The notes below the pieces were generated by a model that was given only the letters and a program-made list of their open reading frames with translations, ran no database searches and was not told the DNA's origin. A DNA stretch of 63,077 nucleotides, the filler included, from an uncultured Methanosarcinales archaeon (lineage in GTDB: Archaea; Nanobdellota; Nanobdellia; Woesearchaeales; B54-G15): NCBI GenBank assembly GCA_964519225.1. It is 18 parts of 18 records of this genome, joined end to end, with 100 filler letters (N's around TTAATTAATTAA, not from the genome) between each part and the next. Parts side by side here need not be neighbours in the genome. Positions count along the whole stretch, not along the records: positions 40,119 to 43,175 come from CAZFJK010000040.1; 17 more parts are not named here. One strand, 5' to 3'. Shown here piece after piece: positions 1 to 63,077 of the stretch. Numbering within the stretch: position 1 is the first letter of the stretch; each line of letters starts with the position of its first letter. The translations under genes and the position numbers were made by a program.

Positions 1-165
1 CTAAAGACAAAACTAATATTTATTACCAGAGATGAATATTCAGTTTTAGAGAGTTTTTAATTGGACTTTCGAGTTTTTGAAACAAGGAAAAAAAACTGAT
101 AGAATAAAAAAAGCTCGGGATTTCTTATAACTGCTAAACAAAAGATTTTTAGTTTACCTAATAAT

Positions 166-239
166 TGGGGAGTCGTCTAGTGGTAGGACATGCGGCTCTG
201 GACCGTATAGCGGGGGTTCGAATCCTCCCTCCCCAGCCA
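166..239 (+). tRNA. tRNA-Gln(CTG), bacterial type with encoded CCA
   Basis: TGGGGAG/CTCCCCA acceptor stem, anticodon arm TGCGG-CT-CTG-GA-CCGTA, GTTCGAATCC T-loop, 3' GCCA. Confidence 0.96.
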
Positions 240-444
240 ACCTGTGCACCACGCAAAGTGACCAACTTTCCTAGTTTTAACACAAACTTGTAGAAAAATA
301 GTATGAGAAGTATTCTTATTAACTACAGGATTTTTTTGTTATAATTAAAGACAGATTAATTTATTTGAAACGGTGTAATGATAATAGGAAAGAAAGTGTA
401 TAGAATTTTGAGGGATTATAGGTTGGGGACCCAGAAGCAAATTC

Positions 445-678
445 TTATAAATCTAGTGTCTTAAATATCTCCGCTACATCACTATGTGTAAAGCCTGGAC
501 AAAGTATAATGGCATCTATCTCCTCCTTTTCATAGATACTTTTTGAAATTTTTATTGCTTCGTCTTGAGTTTTCACAACAACTGTCAAAAGTCTATACTT
601 TCCTGTGTCAATAATACTTTTATGTTTTTCACAATCCGCATCAGGTGCATGTGCTAAAAATAATGCTTTAAAAGCCAT
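445..678 (-). CDS. DUF6506-like small protein, possibly C-terminally truncated
   Basis: AFxALFLAHAPDAD...IILCPGF motif; AGGAG RBS upstream. Confidence 0.6.
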   Translation of the reverse strand: MAFKALFLAHAPDADCEKHKSIIDTGKYRLLTVVVKTQDEAIKISKSIYEKEEIDAIILCPGFTHSDVAEIFKTLDL

Positions 679-787
679 GGTTTACTCCTTTTTATTTTAG
701 ATTTCAACTTTATTATATATATTACCATCTCGTCTAATGTATCTCGCCTGACATATAAGGAAAGTTCGGTAGCAAGCTAATCTTGAT

Positions 788-1831
788 TTATTCTGTTTCA
801 ATCCAACGTTCCTTGAGCATGATCTCAACATCTTTTCTTGTTCCAAAATGGTCAGGTTCTGATGCCCAATGGGAAATAAATACTCCTGTAAAATTATGAT
901 CAGCTAAAATATTTAGTCCTATATCCATTGCTTGTGCTACTATAGCCGCATCCGGAACGGGCTTTGAAAAATGGCTTCCTTTCCAGTAATCCAAACCCAT
1001 AGGAACTGCAAGTTTGCAGAGAATATTATATTTTTCAGAAAGCATATCTATTGTCTCTGCTTCTTTTTCCACATAGTCTGCGTAGTCTTCAAAAGACCTA
1101 ATATCACTTACACCATTGTATTCCTTTCTCGGGAAAAAAGTTAAACCTATACAATCATAATCAGCAAACGAGTTGCACTTATCTAAAATTTTCCATCTCT
1201 CAATATCATAATGCTCTGCAGTGACTATCTTGCCACTATAGACTTTCCTAATCTGGAAGAGGATTGTTTTAAACCATTCCCCCGACACATTTTCTTCCAG
1301 AATAAGATTCATCTCAACACCAGGAGCAAACATCTCAACACTGTTTTTCTCGGCAAAGCGAGCCCATTTTAGAACAGTATCTGTCCAGACTTCTTCGGAA
1401 AGTGACCATTTTCCCATCTGCCAATAATCCCGCGATTCTACATAAGGAGTTAAAAAAATCTTCAATCCTTGATCGTGTGCCATAGTAATGGCTTCCTTTA
1501 AATATTGCTCAGCTTCAGCATCATCTCCAATTAATTTTCCACTGGAAGTGCCATTATAAAAAACTCTTATGAGGAGGTAATTTGCGCCAACATTTTTTGC
1601 TTTTTTGATAAATCTAATGTTACTCTCGTGATTATATATCTCCTCATAGATTCCCGGGTGATAGTATGAAATAGTTCTCCATGTTAAGCCTTGAATTTTA
1701 AACTCCTCTTTGATTTTGGGAACATAAGATTTTTCTTGTTCAATACAAGAATAAATAAAAACAATGCCAATTAATAGTAATCCTAAAACTAAAAACATCA
1801 CTATTTTTCTTTTATGATAATGAGTAGTCAT
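788..1831 (-). CDS. Membrane-anchored TIM-barrel glycoside hydrolase (GH113-like); putative cassette gene
   Basis: N-terminal hydrophobic anchor; AHxxGLKIFLTP and WARFAE..VEMFAPGVEM motifs; IRKVYSGKIV. Confidence 0.7.
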   Translation of the reverse strand: MTTHYHKRKIVMFLVLGLLLIGIVFIYSCIEQEKSYVPKIKEEFKIQGLTWRTISYYHPGIYEEIYNHESNIRFIKKAKNVGANYLLIRVFYNGTSSGKLIGDDAEAEQYLKEAITMAHDQGLKIFLTPYVESRDYWQMGKWSLSEEVWTDTVLKWARFAEKNSVEMFAPGVEMNLILEENVSGEWFKTILFQIRKVYSGKIVTAEHYDIERWKILDKCNSFADYDCIGLTFFPRKEYNGVSDIRSFEDYADYVEKEAETIDMLSEKYNILCKLAVPMGLDYWKGSHFSKPVPDAAIVAQAMDIGLNILADHNFTGVFISHWASEPDHFGTRKDVEIMLKERWIETE

Positions 1832-1886
1832 AAATAGTTATGTAAATTTCTTTAAAAACTCTTCTTTTTGAAAAGGCGAGCCTTCA

Positions 1887-1973
1887 AATTTCTGCTAACT
1901 TAAAATAACCGAAGTACTTCATTTATGCGCAACTCCAGGCGAAGCCTCAAACTTTAACTCCACGCTGTTATCA
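1887..1973 (-). other. attI/attC-like recombination site just downstream of the integrase remnant
   Basis: Minus strand reads TGATAAC...GTACTTCGGTTATTTTAA-GTTAGCAGAAATT; the last 13 nt are identical to the site at 49903-49915. Confidence 0.6.
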
Positions 1974-2097
1974 TTTTCTCTTAAAATCCAAAAAGCTTTT
2001 AACCCATCCAACATCCCGCTGGCCAACACAAGCATAGGTTTCTATTGTTTTCAAACTCTTAAATATATTGTAAATCTACACCACCTTCTAAAAGATC
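1971..2097 (-). pseudogene. Degraded C-terminus of a tyrosine recombinase (integron-like integrase)
   Basis: Manual translation gives DLLEGGVDLQYI*E, then in another frame LKTIETYACVGQRDVGWVKSFLDFKRK*; this matches HLLESGVDLRYIQE...KTTEIYTHV...IRSPID of the 48786-49814 integrase. Confidence 0.75.
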
Positions 2098-2211
2098 TAC
2101 TAATACGCTAATACCCGGATTGTTTGTAATTACTAAATGAAGTGCAGCCAGACGAGATATTGCGAATCCTGAGAGTAGTATGTTTGCTCACCCTCCTCTT
2201 AAACTAACAAA

Positions 2212-2430
2212 TGTTGCATCTGGCCGCAGTTGTTGAACGACGCTCGAACTTTTTTTGAACGGCAATCTGCGCCCTGACGAGTGCAGAACCCGCCCAGCGG
2301 CTCGCCGCCTGACGGCGCCTTCGGCGCGGTATTGGCGAGCGGGCAAAAATCCATTTCCCCCAGACCCCCTCTTCTTTTTGCCCGCTCGCTTTCGGGCTTC
2401 GCCCGATTTTTTCGGCGGGATTTCTCAAAA
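2212..2430. mobile_element. GC-rich, hairpin-rich terminus of a Patescibacteria-type integrative element
   Basis: Abrupt rise in GC; several GC hairpins (e.g. GCGCCTTCGGCGC, TCGGGCTTCGCCCGA); plus-strand stub WPQLLNDARTFFERQSAP*. Confidence 0.45.
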
Positions 2431-2452
2431 ATAATAAGGGTGGTGGGTGGGT

Positions 2453-4813
2453 TTAGATTGTTAATTCAGCAAGTTTGCTATACCTCGCTTTTTCAAAATC
2501 CTTTTGGTCAACGCGCAAGAATGTCCATTTTACTCCCGTGCGCTTGCTTACTTCCTCTGCCCAACGCTTGCCCTGTAAATCTTTTGCCGCCACATGAACA
2601 GCTTCTCGTCCTTTTGTCTCAACAACGACCATACCATCTTTTGCGCGAATAATAAAGTCGGGGATATAACGGCGCAAAAATCCATCTTTGGCGATATAAG
2701 GAATTTTGAGGTTAATCGTTCTTGTTTCGTTTTTAATAAAAGCCTCAACATCGTCTGCTCCATCAAGAAATCTCGCAAATTTCGCCTCAAAGTCATTATC
2801 AACCGGCGTAAAGTTCAAAACAGATTTTTGCACCGCCACCGCAAGTTTTATCCACGGAAACGGCTTAATTTCTAATGCCCGCGCTTTCCTCTCCTCCAGT
2901 TTCGCCTCCTCTGATACAATCGTCAGGTTATTGATAGCGTCAACAAAAACGGAAACTATTGCCCCGCGTACTTTGGGATGGTTCAATTTTTTAAGCGTTT
3001 CAAGATTTGCAATATCAACTTTTTTATCAAAAAGATGCTTTGCAATATATTCTTTGACCTGCGGCGCGACTTTGTCAAAGTGGCCCGGTATCCGCGCAAA
3101 CCGCAAAACCGCGTTGGTAATGCTGGCAATATACATCTGCGGATTGTCCGCGTACGGAAACTCCAGCACTTCTTTGGCTTCCTCTTTTTTCGTCAGCATA
3201 TCCACTTTGCGAAGGGTTACATCCCGCGCCTGCAAAGAATCATACTTGAACAACTTTCCGTCCAAAGCGCTTGCCGAAAGCTTTTCAATTCCTTTTACCG
3301 AGTGCGTCAGTCCGCCGGAAAGCATTGGCACTTCTATATCAAATTTTTCTTTGTCTTTCTCAACCTGAATAATTAGCGGCGGGGTGCATGCTTCTTCAAT
3401 GGGGGTAAACTCAATCTTGACTCCCTGCTCTGCTAAGGCTTCTGCAATTAAATCGTGAAATTGCGGGTGTTCAATAACAATAAGTTCCTCTTTGAGTTCC
3501 TGGTCTTCCGGCCACATTCGGCGGAGTCCTCGCCCCAATGTCTGCTCCGGCAAAATTTTGGCTTTTGCGCTATAGGAGCGCAAAGGAACAACAACTACCA
3601 CGTTGCGCACATCCCAGCCCTCGCGAAGCATCAAAACAGAGACAATGGCGTTGTAGGGATTGTCCGGCGAATCAATCTCGCGGGCGGCTTTGCGCGCTAT
3701 CTCCAAATCCTTTTCCGCAATCTGGTCTTTTTTTCTGCCGGAGTGAATGGTCAAAATTTTGCCGCCAAGTTCGGGGAAAGTCGCCAGATACTCTGCCACG
3801 TCATCCGCCGCCTTGTTATCCTCCGTCATCACAAAAAGCACGGGTTTTTTCTCCGTCTTGGTAAGCGCTTTGCGCATCTTCTTCCATTGATTAACTCCAG
3901 CGTCAATTTGAACGCGATATTTTTCCGACGCCTTTTTACTCTCAATTTCGGGCACATTCTCAAGCTCGGCGATCTTGGGCCGCTTGACAATGTTGTCTTC
4001 AATCGCGCTTCCTAAATTGTANNNNNNNNNNNNNNNNNNNNNNNNNNNNNNNNNNNNNNNNNNNNNNNNNNNNNNNNNNNNNNNNNNNNNNNNNNNNNNN
4101 NNNNNNNNNNNNNNNNNNNNNGGCTTTGGCCCTAAAATATCCTGCACTGGATTTTCTTCTTCTCCGTTTTCCCGCTCAACAAATTTCTGCCAGTTCAAAA
4201 GATAAAGAGTTGCCGGCTTGGTGCTTTCCCGTTCCTCATCAGGTCCAATCACATCAAGCTGAAAATCAGAAATCCACTCTGGGGGAAGAAAAGGAAACTT
4301 TTTGAAAATCGCCCCTTCAAAAAATTCGGGATTCTTTGAATCACCCATCAAGCGGTCGAGCACAATCAAGTTTGGCGCTATAAGCAGAAAATCCTTTGTG
4401 AAATCGTCTCGCTTTTCTTTTGTTGTGTTGAAATACGACCATACAATCGCCATCGCCATTACCATTGTTTTACCCGAACCGGTCGCCATTTTGAAAGCAT
4501 ACTTTGCCCATTTGTCTGCACTCGGATCCACCGGCACTCTGGCGTCAAGCTGTTGCGCGAGCTTGTACAAGCTCCGGGCTTCCAAAACTTCATAGCAATA
4601 AATCAAATGCTCAATCGCTTCTCTCTGCGCCCGCCAAAAAGCAAACAAAGTTCCATCTTTCAATTCATGGTTCTCCAAAAACCACCACTCCAAAAGCCGC
4701 CGCGTCGTTTCGCTTGTTCCTTCTTTGTATCCACCCTCGCGCCACGCGGCGACTGCCTGTTGCAGAGCGCGGACGAGAGGAAGTGCCGATTGTTGTTTAT
4801 TATGACCACTCAT
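2453..4813 (-). CDS. res: Type III restriction enzyme Res subunit (SF2 helicase + PD-(D/E)xK nuclease); spans a 100-N gap
   Basis: KMATGSGKT Walker A, MLREGWDV, EQTLGRGLR, C-terminal YIPDF...VVETKG. Confidence 0.9.
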   Translation of the reverse strand: MSGHNKQQSALPLVRALQQAVAAWREGGYKEGTSETTRRLLEWWFLENHELKDGTLFAFWRAQREAIEHLIYCYEVLEARSLYKLAQQLDARVPVDPSADKWAKYAFKMATGSGKTMVMAMAIVWSYFNTTKEKRDDFTKDFLLIAPNLIVLDRLMGDSKNPEFFEGAIFKKFPFLPPEWISDFQLDVIGPDEERESTKPATLYLLNWQKFVERENGEEENPVQDILGPKXXXXXXXXXXXXXXXXXXXXXXXXXXXXXXXXXXYNLGSAIEDNIVKRPKIAELENVPEIESKKASEKYRVQIDAGVNQWKKMRKALTKTEKKPVLFVMTEDNKAADDVAEYLATFPELGGKILTIHSGRKKDQIAEKDLEIARKAAREIDSPDNPYNAIVSVLMLREGWDVRNVVVVVPLRSYSAKAKILPEQTLGRGLRRMWPEDQELKEELIVIEHPQFHDLIAEALAEQGVKIEFTPIEEACTPPLIIQVEKDKEKFDIEVPMLSGGLTHSVKGIEKLSASALDGKLFKYDSLQARDVTLRKVDMLTKKEEAKEVLEFPYADNPQMYIASITNAVLRFARIPGHFDKVAPQVKEYIAKHLFDKKVDIANLETLKKLNHPKVRGAIVSVFVDAINNLTIVSEEAKLEERKARALEIKPFPWIKLAVAVQKSVLNFTPVDNDFEAKFARFLDGADDVEAFIKNETRTINLKIPYIAKDGFLRRYIPDFIIRAKDGMVVVETKGREAVHVAAKDLQGKRWAEEVSKRTGVKWTFLRVDQKDFEKARYSKLAELTI

Positions 4814-5427
4814 AAATTTAAAGTTTTTACAATAACAAAAGTTTCAAGGACTTTATTCCTTGTGTATCTCCAAAATCGTTTTGAGCGTCGGTAAAATATA
4901 ACCGCTAAAAATATGCTCACCAAAAATAACAGTAATGTGTTTATGTTGTAAGCAAAAAATACGAAATACATCAAAAATAATGATTCTAAAACAAATAAAA
5001 TAAGCCATCCTCTATACAAGCTATAATAGGAGTTAAATGCTAGCACTTGACCAGTTATATCTTTGGCACTAGCAAACATATAACATAAATTCCATAATCT
5101 ACTGTCGTCTTGTTTTTGTAATCCAAAATACTCTTTTGCTTGTTGCAAGATTTCTTTTTGTTTGTCATCAAAATCTTCTTTGTTTTCTGGAACCAAAAAA
5201 CGCAAAAATTTTATCTCGTTTATAAGATTTGCAACTCCCTGTACAAAATGTCCTGCAAAATACGCGACAATGAACCAAATTAAGAAAGTATCTAAACTGA
5301 AAGAAGGGACAGCAACTTGAAAGAAATAAACTGCGTTAAAAACAAGAAGTAACAGGGTAAGTGCGCCTACCATAAGGTAGCCGATTTGGTCATAAACATT
5401 AAATTTTGAGAAAATCTTTTGCTCCAT
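4810..5427 (-). CDS. Four-TM membrane protein of unknown function
   Basis: Two pairs of hydrophobic segments separated by a soluble loop; stop overlaps the res start. Confidence 0.75.
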   Translation of the reverse strand: MEQKIFSKFNVYDQIGYLMVGALTLLLLVFNAVYFFQVAVPSFSLDTFLIWFIVAYFAGHFVQGVANLINEIKFLRFLVPENKEDFDDKQKEILQQAKEYFGLQKQDDSRLWNLCYMFASAKDITGQVLAFNSYYSLYRGWLILFVLESLFLMYFVFFAYNINTLLLFLVSIFLAVIFYRRSKRFWRYTRNKVLETFVIVKTLNL

Positions 5428-5430
5428 AGT

Positions 5431-6252
5431 TTAATAATTTTGATTGATATAAACGGTATAGTTTCCAATCGCCGGAATTTCAATTGTGATTTTACCATCG
5501 TTGCGAGTCGTCAAAACCTTTCTAAGATTGCCGTTAAAGTTTAAACCACTACAATGCTGGGCATAGAGATTATGGTTTTGTGTCTCGTGCATTAACGGTT
5601 TATCAGAAATAATTACTACATGAGGGGTGCAGTAATTGAACACCTCCCGACAATAACCACTTTCTCGTCCATGATGAGAAGCGATTAAAATGTTTGTTCG
5701 CCTCAAACAATTTACAAATGTCTGGTTTGTTAAAAATTCTCTCCACCCAGCGGCTTCAAGGTCTCCTGGAAACATTACACCCACCCCGTTGTAAGCAACA
5801 AAAGTAACAACACTTAGGTTATTTGTATCTTGAAACTTCGTCGGTGAATGATGGAAATAAGCAATTTCCATCCCATAGTTCGGGGATATCGGTGAGCCAG
5901 TGAAAACATTTCGTATCCAGTGAAGAGCTGTTTGTACCGCCTCGTGTACCTCGCCGCTCTCTTCGATCTTTTTACGTTCCACCCAGTCGGGGTTAATATA
6001 GCTGTTGTGCTTAATGCTTACGGGGCGGATATGGGGTTCAAAATTCGCTAAATCAGAAAGATGATCTCGGTCTAGATTGCTCAAAACAATACAGTGAGGT
6101 CTTTGATTGCGCTGTCGCAACCAGTTTGATGGTCGCCAATTTGTAGATGCGTTATGCCCAGCGCCTATCAATATCAAATCGCCGGATGGCGTCTCTATGG
6201 CGCTACATTCACCATGCTCAACGTCAAAAATGTGAATTCTCATGGTATTCAT
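5431..6252 (-). CDS. ComEC/Rec2-like metallo-beta-lactamase-fold hydrolase
   Basis: FDVEHGEC, LSNLDRDH (variant HxHxDH), NNLSVV, FPGDLE, ASHHGR motifs. Confidence 0.85.
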   Translation of the reverse strand: MNTMRIHIFDVEHGECSAIETPSGDLILIGAGHNASTNWRPSNWLRQRNQRPHCIVLSNLDRDHLSDLANFEPHIRPVSIKHNSYINPDWVERKKIEESGEVHEAVQTALHWIRNVFTGSPISPNYGMEIAYFHHSPTKFQDTNNLSVVTFVAYNGVGVMFPGDLEAAGWREFLTNQTFVNCLRRTNILIASHHGRESGYCREVFNYCTPHVVIISDKPLMHETQNHNLYAQHCSGLNFNGNLRKVLTTRNDGKITIEIPAIGNYTVYINQNY

Positions 6253-6366
6253 GTTGATTTATAGTAATCTTTTCTCGATCTTAAAACGTACCAGCCATCG
6301 CTGTAATTCTGAAACTGTGTCCGGAAAACTATTTCTTTGTCGTCCTTTATACGGACTCTCACATTT
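6249..6366 (-). CDS. Partial 3' end of an unknown gene coupled to the MBL hydrolase
   Basis: Open frame NVRVRIKDDKEIVFRTQFQNYSDGWYVLRSRKDYYKST* whose TGA overlaps the next ATG (ATGA). Confidence 0.45.
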
Positions 6367-6466
6367 NNNNNNNNNNNNNNNNNNNNNNNNNNNNNNNNNN
6401 NNNNNNNNNNTTAATTAATTAANNNNNNNNNNNNNNNNNNNNNNNNNNNNNNNNNNNNNNNNNNNN
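6367..6466. other. Artificial contig linker (N-TTAATTAATTAA-N); recurs about 17 times through the window
   Basis: The same 100-nt six-frame-stop spacer occurs near 6367, 12659, 18662, 23914, 28842, 32992, 36618, 40019, 43176, 46187, 48684, 51009, 53172, 55269, 57315, 59307 and 61194. Confidence 0.99.
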
Positions 6467-7891
6467 ATGGCAGGCGAAGACCTCGGCTTAAAGGCAAAAA
6501 AGAGTGAGAACTTTGCAGAATGGTATCCTGAAGTCGTGCTTAAAGCCGGATTGGCAGATTATTCTCCTGTTAAAGGATGCATGATTATTAAGCCATACGG
6601 GTATGCTATTTGGGAATTGATTCAGCAATATTTTAATGCGCGATTAAAAAAGCTCGGCGTTAAGAATGCTTATTTTCCTCTTTTTATTCCTGAAAGGTTT
6701 TTTAAAAAAGAAGCTGAGCATGCTGCTGGTTTCAAGCCAGAAGTTGCATGGATTGAGACTGAGAAAGGCGAAGAAAGACTTGCTGTTAGACCGACGAGCG
6801 AAACAATCATGTATGATGCTTACGCAAGATGGATCAGAAGCTGGAGGGATTTGCCTTTAAAGATTAACCAGTGGTGTAATGTTGTTAGATGGGAAACAAA
6901 AGCAACTAAGTTGTTTTTGCGGACAAGAGAATTTCTCTGGCAGGAAGGACATTGTGTCTATGCTACAAAAGAAGAATGTGAAAAAGAAACATATCTTTAT
7001 TTAAAAGAATATGAAAGGCTTTGCAAAGAATTGCTTGCCATTCCTGTAATACCAGGAAAGAAAACAGAACAGGAGAAATTTGCTGGAGCTGATTTCACGC
7101 TTACTGTTGAAGCTTTTATGCCTGATGGTAGAGCTTTACAAATGGGAACTTCTCACAGCTTGGGACAGAATTTTGCAAAGGCTTTTGGAATAAAGTACAT
7201 GGGCAAGGATGAGAAAGAACATTATGCATGGCAGAACAGCTGGGGTTTTTCAACAAGGCTTATAGGCGCTGTTATTATGATGCACGGCGACAATAAAGGA
7301 TTGATTCTTCCGCCGGGAATTGCACCGGTTCAAGCAGTTATAGTTCCGATATATTTTGAGGATGCTGAAAAGAAAAAGGTTTTTGAGGTTTGTGAAAAGT
7401 TAAAGAAGGAACTTGAAAACTTGTTCAGAATCGAATTTGATTCGCGCGAGGAATACACTCCAGGATTTAAGTTTAACGATTGGGAATTAAAGGGAGTACC
7501 AATAAGGATAGAAATAGGACCAAAAGACGTTGCTAAAAAGCAAGCGGTTATTGTGAGACGAGATACTGGTGCTAAAGCAGAGGTTAAACTAAAAGATGTT
7601 GCGAATTATTTAAGTGATGCTCTAGAAAAAGTTCATAAAAATTTGTATGATAGGGCATTAAAGCATTTAAAGAAAAGTATTGTTGAAGTTAAGGATTACG
7701 AACAGTTCAAAGAATTTGCTGAAAAGAGGATGCTGTTAAAATGTGGATTCTGCGGAAAAAAAGAATGCGAAGAAAAAATAAAAGAAGAAACAGGATTAAC
7801 ATCAAGGTGCATTCCAATAAACGCAAAAGAAAAGAAGTGCATACTTTGCGGAAAAAAGGGGAAAGAAACTTACTTCAGCAAAGGATATTAG
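6467..7891 (+). CDS. proS: Proline--tRNA ligase (archaeal/eukaryotic type)
   Basis: RPTSET, RTREFLWQEGH, QNSWGFSTR, WELKGVPIRIEIGP, C-terminal Zn site ending in Y. Confidence 0.97.
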   Translation: MAGEDLGLKAKKSENFAEWYPEVVLKAGLADYSPVKGCMIIKPYGYAIWELIQQYFNARLKKLGVKNAYFPLFIPERFFKKEAEHAAGFKPEVAWIETEKGEERLAVRPTSETIMYDAYARWIRSWRDLPLKINQWCNVVRWETKATKLFLRTREFLWQEGHCVYATKEECEKETYLYLKEYERLCKELLAIPVIPGKKTEQEKFAGADFTLTVEAFMPDGRALQMGTSHSLGQNFAKAFGIKYMGKDEKEHYAWQNSWGFSTRLIGAVIMMHGDNKGLILPPGIAPVQAVIVPIYFEDAEKKKVFEVCEKLKKELENLFRIEFDSREEYTPGFKFNDWELKGVPIRIEIGPKDVAKKQAVIVRRDTGAKAEVKLKDVANYLSDALEKVHKNLYDRALKHLKKSIVEVKDYEQFKEFAEKRMLLKCGFCGKKECEEKIKEETGLTSRCIPINAKEKKCILCGKKGKETYFSKGY

Positions 7892-7911
7892 CATCGAAGA
7901 AAAAGAAAGGT

Positions 7912-8391
7912 TTGCAAACAAAAAGCGGCAGGAACAAGACTGAAAGCAAGCTTGAAAGAAGGAAGATTAAACTTAATTCTAAGCTCGAACAAATCATTAA
8001 GGAAGCAGGCAGGTTAAAATTTGAATATCTTTCTTTACAATTTTTTTCTTATGATGCTGGACTAACCAATCTATACGGCTTTTCTAGAACATCTCAACTT
8101 CAGGCTTTGTATGACTATACTTCAAATGTGAAAACCAACGATAAGTTTTACTTTTCTGCTGAATATTCAAAGCGTACAACAAAATCAGATGAAACAGATA
8201 ACAGTGAAAAAAACAGCGACCTTATAGAAAATGATGAAGAACTGACGAAGATTTTAGAAAAACATGTTATGGCAAAGATTTTTGGTCTGCAGGATACAAT
8301 GACAGCAAGCGAACGTGAAAAGCTTGATAAATATAGATTTATTGCCGGTTCTTTTATTTCAATGAAATTAAACTGGATGTATGGTTTGTAG
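7912..8391 (+). CDS. Hypothetical protein (start uncertain)
   Basis: Long open frame after proS with no recognisable motif. Confidence 0.4.
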   Translation: MQTKSGRNKTESKLERRKIKLNSKLEQIIKEAGRLKFEYLSLQFFSYDAGLTNLYGFSRTSQLQALYDYTSNVKTNDKFYFSAEYSKRTTKSDETDNSEKNSDLIENDEELTKILEKHVMAKIFGLQDTMTASEREKLDKYRFIAGSFISMKLNWMYGL

Positions 8392-8443
8392 GAGAAAAGT
8401 TCAATTAGATTAAAAGCGAAAAATTTTAAATTCGCTTTTTTGC

Positions 8444-8677
8444 ATGGGTTGTGTGATGGATTGGCATAAAAGGTACATGGAAATTCGTGAAAAACTTAAA
8501 GAAAAGTTCAAGAAACAGGGACTTAACGACGATCAAATAGAAATTAAAATGAATTCCATAGATCTTGAGTTCTTTAGGCATTTGTGGATTAATGGTAAAG
8601 ATTTTACAAAAAACGATAAAGAAGCGCGAATAAAATTTTATCTGGACTTTTTAGAGCTCAAAGCTAGAGAAAATTAG
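8444..8677 (+). CDS. Hypothetical protein
   Basis: 77-aa ORF with an upstream TTTAAA TATA-like box. Confidence 0.55.
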   Translation: MGCVMDWHKRYMEIREKLKEKFKKQGLNDDQIEIKMNSIDLEFFRHLWINGKDFTKNDKEARIKFYLDFLELKAREN

Positions 8678-8721
8678 ATTTTAGTAAAAATTTTAAATTA
8701 AAAGACTCTCTCTGTCTTAAA

Positions 8722-8955
8722 ATGGGACAGATAAGGAAAACGCATATTATTCCGAGGGCGCCTATAGCTAGAATACTGCTTTCTGCTGGTGCAAGACGCG
8801 TTTCAAATGACGCAGTGGAAGAATTAGCAAGAGTAATTCAAAGTATTGCAGAAGAACTCAGCCGACAAGCTGTTGATGTAGCAAAACATGCTGGCAGGAA
8901 AACAGTAACTGATGAAGACATTAAAGTTCTTTTAGAAAGATTTAAACGGTTCTGA
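8722..8955 (+). CDS. Archaeal histone (HMf-like)
   Basis: IPRAPIARIL..AGARRVSNDA...AKHAGRKTVTDEDI histone-fold signature. Confidence 0.93.
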   Translation: MGQIRKTHIIPRAPIARILLSAGARRVSNDAVEELARVIQSIAEELSRQAVDVAKHAGRKTVTDEDIKVLLERFKRF

Positions 8956-8960
8956 TTTTG

Positions 8961-9341
8961 CTAATGAACTTCCTTTAACCATAAAAGACCTATTTTTATC
9001 ATGAGTTTGTTAAATTTATCAGAAAGCTTATATGTCTTCTTGTACATATCATAATCAATCATTCCCATACAGCGCATTGGAGTAAGAATTCTATCGTAAA
9101 ATTGGCGTTTATTGTAGGTTACTTTTACTTCTTTTTTGAATGGAGCTTTTGCTTCTTTTAAAACTATATTTCCTTCGTGGAGGTTGTTGGCAAACATGCC
9201 CATTTCTGTTTTTGTTACTTCACCGCCGTGCTCTTTAATGAAAGCAACGAGGAGTTTTGCAACAATAACTTGTTGTTCTGTAGCAAATACAATTTTGTAT
9301 ATGTCTTCAGGCATATGGAATTGGTCGAATAGGATTACCAT
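8961..9341 (-). CDS. Hypothetical protein, probable winged-helix fold
   Basis: YNKRQFYDRILTPMRCMGMIDYD..KKTYKLS resembles a wHTH recognition helix and wing. Confidence 0.6.
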   Translation of the reverse strand: MVILFDQFHMPEDIYKIVFATEQQVIVAKLLVAFIKEHGGEVTKTEMGMFANNLHEGNIVLKEAKAPFKKEVKVTYNKRQFYDRILTPMRCMGMIDYDMYKKTYKLSDKFNKLMIKIGLLWLKEVH

Positions 9342-9479
9342 AATTCGTAAGAAAATGAGCTTTTATTTAAATGTATCTGTTTTGTATACTAGGATAGGAA
9401 TTTAAATCGGATCGTTTGATAGAACGCAGACGACTAGGATAAAAGAAATATTTTTAATCTCTGGTTTAAAACCGCTATT

Positions 9480-9553
9480 GGGCCGGTAGTTCAACCTGGT
9501 AGAACGTCCGCTTGGCTAGCGGAAGGCTCCGGGTTCAAATCCCGGCCGGTCCA
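9480..9553 (+). tRNA. tRNA-Ala(GGC), archaeal type
   Basis: GGGCCGG/CCGGTCC acceptor stem with G3:U70, anticodon arm TCCGC-TT-GGC-TA-GCGGA, TTCAAAT T-loop, T-tract downstream. Confidence 0.95.
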
Positions 9554-9615
9554 TTTTTTCTTAAAATTTAAAAAGAGGATTTGTAAAATAGTTGAAGACG
9601 GGGTGGTATTGTCAA

Positions 9616-10191
9616 ATGTATCATAGCTATAAAGAAAAGAACGAAGAAGAAGAAACAAGTATGTTGGAAGAACTTGTAGGTACGCGCGGCACACACAGGA
9701 CTAAAGCAGAGAATGAAGCTAATCATGCTAAAAATCATTCTTTGGAAGAACGTTGTAATGGGTGTATATTCTGCGATATTGTTCAAGGAAAAATAGAGAG
9801 TTATCCTGTTTATGTGAATGATAATTATCTTGCTATTTTAAGCAACAGACATATAAAGGTTGGAAGAAGGGTTATACCTGTTATAGTGGTTATGAGCAAA
9901 AAGCACTATGGAAGCGATATTTCAAAGATTCCTAAGCGCGTTTGGAATGGACTGCAAGATGCAGCTTATAGAATAGCTAAAAAACTTTCTGAAAGAAAAG
10001 GAGTGAAACGCGTGTGCGTTGTTTATGAAGGTTTTGCAGTAGATCATGCGCATATTAAATTATTTGTTATTCCAAATGGAGTTAATTATAGAGGAGAACT
10101 CAATAAACGTAGGAAATATACAGCTGATTATACTTCGCGTAAGATGAGAGGAAGACAGAAAAGATTTCAGAAATTGCTAAAAATAGATTGA
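9616..10191 (+). CDS. HIT family nucleotide hydrolase
   Basis: CIFCDIVQG..ESYPVY and EGFAVDHAHIKL (HxHxK variant). Confidence 0.85.
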   Translation: MYHSYKEKNEEEETSMLEELVGTRGTHRTKAENEANHAKNHSLEERCNGCIFCDIVQGKIESYPVYVNDNYLAILSNRHIKVGRRVIPVIVVMSKKHYGSDISKIPKRVWNGLQDAAYRIAKKLSERKGVKRVCVVYEGFAVDHAHIKLFVIPNGVNYRGELNKRRKYTADYTSRKMRGRQKRFQKLLKID

Positions 10192-10211
10192 TTGAAAAAA
10201 AGTTAGAAAAG

Positions 10212-10403
10212 TTAGCGTGATTTTGATTTTCCTTTCTTTTCTTTTTTTGCTACGACAGCGCTGATTGCAAAGCCGAGAATCATTCCCCACATTGGAAGCA
10301 AGATGAAGAAGAATGGATTTCTGTATTGCCAATAGTTAAATGAAAAGAGTGAGATGAGCGTTCCGATGAAGCAACCGATTGCACCATAAATTTCTGATGA
10401 CAT
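10212..10403 (-). CDS. Small two-TM membrane protein
   Basis: Two hydrophobic helices and a basic tail; GGTGA RBS. Confidence 0.6.
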   Translation of the reverse strand: MSSEIYGAIGCFIGTLISLFSFNYWQYRNPFFFILLPMWGMILGFAISAVVAKKEKKGKSKSR

Positions 10404-10475
10404 TCACCAAACAGAAGAAGAAATGATATAAAAGCTTTACTAAGAATTTCTAGTTTTCGTTTATCTAAGCATTAT

Positions 10476-11210
10476 TTATCTAATCAAAAAACCAATTAGT
10501 AGAACGCATACTATTCCGAAAATAAAACTAAGAATACATATCCTTGGATATTTTTTTATCTGAGCCGATGGAATTAATTCTTCTATTGAAATATAACTCA
10601 TAAATCCTGCTGCAAGTGCAAGCGATGCTGCGATTAAACCCAGGGTTGTATTTTTCAGTAAGCAGTAACCCAAAATGAAACCAAACACTTCGAACAGCAC
10701 TGTTCCTGCGGTTATAATAAAAGATTTTAGTCTATTTTTAGTGAGTCCATATACTGGAACAATTACTGCAATATTTTCTGGTAGATCCTGAGCTGCAATA
10801 CCTAAAGCAATTATAATCCCGAGCATTGACGACCTAGCAAATCCAGCACCAATTGCAAGTCCTTCTGGTAGATTATGCAAAGCCATACCAATAACGAGCA
10901 TGGCAATGCTTTTTTTGATTGATGGTTTCTCTTTTTTCATTAGTTCTGGATTTATATGAGGTAAGATTTTGTCAATGATCCAAAAGATGACTGTTCCGAA
11001 AATAAAGAATGCGGTTGCGAAATAAATTGACGACATTTTTATACTTTCTGGCATTAGTTGAAAAAAAGATATGCTAAGCATCACTGAAGCAGCAAATGCT
11101 AAAGAACCATGCAAAATGCTTTTTCTTGGTTTTTTAATCAATCCAATGATCGAACCTAAAGTTTGCCCGATGAAAATCAGAAAGACTATAAGGAATAAAT
11201 TGTTGTTCAT
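10476..11210 (-). CDS. ZIP family zinc/metal transporter
   Basis: HNLPEGLAIG motif and multi-TM topology. Confidence 0.93.
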   Translation of the reverse strand: MNNNLFLIVFLIFIGQTLGSIIGLIKKPRKSILHGSLAFAASVMLSISFFQLMPESIKMSSIYFATAFFIFGTVIFWIIDKILPHINPELMKKEKPSIKKSIAMLVIGMALHNLPEGLAIGAGFARSSMLGIIIALGIAAQDLPENIAVIVPVYGLTKNRLKSFIITAGTVLFEVFGFILGYCLLKNTTLGLIAASLALAAGFMSYISIEELIPSAQIKKYPRICILSFIFGIVCVLLIGFLIR

Positions 11211-11238
11211 TTTGTATCAAAAACGAAAATCGATTTTT

Positions 11239-12090
11239 TTATTTAATTTCAATGATTTTTCCTACTCCGTATTCAATAAAATCATCCTTGTACTCTTTTT
11301 TAAATGCGTTCCTTACTGCATCTCCAGTACAATGGGATGGCGCAACTTTTTTAACATTCAGTTTTCTAAATTCTTTGACGCAAGAAACAGGGGGGTGATG
11401 AAATCCTCCTAAAACCAAGTATACTTTATCTTTTTTCATTAATTCTTTAGCTTTCTTGATGATATTAACAATTCCAGGATGAGCACAGCCTGTAATTACT
11501 ATTAATCCTTTTTTTGAATCGATGATCAGGGATTGCTCTTCTGGAGGCCCGTAAAGCTCTCCGGTTGTATAGATAAAATCAGAAATTTTTTTAGATTTTG
11601 AAATGTTAATAACTTCTGCTTTATAACGTTTTATCATTTCTCTTATCGAGTTTGGAAAAGAGGAAGGGATATAAACTTTAACGTTTGGATTTTCCTTCAA
11701 AAAGCCTTCTAATCCACCCATGTGATCGCCATGGATATGAGAGATTACCACCTCTTTAATTGATTTAGGATTGATTCCGAGTTTTTTCATATTATAAAGC
11801 AGAATTTCTGAATCTCCTCCTGTATCAAATAGTATTGTTTCTTTTGGAGTTCTTACTACAGTGCCGAAGCCCCAATCGGTTTTAAGTTCAGGATTTACCT
11901 GATAGTTATCATAAACAGAAATTAAGGCTATTTCTGGTTTTTCTTCCTCTTCTTTTTCTACGTTAATAGAAATTTCTGATTCTTGTTGTGTTGGTAATGC
12001 TGCTCTCTTCTTGGTCTGAAACAAGAACCAACAACTGCCAGCTCCTGCTAAAATTAAAATCCAGATTAAGATTAAGATTTTAAGACGCAT
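11239..12090 (-). CDS. MBL-fold metallo-hydrolase (COG1237-like) with N-terminal anchor
   Basis: DWGF, LFDTG, SHIHGDHMGG, GCAHPG, GGFH, PSHCTG. Confidence 0.9.
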   Translation of the reverse strand: MRLKILILIWILILAGAGSCWFLFQTKKRAALPTQQESEISINVEKEEEEKPEIALISVYDNYQVNPELKTDWGFGTVVRTPKETILFDTGGDSEILLYNMKKLGINPKSIKEVVISHIHGDHMGGLEGFLKENPNVKVYIPSSFPNSIREMIKRYKAEVINISKSKKISDFIYTTGELYGPPEEQSLIIDSKKGLIVITGCAHPGIVNIIKKAKELMKKDKVYLVLGGFHHPPVSCVKEFRKLNVKKVAPSHCTGDAVRNAFKKEYKDDFIEYGVGKIIEIK

Positions 12091-12099
12091 TGCGAATTT

Positions 12100-12612
12100 T
12101 TATTCTGTTTTTTCTTCTTTTTTCTCTTCTTTTTCTTTCTTTTCTTTCTTTTGTGTTTTTTCTTCTGTTGTTGTTTCTTCTTTTTTCTGCTCTTCTGCGC
12201 CTTTTTCTTTTTCTTTTGGTTTGGCTTTTTCTTCTGCCGGCTTTGGTTCTTCGATTATTGGTTTTGACCCATGCTTAATGATTTTAACATTCACCTGAAC
12301 AATTTTATCATGAATTGTTTCACCACAGACCGTTTTTCTGAATTTTGTTCCTTTCTTTGTTTTTCTTATGCCAACGCCTTTTTCTATCAGAATTTTTTTT
12401 CTTGTTCCAGAAACACCTTTCTTCATAGGAAAGCCGCAGTAATCGCTGCCGCCGGTTATTTCAAATTCATAGCCGGGAAAGCCAAGAGGTTCACCGCTTA
12501 CTTTATCGCCTATTTTTTTACCTATGAGAAAAGCCGATTGTTCTGCTGTGAGTGCAACTTGCTTGCATCTGGCTGTTTTTGGATCACCTATGTTAAGCTT
12601 GAATTCTGGCAT
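12100..12612 (-). CDS. rps6e: 30S ribosomal protein S6e with K/E-rich tail
   Basis: FKLNIGDP, GYEFEITGGSD..GFPM, IVQVN. Confidence 0.95.
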   Translation of the reverse strand: MPEFKLNIGDPKTARCKQVALTAEQSAFLIGKKIGDKVSGEPLGFPGYEFEITGGSDYCGFPMKKGVSGTRKKILIEKGVGIRKTKKGTKFRKTVCGETIHDKIVQVNVKIIKHGSKPIIEEPKPAEEKAKPKEKEKGAEEQKKEETTTEEKTQKKEKKEKEEKKEEKTE

Positions 12613-12758
12613 TTTCTGGAAGATGAATGTAATGAATTTATAAATTTAGCGATTCGATNNNNNNNNNNNNNNNNNNNNNNNNNNNNNNNNNNNNNNNNNN
12701 NNTTAATTAATTAANNNNNNNNNNNNNNNNNNNNNNNNNNNNNNNNNNNNNNNNNNNN

Positions 12759-13699
12759 TCGATAGCTTCACTTGTTAGTTTTGTTGGGGTTGGGTCTATT
12801 TTGTTCATCAGAGCTAGATAGTATGAGATATAATCACAAACATAAGCTGTTCTTAATAATTTGCCAAAGAGGTTTTTGCCTTTCATATCGATCTGAACAA
12901 TATTGATTTTTCTTTTTAGGATGTGATGCAAGACATTTATTGCTTTTTTCAGATTGGGATTGTAATCTCGGTCGTAGATGATGACTATAGCATATCTATT
13001 AGGATTCTTTTTCAGTCCTTCGATTTCGTTGTGCAGAGCATCGGGCAGTGCGTTTGCAAATGCTCCCTGTTTTGCGTTTTTGTTTATCATTTCTTTTAGA
13101 CGATAGGCTAAACCAAATAAACTGTTTGATGCATAAATCAAAGGAATTTTGTTTTTGAGCTTTTTTGCTATCATAAATCCTTCTTTGCTGCAGTATCTTT
13201 GATCAAGAGCAGAAATGTTTTCTTTGATTTGCTGTGCTGGAATAAACTTAAACTTTTGAAGTATGTAAACTATCGATATAAACAGCAATGGAAATGCTAG
13301 CCTTGGCAGAATGCCTTTTGGTAAAAGTATTGCGTTTTTCTCTCGTTGAGCTAATTTTTCATTCGAAGTAATTACGATTATCTGGAGTTTCTTTCTTCGA
13401 GCTTCCTTATAAAGAAGTTGGACAGGGAGTGTTTGTGCAGAGTAGGTAAGAATAATAATAAGACTATTCTTACTGGCTAATGCTGGAAGCTTAAATCCGC
13501 GTACTGGAACAATAGGAATTGCTTTTTGGAAGGCTGAGACTATTTTCGCAACAGCATAACTAGTGCCAACGCCACATATGAAAACTTTATTTATTTTTCC
13601 TTTGAGCTTGAATCTCGTTTTCTTTGCTATTTGTAATGCTTCTTGACATCTGGAAGGAAATTTTTCTAGTTCACCCAGCATATTTTCCTTGTCAATCAT
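12759..13699 (-). CDS. Bifunctional phosphoglucose/phosphomannose isomerase-like SIS protein (divergent, 3' partial)
   Basis: PRLAFP, KIPLIY, INKNAK, HNEIEG, DYISYYLA..IDPTP. Confidence 0.8.
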
Positions 13700-13797
13700 T
13701 TCAAGAATCCAAGAAGATTTTGATTTAAATATGTTTGTTTTCCCTTAAAGATAAGGACACAGAAACATTTATAAATAAGTCGGTTAAATTTCAAAAC

Positions 13798-14379
13798 ATG
13801 CATTTTTATAAGTTTATTGCAAAGCTATGGAAAAGGCCTAAAGAGAATTTGGGCGAGTTATGGCGAGAACGTCTAATTCAGTGGCGAAAAGAGCCAACCA
13901 CCGTTAGATTGAAGAAACCAACAAGATTGGATAGGGCAAGAGCATTAGGCTATAAAGCGAAGCAGGGTTATATTATTGTTAGACAAAGGGTTCCTAAAGG
14001 AGGTCGACAAAGAGAAAAGATTCGAGCAGGAAGGCGGCCGAAACATTTCAGGCGAAAGAAAATTCTTGCTTTGAATTATCAGGTTGTTGCTGAGCAAAGA
14101 GCTGCAAGAAAATATCCGAATTGCGAGGTTCTTAATTCTTATTGGGTAGGTGAGGATGGAAAGCATGTTTGGTACGAGGTTATTTTGGTTGATAAGAACC
14201 ATCCCTCAATACTTTCTGATAAAAGAATAAGTTGGATTGCTGAACCGCAACACAAAGGAAGAGTTTTCAGAGGGTTGACTAGCGCAGGGAAAAAGAGCAG
14301 AGGATTAAGAAGAAAAGGCATTGGTGCGGAAAAAGTCAGGCCGAGTTTAAGAGCGCATAGACGAAGAGGAACGAATTAA
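13798..14379 (+). CDS. rpl15e: 50S ribosomal protein L15e
   Basis: [38 protein letters not shown]. Confidence 0.97.
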
Positions 14380-14396
14380 ATTTTTTGTTGAACCTT

Positions 14397-14687
14397 TTAG
14401 CCTATAACAGAACTAAGATATGGAAATTGATCTTGTGGGTCTATTCCGGTCTCTTCGGTATACTGTTTTAATGCATCAGTTAATGTCTGTTCCATATAAA
14501 TCAAAGGATCGCCTTTTTCTTCTACGATCACTTCTCCATTTATAATTACACTAAAACTTTTATTGGTGCGGTTTGGCGTAGCTGGCTGCGAAGATACTTC
14601 TTCTTGTAAAAGATTGTTAATCTTTTCTAACTTTGATTTTAATTCCTCACGGTCAAAACTTTCTTCACCTAAGATCCACTCAATCAT
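14397..14687 (-). CDS. Hypothetical protein
   Basis: 96-aa acidic ORF, no motif. Confidence 0.5.
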   Translation of the reverse strand: MIEWILGEESFDREELKSKLEKINNLLQEEVSSQPATPNRTNKSFSVIINGEVIVEEKGDPLIYMEQTLTDALKQYTEETGIDPQDQFPYLSSVIG

Positions 14688-14763
14688 ACTTCGGTGCGGA
14701 TTGCTTGTTTTTTTAAATATTTTGATTTTCTCCGATGGAAAGAGAAAAAAAGAAAAGAAACAA

Positions 14764-15072
14764 TTATTGAAAAGAGTTAAGGATCTTCTTCAGGACAGCA
14801 TCTGTGCAGACGAAGAGGTTGAAGTCTGTTGATTCTGCTGTTATAGCTTGACCGTTGTCCATCAATTTTGCGTGAATCTCAAATTTCTTGTCGTGGATTT
14901 TTTTCAGTCGCAAATAAAGCTTTTCAAAGTTAGTTGCTGCAGTTTCCATTTTACTTACATGATTCCCAATTATTTTCTTTAGAATAGTCATGCTTTGCCT
15001 GTCAATGTCACTAAAGCCAGAAAGCTCTATTTTGTTTCCAAGCTGTATTGTTTCGCTCATTTCATTTTCCAA
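14764..15072 (-). CDS. Hypothetical protein, possible HPF/RaiA (S30AE)-like fold
   Basis: Predicted beta-alpha-beta-beta-beta-alpha pattern ending AESTDFNLFVCTDAVLKKI. Confidence 0.55.
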   Translation of the reverse strand: MENEMSETIQLGNKIELSGFSDIDRQSMTILKKIIGNHVSKMETAATNFEKLYLRLKKIHDKKFEIHAKLMDNGQAITAESTDFNLFVCTDAVLKKILNSFQ

Positions 15073-15161
15073 AGAAGATTAATTATTATTTAAAGATTTG
15101 GTTGAGATTTGATTTCGATTTAGTAGAAAGCTTTTTAATGCCTAATTTTTAACTAGCTTCT

Positions 15162-16004
15162 ATGCAGATTATAGCCAGAGTTGAAGAAACAATCAAAGAA
15201 TGGAAGCTTCTTTCAAAGAAAGATAGGATTTTGGTAGCTGTAAGTGGAGGAAAAGATAGCGCTGGTGTTTTGTATATTTTAAAGAAGCTTGGTTATAAAG
15301 TAGAAGCATTGCATTTACAGCTTGGTGTTGGGGCTTGGTCAGAAAAATGCTTAGAAGCTGTGCAAGAGCTATGCAAAAAACTTGATGTAAAACTTCATAT
15401 TTTCGATATTAAAAAGACCTTTGGCACATCGATGTGTTATTTAAGAAGCGTTGTTCAAAGCAAACAGAAACTCAGGAACTGTCATGTTTGCGGTGTTTTG
15501 AAAAGACAACTGATTAATAAGCTTGCAAGAAAACTCAAGGCTACAAAGCTCGTTACAGGGCACAATCTTGATGATGAGGCCCAAACAATTTTAATGAATT
15601 TTCTGCTTGGAAATCTTGAAGTAGCAAAAAGAATTGGCCCGATCAGCGGATTGATCAAAGATAAGAAATTCGTTCCAAGGGTTAAACCATTGTATTTTTG
15701 TCCTGAAAAAGACATTCTTAAGTTTGCATTAGCTGAAAAGCTTCCTTTTGTAAAAGAAGCGTGTCCTTGCTCGGTTGATGCTTTCAGAAGAAAAGTGAAG
15801 GGCTGGCTTGACCATTTTAGCGATGAGACAAAATTAAAATTTGTTAGAAACTTTCTTAAAAAAATTAAACCAAAGCTAGAAAAAAGGGATTTTGAATTGA
15901 GATACTGTAAGCTATGTAAGGAGCCTACTGCAAAGGAGATATGCAAAGTTTGTTCGTTATTTAAGGATGTATTTGATAAAGTTGAAAAATGTGTTGTTGT
16001 GTAG
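15162..16004 (+). CDS. TtuA/Ncs6-family tRNA 2-thiolation protein (TIGR00269-like)
   Basis: PP-loop SGGKDS, CHVC, TGHNLDDEAQ, CPC, C-terminal CxxC..CxxC. Confidence 0.92.
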   Translation: MQIIARVEETIKEWKLLSKKDRILVAVSGGKDSAGVLYILKKLGYKVEALHLQLGVGAWSEKCLEAVQELCKKLDVKLHIFDIKKTFGTSMCYLRSVVQSKQKLRNCHVCGVLKRQLINKLARKLKATKLVTGHNLDDEAQTILMNFLLGNLEVAKRIGPISGLIKDKKFVPRVKPLYFCPEKDILKFALAEKLPFVKEACPCSVDAFRRKVKGWLDHFSDETKLKFVRNFLKKIKPKLEKRDFELRYCKLCKEPTAKEICKVCSLFKDVFDKVEKCVVV

Positions 16005-16033
16005 AAAGATTTTTATATATAATTGTATCATAA

Positions 16034-16609
16034 ATGATACATATGTATCAAAAATGCTACAAGATTTTAGAGTTGTATCTTAAGAATTTCAAGGAGAAAT
16101 ATTATTTAAGAGAAATTGCTAATTTAGCTGACTTGCCTATAAGAACAACACAACGTATTCTACGTGATCTTGAAAGTGAAGGTATAATTAAAGCTGAGAG
16201 AGTTGGGAAAAACAAATATTTCTTTTTAAACATGCTGGAGGTAAAAACAAAGATTCTTTTGACAGTGGCTGAACTGTATAGGACTTTAGATTTCGTAATC
16301 AAATATCCAGCCATTAAAATGTTTCTCAAAGAACAAATAGATCAGTGTTTGGTTGTTTTTGGTTCTTTTGCAAAATTCAAAGCTACTAAAACAAGCGATT
16401 TTGATTTGCTCATAATTGGAGATTCAAAGAGAGAACTTCCACTCTACTTAATCCCATATAAAGTACATCAAATAAAATTAAGGAAAAAAGATTTTGAACG
16501 ATTTATTAGGAAAGAGACTCTAGGAAAAGAAATACTAAAAAACCACTTGGTATTAACTAAACATTCTTATTTCGTAGATATGTTATGGCAGTACTATGAA
16601 AAAACTTAG
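16034..16609 (+). CDS. wHTH + minimal nucleotidyltransferase (MNT antitoxin)
   Basis: YLREIA HTH; VFGSFAK...SDFDLL. Confidence 0.88.
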   Translation: MIHMYQKCYKILELYLKNFKEKYYLREIANLADLPIRTTQRILRDLESEGIIKAERVGKNKYFFLNMLEVKTKILLTVAELYRTLDFVIKYPAIKMFLKEQIDQCLVVFGSFAKFKATKTSDFDLLIIGDSKRELPLYLIPYKVHQIKLRKKDFERFIRKETLGKEILKNHLVLTKHSYFVDMLWQYYEKT

Positions 16610-17066
16610 ATGGTGTACGAAAATAAAAGAAGGAATAAAATTGACAGAGCCGAACGAAACCATCAGTAGTTCTTATCTAAATTTAGCGAAATCGAGTCTA
16701 AGAAGAGCGGAAGTGATGTTAAAAGAAAATGATCTATTATGGAGCACGGTTATGCTTTATTATGCGGAATACTATGCGCTATATGCATTTTTAGTGAGAA
16801 TTGGTGTAAAGTGTGAAAATCACTCTTGTTCCATTCTTCTCGTAAAACATTTACTTGGCGCAGATAAAATTGCAACAATAGAAGCACATAAAGAAAGAAG
16901 AATAGACGCTCAATATTATTTGAAGATAAGCTCTGGGGAAGAAATTAGAAAAATGTTTCAAGAAGCTAAATTTTTTATTTCATTTTTCGATGACTTGATT
17001 TCACAAATCGGCCAAACTAAACTTACCTCATTTAGAAACAAAATCTTTGCTTTAAAACATAATTGA
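16596..17066 (+). CDS. HEPN domain protein (toxin partner)
   Basis: YYAEYYALYAFL...GVKCENH...RIDAQYY; overlaps the MNT gene. Confidence 0.85.
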   Translation: MKKLRWCTKIKEGIKLTEPNETISSSYLNLAKSSLRRAEVMLKENDLLWSTVMLYYAEYYALYAFLVRIGVKCENHSCSILLVKHLLGADKIATIEAHKERRIDAQYYLKISSGEEIRKMFQEAKFFISFFDDLISQIGQTKLTSFRNKIFALKHN

Positions 17067-17069
17067 AAA

Positions 17070-18233
17070 ATGTACGATTGCATAATTATCCATTACAGCG
17101 AAATAGGTATTAAAGGAAAGAATAGAGTTATGTTTGAAAATAGATTGAAAAGAAATTTAAGCGTGGCTTTAGGAAATAGAGCAAGGATATATAAGCGATA
17201 TGGAAGATTAGTTTGTGATTTATTAACGAAAGAAGAAAAAGAAATCGAAGAGATTAAGTCTTTACTGAAAATTACTCCGGGCGTTGCAAATTTTGGGTTT
17301 GCTAAAAGAGCCCGACTTGAGTTTGAGGACATAAAACAGGTTGTTTTTTCTCTGCTTAAGAAAAGAAGGTTTGGTTCGTTTAAGGTTTTAACAAAGAGGA
17401 GCTATAAGGAATTCCCAATGACCTCTCTCGAGATAAATAAGGCGTTGGGAGAAGAGATTGCAGCAAAACTTGGAAAGCGGATTGAACTAAAGAATCCGGA
17501 ATTAACGATTTATGTGGAAATTTGTGAAAAGGAATCCTTTGTTTACCTAGATAAACTCAAAGGCGTTGGCGGTTTGCCTGTCGGCTGTGGCGGAAAGGTT
17601 GTTTGTTTGCTTAGCGGCGGTATTGATTCGCCGACGGCAGCTTTTTTAATGATGAAAAGAGGCTGTCCTGTCGTACTTATTCATTTTTTCAATAGAACAA
17701 TTAACACACGACAAGCTTTGAAAAAAGTGGAAGATATTGCAAATGTTTTGGCAAGCGTTCAGATAAGAGGCAAATTGTATTTGGTTCCTTTCTATAAGCT
17801 GCAGGCAGAAATCATTAAGATTGTTCCAGCAAAATATAGAATGATAATATATAGACGTTTAATGATGGAGATCGCCAACAAAATCGCTGAAAACGAAAAA
17901 GCGCAAGCAATTGTTACTGGAGATAGCATCGGACAAGTTGCTTCACAAACATTAGAAAATTTACGATGTATTTATACAGTTGCTGAATATCCTGTTTTTG
18001 CACCCCTTATAGGAATGAATAAAGAAGAGATTGTTGATCTCGCTAAAACAATTGGAACATACGAAATTTCTATAAGACCGTATCAGGATTGTTGTTCATT
18101 TATGATAGCAGAACATCCTGCAACGAAAATGCCGCTAAAACTCGCTGACGAGATAGAAAGGAATATAAAAGATAAAGGAGAGTTAATTTTAGATGCTGTT
18201 GAAAATGCTGAAGTCAAGGAATACAAAATATAA
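17070..18233 (+). CDS. thiI: tRNA 4-thiouridine synthase
   Basis: YSEIGIKGKNR, THUMP domain, GGLPVG, LLSGGIDSP, GQVASQT, DCC. Confidence 0.96.
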   Translation: MYDCIIIHYSEIGIKGKNRVMFENRLKRNLSVALGNRARIYKRYGRLVCDLLTKEEKEIEEIKSLLKITPGVANFGFAKRARLEFEDIKQVVFSLLKKRRFGSFKVLTKRSYKEFPMTSLEINKALGEEIAAKLGKRIELKNPELTIYVEICEKESFVYLDKLKGVGGLPVGCGGKVVCLLSGGIDSPTAAFLMMKRGCPVVLIHFFNRTINTRQALKKVEDIANVLASVQIRGKLYLVPFYKLQAEIIKIVPAKYRMIIYRRLMMEIANKIAENEKAQAIVTGDSIGQVASQTLENLRCIYTVAEYPVFAPLIGMNKEEIVDLAKTIGTYEISIRPYQDCCSFMIAEHPATKMPLKLADEIERNIKDKGELILDAVENAEVKEYKI

Positions 18234-18567
18234 GCTTGCTGTGTTAGTGAGGCAAGACTTGAAATTACCAAAAGGAAAACTTGCTGTTCAAGTTGCTCAT
18301 GCTGCTGTTGAGGCTGCATTGAAATGCAATAAGAAAATTTTGAATGCATGGCGAAAGCAAGGCGGAAAGAAAGTCGTGCTGAAAGTTAGGGATATGAGGG
18401 AATTGATGTATTATAAAGAAAAGGCGAGAAAAAAACGGTTGAAGACTATTCTGATTAGTGATGCGGGTCTAACTGTTCTACCGAAGGGAACCATAACATG
18501 TTTAGCTATTGGACCTGCTGATGAGAAAAAGATTGATGAGGTTAGTGGTGAGTTAAAGCTTGTTTAA
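18193..18567 (+). CDS. pth2: Peptidyl-tRNA hydrolase 2 (start approximate)
   Basis: VRQDLKLPKGKLAVQVAHAA, KKVVLK, DAGLT, LAIGP. Confidence 0.95.
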   Translation: MLLKMLKSRNTKYKLAVLVRQDLKLPKGKLAVQVAHAAVEAALKCNKKILNAWRKQGGKKVVLKVRDMRELMYYKEKARKKRLKTILISDAGLTVLPKGTITCLAIGPADEKKIDEVSGELKLV

Positions 18568-18608
18568 AGCCAAAATTTTTTAAATTTCTTTGTTAGCTTA
18601 ACGATAAT

Positions 18609-18661
18609 GGGCCCATAGCTTAGCCTGGAAGAGCACCCGGCTCTTAACCGGGGGGTCGGGG
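18609..18661 (+). tRNA. tRNA-Lys(CTT), truncated by the contig end
   Basis: GGGCCCATAGCTTAGCCTGG..GAGC, anticodon arm CCCGG-CT-CTT-AA-CCGGG. Confidence 0.88.
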
Positions 18662-18761
18662 NNNNNNNNNNNNNNNNNNNNNNNNNNNNNNNNNNNNNNN
18701 NNNNNTTAATTAATTAANNNNNNNNNNNNNNNNNNNNNNNNNNNNNNNNNNNNNNNNNNNN

Positions 18762-19426
18762 ATCTTCCATCCAGGAACGCACGGCGTAAAAACCTGAATA
18801 TAAGCAGGACCTTTAAAATCCAAACCCTTCTTAACTTTAGCATACAAATCCTGCGGAAAACCAACGCTTGCAGTCGCGACATAGCAATTCCCATGCATAG
18901 CAACTATTAACGGCATTGGTTTTTTCCATCTCTCATCACCATGTTTTATCTTTCCTACTGGAGTTGTCGTTGTCCATGCATACTTCGGCGTTGCACCGCT
19001 TCTCTGTATTCCTGTATTTTCATAAGCTCCGTTATCATAACAAACATAACAAACATCATGGCCTCTTTCGATCATTCCGCTCAGTGCCTGAAAACCGATA
19101 TCAAAAGTTCCTCCATCGCCGGCTATAGCCAAAACCTTCTCTCGCCTTCCTTGCCTTTTTAAAGCTTCAGAAATACCGCTTGCAACCGCACCAGCATTTT
19201 CAAAAGCAACATGAATATAAGGCACCCTCCAGGCAGTAAGCGGATAAGGAGTACTAACAACCTCTATGCAACCGGTAGCATTCACAACAATAACATTTCT
19301 ACCCGCAGCTTTCAGAATATGCCTCATAGCAATGGCAGCTCCGCAACCTGCACATGCCCTATGTCCCGAAGCAAAGAGTTCTTCTTCAGGCAAGCCCTGT
19401 ATCATTTCAGCATCTCCTCCAAACAA
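18762..19426 (-). CDS. porB: Pyruvate/2-oxoacid:ferredoxin oxidoreductase beta subunit (3' partial)
   Basis: GHRACAGCG, AGDGGTFDIG, YDNGAYENTG, PCVPGW. Confidence 0.93.
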
Positions 19427-19644
19427 AAATCATCATGACTACTTCCGCAAAAATCTACTCTTTTAGTTAACAACCTCCCGCACCCTTTACACCTAACAAC
19501 CTTATAATGAAACCCTTTTTCAAAATGCGATTCAATCTCAATCTCATCCGCATCTTCTAAACAGCTATTACAGTAAGTGCAAGCAATTCCTTTTCCATTT
19601 TGATGAACATCGCTTACCGCAAAATGCATTCTCATTTTAACCAT
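19402..19644 (-). CDS. Small zinc-ribbon protein between porA and porB
   Basis: CxxC...CxxC; overlaps both neighbours. Confidence 0.65.
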   Translation of the reverse strand: MVKMRMHFAVSDVHQNGKGIACTYCNSCLEDADEIEIESHFEKGFHYKVVRCKGCGRLLTKRVDFCGSSHDDFCLEEMLK

Positions 19645-20762
19645 ACCTTCTTTTCAATTTCTTTTGCTTTTCGCATCACATCAAATACTTTCATTATATG
19701 CCTAGGTGTTATATCCCTTCCGCCCAAGCCGGCTATAAATGAATGAACAGGTAAACAACTCAGCGCTTTAATTTCATTCCAAAGCACGCCGCTACTGCCA
19801 TAAGAAACTGCCCTATCAATCACAGCAATAGCTTTTAGTCCTTCAAAAGCCTTTTTCAGTGCTTCCCTAGGCAAAGGCCTGAAACTCCTCAGCTTAATCA
19901 ACCCAACATCTTTTATCCCAGTTTGTTTCAGAACATGCTTTATCGTTCCGCAAACACCGCCCATAGCAATAATTGCATATTTTGCATTTTCCATGTTATA
20001 TGTTTCAATCAGTCCATAAAAATCCCGTTTAAAATGTCTCCTAAAGTTTCTTTCCTCAATACGCATCACGCCTAATGCTCTTTTCATAGCCTGTTCTTGT
20101 TGCTCTTTAAATTCCATAAAACTATCAGGATATCCTATCGGACCTATTGTAACAGGTTTTCTTGCATCAAGCTTGAATAAAGGCTTGTATTTTCCAACAT
20201 ATCTTCCAACCTTTTCAGTACTATCCAAATGCACCCCCTCATAAACATGAGACAAGCTAAATCCATCAACGCAAACCATAACAGGAAGCAAAACATCTTT
20301 GTTTTCAGCAATTCTATAAGCAAACAAGATAGAATCATAAGCTTCTTGAGCACTTTCACAATAAAGCTGAATCCAACCGCTGTCTCGTTCAGCAATGCTA
20401 TCGCTATGATCGCACCAAATATTTATCGGAGCACTCAAAGCCCTGTTTGCTATTGCCATCACAACAGGCAACCTTAAGCCGCTTGCAATAAACAAGACCT
20501 CATGCATTAAAGCTAAACCTTGTGATGCTGTTGCAGTAAAGACCCTGCTGCCAGCAGCACTTGCACCAACAGCAGCAGAAATTGCACTATGCTCTGATTC
20601 AACAGTAATCATCTCTGCTTTAAGCAAACCATCAGCAACAAAATCAGCAAGCCTTTCAGCTATATGCGTCTGTGGCGTAACAGGATAAATAGGAATAACG
20701 TCTGGCTTTGCAAGTCTGACAGCTTCAGCAATAGCATGGCTCGTTTCAATTACTTTCTCCAT
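19632..20762 (-). CDS. porA: Pyruvate/2-oxoacid:ferredoxin oxidoreductase alpha subunit
   Basis: YPVTPQT, ESEHSA, TATASQG, GLGGRD. Confidence 0.95.
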
Positions 20763-21033
20763 TCTTCTCCCTCACCATCTTAATCGCTTTAACAGGGCAG
20801 TGTCTTGCACAAATCCCACAACCTTTACAATAATCATAATCTATATCAGCACCATCCTTCTTCATCTTAATACAAGCATCAGGACAGTAAAGCCAACAAA
20901 GACCGCACTTTATGCATTTCTCTTTATCCACAATTGGCTTTAATGTTCTCCATTCGCCTGTCTTTGTTTCAGCGCTGCTTCCAGGCTTATCTATAACAGC
21001 TCCAGGCTTGAGCTTCATATTTTTTCCAGGCAT
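20746..21033 (-). CDS. porD: Oxidoreductase delta subunit (2x[4Fe-4S])
   Basis: [26 protein letters not shown]. Confidence 0.93.
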
Positions 21034-21557
21034 TTTTCATAAGTTAGCTTAATCACCCTCTTATTCTTTTTTTTCATCTCCTCATTTCTAAAACGTTCAT
21101 CAACAGCTTTATACAGATTCTTTAATGAAACAAGTTTAGTATAAGCAGCAAACGCACCAAGCATAGCAGTATTGACAATATCTTTTCCAAATTCTCTGAG
21201 TGCAATCGAAGTAGCATCGATAAAGCAACTCTTCACACCTTTTACGCTAATACGCTGCTCTTTTCTCGCATTCACAAGTACAGCACCATTATGCTTTAAT
21301 CCAGAAAGCGTTCCCTTTACGCACAGCAAACCAGCATCCAACACAACTATATAATCAGGCTCATAAATCTGGCTCCTTATTAAAATCGGTTTCTTAGAAA
21401 TCCTTGTAAAAGACATCGAAGGAGCTCCTCTCCTTTCAACGCCAAACATCGGCATTGCCTGAACATAATAGCCATCATAAAAGGCACCTACAGCAAGCAG
21501 TTGAGCAAAAGTAACTGCTCCTTGTCCTCCCCTACCAACACATCTAATCTCAATCAT
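21015..21557 (-). CDS. porG: Oxidoreductase gamma subunit
   Basis: [25 protein letters not shown]. Confidence 0.93.
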
Positions 21558-21641
21558 ATATACCCCTTTTTAGCATTGAGCTAAAAGCAAAAGAAAGAAG
21601 AAAAGAGGAAGATTTAAAAATTTTCCTTTTTCTATTTTCAT

Positions 21642-23030
21642 ATGCAAATATACAACACTCTAACACGAAAAAAAGAAGAACTAATTCCTCTGCAAAACAA
21701 TCTTTTCAGGATCTATTCCTGTGGACCGACTGTTTATGACTATGTCCATATCGGAAACCTTCGTGCTTTTGTCTGCGCAGACATCCTAAAGCGCTATCTA
21801 ATTTTTAAAGGCTACAAAGTTAAACACGTAATGAACATTACCGACGTAGACGATAAAACAATAAAAAAGGCAAATGGCGACAGGCAAAAACTAAAAGAAA
21901 TCACAGAATTTTATGCAAAAGCATTCTTCGAAGATTTAAAGGAAATGAACATCTTGCCAGCAGATGTTTATCCAAAAGCAACAGAGCATATAAAAGATAT
22001 GGTAAACGTAATAAAAACACTCATGGCAAAAGGTTATGCATACAAAGCAGAAGATGGCAGCATATATTTCTCTGTTGCAAAATTCAAAGACTACGGAAAA
22101 CTATCAAAGATAAAAATAGCAGAGCTGAAAGCAGGCGCAAGAGTGAGCCAAGACGAATATGCAAAGGAATCTGCTGCTGACTTCGCATTATGGAAGGCAT
22201 GGAAGGAAAGCGACGGCGATGTTTTTTGGGAAACAGAGCTCGGTAAAGGAAGACCTGGTTGGCATATTGAATGTAGCGTCATGTCAACTAAGTATTTAGG
22301 TCAGCCGTTTGATATACACACCGGTGGTGTTGATCTGATCTTCCCTCATCATGAAAACGAAATAGCCCAGTCAGAAGCATATGCTGATAAGGAATTCGTT
22401 CGCTACTGGATTCATAACGAATGGCTTTTCGTCGAAGGAAAAAAGATGAGCAAGTCTCTTGGAAACTTCTACACCCTTCGCGATCTAAAAGAAAGAGGAT
22501 ACTCAGGCCAGGAACTAAGGCTCGTTTTTCTCGAAACCCATTACAGACAGCAACTCGACTTTTCCTTAAAACAACTCGATGCTGCAAAATCAACACTTGA
22601 GCGAATAAAAGATTTTACATGGCGCATGAAAAACAACGACAAAGAGGAAGGAAAAGACCTTGCCCAGCCGAGAATCGACGCTTTCATGCGAGAATTCACA
22701 GCTGCGATGGATGATGACCTCGATACGCCAAAAGCATTGGCAGCGTTGCACAGCTTTATCCACGAAATAAACTTGCTCGACTTGAACAGAGAAGAATCCC
22801 AAAAAGTTTATTCTTTAATGAAACAACTCGAAAACATTCTCGGCTTAACATTTGAATTTGAACTTCTTCCGCTTACAGAAGAAGAGCTTGCCCTAATCAA
22901 AGAGCGCGAAAAAGCAAGAAAACAAAAAGACTGGCAAAAAGCAGACGCAATAAGAGAAGAGCTAAAAAAACGCGGCATAGAACTTTTCGACACAAAAGAA
23001 AGAACAAAATGGAGAAAGGTTAAGCAATAA
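21642..23030 (+). CDS. cysS: Cysteine--tRNA ligase
   Basis: CGPTVY, HIGN, GRPGWHIECS, KMSKS. Confidence 0.97.
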   Translation: MQIYNTLTRKKEELIPLQNNLFRIYSCGPTVYDYVHIGNLRAFVCADILKRYLIFKGYKVKHVMNITDVDDKTIKKANGDRQKLKEITEFYAKAFFEDLKEMNILPADVYPKATEHIKDMVNVIKTLMAKGYAYKAEDGSIYFSVAKFKDYGKLSKIKIAELKAGARVSQDEYAKESAADFALWKAWKESDGDVFWETELGKGRPGWHIECSVMSTKYLGQPFDIHTGGVDLIFPHHENEIAQSEAYADKEFVRYWIHNEWLFVEGKKMSKSLGNFYTLRDLKERGYSGQELRLVFLETHYRQQLDFSLKQLDAAKSTLERIKDFTWRMKNNDKEEGKDLAQPRIDAFMREFTAAMDDDLDTPKALAALHSFIHEINLLDLNREESQKVYSLMKQLENILGLTFEFELLPLTEEELALIKEREKARKQKDWQKADAIREELKKRGIELFDTKERTKWRKVKQ

Positions 23031-23031
23031 G

Positions 23032-23670
23032 CTAAAATCTCTGCCCCATTCCATCGGCTAGATGAATAACATCTTCTAAAGAACTCAATCCAAGCGGATG
23101 AATTGCTTGTTTTTCTTCAGGAAATAATGACTCCATACGTGGCTTTCTATTCTTAGGTCTCTTCTTCAGGTGTAAATGCTCTACAATTCCAAGGTGAAGT
23201 TCAAACTTTTTTTCTAGAGAAAGTCCACGAACATAGCGTGCTATAGCAATTGGATCATAATGTTGTCCTATGCGTTCAAAATATACTTTGCGATGAAGTA
23301 TGTGCAAACCTAAAGCAACGTCCCCTGCTGCTTCAACAACGTCTGCAACTAGGTTAGGTGTTATGCCATATTGAGGTTCATCTTTTATAATCGGAAGTAA
23401 ATCAAGTTTATCCTCATGCTGTATATTCGGCATTCTTATATAAAAAATAACAGCGGATCTTAATGGAATCTTTTCCTTTTCACACCGAGTTAAAAACCCT
23501 TGGATTTCTTTTTCATTACAACCAATTCTTTTCAAAGAACCAACAGCAAAGCTTAGTTCATCCCTATTAAAATAACCATCATCATACTTGTCCACATCAT
23601 CATATAGAACATTTCCTCTTCCAGTCTCGTCTGCCCATAGAGGCATTCTATATGCTTCGCCCAGAACCAT
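23032..23670 (-). CDS. Hypothetical protein
   Basis: 212-aa ORF with GGGGGTGA RBS; no motif. Confidence 0.6.
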   Translation of the reverse strand: MVLGEAYRMPLWADETGRGNVLYDDVDKYDDGYFNRDELSFAVGSLKRIGCNEKEIQGFLTRCEKEKIPLRSAVIFYIRMPNIQHEDKLDLLPIIKDEPQYGITPNLVADVVEAAGDVALGLHILHRKVYFERIGQHYDPIAIARYVRGLSLEKKFELHLGIVEHLHLKKRPKNRKPRMESLFPEEKQAIHPLGLSSLEDVIHLADGMGQRF

Positions 23671-23739
23671 TTTGTCACCCCCTATATATTTTCTATATTC
23701 TATATAGAAGAAAGGCGTTGATTTTTAAAGATTTTGAAA

Positions 23740-23913
23740 TTATTTTTCCCATACAATCTTACTAATATTATGACATGCCTTAAGATCCTTTTCTATTTCT
23801 CTAAAATTCTCAGCAATTTCAATTGTTTCAATCTGATCTTTCAAACTCATTCCAGCATCTTTTTTCTTTTTCCAAATCTTTTTATTTAACTCAATCAACT
23901 GATCTGTGCTAAA
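23740..23913 (-). CDS. Partial 3' end, possibly PhoU-like helical domain
   Basis: ...IAENFREIEKDLKACHNISKIVWEK*. Confidence 0.35.
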   Translation of the reverse strand, partial: FSTDQLIELNKKIWKKKKDAGMSLKDQIETIEIAENFREIEKDLKACHNISKIVWEK

Positions 23914-24014
23914 NNNNNNNNNNNNNNNNNNNNNNNNNNNNNNNNNNNNNNNNNNNNTTAATTAATTAANNNNNNNNNNNNNNNNNNNNNNNNNNNNNNN
24001 NNNNNNNNNNNNNA

Positions 24015-25436
24015 ATTTCAAGGAAAAAGAAAATAGAAAAGGAAGATCTGATAGAATTTTATGATTCCCACGGAATTCCTGCTGAGCTCGTTTTAAAGAT
24101 TGCAAAGGAGAAGAACGTTGAAGTTGAAATTCCTGAAGATTTCTATGCTGAATTAGCAGCAAGGCATGCAAAGGCTGAAAAGAAAGAAAAGGAAACCCCA
24201 GATTTTGTTGAAAAGTATCCAAAAACAGTTAAGCTTTACTATGACGATCCCAAGCTTTTCGAGTTTGAGGCAAATATCTTAGGAGTTGAAAATGGCTATG
24301 TTATCTTAGACAAAACTGCATTCTATCCTGAAAGCGGTGGGCAAGACAACGATACTGGATACTTTATCTTCAACGGCTCAAAGATAGAAATTGTTGATGT
24401 TGTCGAAGAAAACGGTGTTGTATTGCATAAAGTGAAAAAAACTGGTGGAATTAAAGCTAATGCTGTTGTTAAAGGAGTTATAGACAAAAAGAGAAGACTG
24501 AGGCATATGAGACATCACTCAGCAACCCACATTCTGCTCTATGCCTTACAAAACGTTTTAGGCAAACACATATGGCAAGCAGGAGCAAAGAAGGAGTGGG
24601 ACAAAGCGAGACTTGATGTTACGCATTTCAAAAAACCAAGTGATAAGGAAATAGAAAGAATTGAAAAAGTTGCAAATGAGGAAGTCATGGCTAATAAACC
24701 AATAAAATGGTTCTGGATGGATAGAATTGAGGCTGAGAAGAAATACGGTTTTAGGCTTTATCAGGGTGGCGTTCCTCCAGGTAGGGAAATTAGAATTGTT
24801 AAGGTGGGCGATGACGTACAAGCTTGCGGAGGCACGCATTGCAGCTCAACTGGCGAAATTGGAGTGATTAAGATTTTGAGGGTTGAGTCAATACAAGATG
24901 GGGTAATAAGATTCGAGTTTGCTGCTGGAGAAGCAGCTTTAGAATATATGGACAGAATTGAGGGGTATCTGAAAGAATCAAGCAAAACTTTAAGAGTTGA
25001 ACCCTCAATGCTTCCAAAAACTGTAAATAGATTCTTTGAAGAGTGGAAAGAGCAGCAAAAGGAAATAGAAAAGCTTAAGGAAGAGATAGCAAGCTTAAAG
25101 GCTGAAATGCTAGAAAAAGAGGCTGAAGAATACAATTCCATAAAAGTTGTCGCCGAGTTAATCGACGCTGACATGCAGGAAATGATTAAGCTTGGAAATG
25201 CATTAGCTAAGCGTGGCTTGGTTGGTTGCTTAATGAGTGCGAGCGGCAAAGTCAGTGTTGTTGCATTTAGCGGGACTGAGATAGATGCAAGAGATTTGAT
25301 AAAAGAGATAGGGAAGCGTATAAAGGGAAGTGGTGGGGGCAGAAAGGACTTAGCCCAAGGTGCTGGGCAAAAGAGGTTAACAAAAGATGAATTGATGAAC
25401 GTAATTTTCGCATATCTATCAAAGATCAAGGCATGA
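24015..25436 (+). CDS. alaS: Alanine--tRNA ligase, C-terminal part (5' partial)
   Basis: Frame open from the contig start: YDSHGIP, TAFYPESGGQ, HSATH, CGGTH, GSGGGRKDLAQG. Confidence 0.95.
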   Translation: MSRKKKIEKEDLIEFYDSHGIPAELVLKIAKEKNVEVEIPEDFYAELAARHAKAEKKEKETPDFVEKYPKTVKLYYDDPKLFEFEANILGVENGYVILDKTAFYPESGGQDNDTGYFIFNGSKIEIVDVVEENGVVLHKVKKTGGIKANAVVKGVIDKKRRLRHMRHHSATHILLYALQNVLGKHIWQAGAKKEWDKARLDVTHFKKPSDKEIERIEKVANEEVMANKPIKWFWMDRIEAEKKYGFRLYQGGVPPGREIRIVKVGDDVQACGGTHCSSTGEIGVIKILRVESIQDGVIRFEFAAGEAALEYMDRIEGYLKESSKTLRVEPSMLPKTVNRFFEEWKEQQKEIEKLKEEIASLKAEMLEKEAEEYNSIKVVAELIDADMQEMIKLGNALAKRGLVGCLMSASGKVSVVAFSGTEIDARDLIKEIGKRIKGSGGGRKDLAQGAGQKRLTKDELMNVIFAYLSKIKA

Positions 25437-26182
25437 TTAAAGCTTTCATTGTTAAAGGCATACCACTGATAAAAAAGGGCGATGACTTAGCCAGCATAAT
25501 TTCCTCAAGATTTGAAATTGAAAACAAAGACATCGTCGTTATATGCTCAACTGTGGTTTCAAAAGCTGAAGGGAGGATTAAAGATTTAAATGATTATATT
25601 CCGAGCGAGAAGGCTTTGAACATTGCAAAAAGACTTGGAAAGGATGCAAGAATAATCCAAGCAGTTTTAGATGAGAGCGATGAAGTGCTAATCGATTATC
25701 CAATTTTGCTTGTTAAGGCAAAGTTCGGAAACATCTGCATCAATGCAGGTATAGATGCGTCAAATGTTGAAAAAGGAAAGATCCTATTACCGCCACTAAA
25801 TCCTCAAAGAAGTGCAGAAAAAATTAGAAAAAGGATTGAGGAAATTACCGGAAAGAAAGTTGGTGTAATAATCACCGACACAAATGGTAGATGCTTTAGA
25901 AGGGGTGTTGTAGGCTTTGCAATTGGCGTTTCAGGAGTAAAAGCTATGAAGAATTGGATTGGCAAGAAGGATCTTTATGGCAATGTATTGGAAATAACGG
26001 TTGAATGTGTTGCAGACGAAATTGCCGCATTTGCAAATTTGTTGATGGGCGAGGGCGGAGATGGAACGCCAGTAGTCATAATCCGTGGATTAGACTTAAT
26101 TGGTGATGGAAGCGTTGACGAAATTTATAGAAGCGAAGATGAGGATGTAATACGTAAAGCTATAAAATGCAAAGATGAATAG
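25433..26182 (+). CDS. cofE: Coenzyme F420-0:L-glutamate ligase
   Basis: IPLIKKGDDL, VSKAEG, NAGIDASN, ITDTNGR, DLYG, MGEG..GTPVVIIRG. Confidence 0.95.
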   Translation: MIKAFIVKGIPLIKKGDDLASIISSRFEIENKDIVVICSTVVSKAEGRIKDLNDYIPSEKALNIAKRLGKDARIIQAVLDESDEVLIDYPILLVKAKFGNICINAGIDASNVEKGKILLPPLNPQRSAEKIRKRIEEITGKKVGVIITDTNGRCFRRGVVGFAIGVSGVKAMKNWIGKKDLYGNVLEITVECVADEIAAFANLLMGEGGDGTPVVIIRGLDLIGDGSVDEIYRSEDEDVIRKAIKCKDE

Positions 26183-27242
26183 CATCTTAGTTATTGGCAA
26201 CAACGTAAGAAACGTTGTTCAATCAGCAAGAAAGGCTGGATACAAGGTTTTAGCATTGACAAACTACTTTGATGCCGATCTTTTTTTGTATGCTGAAAGA
26301 GTTGAAAAAATTAAATCTGAAAGAATAAGGAAACAGGCAACAAGATTGGCAGAGGAAAGCGGCGCTTACGTTGTTCTAACATCAGGCTTTGAAGATTTAA
26401 AGTTAAATGCACCAATACTCGGATCAGAACATAAAGCTATTAAAGAAGTCGTTGATAAACTAAGGTTTTACAAAAGGCTTGAAAATGCGGGAATTCCCTT
26501 TCCTGAGTTAGTGTCTAAAAATGAAGAAGACTTCAAGAAGATTATTGCAAAACCAAGAAAGGGTGGAGGCGGAGAGGAAATCCATTTTTTAAATGAACTA
26601 AATAAAGCTGAAAAAAGTGATTATATTTATCAAAGGTACATTGATGGAATTCCTTGCTCTGTCTCTTTAATTGTATCTGAAAATTATGTTGTGCCCATAG
26701 CGATAAACAAAATGTTTGTTGGCTGGAAAGAAATGAACGCTGATGGTTTTAGATACTGCGGAAATTTAACACCTTTCATTGTTGATAGCGAAGAAAAAAA
26801 CGAGCTTATAAAAATAGCAGTAGAGACTGCTTCTTTATTCAATTTATTGGGTTCTGTAGGTGTAGATTTTATTTTGGCAGACAAACCATATGTTCTTGAA
26901 TTGAATCCAAGATTTCAGGGTTCCTTAGACAGCATAGAGTGGAGTTGCGATACTAATTTATTCAAATTGCATGTAAAAGGTTTTTTTGGTGAAAAAGTTG
27001 AGATACCGAAATTTTACAGACTTGCAGCAAGAGCAATTTTATTTGCAGATAAAAAAGTTGATATACGATGCTCACCAATTGGAAATCCCTTTTTTGCCGA
27101 CATTCCGTTTGTCAATCAAACTTATGAGAGTAAAGACCCAGTAGTATCTATTTTATCCGCAGATAAAAGTGAAAGCGAAGTAATCAACAAAATAATAGAG
27201 AGGAAAAAGATTTTTTACAACTTACAAAACTGGAATTTGTGA
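26175..27242 (+). CDS. ATP-grasp domain protein (COG2232-like)
   Basis: KPRKGGGG, QRYIDG, FRYCGN, LELNPRFQGS. Confidence 0.88.
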   Translation: MNSILVIGNNVRNVVQSARKAGYKVLALTNYFDADLFLYAERVEKIKSERIRKQATRLAEESGAYVVLTSGFEDLKLNAPILGSEHKAIKEVVDKLRFYKRLENAGIPFPELVSKNEEDFKKIIAKPRKGGGGEEIHFLNELNKAEKSDYIYQRYIDGIPCSVSLIVSENYVVPIAINKMFVGWKEMNADGFRYCGNLTPFIVDSEEKNELIKIAVETASLFNLLGSVGVDFILADKPYVLELNPRFQGSLDSIEWSCDTNLFKLHVKGFFGEKVEIPKFYRLAARAILFADKKVDIRCSPIGNPFFADIPFVNQTYESKDPVVSILSADKSESEVINKIIERKKIFYNLQNWNL

Positions 27243-28234
27243 TGAAGAAGCTTACATTCAAAGAACTGGCTAAAAGGATTCTTGAGGAGGAAAAACGTCC
27301 TTTAGCAGTAAAAGAAATTTGGGAAATTGCTGTAAAGAAAGGATATGACAAACTTTGCGATACTCAGGGTAAAACACCTTGGAGAGCCATAGGCGCACAA
27401 TTGCATATTGATGTAAAAGACAATCCTAACTCGCCATTCATTAAGATATATTCAAATCCAAGAAAGTTTTTCTTAAAAAATTTAGTTTCTCAAGAGGAAT
27501 TAAGTAAAATAGAGGAAAGAGAGATAAGTAAAATTGAAATACCTAGGAGAGTGAGATATTCTGAAAGGGAACTGCATCCATTTTTAACTTATTTTGCCTA
27601 TACATACATGGGAATATACACAANNNNNNNNNNNNNNNNNNNNNNNNNNNNNNNNNNNNNNNNNNNNNNNNNNNNNNNNNNNNNNNNNNNNNNNNNNNNN
27701 NNNNNNNNNNNNNNNNNNNNNNNATATACACAATGGTTACATCCAGACATGGTTGGAGTGTATTTTCCAATTGAAGAATGGAGAAGCGAAGTTACAGATT
27801 TTGCCAAAGAAATAGGACATCCATCAATAAAGCTATACTCATTTGAAATAAAGAGAGAATTGGGGTTCCACAATCTTAGAGAAGCCTTCTTTCAAGCAGT
27901 TTCTAATTCTTCTTGGGCTAATGAAGGTTACTTAGCTGCTGCAAACATAGATGAGAGTGATGAACTGCTTTCAGAGCTAAAAAGGCTGTCCACTTCATTT
28001 GGAATAGGTATTATAAGAATCGATGTAAAAGACCCCGATTCTTCAGAAATTGTCTTTCCAGCAAAGCAAAAAGAACTAGATTGGGATACTATAAACAAAC
28101 TTGCATATGAAAACCCAGATTTCAGGGATTTTTTAAAACGAGTGAAGATAGACTTATCAAGCAAGGAAATTAGAAAGGAAAAATACGATAAAGTTTTTGA
28201 TGTAAATGATCTAGTTAGAATGATCAAAAAGTAA
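27239..28234 (+). CDS. HARE-HTH + restriction-endonuclease-like protein (COG2958/HrgA-like); spans a 100-N gap
   Basis: GKTPWRAI HARE-HTH; ERELHP, WLHPDMVGV, SFEIK, FQAVSNSSWANEGYL. Confidence 0.85.
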   Translation: MMKKLTFKELAKRILEEEKRPLAVKEIWEIAVKKGYDKLCDTQGKTPWRAIGAQLHIDVKDNPNSPFIKIYSNPRKFFLKNLVSQEELSKIEEREISKIEIPRRVRYSERELHPFLTYFAYTYMGIYTXXXXXXXXXXXXXXXXXXXXXXXXXXXXXXXXXXYTQWLHPDMVGVYFPIEEWRSEVTDFAKEIGHPSIKLYSFEIKRELGFHNLREAFFQAVSNSSWANEGYLAAANIDESDELLSELKRLSTSFGIGIIRIDVKDPDSSEIVFPAKQKELDWDTINKLAYENPDFRDFLKRVKIDLSSKEIRKEKYDKVFDVNDLVRMIKK

Positions 28235-28275
28235 TTAGAAAGGGTTTTAAGGAAAGTCCTTAGAAAAACGAAAGG

Positions 28276-28841
28276 GTGATAAAAATGGAGAATATATTGA
28301 AGAAGATTACAGATTATAAATGGGAACTGCCTAAAGGTTACAAGCCAGGAATGAGAGTTCCCGCTTATTTTTACATAAGCAGAAAGCTCATGAGTATCTT
28401 AGAAAAGGATGCAGTAGAGCAGGCAGCAAACGTTGCAACAATGCCTGGAATTCAGAAAGCATCCTTAGTCATGCCAGATGTTCACGTTGGCTATGGTTTT
28501 CCAATCGGTGGTGTTGCTGCTTTTGATCTAAATAACGGTGTTGTTTCACCAGGTGGTGTTGGTTTTGACATCAACTGTGGTGTAAGGCTTTTGAGGAGCA
28601 ATTTAAAGGTTGATGAAGTTAAAAGCAGAATTAAAGAGCTGATAGATGCATTATTTGTAGCAGTGCCATCTGGGGTTGGAAGTGAAGGAAGATTAAAAGT
28701 CACAGATAAAGAATTGGACGAAATTTTTGTTGAAGGAGCTAGATGGGCTATAGAAAATGGATACGGAAACGAAGAAGACTTAAAGCACTGCGAAGAAAAT
28801 GGAGCCTTGGAGGGGGGAAGAGGAGACGTTGTTAGTAAGAA
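28276..28841 (+). CDS. rtcB: RNA-splicing ligase RtcB (3' partial)
   Basis: MPDVHVGYGFPIGGV, GGVGFDINCGVR. Confidence 0.95.
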
Positions 28842-28941
28842 NNNNNNNNNNNNNNNNNNNNNNNNNNNNNNNNNNNNNNNNNNNNTTAATTAATTAANNN
28901 NNNNNNNNNNNNNNNNNNNNNNNNNNNNNNNNNNNNNNNNN

Positions 28942-29734
28942 AGGCATAGATGAAGGTTTAGATTATGAACCTGAGAAGGCTGAGAAGATTGCCAAGGAAT
29001 TAATCGACATGGCTATTGAGAATTTCAAACAGAGAGATAAGACAAAGAGCTATAAGATCGACAAAAAGCAGAAGATAGTCGTAGGTTTCTCTCCAGAGGC
29101 GATTCTGAATGCCTTAAATGGTGATTTGAATGTATTACTTGAGGCAATAAAGAAGGGAGACATCAAAGGTGTTGTGGCATTGGTAAGCTGCACAACATTG
29201 AAGAATGGCCCTCATGACAGCAACACCATTACGATTGCTAAAGAGCTTATAAAGAAGGATATTTTGGTTCTATCGCTGGGTTGTGGAAACGCTGCCTTAC
29301 AAGTTGCTGGCTTGACATCGTTGGATGCAATAGAGTTGGCTGGAGAGAAGCTTAAAGCTGTATGTAAAGCCTTGAACATCCCACCAGTCTTGAGCTTTGG
29401 AACCTGCACAGACACTGGAAGGTGTGCTTACCTTGTAAGACTGATTGCCGATGCTTTAAATGTAGACATCCCACAGTTGCCAGTTGCTGTTACTGCCCCC
29501 GAATATATGGAGCAGAAGGCAACAATTGATGCTGTGTTTGCAGTAGCCTACGGATTGACTACGCATGTATCGCCAATTCCACCGATAACTGGCAGTGATA
29601 AAGCTGTCAAGCTGTTTACCGAGGACATTGAAGCATTGACGGGTGGAAAAGTAATTGTTGAAGAAAACCCAGTTAAAGCTGCTGAACTGCTTGAGAAAGT
29701 GATAGTTGAGAAGAGGCAAAAGCTGGGAATTTAA
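28942..29734 (+). CDS. cooS: Anaerobic Ni,Fe carbon monoxide dehydrogenase CooS, C-terminal part
   Basis: GFSPE, VALVSC, LGCG, IPPVLSFGTCTDTGR, APEYMEQKA. Confidence 0.92.
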
Positions 29735-29755
29735 TTTTTTTATTTAAATAATGAT

Positions 29756-30130
29756 TTAAATAATGCTTGAAACTTCTATAAAATTCATTATTTGCTTAAA
29801 ACAGGCATCCATTCTATTTTGAATTATTTTTTCCAACTTTTTTGGAGGTACGGGAACAAAAATGTATTTGTAACCCCCTTTTCTTAAAATTCTCACTTCT
29901 CTTCTGACAAAACCTTTTTCAACCAAATTTTTAAGACTTTTATAAATTGTACTCCTGTCTTTTCCGATAACATCAGCTAGAGCTTCAACAGTTGCACAAC
30001 CAGAGTTGCACAATTCAGCATAGATTATGATATCAAGGGCACTCATGCCTAAGATGTGCCTCAAAAACCCTCTAACTTCTGAAGGGACCTCAATTCTTTT
30101 GTTTTGGCAGTTCTCAGGGTTTACTACCAT
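29756..30130 (-). CDS. TrmB-like HTH transcriptional regulator
   Basis: TVEALAD..GKDRSTIYKSL..LVEKGFV...GGYKYIF. Confidence 0.85.
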   Translation of the reverse strand: MVVNPENCQNKRIEVPSEVRGFLRHILGMSALDIIIYAELCNSGCATVEALADVIGKDRSTIYKSLKNLVEKGFVRREVRILRKGGYKYIFVPVPPKKLEKIIQNRMDACFKQIMNFIEVSSII

Positions 30131-30277
30131 TTTACGCCCTTTGACTATACAATACTTAAATATTTCGAAATGTTTTTCTAAAATTTTGAAATATTAATTT
30201 TTTCGAAAAGTATTTCAAAAAATTTAAATTTTAATAAAATCGAAAGGCATATATCCCCATTTCGAAATGATGCGTCA

Positions 30278-31207
30278 ATGAGAATAGATTTCTTGTGCAC
30301 ATTCATAACTGTGGTTGAAAAAGGTAGCATTAAGAAGGCTGCTGAAGAATTAGGGATGTCTGTGAGCTCAGTTAGTTTTCAGATTAATGCTGTCGAAAAA
30401 TATTATGGAGCGAAATTGTTGAAAAGGAGTGCTACTGGCGTAACGTTGACAGAAGAAGGTAAAATTGCCCTTAAAAACATGAAATTGATAACTGAAAGTA
30501 TAGAACAAACAAGAAATTTGATACTTAGGAGTAAAAATAAGATTACAATTGCATCGGGAATGGTTGGAATTCCAGTTTTATCACACTTGCAAACACTTTT
30601 GAAAGCAAAATATCCAGAATTGGAGGTATATACTGTGTTGAGAGGAGCACATTTATGCTATAAGATGGTTAAAGAAGGTACAGCTGATTTTGCAATAGTA
30701 GGGGATTTGCCAGAAGATTTCGATAAAGATTATTATCTCGCGGAAGTTTTAGGAATTGATAAACTCGTATTAATTGTACCTCCAAATCATGAGTTGTGTA
30801 AAAAGGATAAGGTAAGAATAGAAGATTTAAAGGAGCAATCACTTGTGTGTTTAACAAAAGATTATGGTATTAGAACTTCTATTGAAAAAGCCTTAATAAA
30901 AAGTGGTTACAATATTGATGAATGCACCTATGTTGACGACTTCTTTACACAACTTCATCTGGTGTCAAGCGAGAACAAAGTTGCTATAACATCTCTATTT
31001 GCTTGTTTAAAGGCTTACGAAGTTGGATTGATAAAAGTTGTAGAAATCGAAGACTTTGACAGCGAGAGAAGCATATACTTTGTTACATCGAGAATGGTGC
31101 TTGAGAGTGAGAGGATGAAAGAGTATGCAGATTTCATCATTAACAATGCAAGGAAATTTTATGAGGATTACATGAATAGGATAACGAAAATGGTTAAAAA
31201 ATGCTAA
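30278..31207 (+). CDS. LysR-family transcriptional regulator
   Basis: FITVVEKGSIKKAAEEL..SVSSVSFQI..VEKYYG..LLKRS..GVTLTEEG plus substrate-binding domain. Confidence 0.93.
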   Translation: MRIDFLCTFITVVEKGSIKKAAEELGMSVSSVSFQINAVEKYYGAKLLKRSATGVTLTEEGKIALKNMKLITESIEQTRNLILRSKNKITIASGMVGIPVLSHLQTLLKAKYPELEVYTVLRGAHLCYKMVKEGTADFAIVGDLPEDFDKDYYLAEVLGIDKLVLIVPPNHELCKKDKVRIEDLKEQSLVCLTKDYGIRTSIEKALIKSGYNIDECTYVDDFFTQLHLVSSENKVAITSLFACLKAYEVGLIKVVEIEDFDSERSIYFVTSRMVLESERMKEYADFIINNARKFYEDYMNRITKMVKKC

Positions 31208-31686
31208 TAATTTAATTTAGTTAATTCTTCCATTTGTTTTTTTGCTTTCTTAGCTTCTTTCCAGGAGTTTACCGTTTCTTTGATAAATTCAAAACCCAAT
31301 CTTGCAGTAAAGTATGCTATTGCCAAGAATAGAATCCATGAAAATGCGTTATCTACTATTTTTAGCGTGTGGGCTAAAAACATATAGGGTGTCAGAATCA
31401 GAAAGAATAGTGAAGTGTTTAAGAGCATCTTTCTGAAAAAGAGCGGCCAATATTTTTCTGATGCCATCCTTTGAAAACCTTCGTACGCTTCCTTGTCTTT
31501 CATGGCAATTGCAAGCATAGAGTAAACGTAGTATTCATTCAATTCATTTTCAATCTTTTCTATTTCTTCATTGTAACTCTTAAAAATTCTCGACGATAGT
31601 ATTTTCTCTTCAACTTTTTCAGCAATTAGAATAATAAAAAATGTTATAATAAAGAAGATTGTATAATTTATGTTCATTTCTAGCAT
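31204..31686 (-). CDS. DUF106/EMC3-like three-TM membrane protein
   Basis: TM - coiled coil - TM - TM topology. Confidence 0.55.
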   Translation of the reverse strand: MLEMNINYTIFFIITFFIILIAEKVEEKILSSRIFKSYNEEIEKIENELNEYYVYSMLAIAMKDKEAYEGFQRMASEKYWPLFFRKMLLNTSLFFLILTPYMFLAHTLKIVDNAFSWILFLAIAYFTARLGFEFIKETVNSWKEAKKAKKQMEELTKLNY

Positions 31687-31703
31687 GTTTTTACCTTACA
31701 GTA

Positions 31704-32723
31704 TTAGGGCGGTAGCTTAATTCCGAAGAACCCAGCTAGTATGTATCTCAAACCCACATAGAATGCCAATGAACCAAAGATTACGAATAATGTATCCATT
31801 GGCAAGTATTTCTGTGTTCTTGGACCAATGTATGAACCTATGAGAATACCAACCCAGCCGATTATTATTGCTATTGGGAATACTAGACCTCTAGCAAACC
31901 ATCCAGCTAGTGCTGAACACTGGTTCAAGAAAACAGTTAAAGCTGAGACTGCTGGTGTGATATACATAGGCCAACCGATAGCTGTGAAGAACGGAACTAT
32001 TAGGAATCCCCCACCAACGCCAATTAATACTGTGATAAATCCAATTATCAACCCATAGAAGAATGGTAGATAATTTTTAGCAACGAAATGCTCACCAAAG
32101 AAGTCGAATTCGACTTGAGACAAAGAGTATTTGACGTTTGTAATTCCTTCAAGCTCCTTAAGTTTTCCAGCCTTTTTAAGCTCTTCAACCCTTTGTTGGA
32201 ATCTCTTTGCGGCCTCTCTTCCTTTTGACTTTGAAGCTTTTGCCCTTGGTGTCACTTGATAGAACATGTAGAATGAAACGGCCCATGTACACAACCCGAA
32301 AAGACCTTTGTACAAAGCAACGCCCAATTTACCTCCAGTTCCCCAAACTGCAGCTTGTGCACCGAATACCATTCCCAAACCCATGGCTATTGCAGCTGGC
32401 CAAACAAGTCTCTTTTGCGTATACCAGTTTATTGTGCTTGACAAAGAGTTTAGCCAAGTAATTGCCGTATTTGAAAATCTTATATGATCTGTAAGGTATT
32501 TACCAGCATCGTTGTACATCCCGATGTTTATCGCTTTCCCCTTCAATTTTTTAGCCCATGCACCAATGCCTAAGATTGATATGTGTCCTACGCCTGCCAT
32601 TATTCCTCCAAAGGCGCCTACAGTTGAGAAAATCCATCCAACCCAAATACACCATAGCAAATACACAAGCGCATTAATTTTTATTGTCTCTCCAGCAATT
32701 TCCATCCATGTAACGTCTAACAT
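31704..32723 (-). CDS. TauE/SafE family sulfite exporter
   Basis: GAFGGIMAG and IGVGGGFLIVP motifs; multi-TM. Confidence 0.88.
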   Translation of the reverse strand: MLDVTWMEIAGETIKINALVYLLWCIWVGWIFSTVGAFGGIMAGVGHISILGIGAWAKKLKGKAINIGMYNDAGKYLTDHIRFSNTAITWLNSLSSTINWYTQKRLVWPAAIAMGLGMVFGAQAAVWGTGGKLGVALYKGLFGLCTWAVSFYMFYQVTPRAKASKSKGREAAKRFQQRVEELKKAGKLKELEGITNVKYSLSQVEFDFFGEHFVAKNYLPFFYGLIIGFITVLIGVGGGFLIVPFFTAIGWPMYITPAVSALTVFLNQCSALAGWFARGLVFPIAIIIGWVGILIGSYIGPRTQKYLPMDTLFVIFGSLAFYVGLRYILAGFFGIKLPP

Positions 32724-32845
32724 ACGCTCACCTCTGCTCAGCTCGTAAAAATGAATTTAAAAACGGTTTGCGGTTCTGAAAAGTTTAGGCAGAACCTAAT
32801 AATCATTTAAAAAATTTGCTTAGCTAAGCACTAATCGGTGGTAAC

Positions 32846-32991
32846 ATGCGTGAAATGAAATTTGAGGAAATCGAGATCCTAAATAGAAGTAGGGCTGAGA
32901 TATATAAGTTTTTATCCACTGTTTTAAGAGATGAAATTCAAAAAGAGCTTTTGAAATCTTTTAAAAAATCTGAATTCTTAGAAGGATTGCA
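32846..32991 (+). CDS. TorD/DmsD family molybdoenzyme chaperone (N-terminal fragment)
   Basis: RAEIYKFLSTVLRDEI. Confidence 0.6.
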
Positions 32992-33091
32992 NNNNNNNNN
33001 NNNNNNNNNNNNNNNNNNNNNNNNNNNNNNNNNNNTTAATTAATTAANNNNNNNNNNNNNNNNNNNNNNNNNNNNNNNNNNNNNNNNNNNN

Positions 33092-34000
33092 AAAGAACTC
33101 GATCAAATTGAGAATTTAGCTGATGTTGTAGAAGAGATAGCCGTATACGCAAGAATAGATCCAAGGCACAAAGTTAAGATTCTTGAAGCTCTAAAGATGA
33201 AAGGACATATCGTTGCAATGACCGGTGACGGTGTAAATGATGCGCCTGCGCTGAAAAAAGCTGATATAGGCATTGCTATGGGTATAACAGGAACTGATGT
33301 TGCAAAAGAGGCAAGCGACATGATTTTACTTGATGATAATTTCGCTTCGATAGTTAAGGCTGTTGAAGAAGGAAGAGTTATCTATGGAAATATTAGAAAG
33401 TTTGTTATGTACCTGCTCAGCTCAAATCTTGGAGAAATATTAACATTATTTTTTGCCCTGCTGTTTGGCATGCCTTTGCCTGTTGTTGCATTGCAAATAC
33501 TGTGGATTAACTTAGTTACCGATGGCTTACCGGCTCTCGCATTGAGCGTTGATCCGGGCGATCCCAAGATTATGAAAAGGCCGCCAAGAGACCCAAAAGA
33601 AAACATCATCATGAAAAAACATGTTTTATTCATGATTATAGTTGGATTAACGATGATGGCTGGAACATTGTTTGCATTTAAGCTGTACGCTGACAAGAGC
33701 ATAGATTATGCAAGAACTATGGCTTTCAATGTGCTTGTTGTGTTTCAAATGTTTAATGTTTTGAATTGCAGGAGCGATAAAGAGAGTGTTTTCAGAATAG
33801 GCGTTTTCAGGAACAGATATCTGGTTTTGGCAATAGCCTTCTCTATCTTTATACAGTTTGTGCTTATTTATACGCCGCTTGCTGGATTTTTCAAAGCCGT
33901 GGCTATAAGCCCTAAAGACTGGATTTGTGTGTTTTTGATTTCAGCAAGCGTTTTATTTGTTGGTGAAATCGTAAAAGGATTGATGCGAAAATGGAAATGA
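33092..34000 (+). CDS. Cation-transporting P-type ATPase (type IIA-like), C-terminal part
   Basis: VYARIDP, MTGDGVNDAPALK, QILWINLVTDGLPALAL. Confidence 0.95.
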   Translation, partial: KELDQIENLADVVEEIAVYARIDPRHKVKILEALKMKGHIVAMTGDGVNDAPALKKADIGIAMGITGTDVAKEASDMILLDDNFASIVKAVEEGRVIYGNIRKFVMYLLSSNLGEILTLFFALLFGMPLPVVALQILWINLVTDGLPALALSVDPGDPKIMKRPPRDPKENIIMKKHVLFMIIVGLTMMAGTLFAFKLYADKSIDYARTMAFNVLVVFQMFNVLNCRSDKESVFRIGVFRNRYLVLAIAFSIFIQFVLIYTPLAGFFKAVAISPKDWICVFLISASVLFVGEIVKGLMRKWK

Positions 34001-34968
34001 TGCTGTTGTCTTTTGCATTGAAGCACCCGATTGTCTTTTTGCTTTTCATTATCGGAGCGAGTTTTGTTATACTCTTAAAAGCAGCTGATTATTTGGTTTC
34101 AGCAGTAACAAATTATGCTAAAAAACTCGGGATATCTGACTATTTAATTGGTGTAATCATCATTGCACTTGGAGCAAGTCTTCCAGAATTAATAAGTTCG
34201 TTGATGGGTGTGGTTGCAAATGAAAGTGGAATCATCTTCGGAACGATCATCGGAAGCAATATATGCGGTTTAACACTTGTTCTAGGAACACTTGCTATAG
34301 TCGGAAAAAAGATTCCGATAAAAGTGAGAGTCCTTAAGAAAACAGGAATGATTATTTTTGCCTTGAGTATGCTCCCTTTTATTTTTGCTCTGAACGGGAT
34401 AATAGGAAAAATCGAAGGAAGCATATTGGTGCTCTGCTGGGTTGCATATAATTTATTTCTCTGGAAAAAAGAGGGCGAGCTTGGAAAAATAAAACATAAA
34501 GTAGCATTTAAGAAGATATGGCGTGATGGATTGATTGCGATAGTTGCTTTGCTTGCGATTATCTTATCAGGAAGGTGGTTGGTCTTTTCCTCAGTTAAGT
34601 TAAGCGAGTTATTAATGATATCTCCTTATGTGCTTGCTGTTACTGTTCTTGGTCTCGGAACGCAGATTCCTGATTTAGCGGTTAGCTTAAGAGGACTTAA
34701 GAAAGGACATCAGGATATTGCGTTTGCAGATATCTTAGGAAGCCTTGTGACGAAAAGTTTGCTTTTCTTAGGTATATTCTCATTGCTGATACCGCTTCGA
34801 ATAAATTTTTTTGAATTGATCGGCGGGTTTATATTTACGGGTGCTGCATTGGGTTATGCGCTTCTTTGCACAAGGAAAGGCATAATAAGAGACTTGAACG
34901 GATTGTTATTAATAGTACTTTACCTAGGATTTTTTGGATACGTCTTGGTAATAAGCGGATTGATTTAA
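33991..34968 (+). CDS. Sodium:calcium antiporter (CaCA/YrbG)
   Basis: ALGASLPEL..GTIIGSN and GLGTQIPDL..DILGS alpha repeats. Confidence 0.9.
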   Translation: MEMMLLSFALKHPIVFLLFIIGASFVILLKAADYLVSAVTNYAKKLGISDYLIGVIIIALGASLPELISSLMGVVANESGIIFGTIIGSNICGLTLVLGTLAIVGKKIPIKVRVLKKTGMIIFALSMLPFIFALNGIIGKIEGSILVLCWVAYNLFLWKKEGELGKIKHKVAFKKIWRDGLIAIVALLAIILSGRWLVFSSVKLSELLMISPYVLAVTVLGLGTQIPDLAVSLRGLKKGHQDIAFADILGSLVTKSLLFLGIFSLLIPLRINFFELIGGFIFTGAALGYALLCTRKGIIRDLNGLLLIVLYLGFFGYVLVISGLI

Positions 34969-34977
34969 TATCTTAAA

Positions 34978-36617
34978 ATGAGAGAGGATTTTTATACGGA
35001 AATAATTAGATTGTTAAAGGAGGGAAAAATTTCTGTTAAAGAATTAAACAAGAAAAAGATCGAGCTTAGCAAGAAATATAAGCTTAAGAGAATACCGACG
35101 AATATTGAAATATTGCTTCATGCAAAACCTGAAGATGTTGAGAAATTAAGACTGTTTACAAAGCCAACGCGAACTATAAGCGGAGTTGCAGTAATAGCGG
35201 TTATGGCTTATCCTTTTGCATGCAAGCACGGAAAATGCTTAATGTGTCCTGGTGGACCGGCAAGCATTTTTGGAGATGTTCCGCAAAGCTATACTGGAAG
35301 AGAACCAGCTACTTTGAGAGCAATAAGAAATAAATTCGATCCTTATATGCAGATATTTAACAGACTTGAGCATTATGTTGTTATGGGACACAGCCCAGAG
35401 AAAGTTGAATTGATTGTAATGGGCGGAACTTTTCCAAGCTTTGATTGGAGATATCAAAAGAAGTTTATTGCTTTCTGCTATAAAGCGATGAATGATTTTT
35501 CTTTGTTATTTTTTAAGAAGGACAAATTTGATTTTATTCGTTTCAAAGAATTTTTCTTGCTTCCTGGAAATGTAGGCGACAAAGAAAGGGTTATGAAAAT
35601 AAGCGCAAAGGTAAGAAGATTGAAGAGCAAATCTGATTTGCTTAAAGAGCAGATCAAGAATGAGCGATCGAAAATAAGATGTGTTGGTTTAACTATCGAA
35701 ACAAGACCTGATTTTGCCAAGCTAAAACACGCTAATAGGATGCTTCTGCTTGGCTGTACAAGAGTTGAACTTGGAATACAGAGCGTTTATGAAAAAGCAT
35801 TAAAAGCGATAAAAAGAGGACATTCGGTGAAAGATAGCATTAAAGCGATGAGGATTTTAAAGGATTTGGGATTCAAAATAAATGCCCATTATATGATCGG
35901 ACTTCCTTCTGTTTCTGCAGAAGAAGACATAGCTGGTTTGAAAGAACTTTTTTCCAATCCTGATTTTAGACCGGATATGCTAAAGATATATCCATGTTTA
36001 GTTGTGGAAGGAACAGAACTTTATCAGCTTTGGAAAAAGGGAAAATATAAGCCATTAAGCATTGAAGATGCTGTAAAAATAATCATTGAATTTAAGCGCG
36101 TTGTTCCTGAGTATGTTAGAATAATGAGGGTTCAGCGAGATATACCAGATTTTATGATAAGTGCCGGTCCGAAGCTCACAAACCTGAGGCAGAATATTCA
36201 GGAAAAAATGAAAAAGCTTGGATTAAAATGTAGATGTATCAGATGTAGGGAAATCGGAAGAAGCGGATTGAAAAAGCTCGGAAAATTAGATTATAAAATA
36301 TTAAGCTATGAAGCAAGCAAAGGATATGAGTTCTTTATATCTGCCGAATACAAGGATTGGATTGTTGGTTTCTGCAGAATGAGGTTTCCATCGCAATGTT
36401 TGAGAAAAGAGATTACAGAAAGAAGTGCTTTGATAAGAGAGCTTCATGTTTATGGCACTGCTATGCCGATAGGAAAGACAGCAGGTTCTGATAGGCTTGC
36501 AGTTCAGGTTCAGCATAAGGGAGTTGGAAAAAGATTAATGAGTATTGCTGAACAGCTTGCAAAAGAAAATGGAAAAAATAAGATGGTTGTAATAAGCGGA
36601 GTGGGCGTGAGGGAATA
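34978..36617 (+). CDS. elp3: Elp3 tRNA uridine(34) acetyltransferase (radical SAM + KAT), 3' partial
   Basis: RTISGVA, CKHGKCLMCPGG, IETRPD, RELHVYG, QHKGVG. Confidence 0.96.
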
Positions 36618-36717
36618 NNNNNNNNNNNNNNNNNNNNNNNNNNNNNNNNNNNNNNNNNNNNTTAATTAATTAANNNNNNNNNNNNNNNNNNNNNNNNNNN
36701 NNNNNNNNNNNNNNNNN

Positions 36718-37353
36718 TGTAAGTTGTTCATGTGGTATTATAATCATTTGAGGTGGTTATGTTAACATGTCCCTGAAATTAAATATAAACCAAAAATTTT
36801 CCCAGTTGAAGAACGTTTAAAAGAGAGAGGAGAAAATACTTTAGACATTTTAGCTCAAATACAAATGAAAGAGAGGAAACTGCCAGAAAGCATCGAATAC
36901 TTCGCAGAAAATTACTTTAACAGTAAACTATACTTCAAAGGTATCGCACCTAGCAGGATGAACCTTTATCTTTATGATCTCAACCGAAAAAAGGAATACT
37001 CCAAAGAGCATTTACCCGAGGGATTGCTAAAAGGTCTTGTAATCTTAACAGCTTTAGAACAAAATCCAAGCATTCTACTAATAGATGAAATTGAGAACTC
37101 ATTGCATCCTGAATTGTTAGAGTTTATCCTAACTACACTTAAGGAAGATTGTGATGGCTGCGTCTTTGTAACAACACATTCACCAATTGTGTTAAACTTA
37201 GTTGAACCTGAAGAGATTTTTATATTCAAACCAACCGACGACGGTGTTGAAATTAAAAATCTGACAGAATACAAGAGCAAAGAGGAGATTATAAAAGAGC
37301 TTGAGGAGTTAGGAGTAACTCTAGGAGAGAAAGTCCTATATGGATTGACATGA
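36718..37353 (+). CDS. ABC/AAA_21-type ATPase, C-terminal part
   Basis: LLIDEIENSLHP Walker B/D-loop; TTHSP. Confidence 0.88.
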
Positions 37354-37855
37354 ATGTTGCAATCTTTACAGAAGACAGGTATGGACTCGGATTTGTCAAA
37401 GCGATTGTAAATAGGTTGCTGAAAAACGTGTTCGAAAAGTCGAATTTGTAAAAATATATACTCCATCTTTAATCAAGAAGTGTCACAACGTTAGAAAGGT
37501 TAAATCTGTCATTAGGGAAGTTGATAGAGTATTGATAATAATCGACAAAGAAGATACATACAATTACGACGAAAATAAAGATGTCTGGCGGCATCTAGGT
37601 GGGCTGAAAAACGAAGACAAGAGTAAAATTGTAGTAATAGCTACAGAGCCGGAAATGGAAGAATGGATTTGCATTTCATTAGACTTAAATTTTGATAATA
37701 CTGGTTATGATAAGAAAAGAAAGCCTAGTGAAGTGTTAAAGAAGGAAATAAATTATGAAAAGAGCAATCTTCACAAGTACGTTGAAAAGTTGGATTTTGA
37801 AAAATTAATGAAAAAGTCTAAAAGTTTCATAGAGTTTTGCAAATCTTTATCTTGA
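37350..37855 (+). pseudogene. TOPRIM/DUF4276-like partner of the ATPase, frameshifted near 37430
   Basis: ATGA overlap gives MNVAIFTEDRYG...*, continuing in another frame as RKVEFVKIYTP...IIIDKED...PEMEEWI. Confidence 0.65.
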
Positions 37856-37950
37856 TTTTTGATAAAGTTCTTTGACCTAATTAAAAATTAGCCAAAATAA
37901 AAAACAGAATTTCAAGCAGTAAGTTTAATTAGGCATAAACCAATATTACT

Positions 37951-38168
37951 ATGCCCCAAGCGGGGAGTGGGTGGAGTGTGCAATGCATACGATGAAGCCT
38001 TCCGCAAGCTTGGGGATACACCATGTCGCATGGTCCCTAGGGGAGGGAGTGTTCGCTTTCAATGAACCCAGGGCAACCCCGACATGGAACATTCAGTATT
38101 CCCAGCAGGGTCAGCCGCTGGAGTGTGCAATGCATGCGATGAAGTGCGGTGTTAGCTGCTGGGGTATA
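37951..38168 (+). ncRNA. Archaeal three-hairpin box H/ACA pseudouridylation guide RNA
   Basis: GC-rich island with stems CCCCAAGC/GCTTGGGG-ATACA, CCATGTCG/CGACATGG-AACA, CCCAGCAG/CTGCTGGG-GTATA; apical GGA...GATGA/AATGA K-turn/K-loop motifs; TTTAATTA box about 25 nt upstream. Confidence 0.85.
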
Positions 38169-39351
38169 TTTTTGCAAGTTCAATAGCTATCTTAGCTAAT
38201 GCTTTTGATTTCCAATAGCTCACAACAATTTTGTCAGTGATGCTTAAAGCTTCGTCAAATTCCTTAATCTCCGCAAGTTTGGAAGTGATATAAAACAAAG
38301 CCTCAGACATATAAACTTCATCTGTAATGCTTGATGATAGCTCAATCGCTCTTTTGATATCTAGTTCAACGATGTCAATTATTATGTTCGTTAAGATCTT
38401 TGATTTCTCAAAACCATCTAGCACATTCAATTTCTCTACAACTTCGTCTAAAGCCCTATAATTTTTTGTACTTTTTGCCATTTCAACGGCAATTTTTGAC
38501 AGAGTTTCAAGTAGTATTTGTAAGTCTTTAATCTCCTCTGCAACGCTTAGAGCATCCTTAAACAAATCTTTGTTTGTAATGTTGGCTATCTTAGCCAAAG
38601 CCTCGGCTTTGAACGATTTACTCTTTATTTTATCAACTATCTCTAACGCTTTGTCCAGCTTTCCAATTTCTGCAAATTTTAATGATGTTGTTAGCAAATC
38701 CATGTCGTTCTTCTCATAGTCTAGGCCTTCTTTTAAAGTTCTTTCAAAGTCCAATTTAGCTTTGGCCATTTCAAAAGCGATTTTCAAGAGTGTTCTAGAT
38801 TTAATAGCAATATCCTCGATGCTGTTTGCAACGTTTAAAGATTCTTTAAAAAGTTTATCTCGATTTTCTAAATCAAAGAAACCAATTTTTGCAAGAGTCT
38901 CTGCCTTCCAGCTTTTTTCTCTAATATTTTTTGCAATAGCTATTGATTTGTCGAATTCATTAACTATTGCAAGTTTTATTGCCAGATTTGACAACGCCCT
39001 TTGAGATCGATATCTTAATTTTTTAGCTATCTCCAACGCTTTATCGAATTCACAAGCATCACAAAGATGGAAAGTTATGGTTTCCAAAGCCTCTAAGCGA
39101 AATCTTTCTTCAACAATGTTATTTGCAAAATCTATAGCTTCATCAAACCTTTTAGCTTTAGCCATAACGACTGATATTTTTGATAAGGTTTCAGAATAAT
39201 GAAGCAAATCCATCTTTTCAGCTATTTTCAAAGCTTCCCTTAAAATTTCATCATCACGATAGATGCATGCCAATTCTGCTAAGGCGGTAGATTTTATGAT
39301 CTCATTTTCAATCGATCTGGCTAACTTTAAAGCAAAATCTTGATTTGACAT
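38152..39351 (-). CDS. TPR-like helical repeat protein
   Basis: Repeated A(L/I)xIAxxI...KSxALxKIA units. Confidence 0.8.
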   Translation of the reverse strand: MSNQDFALKLARSIENEIIKSTALAELACIYRDDEILREALKIAEKMDLLHYSETLSKISVVMAKAKRFDEAIDFANNIVEERFRLEALETITFHLCDACEFDKALEIAKKLRYRSQRALSNLAIKLAIVNEFDKSIAIAKNIREKSWKAETLAKIGFFDLENRDKLFKESLNVANSIEDIAIKSRTLLKIAFEMAKAKLDFERTLKEGLDYEKNDMDLLTTSLKFAEIGKLDKALEIVDKIKSKSFKAEALAKIANITNKDLFKDALSVAEEIKDLQILLETLSKIAVEMAKSTKNYRALDEVVEKLNVLDGFEKSKILTNIIIDIVELDIKRAIELSSSITDEVYMSEALFYITSKLAEIKEFDEALSITDKIVVSYWKSKALAKIAIELAKIYPSS

Positions 39352-39389
39352 GTGAGAATGTAGTTATTAATCCATAAATAAATTGTGAA

Positions 39390-40018
39390 TCACCTTTTTA
39401 AAAATTGGTAGAGCAAAACTGTAAAAAATGCCATAAAAGCTGAGAAGATAAAAACTGTATTGATTGAATGGGCAGCAAATAATGCGGCAATTATTGGGCC
39501 AGCAGTTTGTCCAATTCTAACCATTGATCCGTAGACAGCCATAACAACAGCTCTGTTTTCTGTAGGTGCAGCGGAAACGACTAAATTTTGAAGTGCTGGT
39601 AAAATTGTACCGTGTCCCAAGCCAAATAAAATTGTTATTAAGGAAAAAAGCCAGATTGAAGGCATTATCGGTGTTAAAATCATTGATGTTGCATAAAACA
39701 AAAAACCAAGTTTTATTGTTTTGCCTTCACCAAACTTCTTTAAAAAGTAATCTATCTTAGATGCTGCTATAGCAGTTACAACGGACATTGAAGATTGAAT
39801 AACACCTATGGTTGCGGAATTCGCTTTAAACTTCAAATTTAGCAAAAATGGTAAATAGGTTATAAAAGCTCCGTAAAAAATTATGAAAACAACTATGCCA
39901 GAAAAAAAGCCTAAAATGAGCTTTGGATTCTTCAATAAAATCAAGCTTTTCTTTGCATAACTTTCAAATTCAACTTGTTTGATCTCGACATTCGGAATTC
40001 TTAATGTTGCAATTCCAA
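39390..40018 (-). CDS. MFS transporter, C-terminal half
   Basis: GLGHG..PALQNLV..AP.ENRA..MAVYG..RIGQTAGP. Confidence 0.88.
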
Positions 40019-40118
40019 NNNNNNNNNNNNNNNNNNNNNNNNNNNNNNNNNNNNNNNNNNNNTTAATTAATTAANNNNNNNNNNNNNNNNNNNNNNNNNN
40101 NNNNNNNNNNNNNNNNNN

Positions 40119-40629
40119 TCAGGTCGTAGATTTAATGGCTCGTCTTGTAGCACAGCGTCAGGTACAAGAAGAAGCAGAAGAAGAAATCACAGAAGTGGTG
40201 GAAAGAAGTTATTGGCTTACGCCTGTAAAAAGCGATGAAGAGGAGACTGCCGACGAGTGTATTCAACACCTTGTTGGAGAGGAAAAGATCTATGCTTTTG
40301 GAGAACGAACTCCAGGGAGACGGCATATAAAACCCGGAGATTACATTTGTTTTTATTCTGCGGGGAAAGGTGTGGTTGCCCATACCCAAATTGCTTCACA
40401 ACCAGAGCACAAAAAACATCCACGAGTGCGTCATTCTGAGCGATATCCCTGGGTATTCAGTGTAAAAAATGTCCATCTTTACTTAGAAAATCCTGTTGTG
40501 ATAGATGCTGCTTTACGGAGCAAACTGGATGCCTTCAAAAAAAGTGATCCAAATAAAGCATGGGCTTGGTTTGTTCAAGCCACTCGCAAAATAACTGAGC
40601 ATGATTTTAAAATACTCACCAGAGGGTAG
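40119..40629 (+). CDS. Protein with C-terminal EVE/PUA-like domain (5' partial); putative cassette gene
   Basis: YWLTP...IKPGDYICFY..GVVA...ITEHDF; followed by an attC-like site. Confidence 0.7.
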
Positions 40630-40656
40630 CGTGAACAAAATGAAAGTTGCCACTTC

Positions 40657-40744
40657 ATATAACAGAGCGTATCTGGCTTCGTGCCTTCGGCACTTCGCCC
40701 AAATCCTGCTTCGCAGGACTTCAGATACGCTCAAACCGTTAGGC
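40657..40744 (+). other. attC-like recombination site
   Basis: ATATAAC ... GAGCGTATCTG/CAGATACGCTC perfect 11-bp stem, two internal TTCG hairpins ... GTTAGGC. Confidence 0.85.
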
Positions 40745-40775
40745 GACATGGCTATTTAGAAGGAGATGAACGACA

Positions 40776-42137
40776 ATGAATAGGAAGCAAAATCAAAAAC
40801 TAATAAATAATCCACAACAAACATTATTTATGGAACAGACCGCAATTGTGAACATTTATCCACAGGATTCTGTAAGGGAAAAGCTTGAAGCCAAGTTTAA
40901 AAATAAGATGCATGAAGATCTGAGGCTAAGTTCTTCTGTATCTTATGTAGGCAATAAAAAAATTCCTTTCTTAAGGATTTACAGATATAAAGAAGCATTT
41001 GCTTTTAATTTCGTTAAAGACTTTCTTAAGAGATTTGGGGCAGATTCCGATGATTATGTATTTGACCCGTTCTCTGGCTTGGGCACAACTATGTTTACTT
41101 CTATGCTTTCTGGCATCTCATCAATAGGTATCGACAAGTTACCAGTTGCTTATTTCATATCGAAGACTCTTCCCTTATTCTTGTTTTTGAAGGAAAATGA
41201 AATAAAAAAGGTGTGGGAATCTATTAAACCACGCATAAAAACAAGCAAACCTGCAGATGTAGCAATGGATGTTCCTATTATGCAAGTCGCATTTAATGAA
41301 AAAAATCTCATGCTTTTAAGAAAACTAAAATCCACGATTGATAAACTTTCTGAACCTTATAAAGATATTTTCCTTTTGCTCTTCTTTTCAATTCTTGAAG
41401 AATGCAGCTTTACTTCCAAGGATGGTCAGTTTCTAAGGCTCAAACGGAATAAAAAAGTATCCGATCCTATTGAAGCAATGAGTAAGAAGTTGGCACAGGT
41501 AGAAGAGGATATACACCGCATAAAGTTTCTTTATCCCAGCATGTCAATTGATAAAAAAGTTATACCCGACGTCTATCTTGCGGACACACGGGATCTGTCA
41601 AATATAAAATTCAAGCGAAAACCCACAATTATTATTACATCTCCACCTTATGCCAACAGATATGATTATACTAGAACTTACTCTTTAGAGTTGTGTTTTC
41701 ATTTTGTAAAAAATTTTGAAGAACTTAAGGCTATTCGTTTTGGAATTCTGAGATCTCACATAGAGTCAAAAATAAAAAAAGATGAAAAACCACCTCATCC
41801 AGCGGTAGAAGAAGTAATCGATGCTCTTTCAAAAAAGAAATTAAATAATCCTAAAATACCCAATATGATTACTGCTTATTTTGTTGATATGCAGCAAGTC
41901 ATAAAGGAATGGTACAAGGTTTTAGCCCCTGGTGCAAAAGTAGCTATGGTAGTCGATAATGTTAGATTTGAAGGGGAGATGATTCCTGTCGATTTAATTC
42001 TTTCTGAAATGGCTGAAGAAATAGGATTTGAGGTTAAAGAGATTATCACAGCTCGCTATAAAGGAAACAGTTCCCAACAAATGAAAAAATATGGAAAAGT
42101 CCCTGTTAGAGAAAGCATTGTGATATGGGAAAGGTGA
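40776..42137 (+). CDS. Amino (probably N4-cytosine) DNA methyltransferase of a type II R-M system
   Basis: DPFSGLGTT motif I, TSPPY motif IV. Confidence 0.92.
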   Translation: MNRKQNQKLINNPQQTLFMEQTAIVNIYPQDSVREKLEAKFKNKMHEDLRLSSSVSYVGNKKIPFLRIYRYKEAFAFNFVKDFLKRFGADSDDYVFDPFSGLGTTMFTSMLSGISSIGIDKLPVAYFISKTLPLFLFLKENEIKKVWESIKPRIKTSKPADVAMDVPIMQVAFNEKNLMLLRKLKSTIDKLSEPYKDIFLLLFFSILEECSFTSKDGQFLRLKRNKKVSDPIEAMSKKLAQVEEDIHRIKFLYPSMSIDKKVIPDVYLADTRDLSNIKFKRKPTIIITSPPYANRYDYTRTYSLELCFHFVKNFEELKAIRFGILRSHIESKIKKDEKPPHPAVEEVIDALSKKKLNNPKIPNMITAYFVDMQQVIKEWYKVLAPGAKVAMVVDNVRFEGEMIPVDLILSEMAEEIGFEVKEIITARYKGNSSQQMKKYGKVPVRESIVIWER

Positions 42138-43084
42138 TCAAGATGCCATCTGATAAAGAAGAAGAGAGTTGGACGATCGATCAAATCACTAAAAGTGAAT
42201 TTTTCCATCAAAAACTCCATGAATGGGGTCTATTAGAAATTGCTTACGAGCTTGAGGCTATAAAAGGAGAAGAACTTAAATGGGACTTAAAGGAATTGAA
42301 TATAAGTCAAAAAGCTTGGAATAAAATCATTCACAGAGGAATTAAGCCTGTAAGAGTATTTAGCCATCCTGAGGTTTTAAAAGGCAATCCAAAGAGGGTG
42401 AGCTACTATAGAATGCTTGCAATGGTTTCTCAAAAGTCGATGTCAAAAGTTGGCTTGACTGTTAATGGTTATGAAGATGGACGTAAGAGTTTTGATGATA
42501 ACACAGCTTTAGCTGTATCAAAGCATCTAAACAAAATTATAAGCATTCTTATAGAACATGACGAGAAAATAGATGCGAGAGAATTTGATCTGTGGCGTGG
42601 AATGACTGCTGGCTCTCAAGCCCAAGGTTCTTGGCAAAATACAAAAGGTGATCGAGCAGAGGTTGTTATTAAGGAGTTGATTGAAAGAAGAATCAGAGAA
42701 AAAGGGTTGATAATCAAGGAAACCATTCATGGGAAGAGTGAAAAATTTGAATTAAAGGATGGACGAATATTAGTAATGGGTAGTGAGCCTGACATTGGAA
42801 TATATAAAAACGATACAATTCAAATTGCTGTGGAAATAAAAGGGGGTATTGATCCAGCGGGAGTGCTTGAACGATTTGGAGCAGCACTAAAGAGTTTAAG
42901 AAGAGCAAAGCAGGAAAACCCTCAATCAGTTACGATATTGATTATGCAAGGTGTGTCCCTCACTTCCAAAGCTGAAGAAGAAATCAGTAAGAGCAAGGCA
43001 ACCATAGACTACTTCTTTACGATTGAAGATATAATAGGTAATGAGGATTTAAGGAAGCGACTGTTTGAGGTGCTGAATATATGA
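42125..43084 (+). CDS. Type II restriction endonuclease, XcyI-like
   Basis: YYRMLAMVSQK, GSWQN..G, SEPDI...EIKGG.D PD-(D/E)xK motif; coupled to the MTase. Confidence 0.8.
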   Translation: MGKVIKMPSDKEEESWTIDQITKSEFFHQKLHEWGLLEIAYELEAIKGEELKWDLKELNISQKAWNKIIHRGIKPVRVFSHPEVLKGNPKRVSYYRMLAMVSQKSMSKVGLTVNGYEDGRKSFDDNTALAVSKHLNKIISILIEHDEKIDAREFDLWRGMTAGSQAQGSWQNTKGDRAEVVIKELIERRIREKGLIIKETIHGKSEKFELKDGRILVMGSEPDIGIYKNDTIQIAVEIKGGIDPAGVLERFGAALKSLRRAKQENPQSVTILIMQGVSLTSKAEEEISKSKATIDYFFTIEDIIGNEDLRKRLFEVLNI

Positions 43085-43112
43085 TTAGGGAAAATTATAG
43101 TCCAGCCACGTC

Positions 43113-43175
43113 GCCTAACAGCGGACATACGGCTACGGTGCTTCGCACCTCCGCCCAAATTCGGCAGAGCCGAAC
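43113..43175 (+). other. attC-like site (truncated by the contig end)
   Basis: GCCTAAC inverse core complementary to GTTAGGC at 40738; same GGCT.CG-hairpin-CGCCCAAAT-hairpin layout as 40657-40744. Confidence 0.8.
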
Positions 43176-43275
43176 NNNNNNNNNNNNNNNNNNNNNNNNN
43201 NNNNNNNNNNNNNNNNNNNTTAATTAATTAANNNNNNNNNNNNNNNNNNNNNNNNNNNNNNNNNNNNNNNNNNNN

Positions 43276-43488
43276 CCAAAAACATTAGAGAGATACACAT
43301 CTATGCCGGAAGGAGCAATTTATGCTTTCGATCAATCGATTAATACCAAGAGACCGTACTTCAAAACCCCAATAAAGGGCTTATATTTGGCAAGTGCCTC
43401 AACTTTCCCAGGTGGCGGAATCGAAGCTGTCGTGATCTCTGGAATTATTTGTGCAAATGATATATGTAATTGGGAAGTTAAGTCATAA
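43276..43488 (+). CDS. Phytoene desaturase-like FAD oxidoreductase, C-terminal fragment
   Basis: GAIYAF...TPIKGLYLASA..FPGGGIEAVVISG. Confidence 0.8.
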   Translation, partial: PKTLERYTSMPEGAIYAFDQSINTKRPYFKTPIKGLYLASASTFPGGGIEAVVISGIICANDICNWEVKS

Positions 43489-43598
43489 ATTTGCCCCTAT
43501 CAAACCATTTCGATCCAAAAGAATGCGTATAACAAAGATCACCCTAAGGTTCAAAGATATTTTACAAACTGGCTTGCGAAGGCTAATGAGTAAAAATT

Positions 43599-44237
43599 TT
43601 AGAACGGTAACAAATGAATTTCCCTAATGGAATAATACAAAAAGTCAATCCCGAATAAAGCCACAAGTAAAGCAAGAATTAATAGTAAAGTTTTGTAAAG
43701 CTTTAAACTAAAACCACTTAAAGAAGTGATGCGTGCTAATGTTGTAAGCCATGCAAAATCAAGCCATACATGGGCTACATAAAGAATGCCTATTCCAATA
43801 AAACCCCAATAGCTTACAGCCTCCATTACAAGCGGTGAACCAATACCTACCCACCAAGCTATGAAAAAGGGATTTAAGGCTGATAAACTAATTCCAATAA
43901 GCATGGGCGATCTTGACAAATTAGATTTCGCTATCGATTTAACTTTAATTGCATCTCTCGCTGTCAGATAAGAGTAAAAGATCAAAAATAATCCTCCTAT
44001 AAAACTAAGGGCTTGCACAAATTCTTTGCTTGTTAGAAATGTTGCAATACCAAAGCCGATCAATAAAACTAGTGGAAATTCAACGATTGTGTGACCTACA
44101 CTAATCAAAAACCCTCCTTTCCATCCATTTCTAACACCAACCGCAGCGGTTGCTGCTGTCAAAGGTCCAGGAGCAAGTGCGCCTGAACTGCTTATTAGAG
44201 CAACTTTAATCAGAAAGCCCAAGATCAAGGTGATCAC
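43599..44237 (-). CDS. LysE family transporter
   Basis: SGALAPGPL, GHTIVE, LNPFFIAWW. Confidence 0.9.
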   Translation of the reverse strand: MITLILGFLIKVALISSSGALAPGPLTAATAAVGVRNGWKGGFLISVGHTIVEFPLVLLIGFGIATFLTSKEFVQALSFIGGLFLIFYSYLTARDAIKVKSIAKSNLSRSPMLIGISLSALNPFFIAWWVGIGSPLVMEAVSYWGFIGIGILYVAHVWLDFAWLTTLARITSLSGFSLKLYKTLLLILALLVALFGIDFLYYSIREIHLLPF

Positions 44238-44997
44238 CTTTTGTCATTCCCAATCTCAACTCTTTAACTTTTTCTTCAAGTTTTTCTGCAGCATCCTCGC
44301 CATGTTTTTCTATAATATCAACCAAAGCACTTCCAATAACGACCCCATCAGCTCCTGCATTTATAAGTTCTTTAACATGCTCGGGTTTTGAAACACCAAA
44401 TCCAACTGCCAACGGTTTTCTGCATACCTTTTTTGCTCTCTTAATCAAATTAAAAGCTGTTTCAGGAATTCTATCTCTTGCACCAGTTGTACCATAAAGT
44501 GAGATCAGATAAACGAAAGCTGAACTCACTTCATCTATAATCCTTAGTCTATCTTCTGGTGTGTTGGGGGCAGCTAAAAATATTGTACCCACATCGTATT
44601 TTTCACACATGTTCAAGTATTCTTCTGCCTCCTCTAACGGCAAATCAACGATAATCGCGCCATCAACGCCTGAATCTCTTGCTTTACTTACGAATCTTTC
44701 AACTCCTTGTTTATATACAGGATTGTAATAACCCATAAGAATGACTGGAGTGTTTAAATGTTCTTTAAACTCTTTAACCACCTTAAACGCATCTTTTACT
44801 TTGGTTCCAGTCTTTAAAGCTCTGTAGTTTGCCTTCTGAATTACTTCACCATCTGCCATGGGATCGCTGATTCCCAATTCAATTACGTCAGCATATTTGT
44901 CTAAGCTGAGCATAAAATCGAGGGTTGCCTTGATGTTTGGGTCTCCAGCCGTTATAAACGTTATTAAAGCTGGTGGATCGAATATTCCGTGCTTCAT
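44206..44997 (-). CDS. trpA: Tryptophan synthase alpha chain (small deletion in the conserved loop)
   Basis: FITAGDP, IELGI--SDPMADG, MGYYNP, VDLP.EE, GTTG, VGFGVS, GADGVVIGSA. Confidence 0.92.
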   Translation of the reverse strand: MKHGIFDPPALITFITAGDPNIKATLDFMLSLDKYADVIELGISDPMADGEVIQKANYRALKTGTKVKDAFKVVKEFKEHLNTPVILMGYYNPVYKQGVERFVSKARDSGVDGAIIVDLPLEEAEEYLNMCEKYDVGTIFLAAPNTPEDRLRIIDEVSSAFVYLISLYGTTGARDRIPETAFNLIKRAKKVCRKPLAVGFGVSKPEHVKELINAGADGVVIGSALVDIIEKHGEDAAEKLEEKVKELRLGMTKGDHLDLGLSD

Positions 44998-44998
44998 A

Positions 44999-45180
44999 CT
45001 AATACCCTCCCTGCAACATTACAATTCCTAAATCTTTGTCTCCCCTACCAGAAAGGTTTACTACTACTATTTCATCCTTGCTCATATCCTTTGCAATCTC
45101 CATCGCATAAGCTAAAGCATGGGCAGATTCTAAAGCTGGCAAAATTCTTCAGTCCTCGAAAGTTCAAAAAAAGCTCTCAA
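44999..45180 (-). pseudogene. trpB: Remnant of the tryptophan synthase beta chain C-terminus
   Basis: Manual translation gives [22 protein letters not shown]...[13 protein letters not shown] with a frameshift and no upstream gene body. Confidence 0.85.
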
Positions 45181-45263
45181 ATACGCTTAAGCAATTTTTA
45201 AGTATTTAAACATTTCTACTTAACTAAATTAAACATTAAATAGTCAAATCAGTACGTGTTACT

Positions 45264-46186
45264 ATGGAAAAAATGCTAAACGAATATGAAGCAAAGAAGT
45301 TGCTTGAAAAACACAACATAAACGTTGTTCCAACCTACATTGCAAACTCGGAAAGCGAAGCATTAGAGGTTGCAAAAAACTTAGGCTACCCTATAGTTAT
45401 GAAGATTTTATCTGACAAAATTATTCACAAAACTGAATATAAAGGAGTAATCTTAGACATTCGAAATGATGAAGAATTAATTAACGCTTACAGAAGACTT
45501 TCTAAAATTGAAAAAAGCGTAACGGTACAAAAGATGGCAAGAGGTTTTGAATTCTCCGTCGGAATAAGCTACGATAAAACTTTTGGGAAAACAATAATGT
45601 TTGGAATTGGAGGAATTTTCGTAGAATTACTAAAGGATTTTACCCTTAGAATTCTTCCAATTGATAGAAAAGATGCAGAAAACATGATTAATGAAATAAA
45701 AGCGTCAAAAATTTTTTATGGATATCGAGGAATAAAAGCCAATAAGGAACGCGTCATTGAACTTTTGCTAAAAGTTTCAGAATTGGCTAAAAAGGAGCCA
45801 ATAAAGCAAATGGATCTAAATCCAGTTTTTGTTAATGAAGAAAACTACTTTGTTGCAGACGCTAGAATTGTATTGGATGAAGGAATTGGCAAGAAAGACG
45901 AGAAAAGGAGAAAAATAGGTGATATAAGTTTTCTCTTCAATCCAAAGTCCGTTGCTGTAATCGGGGCATCACGAACGGAAGAAAAGCCCGGAAATACGAT
46001 AATAAGAAATCTAATAAACCTTGGTTTTGAGGGGAAAATTTTTCCAATAAATCCAAAAGCCAAGGATATATTAAATTTGAAATGTTACTCATCAATTCTT
46101 GATGTTGAAGAAGATGTTGATGTTGCAATTATTGCTGTACCATCGAAACATGCAGTTGAAGTTGTAAGACAATGCGTAGAAAAAGG
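45264..46186 (+). CDS. ADP-forming acetate/acyl-CoA ligase, beta-alpha fusion (3' partial)
   Basis: LNEYEAK..GYPIVMK..HKTE..GV, MFGIGGIFVE, DLNP, then FNPKSVAVIGAS CoA-binding domain. Confidence 0.9.
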
Positions 46187-46286
46187 NNNNNNNNNNNNNN
46201 NNNNNNNNNNNNNNNNNNNNNNNNNNNNNNTTAATTAATTAANNNNNNNNNNNNNNNNNNNNNNNNNNNNNNNNNNNNNNNNNNNN

Positions 46287-46713
46287 GAATCCTGTTCCTA
46301 AGAGAAGAAAGAAGTTTGAAGATCTGGAGATCTATGTAATGTGCGAGATTCCATCTAATGTGATTCTGGCAGAGGATTTTGCTGATTTGTTTGATGGATT
46401 CTCTATTGGCTCCAACGATCTTACCCAGCTTACTCTAGGTCTTGACCGCGATTCCGACCTTGTTTCTCATATCTTCGACGAAAGGAACGAGGCAGTTAAG
46501 AGACTGATTGCTGATGTCATCAAAAGGGCGCATAAAAAGAGACGAAAGGTAGGTATCTGCGGGCAAGGTCCATCGGATTTTCCTGAATTTGTTGAATTTC
46601 TTGTTGAATGCGGCATTGATTCCATCTCCCTTACTCCGGATACTATCCTTAAGACAACGTTGAGAGTTCTTCAGGCGGAGAAACGGAGAAAGGGCCAGCG
46701 CCAAAAAAAGTAA
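46287..46713 (+). CDS. ppsA: Phosphoenolpyruvate synthase, C-terminal part
   Basis: [27 protein letters not shown]. Confidence 0.93.
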
Positions 46714-46863
46714 AATAGAAAAGCCGGTGCTTTCATCTCTCTGTTTATCCAGAGGGAAGAAGCATCTATAACTTTTAACTTGTTTTATCTCTTGGAGCTA
46801 TTTATAATGTAGTCGTTAACTTTAAGAGCTTGAAAGAGAGCAAGGAATTAATTAGTGAAAGAA

Positions 46864-46951
46864 GGAAGGATGGCCGAGTGGTTTAAGGCGCACGCTTGGA
46901 GAGCGTGTGTGGGGAAACTCACCGTGGGTTCGAATCCCACTCCTTCCGCCA
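46864..46951 (+). tRNA. tRNA-Ser(GGA), bacterial type with CCA
   Basis: GGAAGGA/TCCTTCC acceptor stem, CACGC-TT-GGA-GA-GCGTG, long variable arm, GCCA. Confidence 0.96.
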
Positions 46952-47460
46952 ATATTCAATTTCAGAGTTTTTGAGGGTTCTTGCCTTGCCTCGCGGAGTT
47001 TATCCACCAAATTGGCAGGCTCGGACTTGGCAAAAGCAACGATTTTATACGGATTTTTGAAATCCAAAAACAATTTCTGCCCGCTCAAACGGAAGTTCAA
47101 ACCAATCTTTTTTAGAAAATCCCGACTCAGTTCGGGATTTTCTCGTAAAGCGAGAATTTTGCTTTGTTTAAGGGAGTTTTTCTTTTGGTGCAATGCAAGT
47201 AATTATGTCCCTTCCGGGTCTCGGTGGTAATAAAGCAACCGCATTCTCCGCAACGGAACATTCCTCTGTAGATGTATGGCTTTAATTCTCTTGTCTTCGG
47301 CTTGCTTTTTCGCCTCATCGCTTCCTGAACTTGATCAAAAAGTTTCTTTGCAACAATCGGTTCGTGCTTTCCTTCGTAGCATTCGCCGTTGTATCTCATC
47401 ACTCCGCAGTAAAAAGGATTTTGGAGAAGGTATTGGTAATTTGAAACAAAAAGCGATTTT
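46952..47460 (-). pseudogene. Large serine recombinase remnant (recombinase + Zn-ribbon + C-terminal pieces) abutting tRNA-Ser
   Basis: LQNPFYCG...GKHEPIV..LFDQVQ...RCGECG...YLHCT; catalytic N-terminus and coiled coil missing; frame change. Confidence 0.8.
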
Positions 47461-48010
47461 CCTTTTCTTTCTTTCAATCCTATTGCGATTTCGCAAAAAG
47501 CACAATTTGGCGGTGCTTTCTGGACGATGTTTAAACTTTCTTTGAACAAAATCCGCAAGCGGATTTTGGATAATCCCGCCTAACGGTTCGCTTCGCCAAA
47601 AGGCGGAGTAGGCAAAGCCCGCCCCATAGCAATCTTTCGCTTCGCTCAAGATGCTACGGGGTAAACAAAAATTTTTGCTTGCCTCATAGTCAAATGCGAA
47701 GCATTTGTACTTCGGGGCGGGCTTTGCTTCCTTGCTGATCCCAGTAGCAGAGCAAAGCTCACTATGGGGCACGGCGCAAAGAGAGCCGTTTCCCATCCCA
47801 AGCCGCGCTCCGCGCGGCAGGGCAGGCGGGCTATTTCTTTTGATTTAAGGTAAATATGCTTGCCTCACCCAGCCCGTGTGCGGGCAACATTAGGAAACTT
47901 CCTATATTCTTGTTGACCAGAAAAAATAAATAATGTATTATGTTTGTAGTGGTATTCAGTGGATTATAGAAAACAACCTATATTTTAATACTAATATTAT
48001 TATACAAAAT

Positions 48011-48223
48011 ATGTCGAATCAAATTTCAATAATAGGCAAAAATATAAAAAGATTGCGAAAGCAACTCGGAATATCGCAGGATAAGCTATCTAAATTAGCT
48101 GATATTTCTCATAACACCATAATCAAGATAGAATCAGGAGCTATACAAAGTCCAACAATGGATACTGCACATAAAATAGCCAAAGCTCTAGGTGTTAGTT
48201 TAGATGATTTAATGAAAAAATGA
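48011..48223 (+). CDS. XRE-family HTH regulator (possible R-M controller protein)
   Basis: IGKNIKRLRKQLGISQDKLSK...IESG...IAKALGVSLDDL; overlaps the MTase start. Confidence 0.88.
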   Translation: MSNQISIIGKNIKRLRKQLGISQDKLSKLADISHNTIIKIESGAIQSPTMDTAHKIAKALGVSLDDLMKK

Positions 48224-48683
48224 CAATGTCAAAAAAACAAAACATATTAGAATTATTTAAGAAGACCAAGATTGATAAATCTTGGGCCTTTGCTGACAAA
48301 ACCAGAAAAGAAACAACATATATCACTCATAGTTATCATCGCTATCCGGCTAAGTTTATTCCTCAAATAGTTTCTCGACTAGTTGAAAAATACACAAAAC
48401 CTGGCGATTTAGTAGTTGATCCGTTTGGTGGTTGCGGAACAATGCTTGTCGAGTCAAAAGTAATGTGCAGACCATCTATTGGGGTGGATATAAACCCTGT
48501 TGCTGTTTTGATAACAAAAGCAAAAATAACCCCCATTAAACCACTAACACTTGAACAGGCATTTATTGATTTACAACACAAGTTAGGGGCTTATACCTCA
48601 ACAACAAAAGTTAGCGCCCCCAAGCATGAACGGATTGATTACTGGTTCAAGCCTGAAGAAAAAAGAAAATTAGCTTTTCTTTT
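48220..48683 (+). CDS. DNA methyltransferase (3' partial)
   Basis: THSYHRYPAKFIPQ, DPFGGCGT, GVDINP. Confidence 0.9.
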
Positions 48684-48785
48684 NNNNNNNNNNNNNNNNN
48701 NNNNNNNNNNNNNNNNNNNNNNNNNNNTTAATTAATTAANNNNNNNNNNNNNNNNNNNNNNNNNNNNNNNNNNNNNNNNNNNNTA

Positions 48786-49814
48786 AAAATCGAAAAAGAT
48801 AATGGGAGAATTAAAGTTTTCTTTCCATACAGTCCAGTATATATTACAAAAATAAAAACTATCAGAGGATATAAGTGGCATTCTGATGGAAAATACTGGA
48901 GCATTCCGTATTCTGAACTTGAAAATCTTCTGTCAGCATTTGATAGAAAAAAGATTGAGGTAGATGCATCTGTCTGGCTTTATGATCTGAGAAAAGAACT
49001 GATGGCAAGAAAGTACAGCAGGAGAACTATAAAGCTTTATCTGCATTACAATGAAGGATTCCTGAAATTCAGCAATAAAACACCTTATCAGGTATCAAAT
49101 GAAGATGTTAGGGATTATCTGTATCATCTGGCAGAAAGGAAGAATGCTTCGGCATCAACTTTAAATATAGCAATAAATGCACTGAAGTTTTACTATGGTG
49201 AGGTTCTAAAGCGAAGATTTGCTTATGGGATAAGGAGACCAAAGAAAGACAAAAAGCTGCCGATTGTTTTGAGTTAGGAGGAAGTTTCAAGGATTTTATC
49301 TTCGTTTAACAACATTAAGCACAGGCTGATTCTGATGCTCATGTATTCTGCCGGTTTGAGAGTTGGAGAAGTTGTAAAGCTTAAAATCGAAGACATTGAT
49401 GTGAAGAGAAAATTGATCAGAATAAGGAGTGGAAAAGGTAGGAAGGATCGATATACAATCTTTTCTGAGATTATGTTAAAAACATTTAGAGAATATGTTG
49501 AGAAGTACAAGCCAGAAAAGTGGCTGTTTCCGGGACAGAGAAAGGATAGACATATAACAACAAGGACTGTGCAGAAGATATTTGATAATGCATGTAGAAA
49601 AGCAGGGATAAGGAAAGAGGCTACCGTTCATTCCTTGAGGCATTTATTCGCAACTCATTTACTCGAAAGTGGAGTTGATCTGAGATACATTCAGGAGTTG
49701 CTTGGTCACAAAAGTTCAAAAACAACAGAGATTTATACTCACGTTGCAATGAAAGATTTGAGAAAAATAAGAAGTCCAATAGATATGATGGTTAAAGGTG
49801 AAAAAGATGAATGA
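48786..49814 (+). pseudogene. Integron-like tyrosine recombinase (HARP-like + SAM-like + catalytic domains) with one in-frame TAG at 49275-49277; 5' partial
   Basis: Continuous frame: FPYSP..IKTIRGYKW..KYWSIP, RKYSRRTIKLY, KLPIVLS*EEV, YSAGLRVGE, GKGRKDR, HSLRH, LGH, IYTHV. Confidence 0.9.
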
Positions 49815-49927
49815 GTTCGTATATACTGCCAAAATTAAAGATAGCATGAACTTCGTATATCCTTCCAAAACCGAACAAAAAGCGAACTTCGTATATGAAC
49901 GAGTTAGCAGAAATTCTGCACGCCACT
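49813..49927 (+). other. attI-like primary recombination site downstream of the integrase
   Basis: TTCGTATAT at 49816, 49852 and 49888 (36-bp period), then GTTAGCA core at 49903. Confidence 0.7.
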
Positions 49928-49977
49928 TTAGGAATATTTAAAATCTGGGAAGAAGTTAAAACAGAGAGGTGAAGAGC

Positions 49978-50778
49978 ATGGAAATAAAAATCATCAAGAT
50001 AAAAGCTAAAAAAGCTTTCACAAAAACAAAAATTCCTGGAGCAGATTGGGTTATCAACCAGTACGTTGGTTGCCAACATGGATGTAAGTATTGCTATGCC
50101 AAATTCATGTGTAAATGGTATAACTATGGAGAATGGGGAAGTTGGATTGTTGTTAAAGAAAACCTCCCAGAACTTGTTAAAAAAGAAAATGTTAAAGGAG
50201 AAGTTTATATGAGTAGCGTTAGCGATCCGTATCAACCGATTGAGGAAAAATTAGAGCTTACGAGAAATGTTTTGAAAAACATGAATAGAAACATCAAATT
50301 AGGAATCCTAACAAAGTCTGATTCAGTTTTAAGAGATATAGACATTTTTAAAGAGTTTAAAGATATAGAAATAGGTTTAACGATTAACGGTTTTGATGGA
50401 TTTGTGAAAAAGAAGATAGAGCCCTTTTCTCCAAGTAATGAGAAAAGAATAGAAGCACTAAAATCGCTTCATGAGCATGGTATTAAAAACTACGCATTTA
50501 TTTCACCAATAATTCCAAATCTGATCGATGTTGAGGAGTTAATCAGAGAAACAAAAAGTTTCACAGATTTTTACTGGTTTGAGTTTTTGAATTTAAGAGC
50601 AAGTGGAAAAGAGTTTAGAGAATGGTTAAAGCAAAACTATCCTGAAAGCTATGAAATAGTTTCTGATAAAGTTAAAGCGGAAAAGTATGCGAAAGATGTT
50701 ATGAAAATTATAAAAGATAATAACATACAAGTTAGAGGTGTTTGTATGCATTATCCAAAAATTATGGCGGTGAAATAA
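49978..50778 (+). CDS. SPL-like radical SAM protein (cassette gene)
   Basis: NQYVGCQHGCKYCYA, SSVSDPYQPIE, ILTKS; GAGGTGA RBS. Confidence 0.9.
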   Translation: MEIKIIKIKAKKAFTKTKIPGADWVINQYVGCQHGCKYCYAKFMCKWYNYGEWGSWIVVKENLPELVKKENVKGEVYMSSVSDPYQPIEEKLELTRNVLKNMNRNIKLGILTKSDSVLRDIDIFKEFKDIEIGLTINGFDGFVKKKIEPFSPSNEKRIEALKSLHEHGIKNYAFISPIIPNLIDVEELIRETKSFTDFYWFEFLNLRASGKEFREWLKQNYPESYEIVSDKVKAEKYAKDVMKIIKDNNIQVRGVCMHYPKIMAVK

Positions 50779-50859
50779 AATGAAAAAATCTGATTTAACT
50801 AAAACTTTCAGTGGCGTGCGGAACTCTTCGCCTGCTTTCGCAGGCTCGCCATTCGGGTC

Positions 50860-50947
50860 TGCTAACAAGCGGGTATCAGGCTTTGTTTTATCTGCCCAAA
50901 TTCCTCGCTATGCTCGGAACTTCGGATACCCTCAAAAAAATCATAAC
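50860..50947 (+). other. attC-like site with degenerate core
   Basis: TGCTAAC, GGGTATC/GATACCC stem, GCCCAAATTCC..GGAACTTC, ends ATCATAAC in place of GTTATAA; a next ORF starts at 50967. Confidence 0.7.
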
Positions 50948-51108
50948 TCATGAGAAGGTGAATAAAATGGAAGAATTCTATGAGTTTATACTCGAAGGCT
51001 TGGACTTANNNNNNNNNNNNNNNNNNNNNNNNNNNNNNNNNNNNNNNNNNNNTTAATTAATTAANNNNNNNNNNNNNNNNNNNNNNNNNNNNNNNNNNNN
51101 NNNNNNNN

Positions 51109-51752
51109 TTCTTACTTTCTTACTCCAGTAAAGCAGATCAACGATGAGGGGTGTTATTTTGCTTTGAAATTCTTCTACGAAAAAGTGCTCAACGAAAAAT
51201 TTGATGAAAAGCTACCATTGGCTAAGAAGAGTTTAAAACACCTTTGGTATTAAGCAGAGAAAGAAATTAACAAAATGATGGAAGTAACACAAACATAAAG
51301 CACAAACTTGTTTTGATGTTTCTTTACTATGCTGGTCTCCGCTTAGATGAAGTTAGAAATCTGAAATGGCAAGACATAGACTTTGATAGAGGTATTATTC
51401 ATGCTAAAACGGCTAAAGGGGAAAAGGAAAGAGTTGTGTTCCTACATTCCAAATTAAAAGAAATGCTGGAAATCTATGATGTTAATAAGCAAGGTTTGGT
51501 TTTCATATCACAAAGGGGTAGAAAATACAACAAAAGAACAATTCAGCAAATAGCGAAGAATGCAGCAAGAAAAGCGGGAATAAAAAAGAAGGTTACTCCT
51601 CACACTTTAAGGCATAGCTTTGCAACACATTTGCTGGAGGCAGGGGCGGATATAAGATATATTCAGCAATTACTGGGACATAAAAGCTGAGAACAACCCA
51701 AATCTATACACATGCAAATAAAGACATAAAGAAGCTTGCCAATTTGCTTTGA
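51109..51752 (+). pseudogene. Second tyrosine recombinase of the same family, multiply frameshifted
   Basis: FALKFFY, YYAGLR..E, AKGEKER, TPHTLRHSFATHLLEAGADIRYIQQLLGH, TTQIYTH in a shifted frame. Confidence 0.85.
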
Positions 51753-51918
51753 CTCAGATTTTATTTAACTTTTCACTTTCCCTTATTTTCTCCTTAATTT
51801 TCCTTTCCCATTCTTCGTATTTCAAAATTCCTTTCTCTTCAAGTAATTCAACTAAAGCAGATAGCATATCATCTAATAACACTTCTTTCAACTCCTTAAC
51901 TTCTTTTTTTCCATTCTC
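51751..51918 (-). CDS. Small helical hypothetical protein (start frameshifted)
   Basis: Manual translation EVKELKEVLLDDMLSALVELLEEKGILKYEEWERKIKEKI; purine-rich coding bias on the minus strand. Confidence 0.5.
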
Positions 51919-52079
51919 ATTTCACCTTAACATCAACTATTATTGCTTTCTGGTTTCTAATATTCCACTATTTTTCTCTGGGTTAAGTTTTAATAGCCTA
52001 TCTATCCTTCCTCCACCACCAATCACAAATTTGTTTTTCAAGAACTTTTGGGTCAACAGTTTCTTTTAACTTATTGTTG

Positions 52080-52174
52080 GTATAACGTTCTGCGGATAAA
52101 AGAAGTTACCCAAGGCAATTTGGGTCAAAGCGAGCAAAAAGCGAAGTTTTGCCTCATAACCGGCCTTGGTAAGC
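52080..52174 (-). other. Degenerate attC-like site
   Basis: Minus strand: GCTTACC ... GACCCAAATTGCC..GGTAACTTCTTTTATCCGCAGAAC-GTTATAC, immediately after the stop of the upstream gene. Confidence 0.6.
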
Positions 52175-52178
52175 AAAA

Positions 52179-52835
52179 TCAATTTTTTCCCCTATGCGAT
52201 ATGAATGATTTTCGAGGCCCATAGATAATTACACTTGAGCCAACGTCCTGCATCATAGTATCAGGGGAATAGGATAACAGCAAGACGATCATTATCAAGT
52301 CACCTGCTGAACCTGCTGCATTGAATGCAACAAAGAATATAAGGAAGGGTATGAAGAAAGCTGGTACCACCACGATCAACAGCAGTCCGATAATTGTCAG
52401 CAATATGAGGGGTGCTATCCCCACAGTAAGGTATTTATTGCGGGGATAATAGACATCTGACGGCGATGCTACATAAAAACCAAGAGCTTTGAGATTAAAT
52501 TCGGGACGTTTGCCAGCGAGTCGCCAGAAAAACACACCATGAACAAGTTCATGTAAGAGCAATACCAGCACAAGGGCAAGGAATATTCCAGTCATCAGCG
52601 GGAGAGTAAATGAGAAGGTAGTATGTTCAGATGTTTTGGTCAGAATATCACTGAATCCCGAACCTTCTAGGGCGGCAGGGCGAAAAATGGCTGAAAATTT
52701 CGCGACCAGCCAGATCGCTGTAAGGAACAACACAATGAAAGAAACGACCGCAGCAGCCATGGCTATTTTATTCTTCGAAATGTCAATTGTCGCCAGTGGG
52801 CTATAGTGTGATGGCAGCACTCTTGTAACATGCAT
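52179..52835 (-). CDS. DUF3267 putative membrane zinc metallopeptidase (cassette gene)
   Basis: LHELVHG, IAPLILL, NAAGSAGDL; GTTATGC core about 40 nt upstream (52871-52877). Confidence 0.85.
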   Translation of the reverse strand: MHVTRVLPSHYSPLATIDISKNKIAMAAAVVSFIVLFLTAIWLVAKFSAIFRPAALEGSGFSDILTKTSEHTTFSFTLPLMTGIFLALVLVLLLHELVHGVFFWRLAGKRPEFNLKALGFYVASPSDVYYPRNKYLTVGIAPLILLTIIGLLLIVVVPAFFIPFLIFFVAFNAAGSAGDLIMIVLLLSYSPDTMMQDVGSSVIIYGPRKSFISHRGKN

Positions 52836-53051
52836 AAATAAAATTGGATAATTTATCCATATAAAGTATTGCATAACGCCAGGCACTGAATTTAATGTCA
52901 ATTAAGTACAAGTCAACTTTCTTATTAATAATTGAGAATTTTGAAAAACCTTCTTGCCGTCAACCCTACCAAACACAATAAACCACTAAAAAATCTTTTT
53001 AACCAAAACCGAAAGCATTATTATTAATTCTTTTTTCCTAATATACTAATT

Positions 53052-53171
53052 GTGAACTCTCTAATCGACTATTCTTTGAATGAAGAGTATGAAAAGGTCA
53101 AACGTCTTGGTGATATGCTTGCAGATGTCGAACCTCTCATTGATTGGGGGCATTCCGCCCCATCATAAGTG
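53052..53171 (+). mobile_element. IS5-family transposase N-terminal fragment (euryarchaeal type)
   Basis: MNSLIDYSLNEEYEKVKRLGDMLADVEPLIDW/AFRPII with a frameshift; contig ends. Confidence 0.65.
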
Positions 53172-53416
53172 NNNNNNNNNNNNNNNNNNNNNNNNNNNNN
53201 NNNNNNNNNNNNNNNTTAATTAATTAANNNNNNNNNNNNNNNNNNNNNNNNNNNNNNNNNNNNNNNNNNNNGGGCACGCCAAGAGGTAATTTCAATACAT
53301 TCAGTAATCCTTTAAGTCTTTAAAGTGTTATTCGCGAAAACAAACTTAGCGCGCTTAACTCCTTATGCATAAATTGTAGTTATCTACAAAACTCTATGGT
53401 GATAAATTGTTTAGGC

Positions 53417-54726
53417 TTATTTCTTGTCGTAAATAGTTGATAACTTCATTTCTTCAAACCATCTCTTTAAGTCTTTCTCATTTTCTAATCTAAACTCATT
53501 CTTAATAAATAGAAACTTAAGAATGACTTGTTGAACCAGATTTACTAACATCTCTAATTTTTCATAGTCAACTTTGCACTCACCATGATGAATATATGCA
53601 GATCTAAACTTATACATTTTCTTTAGAAATTTCTTGATTTTTATTCTTTCTTCATAGCTGTTTCCTAGTAAGAAAGCCGATCTTTCTGCGATATTATTAG
53701 TAATGGGCTCATCATCAAAGATTAACAACGATTCAAGTGAGGTGAAAAGCTTTAATAACCGATCGTTCATGGGAATCTCTTCAAAAATAATGCCCTGTGG
53801 TATTTTAGAGGGAAGACCTAAACCTATGGGTCCTTTTATAATTGATTTTGTAACAACAACATCACATGCAGCACCAAAAAGACGAATAGAGGTAAGAAGC
53901 CTCCTATCTAAATGGGTCAAATGATCCTTCATTAGTATTTCATTTAAGGATTGAAAACCAAGTTTCATCATGTACTCTATTGAGTTACTACTTATTGTAA
54001 ATGGGATGTATGAGCCTACACGTTCCCTAGTATACCCGGGAAGTTTCCACTCTTTCTTGTAATTAATAGTAATTCTAATCGTACCTGGAATAATTTTCCC
54101 TTTTACATTAAAATGCCCTCAGGATCATGAATATGAGAAGAAAACAGGAACAATTTCAGTATTGACAAAGCCATTTCAACCATATCATATGCTTTCAACT
54201 GTGCTATTCTATCTCTCCCTTCAACTTCAACATGCGCGCATGCTTTATTTTCAAGTTGTGAAAGAACATTTTCGTCAAAGAATTCAACCATATCCTTCTT
54301 AGTTTCAAGCTTGTAATAAGGATTATTCTTTAATATTTCCCATAATTTATCCTTAAATTTCCTTCTTTTGTCGATAGTGAACGTAAAAAAGGCGACTTTC
54401 CCAACCTTTATTGAATCTACATTAAGTTTCATATTTTCTATAGGAATTATGAAATTCCACGTACCCAAAGATCCATTAAGCTCACGATCAAACCTAACTA
54501 ACCAATTTTTTATATAATCAAATCTTTCTTCACCCTTCCTAATACGAGCATGCGAAACGATTTTCCTAACCACAGACTCAACTTCTTTTGAAGAGTAACC
54601 TTCCCTAACAATCCGCTTTCTCCTTATCTCAGAGATTACATCGTTTAATATTTCTCTCCGTTCCTCTGGGCTCTCTACATCACAAAGTGCAACCACATAT
54701 TCACATACCTTTCCCATATCAAACAT
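53417..54726 (-). pseudogene. ApeA-like HEPN protein split by one frameshift near 54115
   Basis: C-terminal LFTSLESLL...IAERSAFLL...YKFRSAYIHHG (Rx4H); the frame of the 3' ORF is open back to about 54115. Confidence 0.75.
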
Positions 54727-54976
54727 TGCTAAATGAATCCTTATACTTAATTATAAACAATTTGAACATAGCTTTGAAGATAAAAACCTAATATGAGTTA
54801 TGATTGACTCGAATATGAAAAGAGGGCGCGTCTGCAGCACTCCTTAACAGGAAGCAGAGAGTTTCCTAATAGGTTAATAAGGTGGTTCGCGCGCGGAATC
54901 TTCCTATAATTGCCAAAAGAATCCAAGAAATCTCATATCCAAAGACGGTTATTAAACAACTGAAAAAACCTGCACA

Positions 54977-55268
54977 TCATAATCTTAAACATATTTCGAG
55001 CAAAACGAAAGACCCTTATTTTCCCGACATATCTTCACCCGAAAAGGTCCAGGCGCTGTATAAAAGGCAAACTCGTCAATTTTCATACCCCCCGTTAAAG
55101 TACGATCACCAAATCTAACCCCTGAAAGGTTTGCTCCCCTAAGGTTTGCTCCTCTAAGGTCTGCTCTAAAAAGGTCTGCTCCTCCAAGGTTTGCTCCCCT
55201 AAGGTTTGCTCCTCTAAGGTCTGCTCCTCCAAGGTTTGTTCTCCTAAGGTTTGTTCTCCTAAGGTTTG
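54977..55268 (-). CDS. Pentapeptide-repeat protein, C-terminal part
   Basis: 15-bp tandem repeats at 55126-55268 translate on the minus strand as [20 protein letters not shown]... Confidence 0.85.
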
Positions 55269-55446
55269 NNNNNNNNNNNNNNNNNNNNNNNNNNNNNNNN
55301 NNNNNNNNNNNNTTAATTAATTAANNNNNNNNNNNNNNNNNNNNNNNNNNNNNNNNNNNNNNNNNNNNAGACCCGTAAAATAAAACTATGGTAGAGCTGT
55401 GTACCAAACCAATACTTTTATAAACATAATATAGAAACTTTATTCA

Positions 55447-56805
55447 ATGAAAGAGGGAGAATCTGAAACATTAGAATTCAAAAAATCTACAGCACAATTG
55501 GAAAAAGCATTAAAGTCGATCTGTGCTTTTTTAAATCATAAAGGAGGAGTAATTTATTTTGGAATTGATAATAGAAAAGTTGTTGGACAGGAAGTTTCTG
55601 ATAATACAATGATAACAATATCACAAAAAATTAGGCAGAGAATAAAGCCTGAGGTATCTCCAGAGATAAGAGTTTTGGAAACTGAAGGCAAGAAAGTGAT
55701 TGAAGTTAAAGTAAAGGAAGGAAATAATAAACCCTATTATCTGGATGGAATTGCCTATAAAAGAGTGGGAACTGAAAATCCAGTAATTCCTCCAGAAGAA
55801 TTAGAGAGAATTATCCTTGAGAAGAGAAAAAGGTATTGGGATTCTGAGATTTGTGAAGGTGCAAATTTAGATGATATTGACGAAGAAAAGGTAAAACGGT
55901 TTTTGAGAAAGGCGAAATATGAGAGGAATTTCGATGTTGAATCAAAAAACGCAGAAGAAGCTTTGGAAAGGTTGGATTTAATGAAGAATGAAAAATTAAC
56001 AAATGCCTCAATTTTATTGTTCGGGAAAAACCCGCAAAAGTTCTTTTTGCAAGCAGAAACAAGATGTGCCAGATTTAAGGGAACAACTGCGGTTGACTTT
56101 ATTGACATGAAATTGATCGATGGAGATATAATTGATCAAGTAGAGAAAGCGGAAAACTTTGTTCTTTCTCATATCAAAAAAGCCGCTAAAATAGTTATGT
56201 TTGCACGGGAAGAAGTATGGGAATATCCTCCCGATGCTTTAAGAGAGGCTATAGTAAACGCTGTCTGCCACAGAGATTATTCTATCTCTGGCAACATCAA
56301 AATAGCCATATTTGACGATAGAATAGAAATATCAAATCCGGGGCAGTTACCAGAACCATTAACTCCACCCATGCTTAAGAAAAAACACGATTCTATCCTG
56401 AGAAATCCTTTAATTGCCAACAGTTTCTTTTTGATAAAAAATATTGAACAATGGGGTAAAGGAACCAATAAAATAATCCAGTGGTATGTTGAACATGGCC
56501 TGAAAGAACCGGACTTCGAGGAAATTGGTGGGGGGTTTGAAGTTGTATTTTATGCTCCTGAAGATATACTAAAACTAATTCCTGAAAAAGGAAGGACAAA
56601 TCTTAAAGAATTAGGATTGAATGAGAGACAAATTGAAGCATTAAAGCTGATGGTAAACGAAAATCAGAACTTGAATAACCAAAAATACCGTGAGTTATTT
56701 AGGGTCTCCACAAGGACTGCTTCGAGGGAATTGAGTTTTCTTGTTGAAAAAGGATTGATTAGACGGTTGGGAAAAAGAAGAGGTGCTACCTATGTTTCAA
56801 AATAA
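55447..56805 (+). CDS. Schlafen/AlbA_2 + HATPase-like (RecG-C-like) + wHTH protein
   Basis: ESETLEFKKS..ICAFLN..GGVIYFGI; REAIVNAVCHRDY, SNPG, RNP.IA; C-terminal LNERQ...HTH. Confidence 0.9.
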   Translation: MKEGESETLEFKKSTAQLEKALKSICAFLNHKGGVIYFGIDNRKVVGQEVSDNTMITISQKIRQRIKPEVSPEIRVLETEGKKVIEVKVKEGNNKPYYLDGIAYKRVGTENPVIPPEELERIILEKRKRYWDSEICEGANLDDIDEEKVKRFLRKAKYERNFDVESKNAEEALERLDLMKNEKLTNASILLFGKNPQKFFLQAETRCARFKGTTAVDFIDMKLIDGDIIDQVEKAENFVLSHIKKAAKIVMFAREEVWEYPPDALREAIVNAVCHRDYSISGNIKIAIFDDRIEISNPGQLPEPLTPPMLKKKHDSILRNPLIANSFFLIKNIEQWGKGTNKIIQWYVEHGLKEPDFEEIGGGFEVVFYAPEDILKLIPEKGRTNLKELGLNERQIEALKLMVNENQNLNNQKYRELFRVSTRTASRELSFLVEKGLIRRLGKRRGATYVSK

Positions 56806-56929
56806 TTTTTGGCTGAATAATCCAGATCATGGCGTTTTTTTGGCCGATTTAGATTGTGGCGGAATTATTGAAAATTTGGCGGAATTATGGCGAAATTATA
56901 ATGTATACAAAGCCCAGCAATTTCCGGCA

Positions 56930-57178
56930 AAAGATACTAAAAAAGGCTTGAATGAAAGGCAGATTAATGCTGTCATGTTTGTAAAAAAAGAAGGAAAGAT
57001 AACCAACAGAAAGTATCAAGATTTATTTAAGGTTTCAAGACAAACAGCCTCAAGAGAACTTTCACATCTTGCACAAAAGGGCATATTCAAACAGGTAGGG
57101 GTAACAGGAAAAGGAACATATTACACATTAGTCCAAACGTCTCACAAACGTCTCACAAACGCCTCAAAGGGGTCATAA
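56930..57178 (+). pseudogene. Orphan wHTH tail of a paralogous AlbA/Fic-type gene
   Basis: GLNERQINAV..ITNRKYQDLFKVSRQTASREL duplicates the preceding C-terminus. Confidence 0.6.
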
Positions 57179-57560
57179 AATGTATGCAAAAATGAAAAGT
57201 ATGAAAGCAACGTTAATAGGAACACTACCACCAATAAAAGGAATAAGTCCCTACTGTTTGGAATTGTCATCAAAAATAGTGTGGAATGTGAAACCAAAAG
57301 TTTTTATACCTTTGNNNNNNNNNNNNNNNNNNNNNNNNNNNNNNNNNNNNNNNNNNNNTTAATTAATTAANNNNNNNNNNNNNNNNNNNNNNNNNNNNNN
57401 NNNNNNNNNNNNNNGAAGAAAGCGATTGTGGATGCTGTAAAGTGCCATTTTGAAGAGAAGGAAATGCCACGTATACTAAAATTTGTTTGCAGAAAAACTT
57501 TTTAATAATCATACTGTTTATAAAAAGAAAAAGCCATATGGTAAAATTGGAGGGAAAGAA

Positions 57561-59177
57561 ATGAGCGTATCTAAACCCGGTATTGCTCAAGAAACTGTTG
57601 ATAGGCTTATTGAAAGTGCGGCAAGTGGAGAATTTGACATCCCGGAGTTTCAAAGGGAATTTGTTTGGAGTAAGAATCAAGTTGCAGACCTGCTTGATTC
57701 ACTGGTAAACGGCTATCCGATAGGCTCTATCTTAATATGGGACCTGAGTAATTATAGCCAAGGTAGGCATATATATGACGATCGTCCAAGAAAATGGATA
57801 GTTGATGGACAGCAGCGAATTATTGCTCTCTGCCTTCTAAAACAAAGAAAACCGTATTGGCTTGGTGCAGAATATTGGAATGAAAAAATCCAAAAATATA
57901 GGATAAAGGTTAACATACTCACTTTAGAGATTAAGCTGGAATATCCCACTATTAGGCATAAACCTGAATGGGTATATCCTCGTGAAATTTTTAATGTGGA
58001 GAACTTAGTAGTGCTCGCTAAGGAGTTAGCGACAAAATTAAACAAAAACGAGTTTTTTCCAAGAATTTATGATAACGCAAAGACAATTCAAGATATTCTG
58101 GGCATTGATATACCCCTTATTAAAATAAACACATCTTTAGAAAACGTAGCTACTATTTTTGAGAGGTTAAACAACGCCGGTACAAGAATAAAGCAGGCAG
58201 ATGTAACCTTATCTTATATTGCTGCATACAATGAAGGGTGGTTACGGAAAAAATTTATGAAATATCTTGAAGATTTAGATGATGAAGGTTTTTACTTTGA
58301 CCCCACATTGCTCATAAGAGCGATAACTTCGGTTGGAGAGGACAAAGCTGTTTTAAGAGATGTCAGCGAAGATTTTCTAAGGAACAAGGACGATTTATTA
58401 GAAGATGCTTTTTCAAAATTCAAGAACAGCCTGAACAGGTTAATATTAGATTTTAGAAATGTTGGTATCTTATCATCAGAGCTAATTTACGCCAAAAATA
58501 CAATAATTCCTTTAATTTACCTCCATAGCAAGTTTGAAGGTCAGTTTGAATTTAAGAAGGCTTTCTTATTCTTATTATTAGCCCTATGGCAAGGGAGATA
58601 TAGCGGTTCCGCTGAAACAACTTTGCAAGAAGACATAAATAAAATTAAGAATGCTGAAAGTTTTGAAGAGGCAATAAAGCAATTAGTTAAAGAATTGAAC
58701 ATTACCCAAGTAACTGAAGATGTGATTGATAATGCGATTCATTATCAAGGAGAAGGCAGATTTTTCAAACTAATCCTTTACTTGATTGCTTACAAGAATA
58801 ATGCGGCAGATTGGTTTACAAAAGTCAGATTGGGTTTCACCAAACATAACGAAATAAACAAAGACTTCACCATCGAAGACCATCATTTCTTCCCTCGCAA
58901 CGTTTTAAGGAGCATAGGAATTGAGAAAGACGAGAGAGAACTGTTAGCAAATATAGCTTTCATTAATCCTGGCACTAATAAAAGACTTAGAGATCAACCC
59001 TATACTTATATCCAGAAATATAACATAGATAAAGGTGAATTACAAAAGCAATCAATTCCAATAAACGAGGAGTTATGGAAAATAGAAAACTATAAAGCAT
59101 TTTTAGAGGAAAGGTCAGAGTTGATTACAAAAGGAATAAACCAATTCCTAACAAGTCTATATCCCTCTTTATTCTAA
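57561..59177 (+). CDS. GmrSD-like DUF262 (ParB/Srx-fold) modification-dependent restriction protein
   Basis: IPEFQREFVW, YPIGSILIW, VDGQQR, IFERLN.AG; C-terminal DHHFFP...LANI..N HNH-like motif. Confidence 0.88.
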   Translation: MSVSKPGIAQETVDRLIESAASGEFDIPEFQREFVWSKNQVADLLDSLVNGYPIGSILIWDLSNYSQGRHIYDDRPRKWIVDGQQRIIALCLLKQRKPYWLGAEYWNEKIQKYRIKVNILTLEIKLEYPTIRHKPEWVYPREIFNVENLVVLAKELATKLNKNEFFPRIYDNAKTIQDILGIDIPLIKINTSLENVATIFERLNNAGTRIKQADVTLSYIAAYNEGWLRKKFMKYLEDLDDEGFYFDPTLLIRAITSVGEDKAVLRDVSEDFLRNKDDLLEDAFSKFKNSLNRLILDFRNVGILSSELIYAKNTIIPLIYLHSKFEGQFEFKKAFLFLLLALWQGRYSGSAETTLQEDINKIKNAESFEEAIKQLVKELNITQVTEDVIDNAIHYQGEGRFFKLILYLIAYKNNAADWFTKVRLGFTKHNEINKDFTIEDHHFFPRNVLRSIGIEKDERELLANIAFINPGTNKRLRDQPYTYIQKYNIDKGELQKQSIPINEELWKIENYKAFLEERSELITKGINQFLTSLYPSLF

Positions 59178-59406
59178 CTAAATCTGCGAGAAGATTATCA
59201 GGGAAAAATCTTAAGGTAGAGAAGTAAAAAACTATGAAGCAAGACTCCTTATATGAAAAAGCATTAAAAGAGCTTGAGAACATGGTAAAGGATGCTTTTA
59301 AAGAGANNNNNNNNNNNNNNNNNNNNNNNNNNNNNNNNNNNNNNNNNNNNTTAATTAATTAANNNNNNNNNNNNNNNNNNNNNNNNNNNNNNNNNNNNNN
59401 NNNNNN

Positions 59407-61121
59407 GCTAAAATTTTTTTTATTTCTCCAAGAGATTGTATCTTATTTGAGTATGGAATGCCATAAACTTGCTCTAATTTTTCAAGAACATCATCATAAT
59501 AATCGCAGAGATAATAGTTCTGTTGAAGGTGTGTGCATTCAGCATTACTCATGCTTTCTAGTAGTTTCCCAATACTGAATTCGTGGTTTGTTTGCATTTG
59601 AAGAATGCGTGTTATCAGTAAGGCGACGAAGCAAGTTAGGAAGTGAGCATGAATGTGGTCTTGTCTAGATACAAAAACGGGTCTGGCTTCTAATTCACTT
59701 TTGGTTATTTTAAAGGATTCTTCTATCTGCCATAATCCTCGATATATCTCAATAATGCGATCATCACTTTCTTTATATTCACTTGTAATTAAGACATAAT
59801 ACCCATCAAGAGCTTCTTCGGCAAGGAGCTTTTTTTCGTCAATCTCAAGGATAGAACTGGCTTCTAAAATTTCACCTGTTTCTTTATCAAAATCAATCTT
59901 TTTAATATATTTGTTTGCCCCATATGAAGTGGCGCTGGTATATTTTCCGGGATTCTTGGCCAAATCTTGAGCCTTTGCTAGAGCTGCGGCACGATCGGCT
60001 TTAGCGCGCTTATCATATTTTTCACTGTAGAAAACAACTTGTTTTTCGTGGACAGTTTTTTTGAGTTTTTTACCTGTGTTGGTCGTTATGTAAATGGTTC
60101 GAGGGTATAATCTGGATTTTCGCTTGTACTCAGAACTCAGCCAGGTGTAACCGTCTTCTTTTAAAACATAATCTTTTAATTCTTGATTAGCACCCCGGAC
60201 AGACATGCTAAAAACATACCCATCTTTATCGGGTGTATGAGTGGTGAACCAAATGTTGTCCCCTGTGGTCATACCTTTATCAGCGACAGCAATGACGCGT
60301 CCAAGCTCATATTCTTTTTTTATTCGGCTGAAATTTGGCCGGTAAGTTAAGCAATCATTAGTGTTTCCTGAAAAAAGCTCGTAAGTAATAGGCAGTCCAT
60401 TATTATCCATGAAGAGACCCATCTGAACAATGGGATTGGGACGATGTTCTTTTGAAACGCCTTTTCTTTTGAAATCAGTCATTTTATCCGTTTCAAAGTA
60501 ATAATTGGTAACATCATAATAAATCAGACTCGTATCACGACCGTAGTTTTCTTTGACCTTTTTGTTTAACCAAACTTGAAGATCGGCTTCATATTTATTT
60601 AGAAAGGTTAAAAAGCGGTAGACATCATCCAAGGAGTAGGAGCTTTTCTCAAAAAACTTATCTTTATTCTCAAAAGCTTTCTTTTTGGAAGAAGGATAAA
60701 GAAGCCGGTTATATACAAGGAGTTCCATGATGTGATTTGCGTTATATTCTATCTTTGCATGGCGCTGACGATTAGTGAGAAAAGTATGAATGCCGAGTGT
60801 GTGATAAACAGAACTGGCCGCAGCATAGCCAAGATTTTTTCTGATCTTCGCATTCTTTTCTAGCTTTTCAATAGGCGAAAACTGAAAGACAAGAGAAGCC
60901 TTTTTTTCCTTTTTTTGAATTTTCAGCTGTTCCACGTGTTTCTGGAAATGAGCGATTGGATCATCATACTGTTTTTGGAGTTCATCAAGATATCCCAACG
61001 ATTCAATAGTTTTAGAGCGAGAACACTTTTTTTTCTTATCATAATAGGAATCCGTAATCGAAAGATATATCCGACCGGAAGAATTTTTAGTCTTTTTAAG
61101 ATGCAAGTTAACCACCTCCAT
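59407..61121 (-). mobile_element. IS1634-family DDE transposase (3' end cut)
   Basis: YYDVTNYYFE, GVSKEHRPNP, VADKG, YRGLWQIEESF..KSEL.ARP. Confidence 0.92.
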
Positions 61122-61294
61122 AGTTCTATTATATCATAATTCGATAGATTACGCCATACAAATATGACTAAAAATAAAAAAAAATAAAGCCTGANNNNNN
61201 NNNNNNNNNNNNNNNNNNNNNNNNNNNNNNNNNNNNNNTTAATTAATTAANNNNNNNNNNNNNNNNNNNNNNNNNNNNNNNNNNNNNNNNNNNN

Positions 61295-61459
61295 CCTATT
61301 TTCTGTTTTATCAAAGTATCTATTTTGGATTATAACACGTCCTTTTTTAGCAGGTAACTTTTGTTGGGGTTCGAAGATAGCAGATTTTATAATTTCTTCA
61401 GGGATATTCCTTCGGTGTGCTTCAAATTTCGCATGATTTGTTAAAATAATTTGTTTCAT
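61295..61459 (-). CDS. DUF4258-like small protein (partial)
   Basis: IILTNHAKFEAHRRNIPEE.I. Confidence 0.65.
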
Positions 61460-61580
61460 ACACTCCTTGCCTTTTCCAGTCTATTTTTTACCAGTTCACA
61501 TACAGCCCAATAGACTTCTCTTCTCTCATCTTCAGTAAGGCCAAGGATGCCAAAGATAATGTCATCCAAGGCTTTACGGT
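61456..61580 (-). pseudogene. C-terminal remnant of a type IIG-like R-M methyltransferase
   Basis: RKALDDIIFGILGLTEDERREVYWAVCELVKNRLEKARSV with no upstream gene body. Confidence 0.6.
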
Positions 61581-61715
61581 AGGCTAAAGCACTAATGGCA
61601 AAGTTTTCGAAATAAGCTTCGTTGAAGAGACGCTGCATAATTATTGGCCTTTATTTAGCAAGGATAAAAATCTCCTATCTCCAGATTACAAACATTAAAT
61701 TAACTTAGCCTTCTC

Positions 61716-63077
61716 TTAAAGAATTTCTTCTAACATAACCCCATAGTCTTTTAATAATTTCGCAAGTTTCTCTCTTGGAATTAAATTCACGCCATTTGCT
61801 TCAGCAATTTGCATCGCTTGATCTGTAAATCTTTTCGCATTAGTAATGACAATTGTCTTGAATTTTGCATTATATTCCTGTTGATAAACGCCACATGCTG
61901 CTAACACTTCTTGAATGCCCTTCTGGTTTTGGGCTTTATTGGGATTAGAAGTATGTTTACATTGAATAAGGAGAGAATTTCCGTCTTGCCTGTGTTTTAG
62001 TGCTACAACATCTGCTCCCTGATCACGGCTAAAAGGTGTAAGTTCAACTTGATAACCCATTTTTCGGTATAAACTAGCAATTGCCTTTTCAAACATTTCA
62101 GCAGACATGTGGTCTATGTCAGTGATCGTTAAGGTTGAAGTAGGGCTTTTTTCAACAGTTACACTTAATATCTCTTCTCCCATAGTTTGCCATTCTTTTT
62201 CTTCAATTACCGTTGGTAATAAAACACTTCTGCTTAGTTGGCGTTTATGTTCAAGAAGACGGTGTAATTTAAGATCAAAAGTTCCTTTGCATATTTCATT
62301 ATCAAACATTGGATGAACGGCTAGTGGAACATGAACAAACACAGGGCGTTTTTGCCCAATTCTATAAACTCGATCAGTGGCCTGGTCTTCTTTGGCGGGA
62401 TTCCAAGGACGGCTTAGATGAATTACATGATTTGCAGCCGTAACATTTAACCCTACACCTGCTGCTTCTGGAGACATGATGATGACATTAAAATCGCTGG
62501 TGCTTTGAAAAGCATCAATATGACTTTTGCGCCTTCCTCCAGTAACTTCTCCATTAATAATGTGGGCATAAATTCCATATCTATTTTTTATCAACCTCTG
62601 AAGCACTCGTTGCATTTTTCTGCTGATTAAAAATACAATGGCCTTTTCTCCTTTTTGACAAATTTTATCTAAGATTTCTGTAGTTTTCATAAGCCGAGCT
62701 GAGGCGTTTATAATTTCTTCATCTGAAAAGTCTACTAATCCTTGTTCATTAAAAATAGGTAAATATGGATGTAAAGATATGTCCCGTAATGCTCCAATAA
62801 CAGAGAAAATATGTTGTTTTCGTTGTCCACTTAAAGGGTCTGGTAAAGACTCACGGGCTTTTTGGACAATGCCTAAGTAATGTTTTAGTTGAATCTGTGG
62901 CATTTCTACTTTATAAGGACAAACATATTTTTCTGGTAAGCCTTTAAGATGATCTTCCTTCATTCGCCTTTTAAGTAACGGACTTACCTTATTTCTCAAA
63001 CTCTGTCCTAATGCTTCCCTATTTGTTTCTGGCTTACGCAAAGGATTATGATATTGAGCAACGAATTCTTTAAGACT
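61716..63077 (-). CDS. SNF2-family helicase with C-terminal Mrr-like endonuclease (ZorD-like), 5' partial
   Basis: RRMKED, AAGVGLNVTAANHVIH..WNPAKEDQATDRVYRIGQ; FEK...DQGADVV...IQCK. Confidence 0.88.
   Translation of the reverse strand, partial: SLKEFVAQYHNPLRKPETNREALGQSLRNKVSPLLKRRMKEDHLKGLPEKYVCPYKVEMPQIQLKHYLGIVQKARESLPDPLSGQRKQHIFSVIGALRDISLHPYLPIFNEQGLVDFSDEEIINASARLMKTTEILDKICQKGEKAIVFLISRKMQRVLQRLIKNRYGIYAHIINGEVTGGRRKSHIDAFQSTSDFNVIIMSPEAAGVGLNVTAANHVIHLSRPWNPAKEDQATDRVYRIGQKRPVFVHVPLAVHPMFDNEICKGTFDLKLHRLLEHKRQLSRSVLLPTVIEEKEWQTMGEEILSVTVEKSPTSTLTITDIDHMSAEMFEKAIASLYRKMGYQVELTPFSRDQGADVVALKHRQDGNSLLIQCKHTSNPNKAQNQKGIQEVLAACGVYQQEYNAKFKTIVITNAKRFTDQAMQIAEANGVNLIPREKLAKLLKDYGVMLEEIL

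Follow-up and report, generated by a model that had tools for sequence, protein, structure and literature searches.

Does an apparently intergenic stretch of a short contig, lying close to a tRNA-Gln gene of bacterial type, hold the remains of the same integron-like platform that is better preserved on a second contig of the assembly, and do the two contigs document the spread of such platforms between domains? The observation of a decayed integron-like remnant beside the tRNA-Gln gene was confirmed by our analysis, and the interpretation given to it in the preliminary description is partly supported. Region 452-2094 (minus strand) is most probably a dead, partly deleted integron-like platform.

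The window analysed (63,077 nt) comprises 19 short contigs of one bin (869 kb, 53 contigs) joined by linkers of the form N44-TTAATTAATTAA-N44. The remnant is located on contig C31 (window positions 1-6366, with a 100-N gap at 4022-4121) and the integrase used for comparison on contig C43 (48784-51008). L-numbers denote the public loci compared, X-numbers metagenome runs, and P2 and P3 studies. The features of the remnant and of the comparator elements are collected in Table 1.

Table 1. Features of the remnant on C31 and of comparator elements in the window.
Feature	Positions	Strand	Remarks
tRNA-Gln(CTG), bacterial type	166..239	+	ARAGORN; Rfam tRNA 59.2 bits; 3' end faces the remnant
DUF6506 gene, 3'-truncated, second stranded cassette	445..678	-	PF20116, 64.9 bits, profile positions 2-72 of 96
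R' box at the GH113/DUF6506 cassette junction	732..738	-	A|TTAGAC, first G mutated to A
Stump of the 3' recombination site of the GH113 cassette	739..774	-	homology to L089/L092 ends here
GH113-like glycoside hydrolase ORF, cargo of the first cassette	788..1831	-	347 aa, intact; PF22612
Cassette leader starting TTAGCAGAAATT (R' remainder and extension)	1832..1898	-	blastn against L089
attI-type simple site	1897..1926	-	layout as in sites downstream of family integrases
Decayed left part of the site	1927..1970	-	between integrase stop and palindrome; place fits attI of relatives
Integrase C-terminus fossil	1971..2094	-	LLEGGVDLQYI, TAA, frameshift, ETYACVGQRDVGWVKSFLDFKRK, TGA; tblastn, profile and tail motif
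Only intact attC of the assembly (C40)	40657..40744	+	folds at -21.4 kcal/mol, z -5.1
Integrase, near full length (C43)	48786..49814	+	N-terminus cut by contig end; in-frame TAG 49275-49277
attI of C43	49815..49915	+	three ACTTCGTATAT half-sites spaced by 36 nt, followed by GAACGA and G|TTAGCAGAAATT
Decayed attC of the radical-SAM cassette (C43)	50861..50941	+	R1 34.3 bits, E 6.4e-6; R' lost

The arrangement of the remnant is not an artefact of assembly, because a 1478-nt contig from a run of another study (X4, P2) spans 638-2115 with 11 differences. A contig in X5, of the same study P2, bridges 1456-2135, an independent contig from another study bridges 358-942, and the junction at 452 is bridged in contigs of two studies; 1982-2519 is covered by a contig from a run of the possible source sample, and X6 (study P3) contains a more distant copy of the locus covering 1827-2223. 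The list of inverted repeats of C31 contains none framing the cassette, and an Rfam scan of 1-6366 (E<=1) gave the tRNA as its sole match. No further copy of the G+C-rich stretches 2100-2460 and 47540-47900 exists in the assembly or the public loci, and folding of 2195-2455 indicates mild structure only (z -2.0). A promoter and terminator scan returned 12 promoter-like sites (7.5 +/- 2.8 expected), with no clear promoter for the GH113-like gene.

A decayed integrase stump and the site downstream

The preliminary description had proposed a decayed integrase C-terminus, and a tblastn search of the whole window with the C43 integrase bore this out by two colinear minus-strand matches. Query residues 292-305 match 2094-2053 with 10/14 identities and residues 309-334 match 2060-1983 with 38% identity over 26 residues; the two are linked, lie in differing frames and reach a joint E of 0.022. 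In a search of the 2945 six-frame fragments of the window with a profile of the integrase family (58 of the 80 fetched members, each of at least 320 aa), the two pieces of the fossil ranked 6th and 7th, as the top matches besides two other integrase genes (E 0.39 and 0.42), and fell on profile positions 314-325 and 332-356. Each single score is weak or marginal taken alone. The tail of the fossil, ETYACVGQRDVGWVKSFLD, fits the family-specific pattern EIYTHVSxKDIGxIKSPLD. Positions 1974-2094 thus hold the last ~40 codons, frameshifted, of a tyrosine recombinase that belongs with the gene at 48786 in one family. The decay is visible as an in-frame TAA (2059-2061) and a 17-nt deletion with a frameshift at about 2043-2058; the stop codon is TGA (1971-1973), and on C31 nothing recognisable is left of the first ~290 codons. 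Origin as a recent copy of the C43 gene was considered and rejected, because the 3' end of C43, compared with C31 at the nucleotide level, gave only a 14-mer (best match, E 0.025) and weak pieces.

Downstream of the fossil, an imperfect 22-bp palindrome, ATAAATGAAGT|ACTTCGGTTAT (1905-1926), is followed by the spacer TTTAA (1900-1904) and the G|TT triplet (1897-1899). This palindrome-spacer-GTTA layout matches the last such unit 3' of the family integrases. The site had been described as abutting the integrase stop; in fact 71 nt separate the two, a distance within the range of 63-143 nt found in relatives. The position of 1927-1970 fits the attI of relatives, but no motif is recognisable in it, and these 44 nt, with TAACAGCG overlapping the integrase stop and CTTCGCC, are as similar to the beginning of an attC as to an attI; they would be a worn piece of either a putative attI or a putative attC.

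The 13-mer GTTAGCAGAAATT is indeed identical at 1887-1899 (minus strand) and 49903-49915 (plus strand), and it has no other exact copy anywhere in the 869-kb assembly; the identity between the two sites reaches 14 nt, and 18 nt more align loosely. Its reading as a mark of the platform itself (attI) did not hold: it belongs to the cassettes (R' box), TTAGCAGAAATT being the cassette 5' end. A search for the half-site GAACTTCGTATAT with up to three mismatches gave 29 matches against 19.7 expected and is uninformative beyond C43. An exact 25-mer of the C31 site, within 41 nt with two changes, is present in a bacterial single-cell genome (L107), where a different gene follows GTTAG and the site is preceded, within the 350 nt available, by a small HTH gene and not an integrase; our attC model R1 has no match in L107. 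Contigs with the shared site and other DNA from 1896 onward occur in X4 (two), X6 (three) and X1 (one), and there are metagenome contigs that share only ~1896-1928 and are unlike C31 on both sides. Region 1880-1985 folds no better than shuffled sequences (z 0.42).

Two stranded cassettes

The first cassette extends over 738-1898. Its GH113-like gene is co-directional with the fossil, as described previously, and its product has a hydrophobic N-terminal segment; the match to PF22612 (41.6 bits, cut-off 27; E 1.3e-10) covers profile positions 55-179 of 289 only. Homologues with GTT boundaries were found among the public loci. In the metagenome contig L089, blastn homology to the window covers 756-1899 and hence starts precisely at the GTT, the gene lying between intact attCs at 1186-1266 (E 5.7e-8) and 2458-2542 (E 1.4e-8). 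The same leader stands in L089 behind another cassette's attC, where the cassette start reads GTTGGCAGAAATT; in L090 it reads GTTAGCAGAAAC. Homologues of the GH113-like protein in L008 and L089-L092 are 71-84% identical over long matches, L092 has an intact attC after the gene at 695-780, and L093 retains a 43-residue fragment that is 91% identical.

At the other end of this cassette an eroded site had been suggested at 732-774. The site is real, and ATTAGAC (732-738) is a true remnant of R', but TGCTACC (768-774) is not R'': it belongs to a conserved outer module of the cassette 3' end (756-774, GATTAGCTTGCTACCGAACTTTCC region). The attC core R''-L''...L', about 85 nt in relatives, is deleted from the stump, and homology ends at window position 756 for L089 and 759 for L092. 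The attC covariance model R1 gave no match at either worn site in a search of the whole window with filters off, nor on 200-2500 alone (2.3 kb), and 700-790 folds no better than shuffled sequences (z 0.23). At this second junction L093 reads ATTAGGC, of which TTAGGC is complementary to R'' (GCCTAAC) of the DUF6506 cassette's own attC (L093 613-694, E 3.4e-8); in run X6 position 733 is C on the plus strand (G on the minus strand), which also gives ATTAGGC.

The DUF6506 cassette spans 737 down to a break at 452, and its truncated product has 77 aa vs. 105 aa in L093. The latter locus matches 452-830 at 98% identity and goes on into the remainder of the DUF6506 gene and an intact attC. The motif GAACT[CT]TTCGC occurs three times in the genome and loci, twice after cassette ORFs, which is too few to weigh.

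The recombinase family and its relation to known systems

The C43 integrase is a tyrosine recombinase (PF00589, 158.9 bits), of which the fossil keeps the last ~40 codons only. The best 80 records of the family, 21 archaeal and 59 bacterial, are 57-83% identical. The IntI-specific domain near patch III is absent: in comparison with IntI4 (2a3v), 18 residues of the C43 integrase stand opposite 60 in the chain, TIGR02249 matches at 236 bits, below its cut-off of 265, in two stretches, and the GLR-to-HxLRH spacing is 92 aa in 69/80 members (91 in three, 95 in one, 67 in one; six unscorable). The family has an extra N-terminal segment of ~60 aa, for which a Protein Atlas look-up with the N-terminal 62 residues gave a best value of 0.84 against unnamed clusters, a lead only. 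The best continuous sequence matches are XerA chains (PDB 5hxy, 4a8e; E 1e-47, without large gaps). NF040815 matches the C43 integrase at 253.7 bits (cut-off 220), but does not separate archaeal and bacterial members, because bacterial ones pass too (227 and 224 bits).

The recombinase genes of this family are co-directional with, and upstream of, a conserved attI and attC arrays. Among the 71 loci that extend 120 nt or more past the integrase gene, AAC[AG]AGTT[AG] occurs 63-143 nt after the stop in 19, vs. 0/71 control stretches inside the gene. Model R1, built here, gave 31 matches (E<=0.01) in 19/81 loci, 13 of them training sequences; all lie downstream on the integrase strand, ~3 kb upstream having been searched as well in most loci, and L008 has no match. 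Compensatory changes affect 10/12 L-stem pairs, and the array of L061 contains at least four different L stems, each still complementary, which argues for attC being recognised by shape rather than by sequence. The site after the integrase in relatives, the cassette homology beginning at GTT and the alternative flanks from 1896 point to a putative attI with its crossover at G|TT. Sequence comparison thus shows the homology of the stump, the boundaries of the cassettes, the site architecture of relatives and the decay; the crossover chemistry and the recognition of attC as a folded strand are what we infer.

A live platform would comprise an Xer-like tyrosine recombinase with the ~60-aa N-terminal extra and without the IntI-specific domain, a predicted attI directly 3' of its gene and co-directional with it, with presumed integrase-binding palindromes and a G|TT crossover, and an array of cassettes with one gene apiece and a folded attC (R''-L''...L'-R') at the end of each. 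A cassette would enter by recombination between attI and the attC of the circular cassette; the cut would fall between G and TT, so that every cassette would begin with TTRRRY of its own attC. In the remnant, the recombinase gene has lost its first ~290 codons and gained a stop and a frameshift, attI is reduced to its last palindrome and GTT, the GH113-like cassette has lost its attC core and the DUF6506 cassette is cut within its gene, a bacterial-type tRNA-Gln flank replacing all else beyond the break. Both genes are thus fixed in place, and no part of the remnant is able to recombine on its own.

Three other explanations were weighed. One, which we consider rather unlikely, places the integrase piece within a cassette array and takes the 71-nt stretch for a worn attC; the gene would then have been cut by cassette insertion or by recombination between arrays. 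TAACAGCG over the stop and the succession of CTTCGCC, CATAAAT and ACTTC in attC order agree with it, MAFFT places the 71-nt stretch with an attC of L089, the upstream sequence of 2199-2223, CAGATGCAACATTT-GTTAGTT with GGAGG after it, looks like the end of an attC and the beginning of a cassette, and the right half of the site occurs in L107 and metagenome contigs away from a visible integrase. However, the attC model finds no match there, complementarity of L'' and L' is missing, the contiguous palindrome right before the spacer and GTT is the layout of attI and not of attC, and the spacing to the natural stop agrees with attI.

The stump might also derive from an ordinary island or prophage integrase that targeted the tRNA gene and was unrelated to cassette capture, which appears very improbable. 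In its favour, the remnant ends close to the tRNA-Gln 3' end, a tRNA-Gln is found 350 nt past the array in L092 too, and a contig of X4 departs from the window at 2223 and enters what resembles the T-arm and acceptor end of a tRNA. However, the tail carries the motif of the cassette-associated family, the integrase lies on the side away from the tRNA, and the G|TT cassette boundaries and the attCs of relatives would be left unaccounted for. Less credible still is a chance resemblance to integrases or a chimeric contig. Single E-values near or above 0.02 and the N gap of C31 would allow for it, but two adjacent colinear matches, a unique 13-mer at the right offset and the family-specific motif coincide here, and the contigs described above that cover 638-2115, 358-942 and 1982-2519 speak against it. 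The dead, partly deleted platform is therefore the explanation that we prefer.

Integron criteria were taken as defined for IntegronFinder (Cury et al. 2016). Like integrons, the system combines a tyrosine recombinase adjoining attI with a G|TT crossover and one-gene cassettes that, in relatives, end in an imperfect palindrome, R''(..TAAC)-L''...L'-R'(GTTA..), the cassette start keeping the remainder of its own R'; the cargo (e.g., restriction, radical-SAM and secreted enzymes) is also alike. Unlike in integrons, the IntI-defining stretch of ~35-40 residues near patch III is missing and the N-terminal extra is present, the loop that separates R and L boxes shows strong asymmetry (1-3 nt vs. 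5 nt), and attI has two or three full palindromes; the C31 copy, moreover, is dead. The remnant is integron-like in its working but departs in one defining trait, since the IntI-specific domain is absent, yet the recombinase lies co-directionally upstream of attI and attCs.

The text of Cury et al. 2016 (PMC4889954) describes a group of integrons with an 'inverted integrase', in which intI is co-directional with the cassettes, and an integrase pseudogene near 15/279 CALINs. With CALINs and degenerate integrons the remnant shares stranded cassettes without a working integrase and a recognisable integrase pseudogene nearby; in contrast to CALINs, for which at least two attCs are required, it has none by model R1. 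The XerA of Xer/dif systems resembles the family in the NF040815 score and in the gap-poor alignment noted above. It differs in that several decayed copies of the family lie on short contigs beside cassettes, a separate XerA-type gene of 282 aa is present on C12, a 26-kb archaeal contig, and the family has the N-terminal extra, a multi-palindrome site right after the gene and attC arrays. The context of the decayed copies, the cassettes and the C12 gene argues against a single housekeeping Xer/dif role. The assembly contains no intact integrase of the family, the C43 copy having a stop and the C44 copy being broken; the three decayed copies are on contigs of up to 6.4 kb beside cassettes.

Archaeal integrons, the cross-domain spread of integrons in general and putative archaeal attIs immediately 3' of intI are already described in the text of Ghaly et al. 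2022 (PMC9668308). Taken jointly, our results raise the serious but tentative possibility of a large integron-like class in uncultivated anaerobic bacteria and archaea, with an Xer-like recombinase that has a conserved ~60-aa N-terminus, lacks the domain held to be needed for attC recombination and is always co-directional with attI and the array; such a class was not found described in the literature searched, in which the archaeal IntIs of Ghaly et al. are known from text alone. Many archaeal 'integrase-less' attC clusters could be served by an enzyme of this family. Confirmation at the bench would call for a revision of the accepted rule that attC recombination requires the IntI domain, and for surveys with 'integrase-less' arrays to be read anew. 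With the remnant, one further locus and a cassette found in two domains are added to the evidence for a widespread family that runs integron-type arrays without the IntI domain. Although inactive, the remnant preserves in clear form how platforms of this kind operate and decay: set beside live relatives, it places the crossover at G|TT and reveals the letters that travel with the cassette, and the stepwise decay is documented by the truncated integrase, the deleted attC core and the cut cassette.

The tRNA-Gln flank and the cross-domain question

The tRNA-Gln gene has U1-A72, G73 and an encoded CCA, its pattern of D-arm and anticodon stem was found in bacterial (12/12) and in no archaeal species genomes, and a sigma-70-like promoter precedes it at 77-105 (10/12 positions match). 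An archaeon of the same order has a tRNA-Gln with A1-U72. In a comparison with 40 related archaeal genomes, the stretch gave only matches of 77-80% or short T-arm matches, in seven of them; the single same-genus genome among the 40 gave no match, and absence is not thereby shown. The bin has no other tRNA-Gln, which is uninformative on the host, because it also has no tRNA-Asp and tRNA-Glu.

The C31 platform is thus of the same integrase, site and cassette kind as that of C43, decayed, on a contig that looks bacterial by its tRNA-Gln, as had been suggested. The taxonomic assignment of the two contigs came out divided: the tRNA-Gln is of bacterial type, yet C31 and C43 share one archaeal bin, with archaeal SSU and LSU rRNA on C6. 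Since bacterial-type tRNA-Gln lies within an archaeal bin, C31 is probably mis-binned; a metagenome bin can include short contigs with cassettes from a domain other than its own. Hosts cannot be assigned to contigs from the window, because there is one archaeal bin and all integron-related pieces are on contigs of up to 6.4 kb, and any bacterial host of C31 is what we infer.

The claim of cross-domain spread is therefore only partly borne out by the window, but it is supported by public data, in which markers of both domains accompany the recombinase family and this cassette. The best 80 integrase loci, classed as archaeal or bacterial by record title, include an archaeal contig of 1.9 Mb and a bacterial one of 3.7 Mb. 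The GH113 cassette (protein identity 74-84%) adjoins dnaX and a bacterial tRNA-Gln in L092 and an archaeal EF-2 gene in L008, which would be a concrete trace of cassette traffic between the domains by this system.

Integrase fossil and attI-type site on contig C31

The architecture of a decayed integrase C-terminus, a recombination site, and a co-directional GH113-like gene, proposed for contig C31 in the preliminary description, was read essentially correctly. Our tblastn search of the whole window with the integrase of contig C43 returned the C43 gene itself, a broken copy on contig C44 (51235-51687, 50% identity), and a linked pair of minus-strand pieces on C31, in differing frames, with a joint E value of 0.022. 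A profile made from 58 members of the retrieved set of 80 family proteins and run on 2945 six-frame fragments of the window ranked both pieces next after the real integrase fragments, with marginal E values of 0.39 and 0.42, and placed them as colinear and adjacent (profile positions 314-325, then 332-356). The second piece, ETYACVGQRDVGWVKSFLDFKRK, fits the family-specific tail EIYTHVSxKDIGxIKSPLD. The stump reads LLEGGVDLQYI, a TAA codon (2059-2061; Gln in relatives), a frame-shifting deletion of 17 nt, the tail, and TGA (1971-1973), and it is a real fossil. No trace of the first ~290 integrase codons was found upstream of it with the family profile.

Features of the remnant and of the contigs compared (positions along the window)
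Feature	Position	Strand	Remark
Contig C31	1-6366		carries the remnant
Contig C43	48784-51008		carries the comparison integrase
tblastn piece 1	2094-2053	-	query 292-305; 10/14 identical
tblastn piece 2	2060-1983	-	query 309-334
Imperfect 22-bp palindrome, ATAAATGAAGT/ACTTCGGTTAT	1905-1926	-	then TTTAA, then GTT (1897-1899); last 30 nt of the site
Next-cassette junction, A/TTAGAC	732-738		survives in the window

The 13-mer GTTAGCAGAAATT, noticed earlier as common to the ends of both sites, indeed occurs in exactly two copies in the whole assembly (1887-1899, minus strand; 49903-49915, plus strand), but its letters after G belong to the cassettes, and the crossover triplet G/TT does not abut the integrase stop but lies 71 nt from it. 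Apart from this 13-mer, the nucleotide similarity of C31 and C43 is weak; therefore, the fossil is not a recent duplicate of C43. The palindrome, spacer, and GTT of the remnant are arranged as in the attIs of the family. To the left, 44 nt of the site have no recognisable form, and in a few motifs they are as close to an attC start as to an attI. A bacterial single-cell genome (L107) contains an exact 25-mer of this site inside 41 nt with 2 changes; its DNA after GTTAG differs from the window, and a large helicase gene begins 34 nt further. Contigs with the same site and other DNA from 1896 on are present in public sequencing runs X4 (two), X6 (three), and X1 (one), while three loose ends in X6 depart from the window at 1928. 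These alternative flanks place the recombination break exactly where the integron model predicts.

Upstream of the stump, a minus-strand stretch (2199-2223; CAGATGCAACATTT-GTTAGTT, then GGAGG) resembles an attC end with a cassette start. The G+C-rich region 2206-2452, with a perfect 15-bp inverted repeat (2335-2349/2375-2389), is the sole copy in the assembly, yet metagenome contigs stack over it, reaching a depth of 288 in run X5. Further upstream, on the same strand, region 2453-6252 encodes a 786-aa helicase of the ResIII type, nuclease-like in its C-terminal region and broken by a gap of 100 N, together with a membrane protein of 205 aa and a protein that has a metallo-beta-lactamase fold; the region may be a defence-type island.

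Integrase family and its attC arrays

A search with the catalytic half of the integrase, in one genome per species, identified 450 relatives among 543 candidate stretches, and the best 80 of them (57-83% identity) were studied. Their record titles name archaea in 21 cases and bacteria in 59. Among them are a Methanoperedenaceae chromosome of 1.9 Mb, a Spirochaetota contig of 3.7 Mb, and several-hundred-kb contigs of Aminicenantes, Ignavibacteriota, and Bacteroidota. By the accepted criterion, as applied to their sequences, the integrases of this family are not integron integrases of the IntI type. The C43 integrase scores 236 bits against TIGR02249 (integron integrase), below the 265-bit cut-off, and passes NF040815 (XerA/'integron integrase') with 253.7 bits. 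While it aligns to archaeal XerA structures without large gaps, its alignment to IntI4 of Vibrio cholerae (2a3v) splits in two, with 18 query residues against 60 in the chain. The GLR to HxLRH spacing is 92 aa in 69 of the 80 members. In 51 of the 80 loci, the match to the C43 protein sets in at its residue 13 or earlier; therefore, the extra N-terminal segment of ~60 aa (48786-48980 in C43) is a family trait. It has no Pfam match and is a candidate binder of the repeated attI palindromes. A conserved pattern, IKVxFPY...W..P, is seen in this segment in C43 and the family loci. The otherwise well-kept C43 integrase has a single in-frame TAG (49275-49277; E in XerA and R in IntI4 at the aligned position), which may reflect recent pseudogenization, strain variation, or a sequencing error. 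Ghaly et al. (2022, PMC9668308) describe archaeal integrons in which attI directly follows intI on its 3' side; according to these authors, their six IntIs possess the IntI-specific domain. Our literature search found no description of a domain-less integrase associated with attC arrays. The remnant belongs, as a dead copy, to an integron-like class, the integrase of which falls outside IntI in the domain test.

In the layout that recurs 3' of the integrase stop, one or two full palindromes come first, then a centre resembling CCAAAWTGG, a final palindrome, a spacer of 5-6 nt, and GTTRRRY. In the 71 loci whose downstream sequence reaches 120 nt or more, the strict motif AAC[AG]AGTT[AG] occurs 63-143 nt from the stop in 19, and it is absent from all 71 intragenic control stretches. 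The contig ends before the stop or less than 300 nt past it in 24 of the 80 loci, which is the expected effect of repeated or variable cassettes on assembly. Further downstream lie sites similar to integron attCs, with R'' (..TAAC) and L'' on one side of a variable part that contains CCAAAT, and L', five unpaired bases, and R' (GTTA..) on the other. When 14 of these sites were aligned, 10 of 12 L-stem pairs showed compensatory changes. The covariance model built from them gave 31 matches at E<=0.01 in 19 of 81 loci (13 being training sequences), all on the integrase strand and downstream of the integrase. One array (L061) has at least four differing L stems with complementarity kept, and thus recognition of a folded shape, as in integrons, is favoured.

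Contig C40 (40119-43176) carries a short array of cassettes, in which an ORF and an intact attC (40657-40744) are followed by two ORFs and another attC (43133-43176, E 0.05) that is truncated where the contig ends. On C44 (51109-52174), a third integrase copy, frameshifted and on the plus strand, faces a minus-strand attC-like site (52080-52174, E 0.0025) behind a 240-aa ORF, a convergent arrangement that misfits the family layout. Two integrase-bearing contigs of one Altiarchaeales assembly, L020 and L023, have stated coverages of ~100x and ~2500x, and the latter may be a multi-copy or extrachromosomal element.

GH113-like cassette and the distal end

The search for GH113-like homologues with a GTT boundary, proposed earlier, found the same gene in five metagenome contigs and one archaeal genome contig, with 71-84% identity across long matches; the match in L093 is a 43-residue fragment (91% identity). 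In L089, two attCs (1186-1266 and 2458-2542) enclose the gene and a third one is situated farther upstream; the blastn homology of L089 spans window positions 756-1899 and so begins at GTT. The cassette leader of L089, TTGGCAGAAATTCGAGG..., matches that of the window, TTAGCAGAAATTTGAAGG..., despite differing sequence before it. Hence, the letters after G travel with the cassette, which is why the same 13-mer stands at the start of the radical-SAM cassette of C43, in whose attC R'' is the matching TCTGCTAAC.

The site at 732-774, described earlier as possibly eroded, retains the junction with the next cassette; one of its boxes had been misread and its core is gone. At the 3' end of the GH113 cassette, only the outer module that precedes the attC in L089 and L092 is kept (756-774), and the attC core of ~85 nt is missing. 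L093, 98% identical here, has ATTAGGC at the junction, in which TTAGGC is complementary to R'' GCCTAAC of the intact attC ending its DUF6506 cassette. In the window, this cassette is cut within the gene at 452 (77 aa vs. 105 aa) and joined to unrelated DNA leading to tRNA-Gln.

Host assignment and independent sequencing runs

The window is not a single molecule; in it, 19 short contigs, C31 to C49, are strung together by N44-TTAATTAATTAA-N44 linkers. The source assembly (53 contigs, 869 kb; bin completeness 97%, contamination 1.6%) is archaeal, as contig C6 holds full-length archaeal SSU and LSU rRNA. C31 belongs to this bin, yet its tRNA-Gln is of bacterial type: it has U1-A72, G73, and an encoded CCA, while that of a same-order archaeon is of the A1-U72 type, and all 12 genomes that carry its D-arm and anticodon-stem pattern are bacterial. 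A good sigma-70-like promoter lies 60 nt upstream. Quite probably, C31 is of bacterial origin and was mis-binned into the archaeal assembly. None of the integron-related pieces in the assembly sits on a contig longer than 6.4 kb, and therefore the cross-domain distribution hinted at in the preliminary description is unprovable from the window itself, but public records prove it. L092 combines the GH113 cassette and its attC with dnaX (511 bits) and a tRNA-Gln(TTG) of bacterial type whose relative orientation is the same. In L008, an archease gene is found 250 nt away from the GH113 gene, and archaeal EF-2 at a distance of 2.6 kb.

The far end of the array is 200-350 nt from the 3' end of an opposite-strand bacterial-type tRNA-Gln in both the window (239-452; CTG) and L092 (781-1130; TTG), which may reflect chance or a preferred location. 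Contig C42 has a second tRNA-Ser(GGA) with encoded CCA (46864-46951), duplicating that of the large contig C2. It further carries an HTH gene of the XRE type, a DNA methylase, and 300 nt of G+C-rich sequence (47540-47880), and may be another non-archaeal contig in the bin.

Public runs were compared as assembled contigs only, with the possible source sample counted apart. A contig of another study spans 638-2115 with 11 differences, a second contig of that study spans 1456-2135, and a third study contains a more divergent copy of 1827-2223. The junction at 452 is bridged by contigs of two studies, and the 489-nt deletion within the GH113 gene, of the L093 type, is present in one run. An X4 contig, from another study, departs from the window at 2223 into a seeming tRNA T-arm and acceptor end; two tRNA genes may thus flank the remnant with their 3' ends in that population, in which the ResIII gene would be absent.

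Follow-up and report, generated by a model that had tools for sequence, protein, structure and literature searches.

A contig carrying a type II restriction–modification (R-M) pair, at positions 40119–43175 of the window (the whole stretch of 63,077 nt that was analysed, in which contigs of one MAG are chained through N/TTAATTAATTAA linkers), is probably a piece of a cassette array that holds one integron-type mobile cassette, for which an enzyme of a Xer-like clade is a likelier partner than a classical integron integrase (IntI). The cassette begins with the TT of GTTAGGC (40739), continues through both genes and enters its own folded site at 43113, and its ends pair as expected of a circle closed across that site. 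An R-M pair as an integron-type cassette is of a known kind and is expected biology; in this order of archaea, however, the enzyme acting on such bounding sites appears to be a Xer-like recombinase, which is not scored as an integrase by current integron finders.

The contig (C40; 3,057 bp, no strand assigned) has a GC content of 0.378, versus about 0.36 for the MAG, which is 97% complete. Comparison of contig ends within the MAG gave no overlap of C40 with any other contig, so its place in the MAG, and with it the assignment to the archaeon, comes from binning only.

Genes of the cassette and the upstream ORF

The type II DNA methyltransferase (40776–42137, plus strand, 453 aa) and the XcyI-family type II restriction endonuclease (42125–43084, plus strand, 319 aa) were each assigned by Pfam, PADLOC and motifs, and the two reading frames share 13 nt, the endonuclease starting before the methylase stop. 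For the methylase, N6_N4_Mtase scored 50.2 bits (Pfam cut-off 26.7) and PADLOC MTase_II gave 3.6e-87; DPFSGLG occupies residues 97–103, SPPY residues 289–292, and a GGAG ribosome-binding site lies at about 40762. The endonuclease matched PADLOC REase_II at 1.3e-7 and carries the motif PD...EIK at residues 222–239. With the XcyI family (PF09571) and its N6/N4 methyltransferases (PF01555) the C40 pair has the family match, PD...ExK and SPPY in common, whereas the match of the endonuclease to the RE_XcyI model is itself modest (68 bits, Pfam cut-off 25). Gene adjacency and catalytic motifs identify the two, as far as sequence can, as a putative type II R-M system, and the methylase lies 5′ of the endonuclease in 153/160 loci encoding endonuclease relatives. 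In sequence searches of the PDB a single weak match (2ZIE), of no practical use, was obtained for the methylase, and no sequence-related solved structure for the endonuclease. Counts of CCCGGG, taken as a hint to the specificity, show no avoidance in the MAG (31 sites against 28.5 expected), so there is no sign of XcyI-like restriction pressure in it. The resident pair would behave like any other type II R-M system, with the methylase (SPPY, N4-C or N6-A class) shielding host DNA and the presumably translationally coupled PD...ExK endonuclease cleaving unmodified incoming DNA, and the pair may stabilise the array through post-segregational killing.

The ORF of the preceding cassette (40120–40629, plus strand; called at 40135–40629, with its frame open to the contig start) is present as a 3′ part or whole. 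It ends 27 nt before the first folded site, just as the endonuclease ends 28 nt before the second. Its EVE match (PF01878; 20.3 bits, E 5.9e-4) remained below the Pfam cut-off of 23, PRK00809 was matched at E 3.3e-5, and no PADLOC match was obtained, so that of an earlier description from sequence as an EVE-like ORF ending before an attC-like site the position holds and the domain is weakly EVE/PUA-like. A defence-rich array had likewise been proposed; only two cassettes lie on C40, and it is related arrays that carry a second R-M system, a TIR protein and a NACHT protein.

Folded sites at the cassette ends

Site 1 (40657–40744, plus strand) is a complete attC-like site of 88 nt, detected by folding and an inverted-repeat search, with the layout ATATAAC-A-(11-nt stem arm)...(11-nt stem arm)-AAACC-GTTAGGC. 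R″ (ATATAAC) lies at 40657–40663, the stem arms at 40665–40675 and 40722–40732, and R′ (GTTAGGC) at 40738–40744; the spacer AAACC precedes R′, and the interior forms a pair of smaller hairpins around CGCCCAAAT. When folded as single-stranded DNA, the minus strand gives −25.5 kcal/mol (z −5.15; 0/200 shuffles as good) and the plus strand −22.8 kcal/mol (z −3.91). With the covariance model R1 site 1 scored 85.8 bits, being itself among the sequences from which R1 was built. Site 2 (43113–43175, plus strand), the cassette's own, is incomplete because the contig stops at 43175, and has complete homologues at three loci (L088, L089, L093); its R″ (GCCTAAC) lies at 43113–43119 and its stem arm (GCGGACATACG) at 43121–43131. 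The complete type II R-M system between attC-like elements that the sequence-only reading had reported was confirmed, with one hairpin complete and the other cut by the contig.

The left cassette end (40738–40753, plus strand) consists of the crossover GTT and an extension, reads TTAGGCGAC from 40739 (after the G of GTT) and coincides with a homology breakpoint. It pairs with the right end clamp (AGCCACGTCGCCTAAC; 43104–43119, plus strand), which contains R″ of the cassette's own site. The two 16-mers are complementary at 15/16 positions, as previously stated, and this was the best pairing between the flank windows; among 300 mononucleotide shuffles the best value was 13 and none reached 14.

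Twelve aligned sites span 72–94 nt and have stems of 10–11 bp, with compensatory changes in 8 of 11 predicted stem pairs; this covariation indicates selection on folding. As in attC, R″ and R′ stand at the ends of an imperfect palindrome (57–141 nt) after an ORF, R″ of site 1 with one departure, and a second inverted repeat (L″/L′) with conserved pairing is present; homologous sites end in GTTATAC or GTTATAT. The cassette boundary is also that of attC, with limits at G|TT, varied neighbours and a 5′ end that pairs with R″ of its own site. Site length and position, the fit of R″/R′ to RYYYAAC/GTTRRRY and the boundary at GTT would all suit a classical integron cassette, with ordinary attC sites and a canonical IntI on an unassembled or unbinned contig, C40 being then possibly bacterial. 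This alternative is considered unlikely, in part on account of the fine structure of the hairpin: the stem is bulge-free, and the unpaired spacer is 1 nt long on the R″ side against 5 nt on the R′ side. The canonical attC, taken here by description from passages of PMC5027507, has extrahelical bases on the R″-L″ arm and an unpaired central spacer of 5–6 nt on each arm, so that the excess of unpaired spacer is here on the side opposite to the canonical extrahelical bases.

A CALIN is defined by two or more attC sites that lie within 4 kb of each other without an integrase nearby; the two sites of C40 are 2.37 kb apart, the second cut by the end of a contig of only about 3 kb. A strict RYYYAAC...GTTRRRY regular-expression and fold scan of the MAG returned nothing; site 1 is one base off RYYYAAC, so the strict pattern was too strict. 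A looser TAAC...GTTA scan with a perfect stem found only C40 in the MAG and missed degenerate copies that were later caught by the covariance model, and blastn-short of both sites against the MAG gave only chance 12–16-mers.

Cassette boundary and distribution

The R-M gene cassette extends from 40739 to 43175 (plus strand) and on past the contig end; judged from the homologous loci L088 and L089, its full length would be about 2.46 kb. Using blastn, C40 was compared with the 160 loci encoding endonuclease relatives. At L086, L087, L089 and L091 homology begins with the G of GTTAGGC (C40 position 620, window 40738), and at L088 at position 625, 5 nt inside. Upstream of this point the sequences are unrelated; the five loci show four distinct ones, one being common to L086 and L087. 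A complete downstream hairpin is present at L087, L088, L089, L091 and L093, and the complementarity of the ends recurs with compensatory change, GGCT/AGCC in C40 versus GGTT/AACC in L086/L087. The stem of the downstream hairpin in L087 and L091 is unlike that of C40, a difference that a simple one-crossover model does not predict. The breakpoint at GTT, the varied neighbours and the cassette's own hairpin indicate a real mobile cassette of the integron type. The suggestion made from sequence, that the cassette was once a circle opened at GTT, is supported by this and by the compensatory end pairing; the blastn check that had been proposed for it returned the GTT boundary with different neighbours at four of five loci, and among close relatives no case of retained neighbours with absent boundaries was encountered.

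Logan contigs from three runs of three studies (X1, X2, X3) likewise start at 40737 and end at 43134–43137. Summed depth of the upstream ORF versus the R-M genes was about 111 versus 9 (X1), 8.7 versus 6 (X2), 0 versus 8–10 (X3) and 291 versus 5 (X7); the depth of the upstream ORF is uncoupled from that of the R-M genes, and the two are independent cassettes. The hairpin family to which the sites belong is very abundant: in these four runs the hairpin bin 40629–40730 reached depths of 12,738, 1,246, 1,350 and 30,582. Across the 160 loci, model R1 matched 30 times (E ≤ 1), in every case on the strand of the endonuclease gene. Joints skipping 2,364–2,434 nt between the sites had been considered as excision products and were dropped, since other repeat copies would align alike and the alignments do not supply the letters in between.

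The cassette was found at 70–96% protein identity in MAGs whose labels include Thaumarchaeota, ANME/Methanosarcinales, Alkanophaga, Aminicenantes and Thermotogota, and near-identical cassette DNA occurs in runs of 12 studies (vents, sediments). The closest named endonuclease homologues come from groups without a close relationship (Aminicenantes 89%, Ca. Alkanophaga 86%, Nitrosotalea 79%), and the endonuclease was present in 0/100 same-order relatives. Among bacterial MAGs the cassette is carried by one of Aminicenantes (L020) and one of Chloroflexota (L024), where R1 scored a site at 54 bits; a classical integron cassette of bacterial origin could explain this. The distribution of the R-M cassette represents concrete cross-domain traffic of a defence system.

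It is very improbable that the unit is non-mobile, the hairpins being terminators or REP/MITE-like repeats around an ordinary chromosomal R-M island. Such elements could be GC-rich (0.52 in the hairpins versus 0.36 in the genes), stand after stop codons and be extremely repeated, as observed here, and paired GTT...AAC ends were found at only 9/127 loci, most of the remoter R-M homologues (from Anaerolineae and cyanobacteria, at about 55% identity) lacking such flanks. They would leave unexplained the sharp GTT breakpoint with differing neighbours, the compensatory change in the end-to-end pairing, the single orientation of the sites and the tie between arrays and a recombinase in relatives, and no T run follows the hairpin on C40.

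Recombinases in the MAG and its relatives

That no integrase lies on C40, as noted from the sequence, was borne out. Elsewhere in the window, contig C43 encodes a tyrosine recombinase that is XerA-like and extended at its N-terminus (48786–49814, plus strand; in-frame TAG at 49275–49277), and which had been raised as a possible linked integrase. It scored 252.4 with XerA_Arch (NF040815, cut-off 220) and 235.4 with TIGR02249, under the cut-off of 265. The sub-threshold TIGR02249 score, the absent insert, the in-frame TAG and a position outside the array-linked clade described below led to its rejection as an integron integrase, and the enzyme is XerA-like. Contig C44 holds a broken tyrosine-recombinase remnant (51151–51696, plus strand) with stops and a frameshift. 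Two degenerate hairpin copies were detected, one on C43 (50860–50946, plus strand; 39.7 bits; 3′ of a 269-aa ORF, with an R′ end lacking GTT) and one on C44 (52080–52174, minus strand; 30.9 bits; R′ GTTATAC intact, left arm decayed); neither is divergent from the recombinase gene beside it. A loose candidate-attI pattern gave only chance-looking matches in the MAG, which, at 97% completeness, yielded no recombinase of the array-linked clade.

TIGR02249 was never exceeded at its cut-off in the MAG, in five relatives with arrays or in five genomes with the R-M pair, model positions of about 181–236 remaining unmatched. A tblastn search of the 160 R-M loci (flanks up to 6 kb) with the C43 recombinase gave no match at E ≤ 1e-5 (three weak ones, best E 5.7e-4), so no locus ties the cassette to any integrase. 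The complete integron, with an IntI bearing the specific insert beside attI and an array, was absent everywhere searched. These results speak against a classical integron cassette, as does the fact that arrays in relatives do adjoin a recombinase, which is Xer-like.

Among 100 same-order genomes, 22 had R1 matches (E ≤ 1e-3), some on contigs of 135–513 kb, and within an array all sites share one orientation. In 11 of these 22 hairpin-bearing genomes a tyrosine recombinase was located within 10 kb on the same contig, always divergent; 2 of the 11 array-adjacent R1 matches were weak (19–20 bits). The relatives being kin, these association counts are not independent. Most array-linked recombinases fell into one clade (UFBoot 97, SH-aLRT 93; 21 rows), of which 11 rows are array-adjacent, 10 have little upstream flank (7 with less than 200 nt, 3 with 0.9–1.8 kb and no match) and none was classed as being without an array; of the 14 members whose upstream flank reaches 0.9 kb or more, three (L210, L211, L216) had no R1 match. 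Two array-adjacent recombinases (L205, L207) were placed in the housekeeping clade, and five genomes (G006, G007, G018, G019, G061) have one clade copy and one housekeeping copy each. A candidate attI, AATTG...TAAC-A-NN-TATTAA, was recognised 69–144 nt 5′ of the start codon in 18/18 clade members with enough flank. In VchIntIA the IntI-specific domain touches the extrahelical bases; a tested clade member aligned with VchIntIA (2A3V) in two pieces, with 16 residues versus the 62 of the integron integrase.

The array-adjacent recombinases are closest to XerA (4A8E, 160 bits). Together with the scores of the MAG enzymes above the NF040815 cut-off and the AAC that usually precedes R′, giving a short AACGTT palindrome, this could point to a Xer/dif-type module as in pdif of Acinetobacter plasmids, in which short double-stranded sites at the ends would be recombined and the long hairpin would be incidental. 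pdif/Xer sites are of 28 bp, with 11-bp arms and a 6-bp spacer, and pdif sites alternate in orientation around modules. Here the paired ends are held about 70 nt apart by a conserved, covarying hairpin instead of a 6–8 bp spacer, the sites of an array have one orientation, and the stem covariation points to selection on folding, which makes such a module improbable. Recombination of folded sites by an enzyme of the Xer-like clade is preferred.

Proposed mechanism and implications

A tyrosine recombinase would cut the folded single-stranded site at GTT/AAC, and the unit would leave as a circle, to be inserted again at a platform site. A classical IntI is probably not the enzyme; a member of the Xer-like clade without the IntI-specific insert is more likely, a clade whose genes in relatives stand divergent beside the arrays, behind a conserved site ending GTTATAC in the array orientation (the candidate attI). 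In the present MAG the cassette would be a CALIN-like orphan, and any mobilisation of it would have to occur in trans.

The odds appear evenly balanced for a wider proposal, namely that the hairpin family is an undescribed integron-like branch of small-genome archaea, with a Xer-like integrase lacking the IntI-specific domain, sites without extrahelical bases and with a one-sided unpaired spacer, and as attI a small conserved hairpin ending GTTATAC. If true, this would account for the near-universal apparent absence of integrases from published archaeal attC clusters, and defence cassettes would cross between Archaea and Bacteria via two kinds of enzyme. If service by the Xer-like enzyme holds, archaeal "integrase-less" clusters would be complete platforms of a new variant, and the need for the IntI-specific domain in folded-site recombination would become directly testable.

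Comparison with known systems

Archaeal attC clusters and R-M cassettes were already described by Ghaly 2022 (Sci Adv, PMC9668308), from parts of which the following is taken. R-M systems make up 8.3% of annotated archaeal cassettes, and Data S1 includes six Woesearchaeales MAGs with 2–12 attCs and 0 IntIs. Integrases were defined there by the IntI-specific domain, giving six IntIs, none from Woesearchaeales; most archaeal arrays have no IntI, which was ascribed to fragmented MAGs, and IntI1 recombined 8/9 tested archaeal attCs. These last two points favour a classical integron cassette. The arrangement on C40 resembles the archaeal integrons and CALINs in those parts of PMC9668308 in its same-strand tandem cassettes and folded sites with AAC/GTT ends, most of the published clusters lacking an integrase; it differs in that the arrays of relatives adjoin the Xer-like clade without IntI-specific domain and that the hairpins are bulge-free. 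In the available text of the PMC9668308 supplement the motif GCCCAAAT and XcyI/PF09571 are both absent, and a search of full-text literature, covering few subscription journals, gave no account of Xer-like recombinases acting on archaeal attC-type arrays.

With XerA/dif dimer resolution the array recombinases share sequence and length, being XerA-like in both, but they form a clade apart from the housekeeping copy, and their presumed sites are hairpins of 72–94 nt and not 28-bp dif sites. The defence cassettes of sedentary chromosomal integrons, as presented in passages of the Darracq 2024 preprint (10.1101/2024.07.02.601686), are IntI-dependent and Vibrio-type; compared with these, the C40 cassette is large for its kind, with two full-size genes in about 2.46 kb, and spans archaeal as well as bacterial MAGs at 70–96% protein identity.

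Contig and encoded genes

The window represents several molecules, namely 19 small contigs of one MAG (868,879 bases, 53 contigs, 97% complete, 1.6% contamination), chained by N runs around TTAATTAATTAA. The contig bearing the restriction-modification (R-M) pair, C40 (window 40119–43175), is 3,057 bp long with a GC content of 0.378. An earlier sequence-only reading had described an ORF, palindromes, a methyltransferase, an XcyI-like endonuclease and complementary ends on this contig, and all of these features were present. The first ORF ends at 40629, with its frame open to the contig start; the EVE-like domain proposed for it was seen as a Pfam EVE match, which at 20.3 bits lies under the cut-off of 23, and PADLOC gave no match for this ORF. 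The methyltransferase gene (40776–42137, 453 aa; N6_N4_Mtase, 50.2 bits) overlaps the endonuclease gene (42125–43084, 319 aa; RE_XcyI, 68 bits) by 13 nt. Both passed the Pfam cut-offs, and PADLOC concurred (type II methylase 3.6e-87, endonuclease 1.3e-7). The methylase contains DPFSGLG (residues 97–103) and SPPY (residues 289–292), the latter being typical of N4-cytosine methyltransferases, and the endonuclease contains the motif PD...EIK (residues 222–239). CCCGGG was not depleted in the MAG (31 observed vs 28.5 expected). Within the cassette (window 40753–40775), an A/T-rich TATTTA box is located 18–23 nt 5′ of the methylase start codon and adjoins a GGAG ribosome-binding site; judged by these motifs, the R-M cassette may have an archaeal-type promoter of its own.

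C40 showed no physical link to the MAG, to an array or to a recombinase. The endonuclease was absent from all 100 same-order relatives searched, as expected of an accessory cassette and equally of a misbinned contig. At two MAG contig ends, a tRNA-like sequence was judged by eye to look archaeal, and one MAG recombinase scored above the cut-off of the archaeal XerA equivalog profile.

Cassette boundaries in related loci

The first attC-like site (40657–40744) is a complete 88-nt imperfect palindrome, whose fold was far better than that of shuffled sequences on both strands (z −5.15 minus strand, z −3.91 plus strand); the second starts at 43113 with GCCTAAC and is truncated where the contig stops. 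Two 16-mers at the cassette ends are complementary at 15/16 positions, and shuffling of both flank windows (n = 300) reached at best 13/16.

Of 3,095 candidates, 1,050 were relatives of the endonuclease at E ≤ 1e-3; identity in the top 120 was 67–100%, and these lay for the most part on short contigs. A total of 160 loci was fetched (80 from species genomes, 80 from metagenomes), with the same or nearly the same contigs repeated among them (L020 = L090, L086 ~ L087, L008 ~ L096 ~ L097); the methylase was located directly 5′ of the endonuclease in 153. The comparison of boundaries and neighbours proposed with the sequence-only reading was then carried out on these loci. Nucleotide homology to C40 started at the G of GTTAGGC (C40 position 620, window 40738) in L086, L087, L089 and L091, and at position 625 in L088. 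Sequences 5′ of this breakpoint were unrelated, each terminating in a different hairpin. On the 3′ side, homology extended past the endonuclease gene into a further site (complete in L087, L088, L089, L091 and L093), which reads GCCTAAC-A-stem...stem-AGAAC-GTTATAC or near variants thereof and is followed by differing genes. The end-to-end complementarity was repeated in L086, L087, L089 and L091, and a compensatory change altered both sides (GGCT/AGCC in C40 vs GGTT/AACC in L086/L087). GTT breakpoint, differing neighbours and end pairing thus bore out the reading of the R-M pair as a gene cassette.

Flanks of 120 nt on either side were available for 127 loci; GTT...AAC end pairing of at least 9 nt was found in nine of them, three of which (L041, L067, L109) had quite different end sequences; it was absent from the other 118, mostly 50–60% identical pairs of Anaerolineae and cyanobacteria. 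The two genes thus occur in some loci as a cassette and in others as a normal pair of chromosomal genes. In L008 (Ca. Alkanophaga), the downstream site is decayed, with GCCTAGA and CATTAAG in place of GCCTAAC and GTTA. This decayed site (about 6988–7063 in L008/L096, 5181–5255 in L097) is all that remains downstream in L008, L096 and L097, which have no upstream GTT boundary, and their R-M pair resembles a cassette now fixed in place. In L089, the region 5′ of the cassette (611–2473) encodes a cupin-type glucose-6-phosphate isomerase, a DHBP synthase and a cytidylyltransferase; given these housekeeping-type genes, the L089 array is chromosomal.

Metagenome reads

Near-identical DNA was found in 20 runs from 12 metagenome studies of hydrothermal vents and marine sediments, and Logan contigs of 4 runs from 4 studies were aligned to C40. 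R-M contigs started at 40737 in three runs and ended at 43134–43137, and the predicted cassette boundaries coincide with branch points of the assembly graph. Summed depths in the bin with the first hairpin were 12,738, 1,246, 1,350 and 30,582 vs 5–10 over the R-M genes, and this bin was ringed by many different loose ends, which marks the site as belonging to a family that is highly repeated and has many different neighbours. Depth over the first ORF was uncoupled from that over the R-M genes (111 vs 9, 8.7 vs 6, 0 vs 8–10, 291 vs 5); the two cassettes move independently. Cassette-skipping joints were discounted as evidence of excision, as they are accounted for by further repeat copies.

The hairpin family

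Twelve sites were aligned and a covariance model, R1, was built on the alignment. Their consensus structure contains a stem of 10 bp, compensatory changes occur at 8 of the 11 predicted pairs across the 12 sites, and the conserved unpaired motifs GGCT, CCAAAT and ACTTC surround two variable inner hairpins. R1 gave 30 matches in the 160 loci, every one on the endonuclease strand; 13 loci had matches within 200 nt 3′ of the endonuclease, and six had them 5′ of the methylase. Assignment of the top strand relied on the orientation of the genes and on the sharpness of the left-hand breakpoint, located at the upstream R′ (the GTT-side end box); the opposite choice would carry the upstream hairpin body along with the genes, which is not so in 4/5 close contexts. 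C40, L089, L093, L096 and, with one change, L088 share a downstream-site stem from which those of L087 and L091 depart, and a single-crossover model accommodates this poorly.

Related arrays encode a second R-M pair (PF01555 + MvaI/BcnI), DUF5615, NucS-like nuclease, TIR and HicB-like proteins, and in L100 a NACHT-HEAT protein adjoins the R-M pair. The description as defence-rich suits related arrays of the family (R-M, TIR, NACHT-HEAT) and holds less well for C40 itself. In L105 (7369–10904), 3′ of the XcyI-like pair, genes for an unrelated R-M pair (PF01555 + MvaI/BcnI family), DUF5615 and a NucS/YhcG-like nuclease surround two hairpins of the C40 site family.

Recombinases of the MAG

Five tyrosine-recombinase catalytic-domain matches were found in the MAG, none of which reached the integron-integrase cut-off (TIGR02249). 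The XerA-like enzyme of contig C43 (window 48786–49814, ORF running off the contig start) scored 235 against the TIGR02249 cut-off of 265, and 252 against the archaeal XerA cut-off of 220. It has an N-terminal extension of roughly 64 aa and aligns to the integron model only at positions 2–180 and 231–315, the unmatched stretch between indicating that it is without the IntI-specific insert. An in-frame TAG (49275–49277) falls where relatives read on (LPIVLS*EEV), so that the gene would be either a pseudogene or the product of a sequencing error.

Two degenerate hairpin copies were matched by R1. One (50860–50946, C43; 39.7 bits) has lost the GTT of R′; a 269-aa ORF is located 82 nt 5′ of it, and the two together (window 49969–50946) look like a fixed former cassette. 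The other (52080–52174, minus strand) is on C44, in a region (window 51151–52174) whose recombinase gene is disrupted by stop codons and a frameshift upstream of the part encoding the catalytic tyrosine; this decayed hairpin lies 0.4 kb from the broken gene, on the opposite strand. The divergent layout relative to the neighbouring recombinase was seen for neither copy (0/2).

Arrays and recombinases in same-order relatives

R1 matches (E ≤ 1e-3) occurred in 22 of 100 same-order genomes, some deep within contigs of 135–513 kb, which shows that the hairpin family resides in the order. In 11 of these 22, a tyrosine recombinase was located on the same contig at 0.24–6.9 kb and was divergent from the sites in all 11, counts that cover kin genomes and rely on a model built from the hairpin family itself. 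Three further cases came from unfiltered or targeted scans (G029, 30.8 bits; G057 and G040, just 19–20 bits). The IntI cut-off was reached by no recombinase in five array-bearing genomes, nor in five genomes bearing the R-M pair. Arrays of 3–5 same-strand hairpins beside a divergent Xer-like recombinase were observed in L192 (G018:C13:1-10000), L193 and L191/L196; some ORFs between the sites of L192 are on the opposite strand (1075–1826, 2977–3777).

A maximum-likelihood tree was calculated from 46 recombinases with three bacterial Xer sequences as outgroup, leaving out fragments <200 aa (L217, L232, L220/L223, L224) and the G003 fragment. The array-linked clade A (UFBoot 97, SH-aLRT 93) comprised 21 rows, 11 of them array-adjacent and 10 with little upstream flank (seven with <200 nt, three with 0.9–1.8 kb and no hit). 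Its sister group (89/78) contained 18 recombinases without an array in the scanned flanks, and also took in the C12 and C43 enzymes of the MAG and the array-adjacent exceptions L205 and L207. Five genomes carried one enzyme of each clade.

A conserved AATTG...(T/A)AAC-A-NN-TATTAA with a small hairpin was found 5′ of all 18 clade A genes with enough flank, 69–144 nt from the start codon (e.g. L212:1749–1819; L218:35–105), and several contigs terminated 0–60 nt from it. Read in the direction of the arrays, it terminates in GTTATAC, the R′ that occurs most often in the hairpins, and this makes it a candidate attI; it could be an attI or an operator.

Comparison with known integrons

Ghaly (2022) described integron cassettes, and attC clusters without an integrase, from archaeal MAGs; Data S1 of that paper lists six Woesearchaeales MAGs with 2–12 attCs and no IntI, and R-M functions account for 8.3% of the archaeal cassettes with an annotation. 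For bacteria, a 2024 preprint reports integron cassettes that encode type II restriction systems. The R-M cassette itself is a known kind of thing. In the consulted text of a review on tyrosine recombinases of Archaea, integrons come up just in passing, and a full-text literature search, largely outside subscription journals, returned no description of an Xer-like recombinase serving attC-type arrays in Archaea.

The hairpin family agrees with the attC definition in end boxes, second inverted repeat, length, position and boundary, and departs from it in one defining respect, the layout of extrahelical bases and spacer. Canonical attC sites have a spacer of 5–6 nt in each arm and extrahelical bases on the R″–L″ arm, opposite the AAC of the recombined bottom strand, according to the sections consulted of Nivina (2016, PMC5027507), whereas the C40 family has a stem without bulged bases and an unpaired spacer of 1 nt in the R″ (AAC-side) arm and 5 nt in the R′ arm. 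The G018 enzyme was closest to P. abyssi XerA (4A8E, 160 bits) and its alignment to VchIntIA (2A3V) was split into two segments, the G018 enzyme having 16 residues at the place of 62 in the integron integrase. The layout in the 11 relatives with a recombinase near the sites, divergent in each, is that of a classical integron. The site family and its probable enzyme, linked through the relatives, are likely a variation on the integron theme.

Follow-up and report, generated by a model that had tools for sequence, protein, structure and literature searches.

An insertion in the integrase, IntI, both defines integrons and guides the search for them; this insertion is held to be necessary for recombining folded attC sites. 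'Reverse-orientation' forms are known in Spirochaetota. The recombinase gene of an integron adjoins an insertion site, attI, beyond which promoter-poor cassettes are strung together in a single orientation. An imperfect hairpin, with R''(RYYYAAC)/R'(GTTRRRY) and L''/L' as its stems, closes each of them. Crossover is inferred at G|TT, a cassette opens with six bases that complement its own R'', and defence and toxin-antitoxin genes are abundant among the cargo. All of these properties recur in the recombinase family described below. In the archaeal integrons surveyed by Ghaly et al. (2022, PMC9668308), as far as that account is drawn on here, attI is reported to lie immediately downstream of intI, so that the insertion site is 3' of the recombinase gene as it is in our family, and eight of the nine classical-type archaeal attCs served as substrates for IntI1.

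A second system of comparable architecture is the recombinase-associated acquired interbacterial defence (rAID-1) cluster of Bacteroidales (Ross et al. 2019, bioRxiv 10.1101/471110). In the parts of the preprint considered here, these clusters are delimited by a 5' XerD-like recombinase more than 44% identical to a B. fragilis protein, at least two co-directional genes and low GC. Like the loci described below, they open with an XerD-like tyrosine recombinase gene whose stop codon is immediately followed by a conserved motif; the genes beyond are co-directional, and the authors themselves termed the repetitive sequences between them reminiscent of integrons. The likeness is one of architecture. 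The clusters differ in being described only from Bacteroidales and in carrying immunity genes, and the same parts of the preprint do not say how the sites are built, where crossover falls, whether there is an N-terminal domain or how the recombinase relates to IntI (10.1101/471110). Among open-access papers and bioRxiv, in the portions consulted, nothing of the present type beyond rAID-1 of gut Bacteroidales was in print; the subscription literature may differ.

The contig that concerns us, C43 (CAZFJK010000043.1, 2225 bp), fills positions 48,784–51,008 of the window, by which we mean the whole 63,077-nucleotide stretch analysed, consisting of contigs C31–C49 of one archaeal MAG (869 kb, 97% complete) linked by N44-TTAATTAATTAA-N44. 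Since the window is a set of joined small contigs, a feature that recurs in it is one that is present on another contig of the bin. The original prediction for C43 was a distinct cassette-capture system with a non-IntI recombinase, a site at the 3' end of its gene and a co-oriented array. The scores against IntI and XerA models, the arrays of homologous loci and the phylogenetic tree support this, and we think it likely that C43 carries the proximal end of a gene-cassette platform of integron-like design, run by a recombinase that is not IntI. We refer to the family as HX ('HARP-Xer'). The locus on C43 is itself poor, with one cassette, a nonsense codon in the recombinase gene and an attC-like site that has no 3' GTT box. 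The homologues comprise 80 loci from many phyla of Bacteria and Archaea, taken with flanks of 6 kb.

The recombinase and its relatives

The C43 recombinase gene (48,786–49,817, plus strand; PF00589, 158 bits; PF13495, 71 bits) is cut at the contig edge, where its first two codons are missing. The protein is composed of a putatively HARP-like N-terminal domain (residues 1–52), a SAM-like core-binding domain and a catalytic domain without the IntI insertion. The full catalytic set claimed for it is in place, as R192, K217, H282, R285, H308 and Y317 are invariant or nearly so in an alignment of homologues (A1). A single in-frame TAG interrupts the gene at 49,275–49,277. Position 49,275 is a T in the source sample (X1) and a C in runs X5 and X6, where the codon reads CAG (Gln), and intact recombinase alleles are present in other samples.

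The IntI-specific insertion spans about 35–40 residues near patch III and, as had been noticed, the C43 protein does not have it, running continuously through ...YKPEKWLFPGQRKDRHITTRTVQ... at this point. The difference is illustrated by comparison with VchIntIA (2a3v), in which 17 residues of the recombinase (237–253) stand opposite 59 chain residues (180–238). The match to the integron-integrase model TIGR02249 is split in two, with positions 181–230 skipped, and its score of 235 is below the cut-off of 265, whereas the XerA model NF040815 scores the protein at 252.4 bits, above its cut-off of 220. As anticipated, the protein is thus not scored as an IntI. The NCBI name of NF040815 is 'site-specific tyrosine recombinase/integron integrase'.

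The closest solved relative by sequence is XerA (E = 2.7e-47), the archaeal chromosome-dimer resolvase (PDB 5hxy, 4a8e), which shares the catalytic residues and likewise has no IntI insertion. The C43 recombinase differs from XerA in its extra N-terminal domain, in grouping with IntI and in the patchy cross-domain spread of its family; moreover, XerA is tied to a single dif site and HX to cassette arrays. In an IntI/Xer tree HX proteins form a clade of their own (support 97/96) next to IntI (100/100), with 100/96 for the two together. On this limited sampling, which comprises 14 IntIs, all from Nitrospirota, and XerA from one order only, HX is placed as the sister clade of IntI and not inside it. 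The MAG also encodes a separate 283-residue XerA-like gene on contig C12 that groups with XerA genes of the same order, while the C43 protein falls elsewhere in the tree; by this placement the C43 recombinase is not orthologous to the housekeeping XerA of the lineage.

The separation of these two genes bears on the idea that the cassettes are Xer-exploiting (IMEX-like) elements that use a dif-like site through the housekeeping XerA, the HX protein being a dimer-resolution paralogue. The passing NF040815 score and the identity of the best solved relative would suit that arrangement, yet we consider it decidedly unlikely: beyond the tree, the 3' site described below co-varies with the HX gene, and about 80 nt separates the two halves of the R box, which can meet only in a hairpin, as opposed to a 28-bp dif. 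Furthermore, R1, our covariance model of the attC-like hairpin site, has no match in 46 kb around 13 loci (the C12 XerA locus and C44 of this MAG and 11 XerA-like loci from its relatives).

The N-terminal domain of the C43 protein, taken as its first 65 residues, gives no match to Pfam HARP (PF07443). The same model scores one homologue (P0044) at 27 bits against a gathering score of 25 and matches 15 of the 46 HX family members at E <= 0.01. With the C43 domain as query, the top Foldseek match is the HARP domain of SMARCAL1 (E = 0.036, probability 0.99; none at E <= 0.001), and a VIA fold comparison gives a best Z of 5.7, all values lying below 6. For C43's own protein we treat the predicted HARP assignment as weak, a lead only. 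A HARP-like N-terminal domain occurs in none of the 14 IntIs of the set, which distinguishes HX from IntI. The Bacteroidota members among the HX loci (40–50% identity) have, in those seen, three tandem N-terminal modules and not one.

The attI-like site and the first cassette

A repeat-containing site that ends in GTTAGCA was predicted 3' of the recombinase gene, and this is borne out. The attI-like site (49,812–49,915, plus strand) contains three GAACTTCGTATA-type repeats (49,812–49,834, 49,848–49,870 and 49,884–49,895), a CCAAAA block and the motif GAACGA-G|TTAGCA-GAAATT, in which GTTAGCA occupies 49,903–49,909, 86 nt past the recombinase stop codon. We infer that crossover takes place between G49903 and T49904. 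A profile of the site finds it after the stop codon in homologues, matching the plus strand of 27 of the 80 loci at E <= 0.01 (10 of the 27 being seeds); with the exception of locus L021, the match starts between 26 nt upstream and 75 nt downstream of the last base of the stop codon. Across the family the 3' site is made up of two palindromes, a CCCAAAT block and GAACGA-GTTRRRY. The GTTRRRY core next to the recombinase is thus conserved across homologues, as in integrons, whereas the two palindromes take the place of the direct repeats of integron attI.

Assemblies break at this point. Twenty-four of the 80 contigs stop 60–280 bp past the stop codon, L005 and L026 doing so at GAGTTA(G), and unitigs in metagenome contigs of four studies break at 49,903–49,906. 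When C43 is compared with locus L013, identity is 90.2% as far as the G of GTT and 37.4% starting 13 nt past that base, a pattern that suggests one platform with two different first cassettes. Other metagenome contigs have attC-type ends (...AAAAC) joined to GTTAGCA, and the junction between attI and cassette is spanned by contigs from X5, X6 and X7. Contig joints with skips of 78–497 nt were also considered as excision events, and this reading was rejected because their sides are no longer than 32 nt and the joints are contig-derived. In these metagenome contigs we saw alternative junctions, and no direct recombination product such as a circle or excision joint.

Cassette 1 (49,904–50,866, plus strand) has TTAGCA as its left end, carries a radical SAM gene and closes with the R'' TGCTAAC, of which the initial hexamer TTAGCA is the perfect complement. 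A clamp, inverted repeat I13, lies inside these ends, with a left arm of 14 nt at 49,914–49,927 and a right arm at 50,810–50,823 that are 93% complementary. The radical SAM gene (49,978–50,778, plus strand, with an alternative GTG start at 49,969) is preceded by the ribosome-binding site GAGGTGA (49,966–49,972) and passes PF04055 at 64 bits against 29.5. It is PA0069- or mobile-pair-B-like, below the cut-offs of the corresponding models (TIGR04470, 160 against 410; NF033668, 138 against 360).

The TGCTAAC-initiated hairpin reported after this gene (50,860–50,937, plus strand) holds in its R'' and its stem and not at its 3' end. R1 scores it at 24 bits (E = 0.0017) over model positions 12–84 only. 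The R'' (50,860–50,866), L'' (50,870–50,878), CCCAAAT (50,895–50,901) and L' (50,924–50,931) are all identifiable, with L'' and L' pairing as a hairpin; the 3' GTT box is missing, and the sequence reads ...CTCAAAAAAATCATAAC instead. Other contigs continue after 50,928 as ...AAAACGTTAG, which is the canonical end. A further ORF, also foreseen, opens at 50,967 on the plus strand behind the ribosome-binding site AAGGTGA (50,955–50,961) and is cut by the contig end at 51,008; it is probably the next cassette. Given the nonsense codon in the recombinase and the attC-like site without a 3' box, the C43 copy is probably frozen.

Arrays at homologous loci and a model of exchange

In the 653 kb around HX loci, R1 returns 35 matches at E <= 0.1, of which 34 are on the gene strand and 33 are downstream. 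When only matches outside the training set are counted, 23 of 25 lie downstream against an expected 16.5% (binomial p = 2e-16, for loci that are not all independent). Arrays run to between one and four sites per locus within the 6-kb flanks. Over 31 sites the stems are paired in 89% of cells, compared with 67% in shuffles (0 of 500 reach the observed value) and 29–38% when slid, and compensatory changes are found at 10 of the 12 pairs of the L helix; judged by these patterns, the structure of the hairpin sites is under selection. In 18 of 28 cassettes the initial hexamer is perfectly complementary to the cassette's own R'', while the same complementarity to the R' inside the cassette's own site holds in 5 of 28 only (Wilcoxon p = 0.001). 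Missed sites may lie behind some of the 10 cassettes without perfect end complementarity. Both cassettes of the MAG have it (TTAGCA/TGCTAA on C43 and TTAGGC/GCCTAA on C40).

The cargo between sites includes restriction-modification pairs, AAA_13, AbiJ, KAP NTPase, SIR2, ParE (twice), DUF4258/MqsA and UDG, among others. These are defence, toxin-antitoxin and restriction-modification genes that are mutually unrelated and show no synteny. The variable arrays sought downstream of homologues thus take the form of non-syntenic cargo separated by R1-family sites in many phyla. Co-oriented arrays are a property of the HX family; in the window itself C43 and C40 have a single cassette each. Tyrosine recombinases beside variable restriction-modification genes often drive phase variation, and for this reason we weighed a shufflon-type system in which the recombinase would invert segments between sites to switch expression. 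With 34 of the 35 sites direct and on the recombinase strand, and with cargo so unrelated between units that it offers no alternative gene halves for exchange, such a system is exceedingly improbable.

The arrays also speak to a reading in which an ordinary integrative or transposable element (a genomic island, an IS91-type element or a provirus) has the recombinase as its integrase, GTTRRRY is the att site or end of that element, and a defence island follows. A single att would leave unexplained why co-oriented hairpins are repeated after each gene or gene pair, why the first six bases complement the unit's own downstream site, and why identity between two platform copies collapses exactly at G|TT. 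In its favour, integrases are usually encoded beside their att site, and the ends of elements are frequent breakpoints of contigs; shorter relatives without the N-terminal domain (47% identity) adjoin IS91-family transposases on Clostridium plasmids, and HX proteins, patchily distributed across domains, keep 60–80% identity from one domain to the other, which indicates that the HX gene itself is mobile. No transposase or phage genes, however, lie beside HX genes in the arrays annotated, and on balance we regard an ordinary element as unlikely.

HX hairpin sites appear to form a class of their own, with conserved CAAA(T) and CTTC blocks. R1 has no match around true IntI genes, first at 14 loci and then at 10 (118 kb), and a crude hairpin scan around those 10 genes does find attC candidates. 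In R1-type sites the spacer after TAAC is 1–2 nt, against 5–6 nt, compared by eye, in the nine archaeal attCs published in the supplement of Ghaly et al. (PMC9668308), and the CCCAAAT block is absent from those nine. These differences argue against classical cassettes on which a true IntI encoded elsewhere acts in trans, with the HX gene a bystander, as do the conserved site directly after the HX stop codon and a search of the 97%-complete MAG that found no IntI. One Nitrospirota genome (G063) does encode a true IntI (412 bits) together with two HX platforms, the sites share with integrons both their R''/R' consensus and the G|TT point, and the activity of IntI1 on eight of nine classical archaeal attCs points the same way; service in trans is still very improbable in our estimation.

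We therefore return to an integron-like platform run by the HX recombinase itself and propose the following model. The recombinase would bind its attI-like site, which starts directly after its own stop codon, as double-stranded DNA, and this site would be recombined at the G|TT of its GTTRRRY core with the folded, attC-like hairpin of a circular cassette. Such an exchange would cause cassettes to stack downstream in the orientation of the recombinase, each starting TTNNNN and ending in its own hairpin, whose R'' would complement those six bases. In this model HX would catalyse the exchange, the attC-like site would act as folded single-stranded DNA, and the HARP-like domain may replace the IntI insertion in recognising DNA structure. 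As the system is small, with one protein and two short sites, it is amenable to standard attC x attI assays.

A wider reading is a real possibility that we advance tentatively. Integrons would then comprise two ancient sister lineages, one reading hairpins through the IntI insertion and the other, HX, through a HARP-like reader; in Archaea, Bacillota, Bacteroidota and several uncultured phyla the chief cassette platform would be HX and not IntI, and HX would move defence cassettes across domains and explain part of the 'integrase-less' archaeal arrays. A sister family with the full integron anatomy and no IntI insertion would in itself mean that this insertion is not the sole route to hairpin-site recombination, that the HARP-like domain is a testable alternative module, and that many cassette platforms, a large share of the total, escape current tools, among them platforms of Archaea and of phyla considered integron-poor.

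Host and other contigs of the bin

The archaeal host put forward for this DNA is plausible for the bin and not secure for C43. Among 60 relatives of the same order, no homologue includes the N-terminal domain, and the recombinase 3' end and attI-like site of C43 share 90% DNA identity with a Methanoperedenaceae genome; the host of this 2.2-kb contig is accordingly uncertain, and C43 may be mis-binned. An Xer-like match is present in 44 of 61 same-order genomes, at 51% identity or less throughout and in no case covering residues 1–37. Several pairs of contigs in the MAG overlap at their ends (k = 55), none of them involving C40, C43 or C44, so the array cannot be extended. Of the RNA runs on record, none contains the C43 stretch. 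The C43 protein is 74% identical to a protein of a Thermodesulforhabdus bacterium, and together with the Methanoperedenaceae DNA this would make the platform, if it works as proposed, a tangible means by which defence genes could pass between domains.

Two of the recurrences claimed within the window fall away. At 788–2,097, where the same layout had been described, the minus strand carries a GH113-like ORF, tblastn finds no recombinase and R1 has no match; we reject it as a second recombinase platform. The related site at 52,080 is unsupported, its R1 E value of 9.3 (filters off) being noise. Contig C44 holds a second recombinase fragment (51,151–51,690, plus strand) that is frameshifted and 50% identical to residues 157–310 of the C43 recombinase; the match stops short of the N-terminal domain, and no site was found downstream of the fragment. 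Exact scanning of the genome for GCCCAAAT, too narrow a probe, gave 16 occurrences, three of them in site context. R1 has three matches in the whole MAG, one of them weak, and a TAAC...GTTA hairpin scan returns the C40 site only, besides rRNA/tRNA and two coding matches.

The sites at 40,657 and 43,113, by contrast with that at 52,080, do belong to the same family. The first is a complete attC-like site on C40 (40,654–40,747, plus strand) and the best in the genome at 88 bits with R1. Its R' GTTAGGC (40,738–40,744) opens the next cassette (40,739–43,175, plus strand), which starts with TTAGGC, has the R'' GCCTAAC at 43,113–43,119 and is cut by the contig end within its attC. This is a restriction-modification cassette, encoding a DNA methylase (40,776–42,134) and an XcyI-like endonuclease (42,125–43,081) on the plus strand.

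The recombinase of contig C43

The locus at 48786–51008 is the entire contig C43, which is 2225 bp long and cut at both ends. The feature order of the original prediction holds throughout: a tyrosine recombinase with conserved catalytic residues is followed by repeats, GTTAGCA, a radical SAM gene, a TGCTAAC hairpin, and the start of another ORF. The recombinase gene (48786–49817, + strand) spans 342 residues with one in-frame TAG at codon 164, and matches the Pfam Phage_integrase (158 bits) and SAM-like (71 bits) domains. Among the matches listed, the closest database protein is P0001 (344 aa, 98% identical), which carries Gln in place of the TAG and shows that the contig edge costs the C43 gene only two N-terminal residues. 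Among public metagenome contigs, those of runs X5 and X6 have C at position 49275 (CAG) whereas those of X1 have T, so the stop codon is a real allele of one population and not a family trait.

After the recombinase stop codon come three GAACTTCGTATA-type repeats and then GTTAGCA (49903–49909). The radical SAM gene is of the PA0069/mobile-pair-B kind, scoring under curated cut-offs, and is flanked by a 14-nt inverted repeat (49914–49927 and 50810–50823, 93% complementary). TGCTAAC (50860–50866) precedes the hairpin, after which the contig includes the opening 14 codons of a further ORF. The left module (49903–49943) also includes a TATA-like TTTAAAA about 30 nt upstream of the radical SAM gene ribosome-binding site. 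The C43 locus is a small, partly decayed example of its kind: the recombinase allele carries a nonsense codon, there is a single cassette, and the attC is incomplete.

The claimed absence of the IntI insertion is borne out in three ways. The match to VchIntIA (2a3v) splits, with 17 query residues facing 59 chain residues; the NCBIfam integron-integrase model aligns as two separate stretches; and in a whole-genome model search positions 181–230 of the model are likewise skipped in C43. The NCBIfam integron-integrase score of 235 falls short of the cut-off of 265, and the XerA score of 252 exceeds its cut-off of 220.

In place of an insertion, the family to which this protein belongs, here called HX, joins an Xer-like core to an N-terminal domain. 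Residues 1–52 have a predicted strand-strand-helix-strand-strand-helix fold (pLDDT 87–93), and the top Foldseek match is the HARP substrate-recognition domain of SMARCAL1 (E 0.036, probability 0.99, TM 0.55). VIA-align gives CASTOR2 as its top match (Z 5.7) and finds T4 UvsW, archaeal XPB N-terminal domains, and the same HARP domain at Z 4.6–5.2, all below the safe level for a fold match. The homologue P0044 exceeds the Pfam HARP threshold (27 bits against 25), and 15 of 46 family members match Pfam HARP at E ≤ 0.01, with no match for the copy in C43 itself. A profile of the domain recognizes 31/31 HX members and 0/36 of the IntI, XerA, XerC, and XerD proteins in the set. Three Bacteroidota proteins of 528–558 aa (L045, L046, L064) have three tandem HARP-like modules instead of one. 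HARP domains bind fork-like DNA, and the HARP-like domain may read either the hairpin site in its folded form or the palindromes that follow the recombinase gene.

The 3′ site, hairpin sites, and cassettes

The HX family is large and crosses domains, with at least 7,997 relatives at E ≤ 1e-10 among the 8,000 candidates of a word-based search. Close relatives of the C43 protein among the matches listed come from Thermodesulforhabdus (74% identity), Thermoplasmatota, Methanotrichaceae, and Dehalococcoidia. Plasmids of Clostridium estertheticum and C. tagluense (records H3–H10) encode relatives that lack the N-terminal domain (47% identity, starting at residue 70), adjoined by IS91-family transposase genes, and Chryseobacterium plasmids encode full-length relatives (40% identity).

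In a set limited to a single genome for each species, a relative is encoded at 586 of 603 pattern matches, and the best 80 loci were used. The contig ends 60–280 bp past the stop codon in 24 of them, with GAGTTA(G) as the last bases of two contigs. The homologues have a common architecture after the stop codon, consisting of two ATATCCGAA-n-TTCGGATAT palindromes with a CCCAAAT block between them, followed by GAACGA-GTTRRRY-GAAATT. A profile of this attI-like site, made from 10 loci and C43, matches 27/80 loci on the + strand at E ≤ 0.01, and with one exception the match starts at most 75 nt past, or at most 26 nt ahead of, the end of the stop codon.

Two of the additional sites first proposed in the window, at 40657 and 43113, are real and flank a methylase and XcyI-like endonuclease pair on contig C40. 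The one at 52080 is indistinguishable from noise (E 9.3 with the covariance model R1 of the attC-like sites), and the supposed second copy of the layout at 788–2097 is an opposite-strand GH113-like gene with no recombinase. The C40 and C43 sites can be aligned with sites downstream of HX homologues. The consensus fold of ten sites consists of an outer (R) stem of 9 bp containing TAAC/GTTA, an internal loop that is asymmetric (2 nt against 5 nt), and an inner (L) stem of 12 bp; compensatory changes occur in 15 of 21 pairs. Run over both strands of the 80 loci (653 kb), R1 yields 35 matches at E ≤ 0.1. Of these, 34 share the strand of the recombinase gene and 33 lie downstream of it; L037 and one site of L011 depart from the pattern. 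Of the matches outside the training set, 23/25 lie downstream, against 16.5% of the searched sequence (p = 2e-16, the loci being partly non-independent).

Across 31 aligned sites, 89% of pairing cells can pair, compared with 67% in column shuffles (0/500 as high) and 29–38% when the partner is slid. In the L stem, pairing reaches 96%, and both sides have changed in 10 of 12 pairs. Outer R-stem positions are frequently unpaired, as expected if the 3′ half of the R box is part of the next cassette. Some 80 nt separate the two halves of the R box, so only a hairpin or cruciform can bring them together, which suggests that the substrate is folded, as it is in integrons. R1 gave no match in 118 kb around 10 IntI genes, where a crude scan does give hairpin candidates, and none in 46 kb around the XerA-like loci of this genome and its relatives.

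The variable arrays anticipated downstream of homologues are present, and their cargo is different at every locus. Examples include methylase-endonuclease pairs, AAA_13, AbiJ, KAP NTPase, SIR2-like, ParE (twice), DUF4258/MqsA-like, and UDG. One to three ORFs lie between sites, all on the recombinase strand; the site begins 10–50 nt past the last stop codon of the cassette, and gene orientation often reverses beyond the last site. Among 28 cassettes with both ends known, 18 begin with six bases perfectly complementary to their own R″, while R′ within the same site is perfectly complementary in only 5 (start against R′: 19 higher, 6 equal, 3 lower; Wilcoxon p = 0.001). Both cassettes of the metagenome-assembled genome (MAG) obey this end rule (C43, TTAGCA...TGCTAA; C40, TTAGGC...GCCTAA). 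In L027 a T replaces the G before TT and the hexamer still matches, which places the exchange point between the base preceding TT and TT.

Junctions in other genomes and samples

C43 and L013, a locus of a Methanoperedenaceae genome, share 90.2% identity over 265 columns covering the recombinase 3′ end and the DNA up to the G of GTT; from 13 nt past that G, identity is 37.4%. As aligned, the two have the platform in common and a different first cassette. Parts of C43 turn up in hydrothermal-vent and marine-sediment data, in 20 runs belonging to 11 studies. When contigs from four runs of four studies were aligned to C43, unitigs were found to break at 49903–49906, and other contigs join hairpin-site-type endings (...AAAAC) to GTTAGCA. 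Past 50928, other contigs read ...AAAACGTTAG, the canonical 3′ box absent from C43. In vent and sediment metagenomes, 49903–49943 and 50810–50958 have 10–100x the depth of the intervening genes, so these cassette-end modules belong to a repeat family very abundant in those communities. Contigs from X5, X6, and X7 bridge the attI-cassette junction, and the arrangement is thus present in several samples. Coming from mixed communities, these contigs show alternative joinings, not events.

Relation to IntI and the host genome

The C43 protein was placed in an IntI/Xer tree (293 columns, IQ-TREE, LG+C20, XerC/D outgroup) with 14 true IntIs (above cut-off, Nitrospirota only), XerC and XerD of five genomes, and 12 XerA-like genes of this archaeal order; a 60% fill rule kept the IntI insertion and the N-terminal domain out of the alignment. 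It falls in an HX clade (97/96) that is sister to IntI (100/100), with HX and IntI together at 100/96 and XerA outside. True IntI occurs in 39/201 Nitrospirota genomes. One Nitrospirota genome, G063, has both a true IntI (412 bits, C64) and two HX platforms (L008, L010), and is a natural test case for cross-talk between them.

On comparative evidence the HX system is real; it appears to work like an integron and fails the defining IntI test. The archaeal integrons reported by Ghaly et al. 2022 (PMC9668308) comprise six IntIs and 539 attCs from 75 genomes, with the integrase absent from most arrays and putative attIs directly downstream of intI; their text and Fig. S4 legend state that these IntIs have the additional domain. 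The nine attCs tested there are of classical build, unlike R1-type sites. Ross et al. 2019 (bioRxiv 10.1101/471110) describe Bacteroidales rAID-1 clusters, in which an XerD-like recombinase lies at the 5′ end, a conserved motif is found on the 3′ side of the recombinase stop codon, and the intergenic regions hold repeats like those of integrons. Beyond rAID-1, a search of the open-access and bioRxiv literature found no attC-type sites tied to XerA-like or HARP-bearing recombinases, and the HX system otherwise appears undescribed there.

The 63-kb window has 36 runs of N, mostly in N44-TTAATTAATTAA-N44 linkers, and is discontinuous DNA; the pieces are contigs C31–C49 of one assembly (868,879 bp, 53 contigs, ~36% GC). 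Archaeal markers in the window include a histone fold, ribosomal proteins S6e and L15e, PTH2, and RtcB. Completeness of the bin is rated at 97% and contamination at 1.6%, and the whole-genome model search found no IntI in it. Besides C43, its Xer-like loci lie on C12 (an XerA-like gene of 283 aa) and C44 (a frameshifted fragment). Its R1 sites are that of C40 (88 bits), the partial site of C43, and a decayed site between genes of a restriction-enzyme island (G000:C27:3223-3317, locus L144; 24.5 bits), with a good 3′ half (...GAACGTTAGGC), a degenerate 5′ box, and co-oriented neighbours encoding an Mrr-like protein, an Eco57I/type I-like methylase, and a specificity subunit. HX homologues with the N-terminal domain occur in 0/60 same-order genomes; either the platform was horizontally acquired or C43 is mis-binned.

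Many same-order relatives have a second short XerA-like gene starting 150–700 bp from a contig start and reading inward (for example G022:C37:206-994, G034:C23:147-923, and G051:C12:183-989), which resembles a recombinase heading a variable region; R1 found no sites at 11 such relatives' XerA-like loci, with flanks of only 1.5 kb. On C31, a 187-bp GC-rich palindromic intergenic block (2238–2424) adjoins a ResIII-type helicase/restriction gene (2453–4813, − strand) and does not match R1 (best E about 5). Contig C42 (46864–48683) carries a tRNA-Ser gene, a minus-strand ORF (47127–47558) that by eye, with no Pfam match, resembles the C-terminal zinc-ribbon region of a large serine recombinase, a GC-rich palindromic stretch (47560–47900), and then genes for an HTH protein and a DNA methylase; the arrangement looks like the remnant of a tRNA-integrated element.
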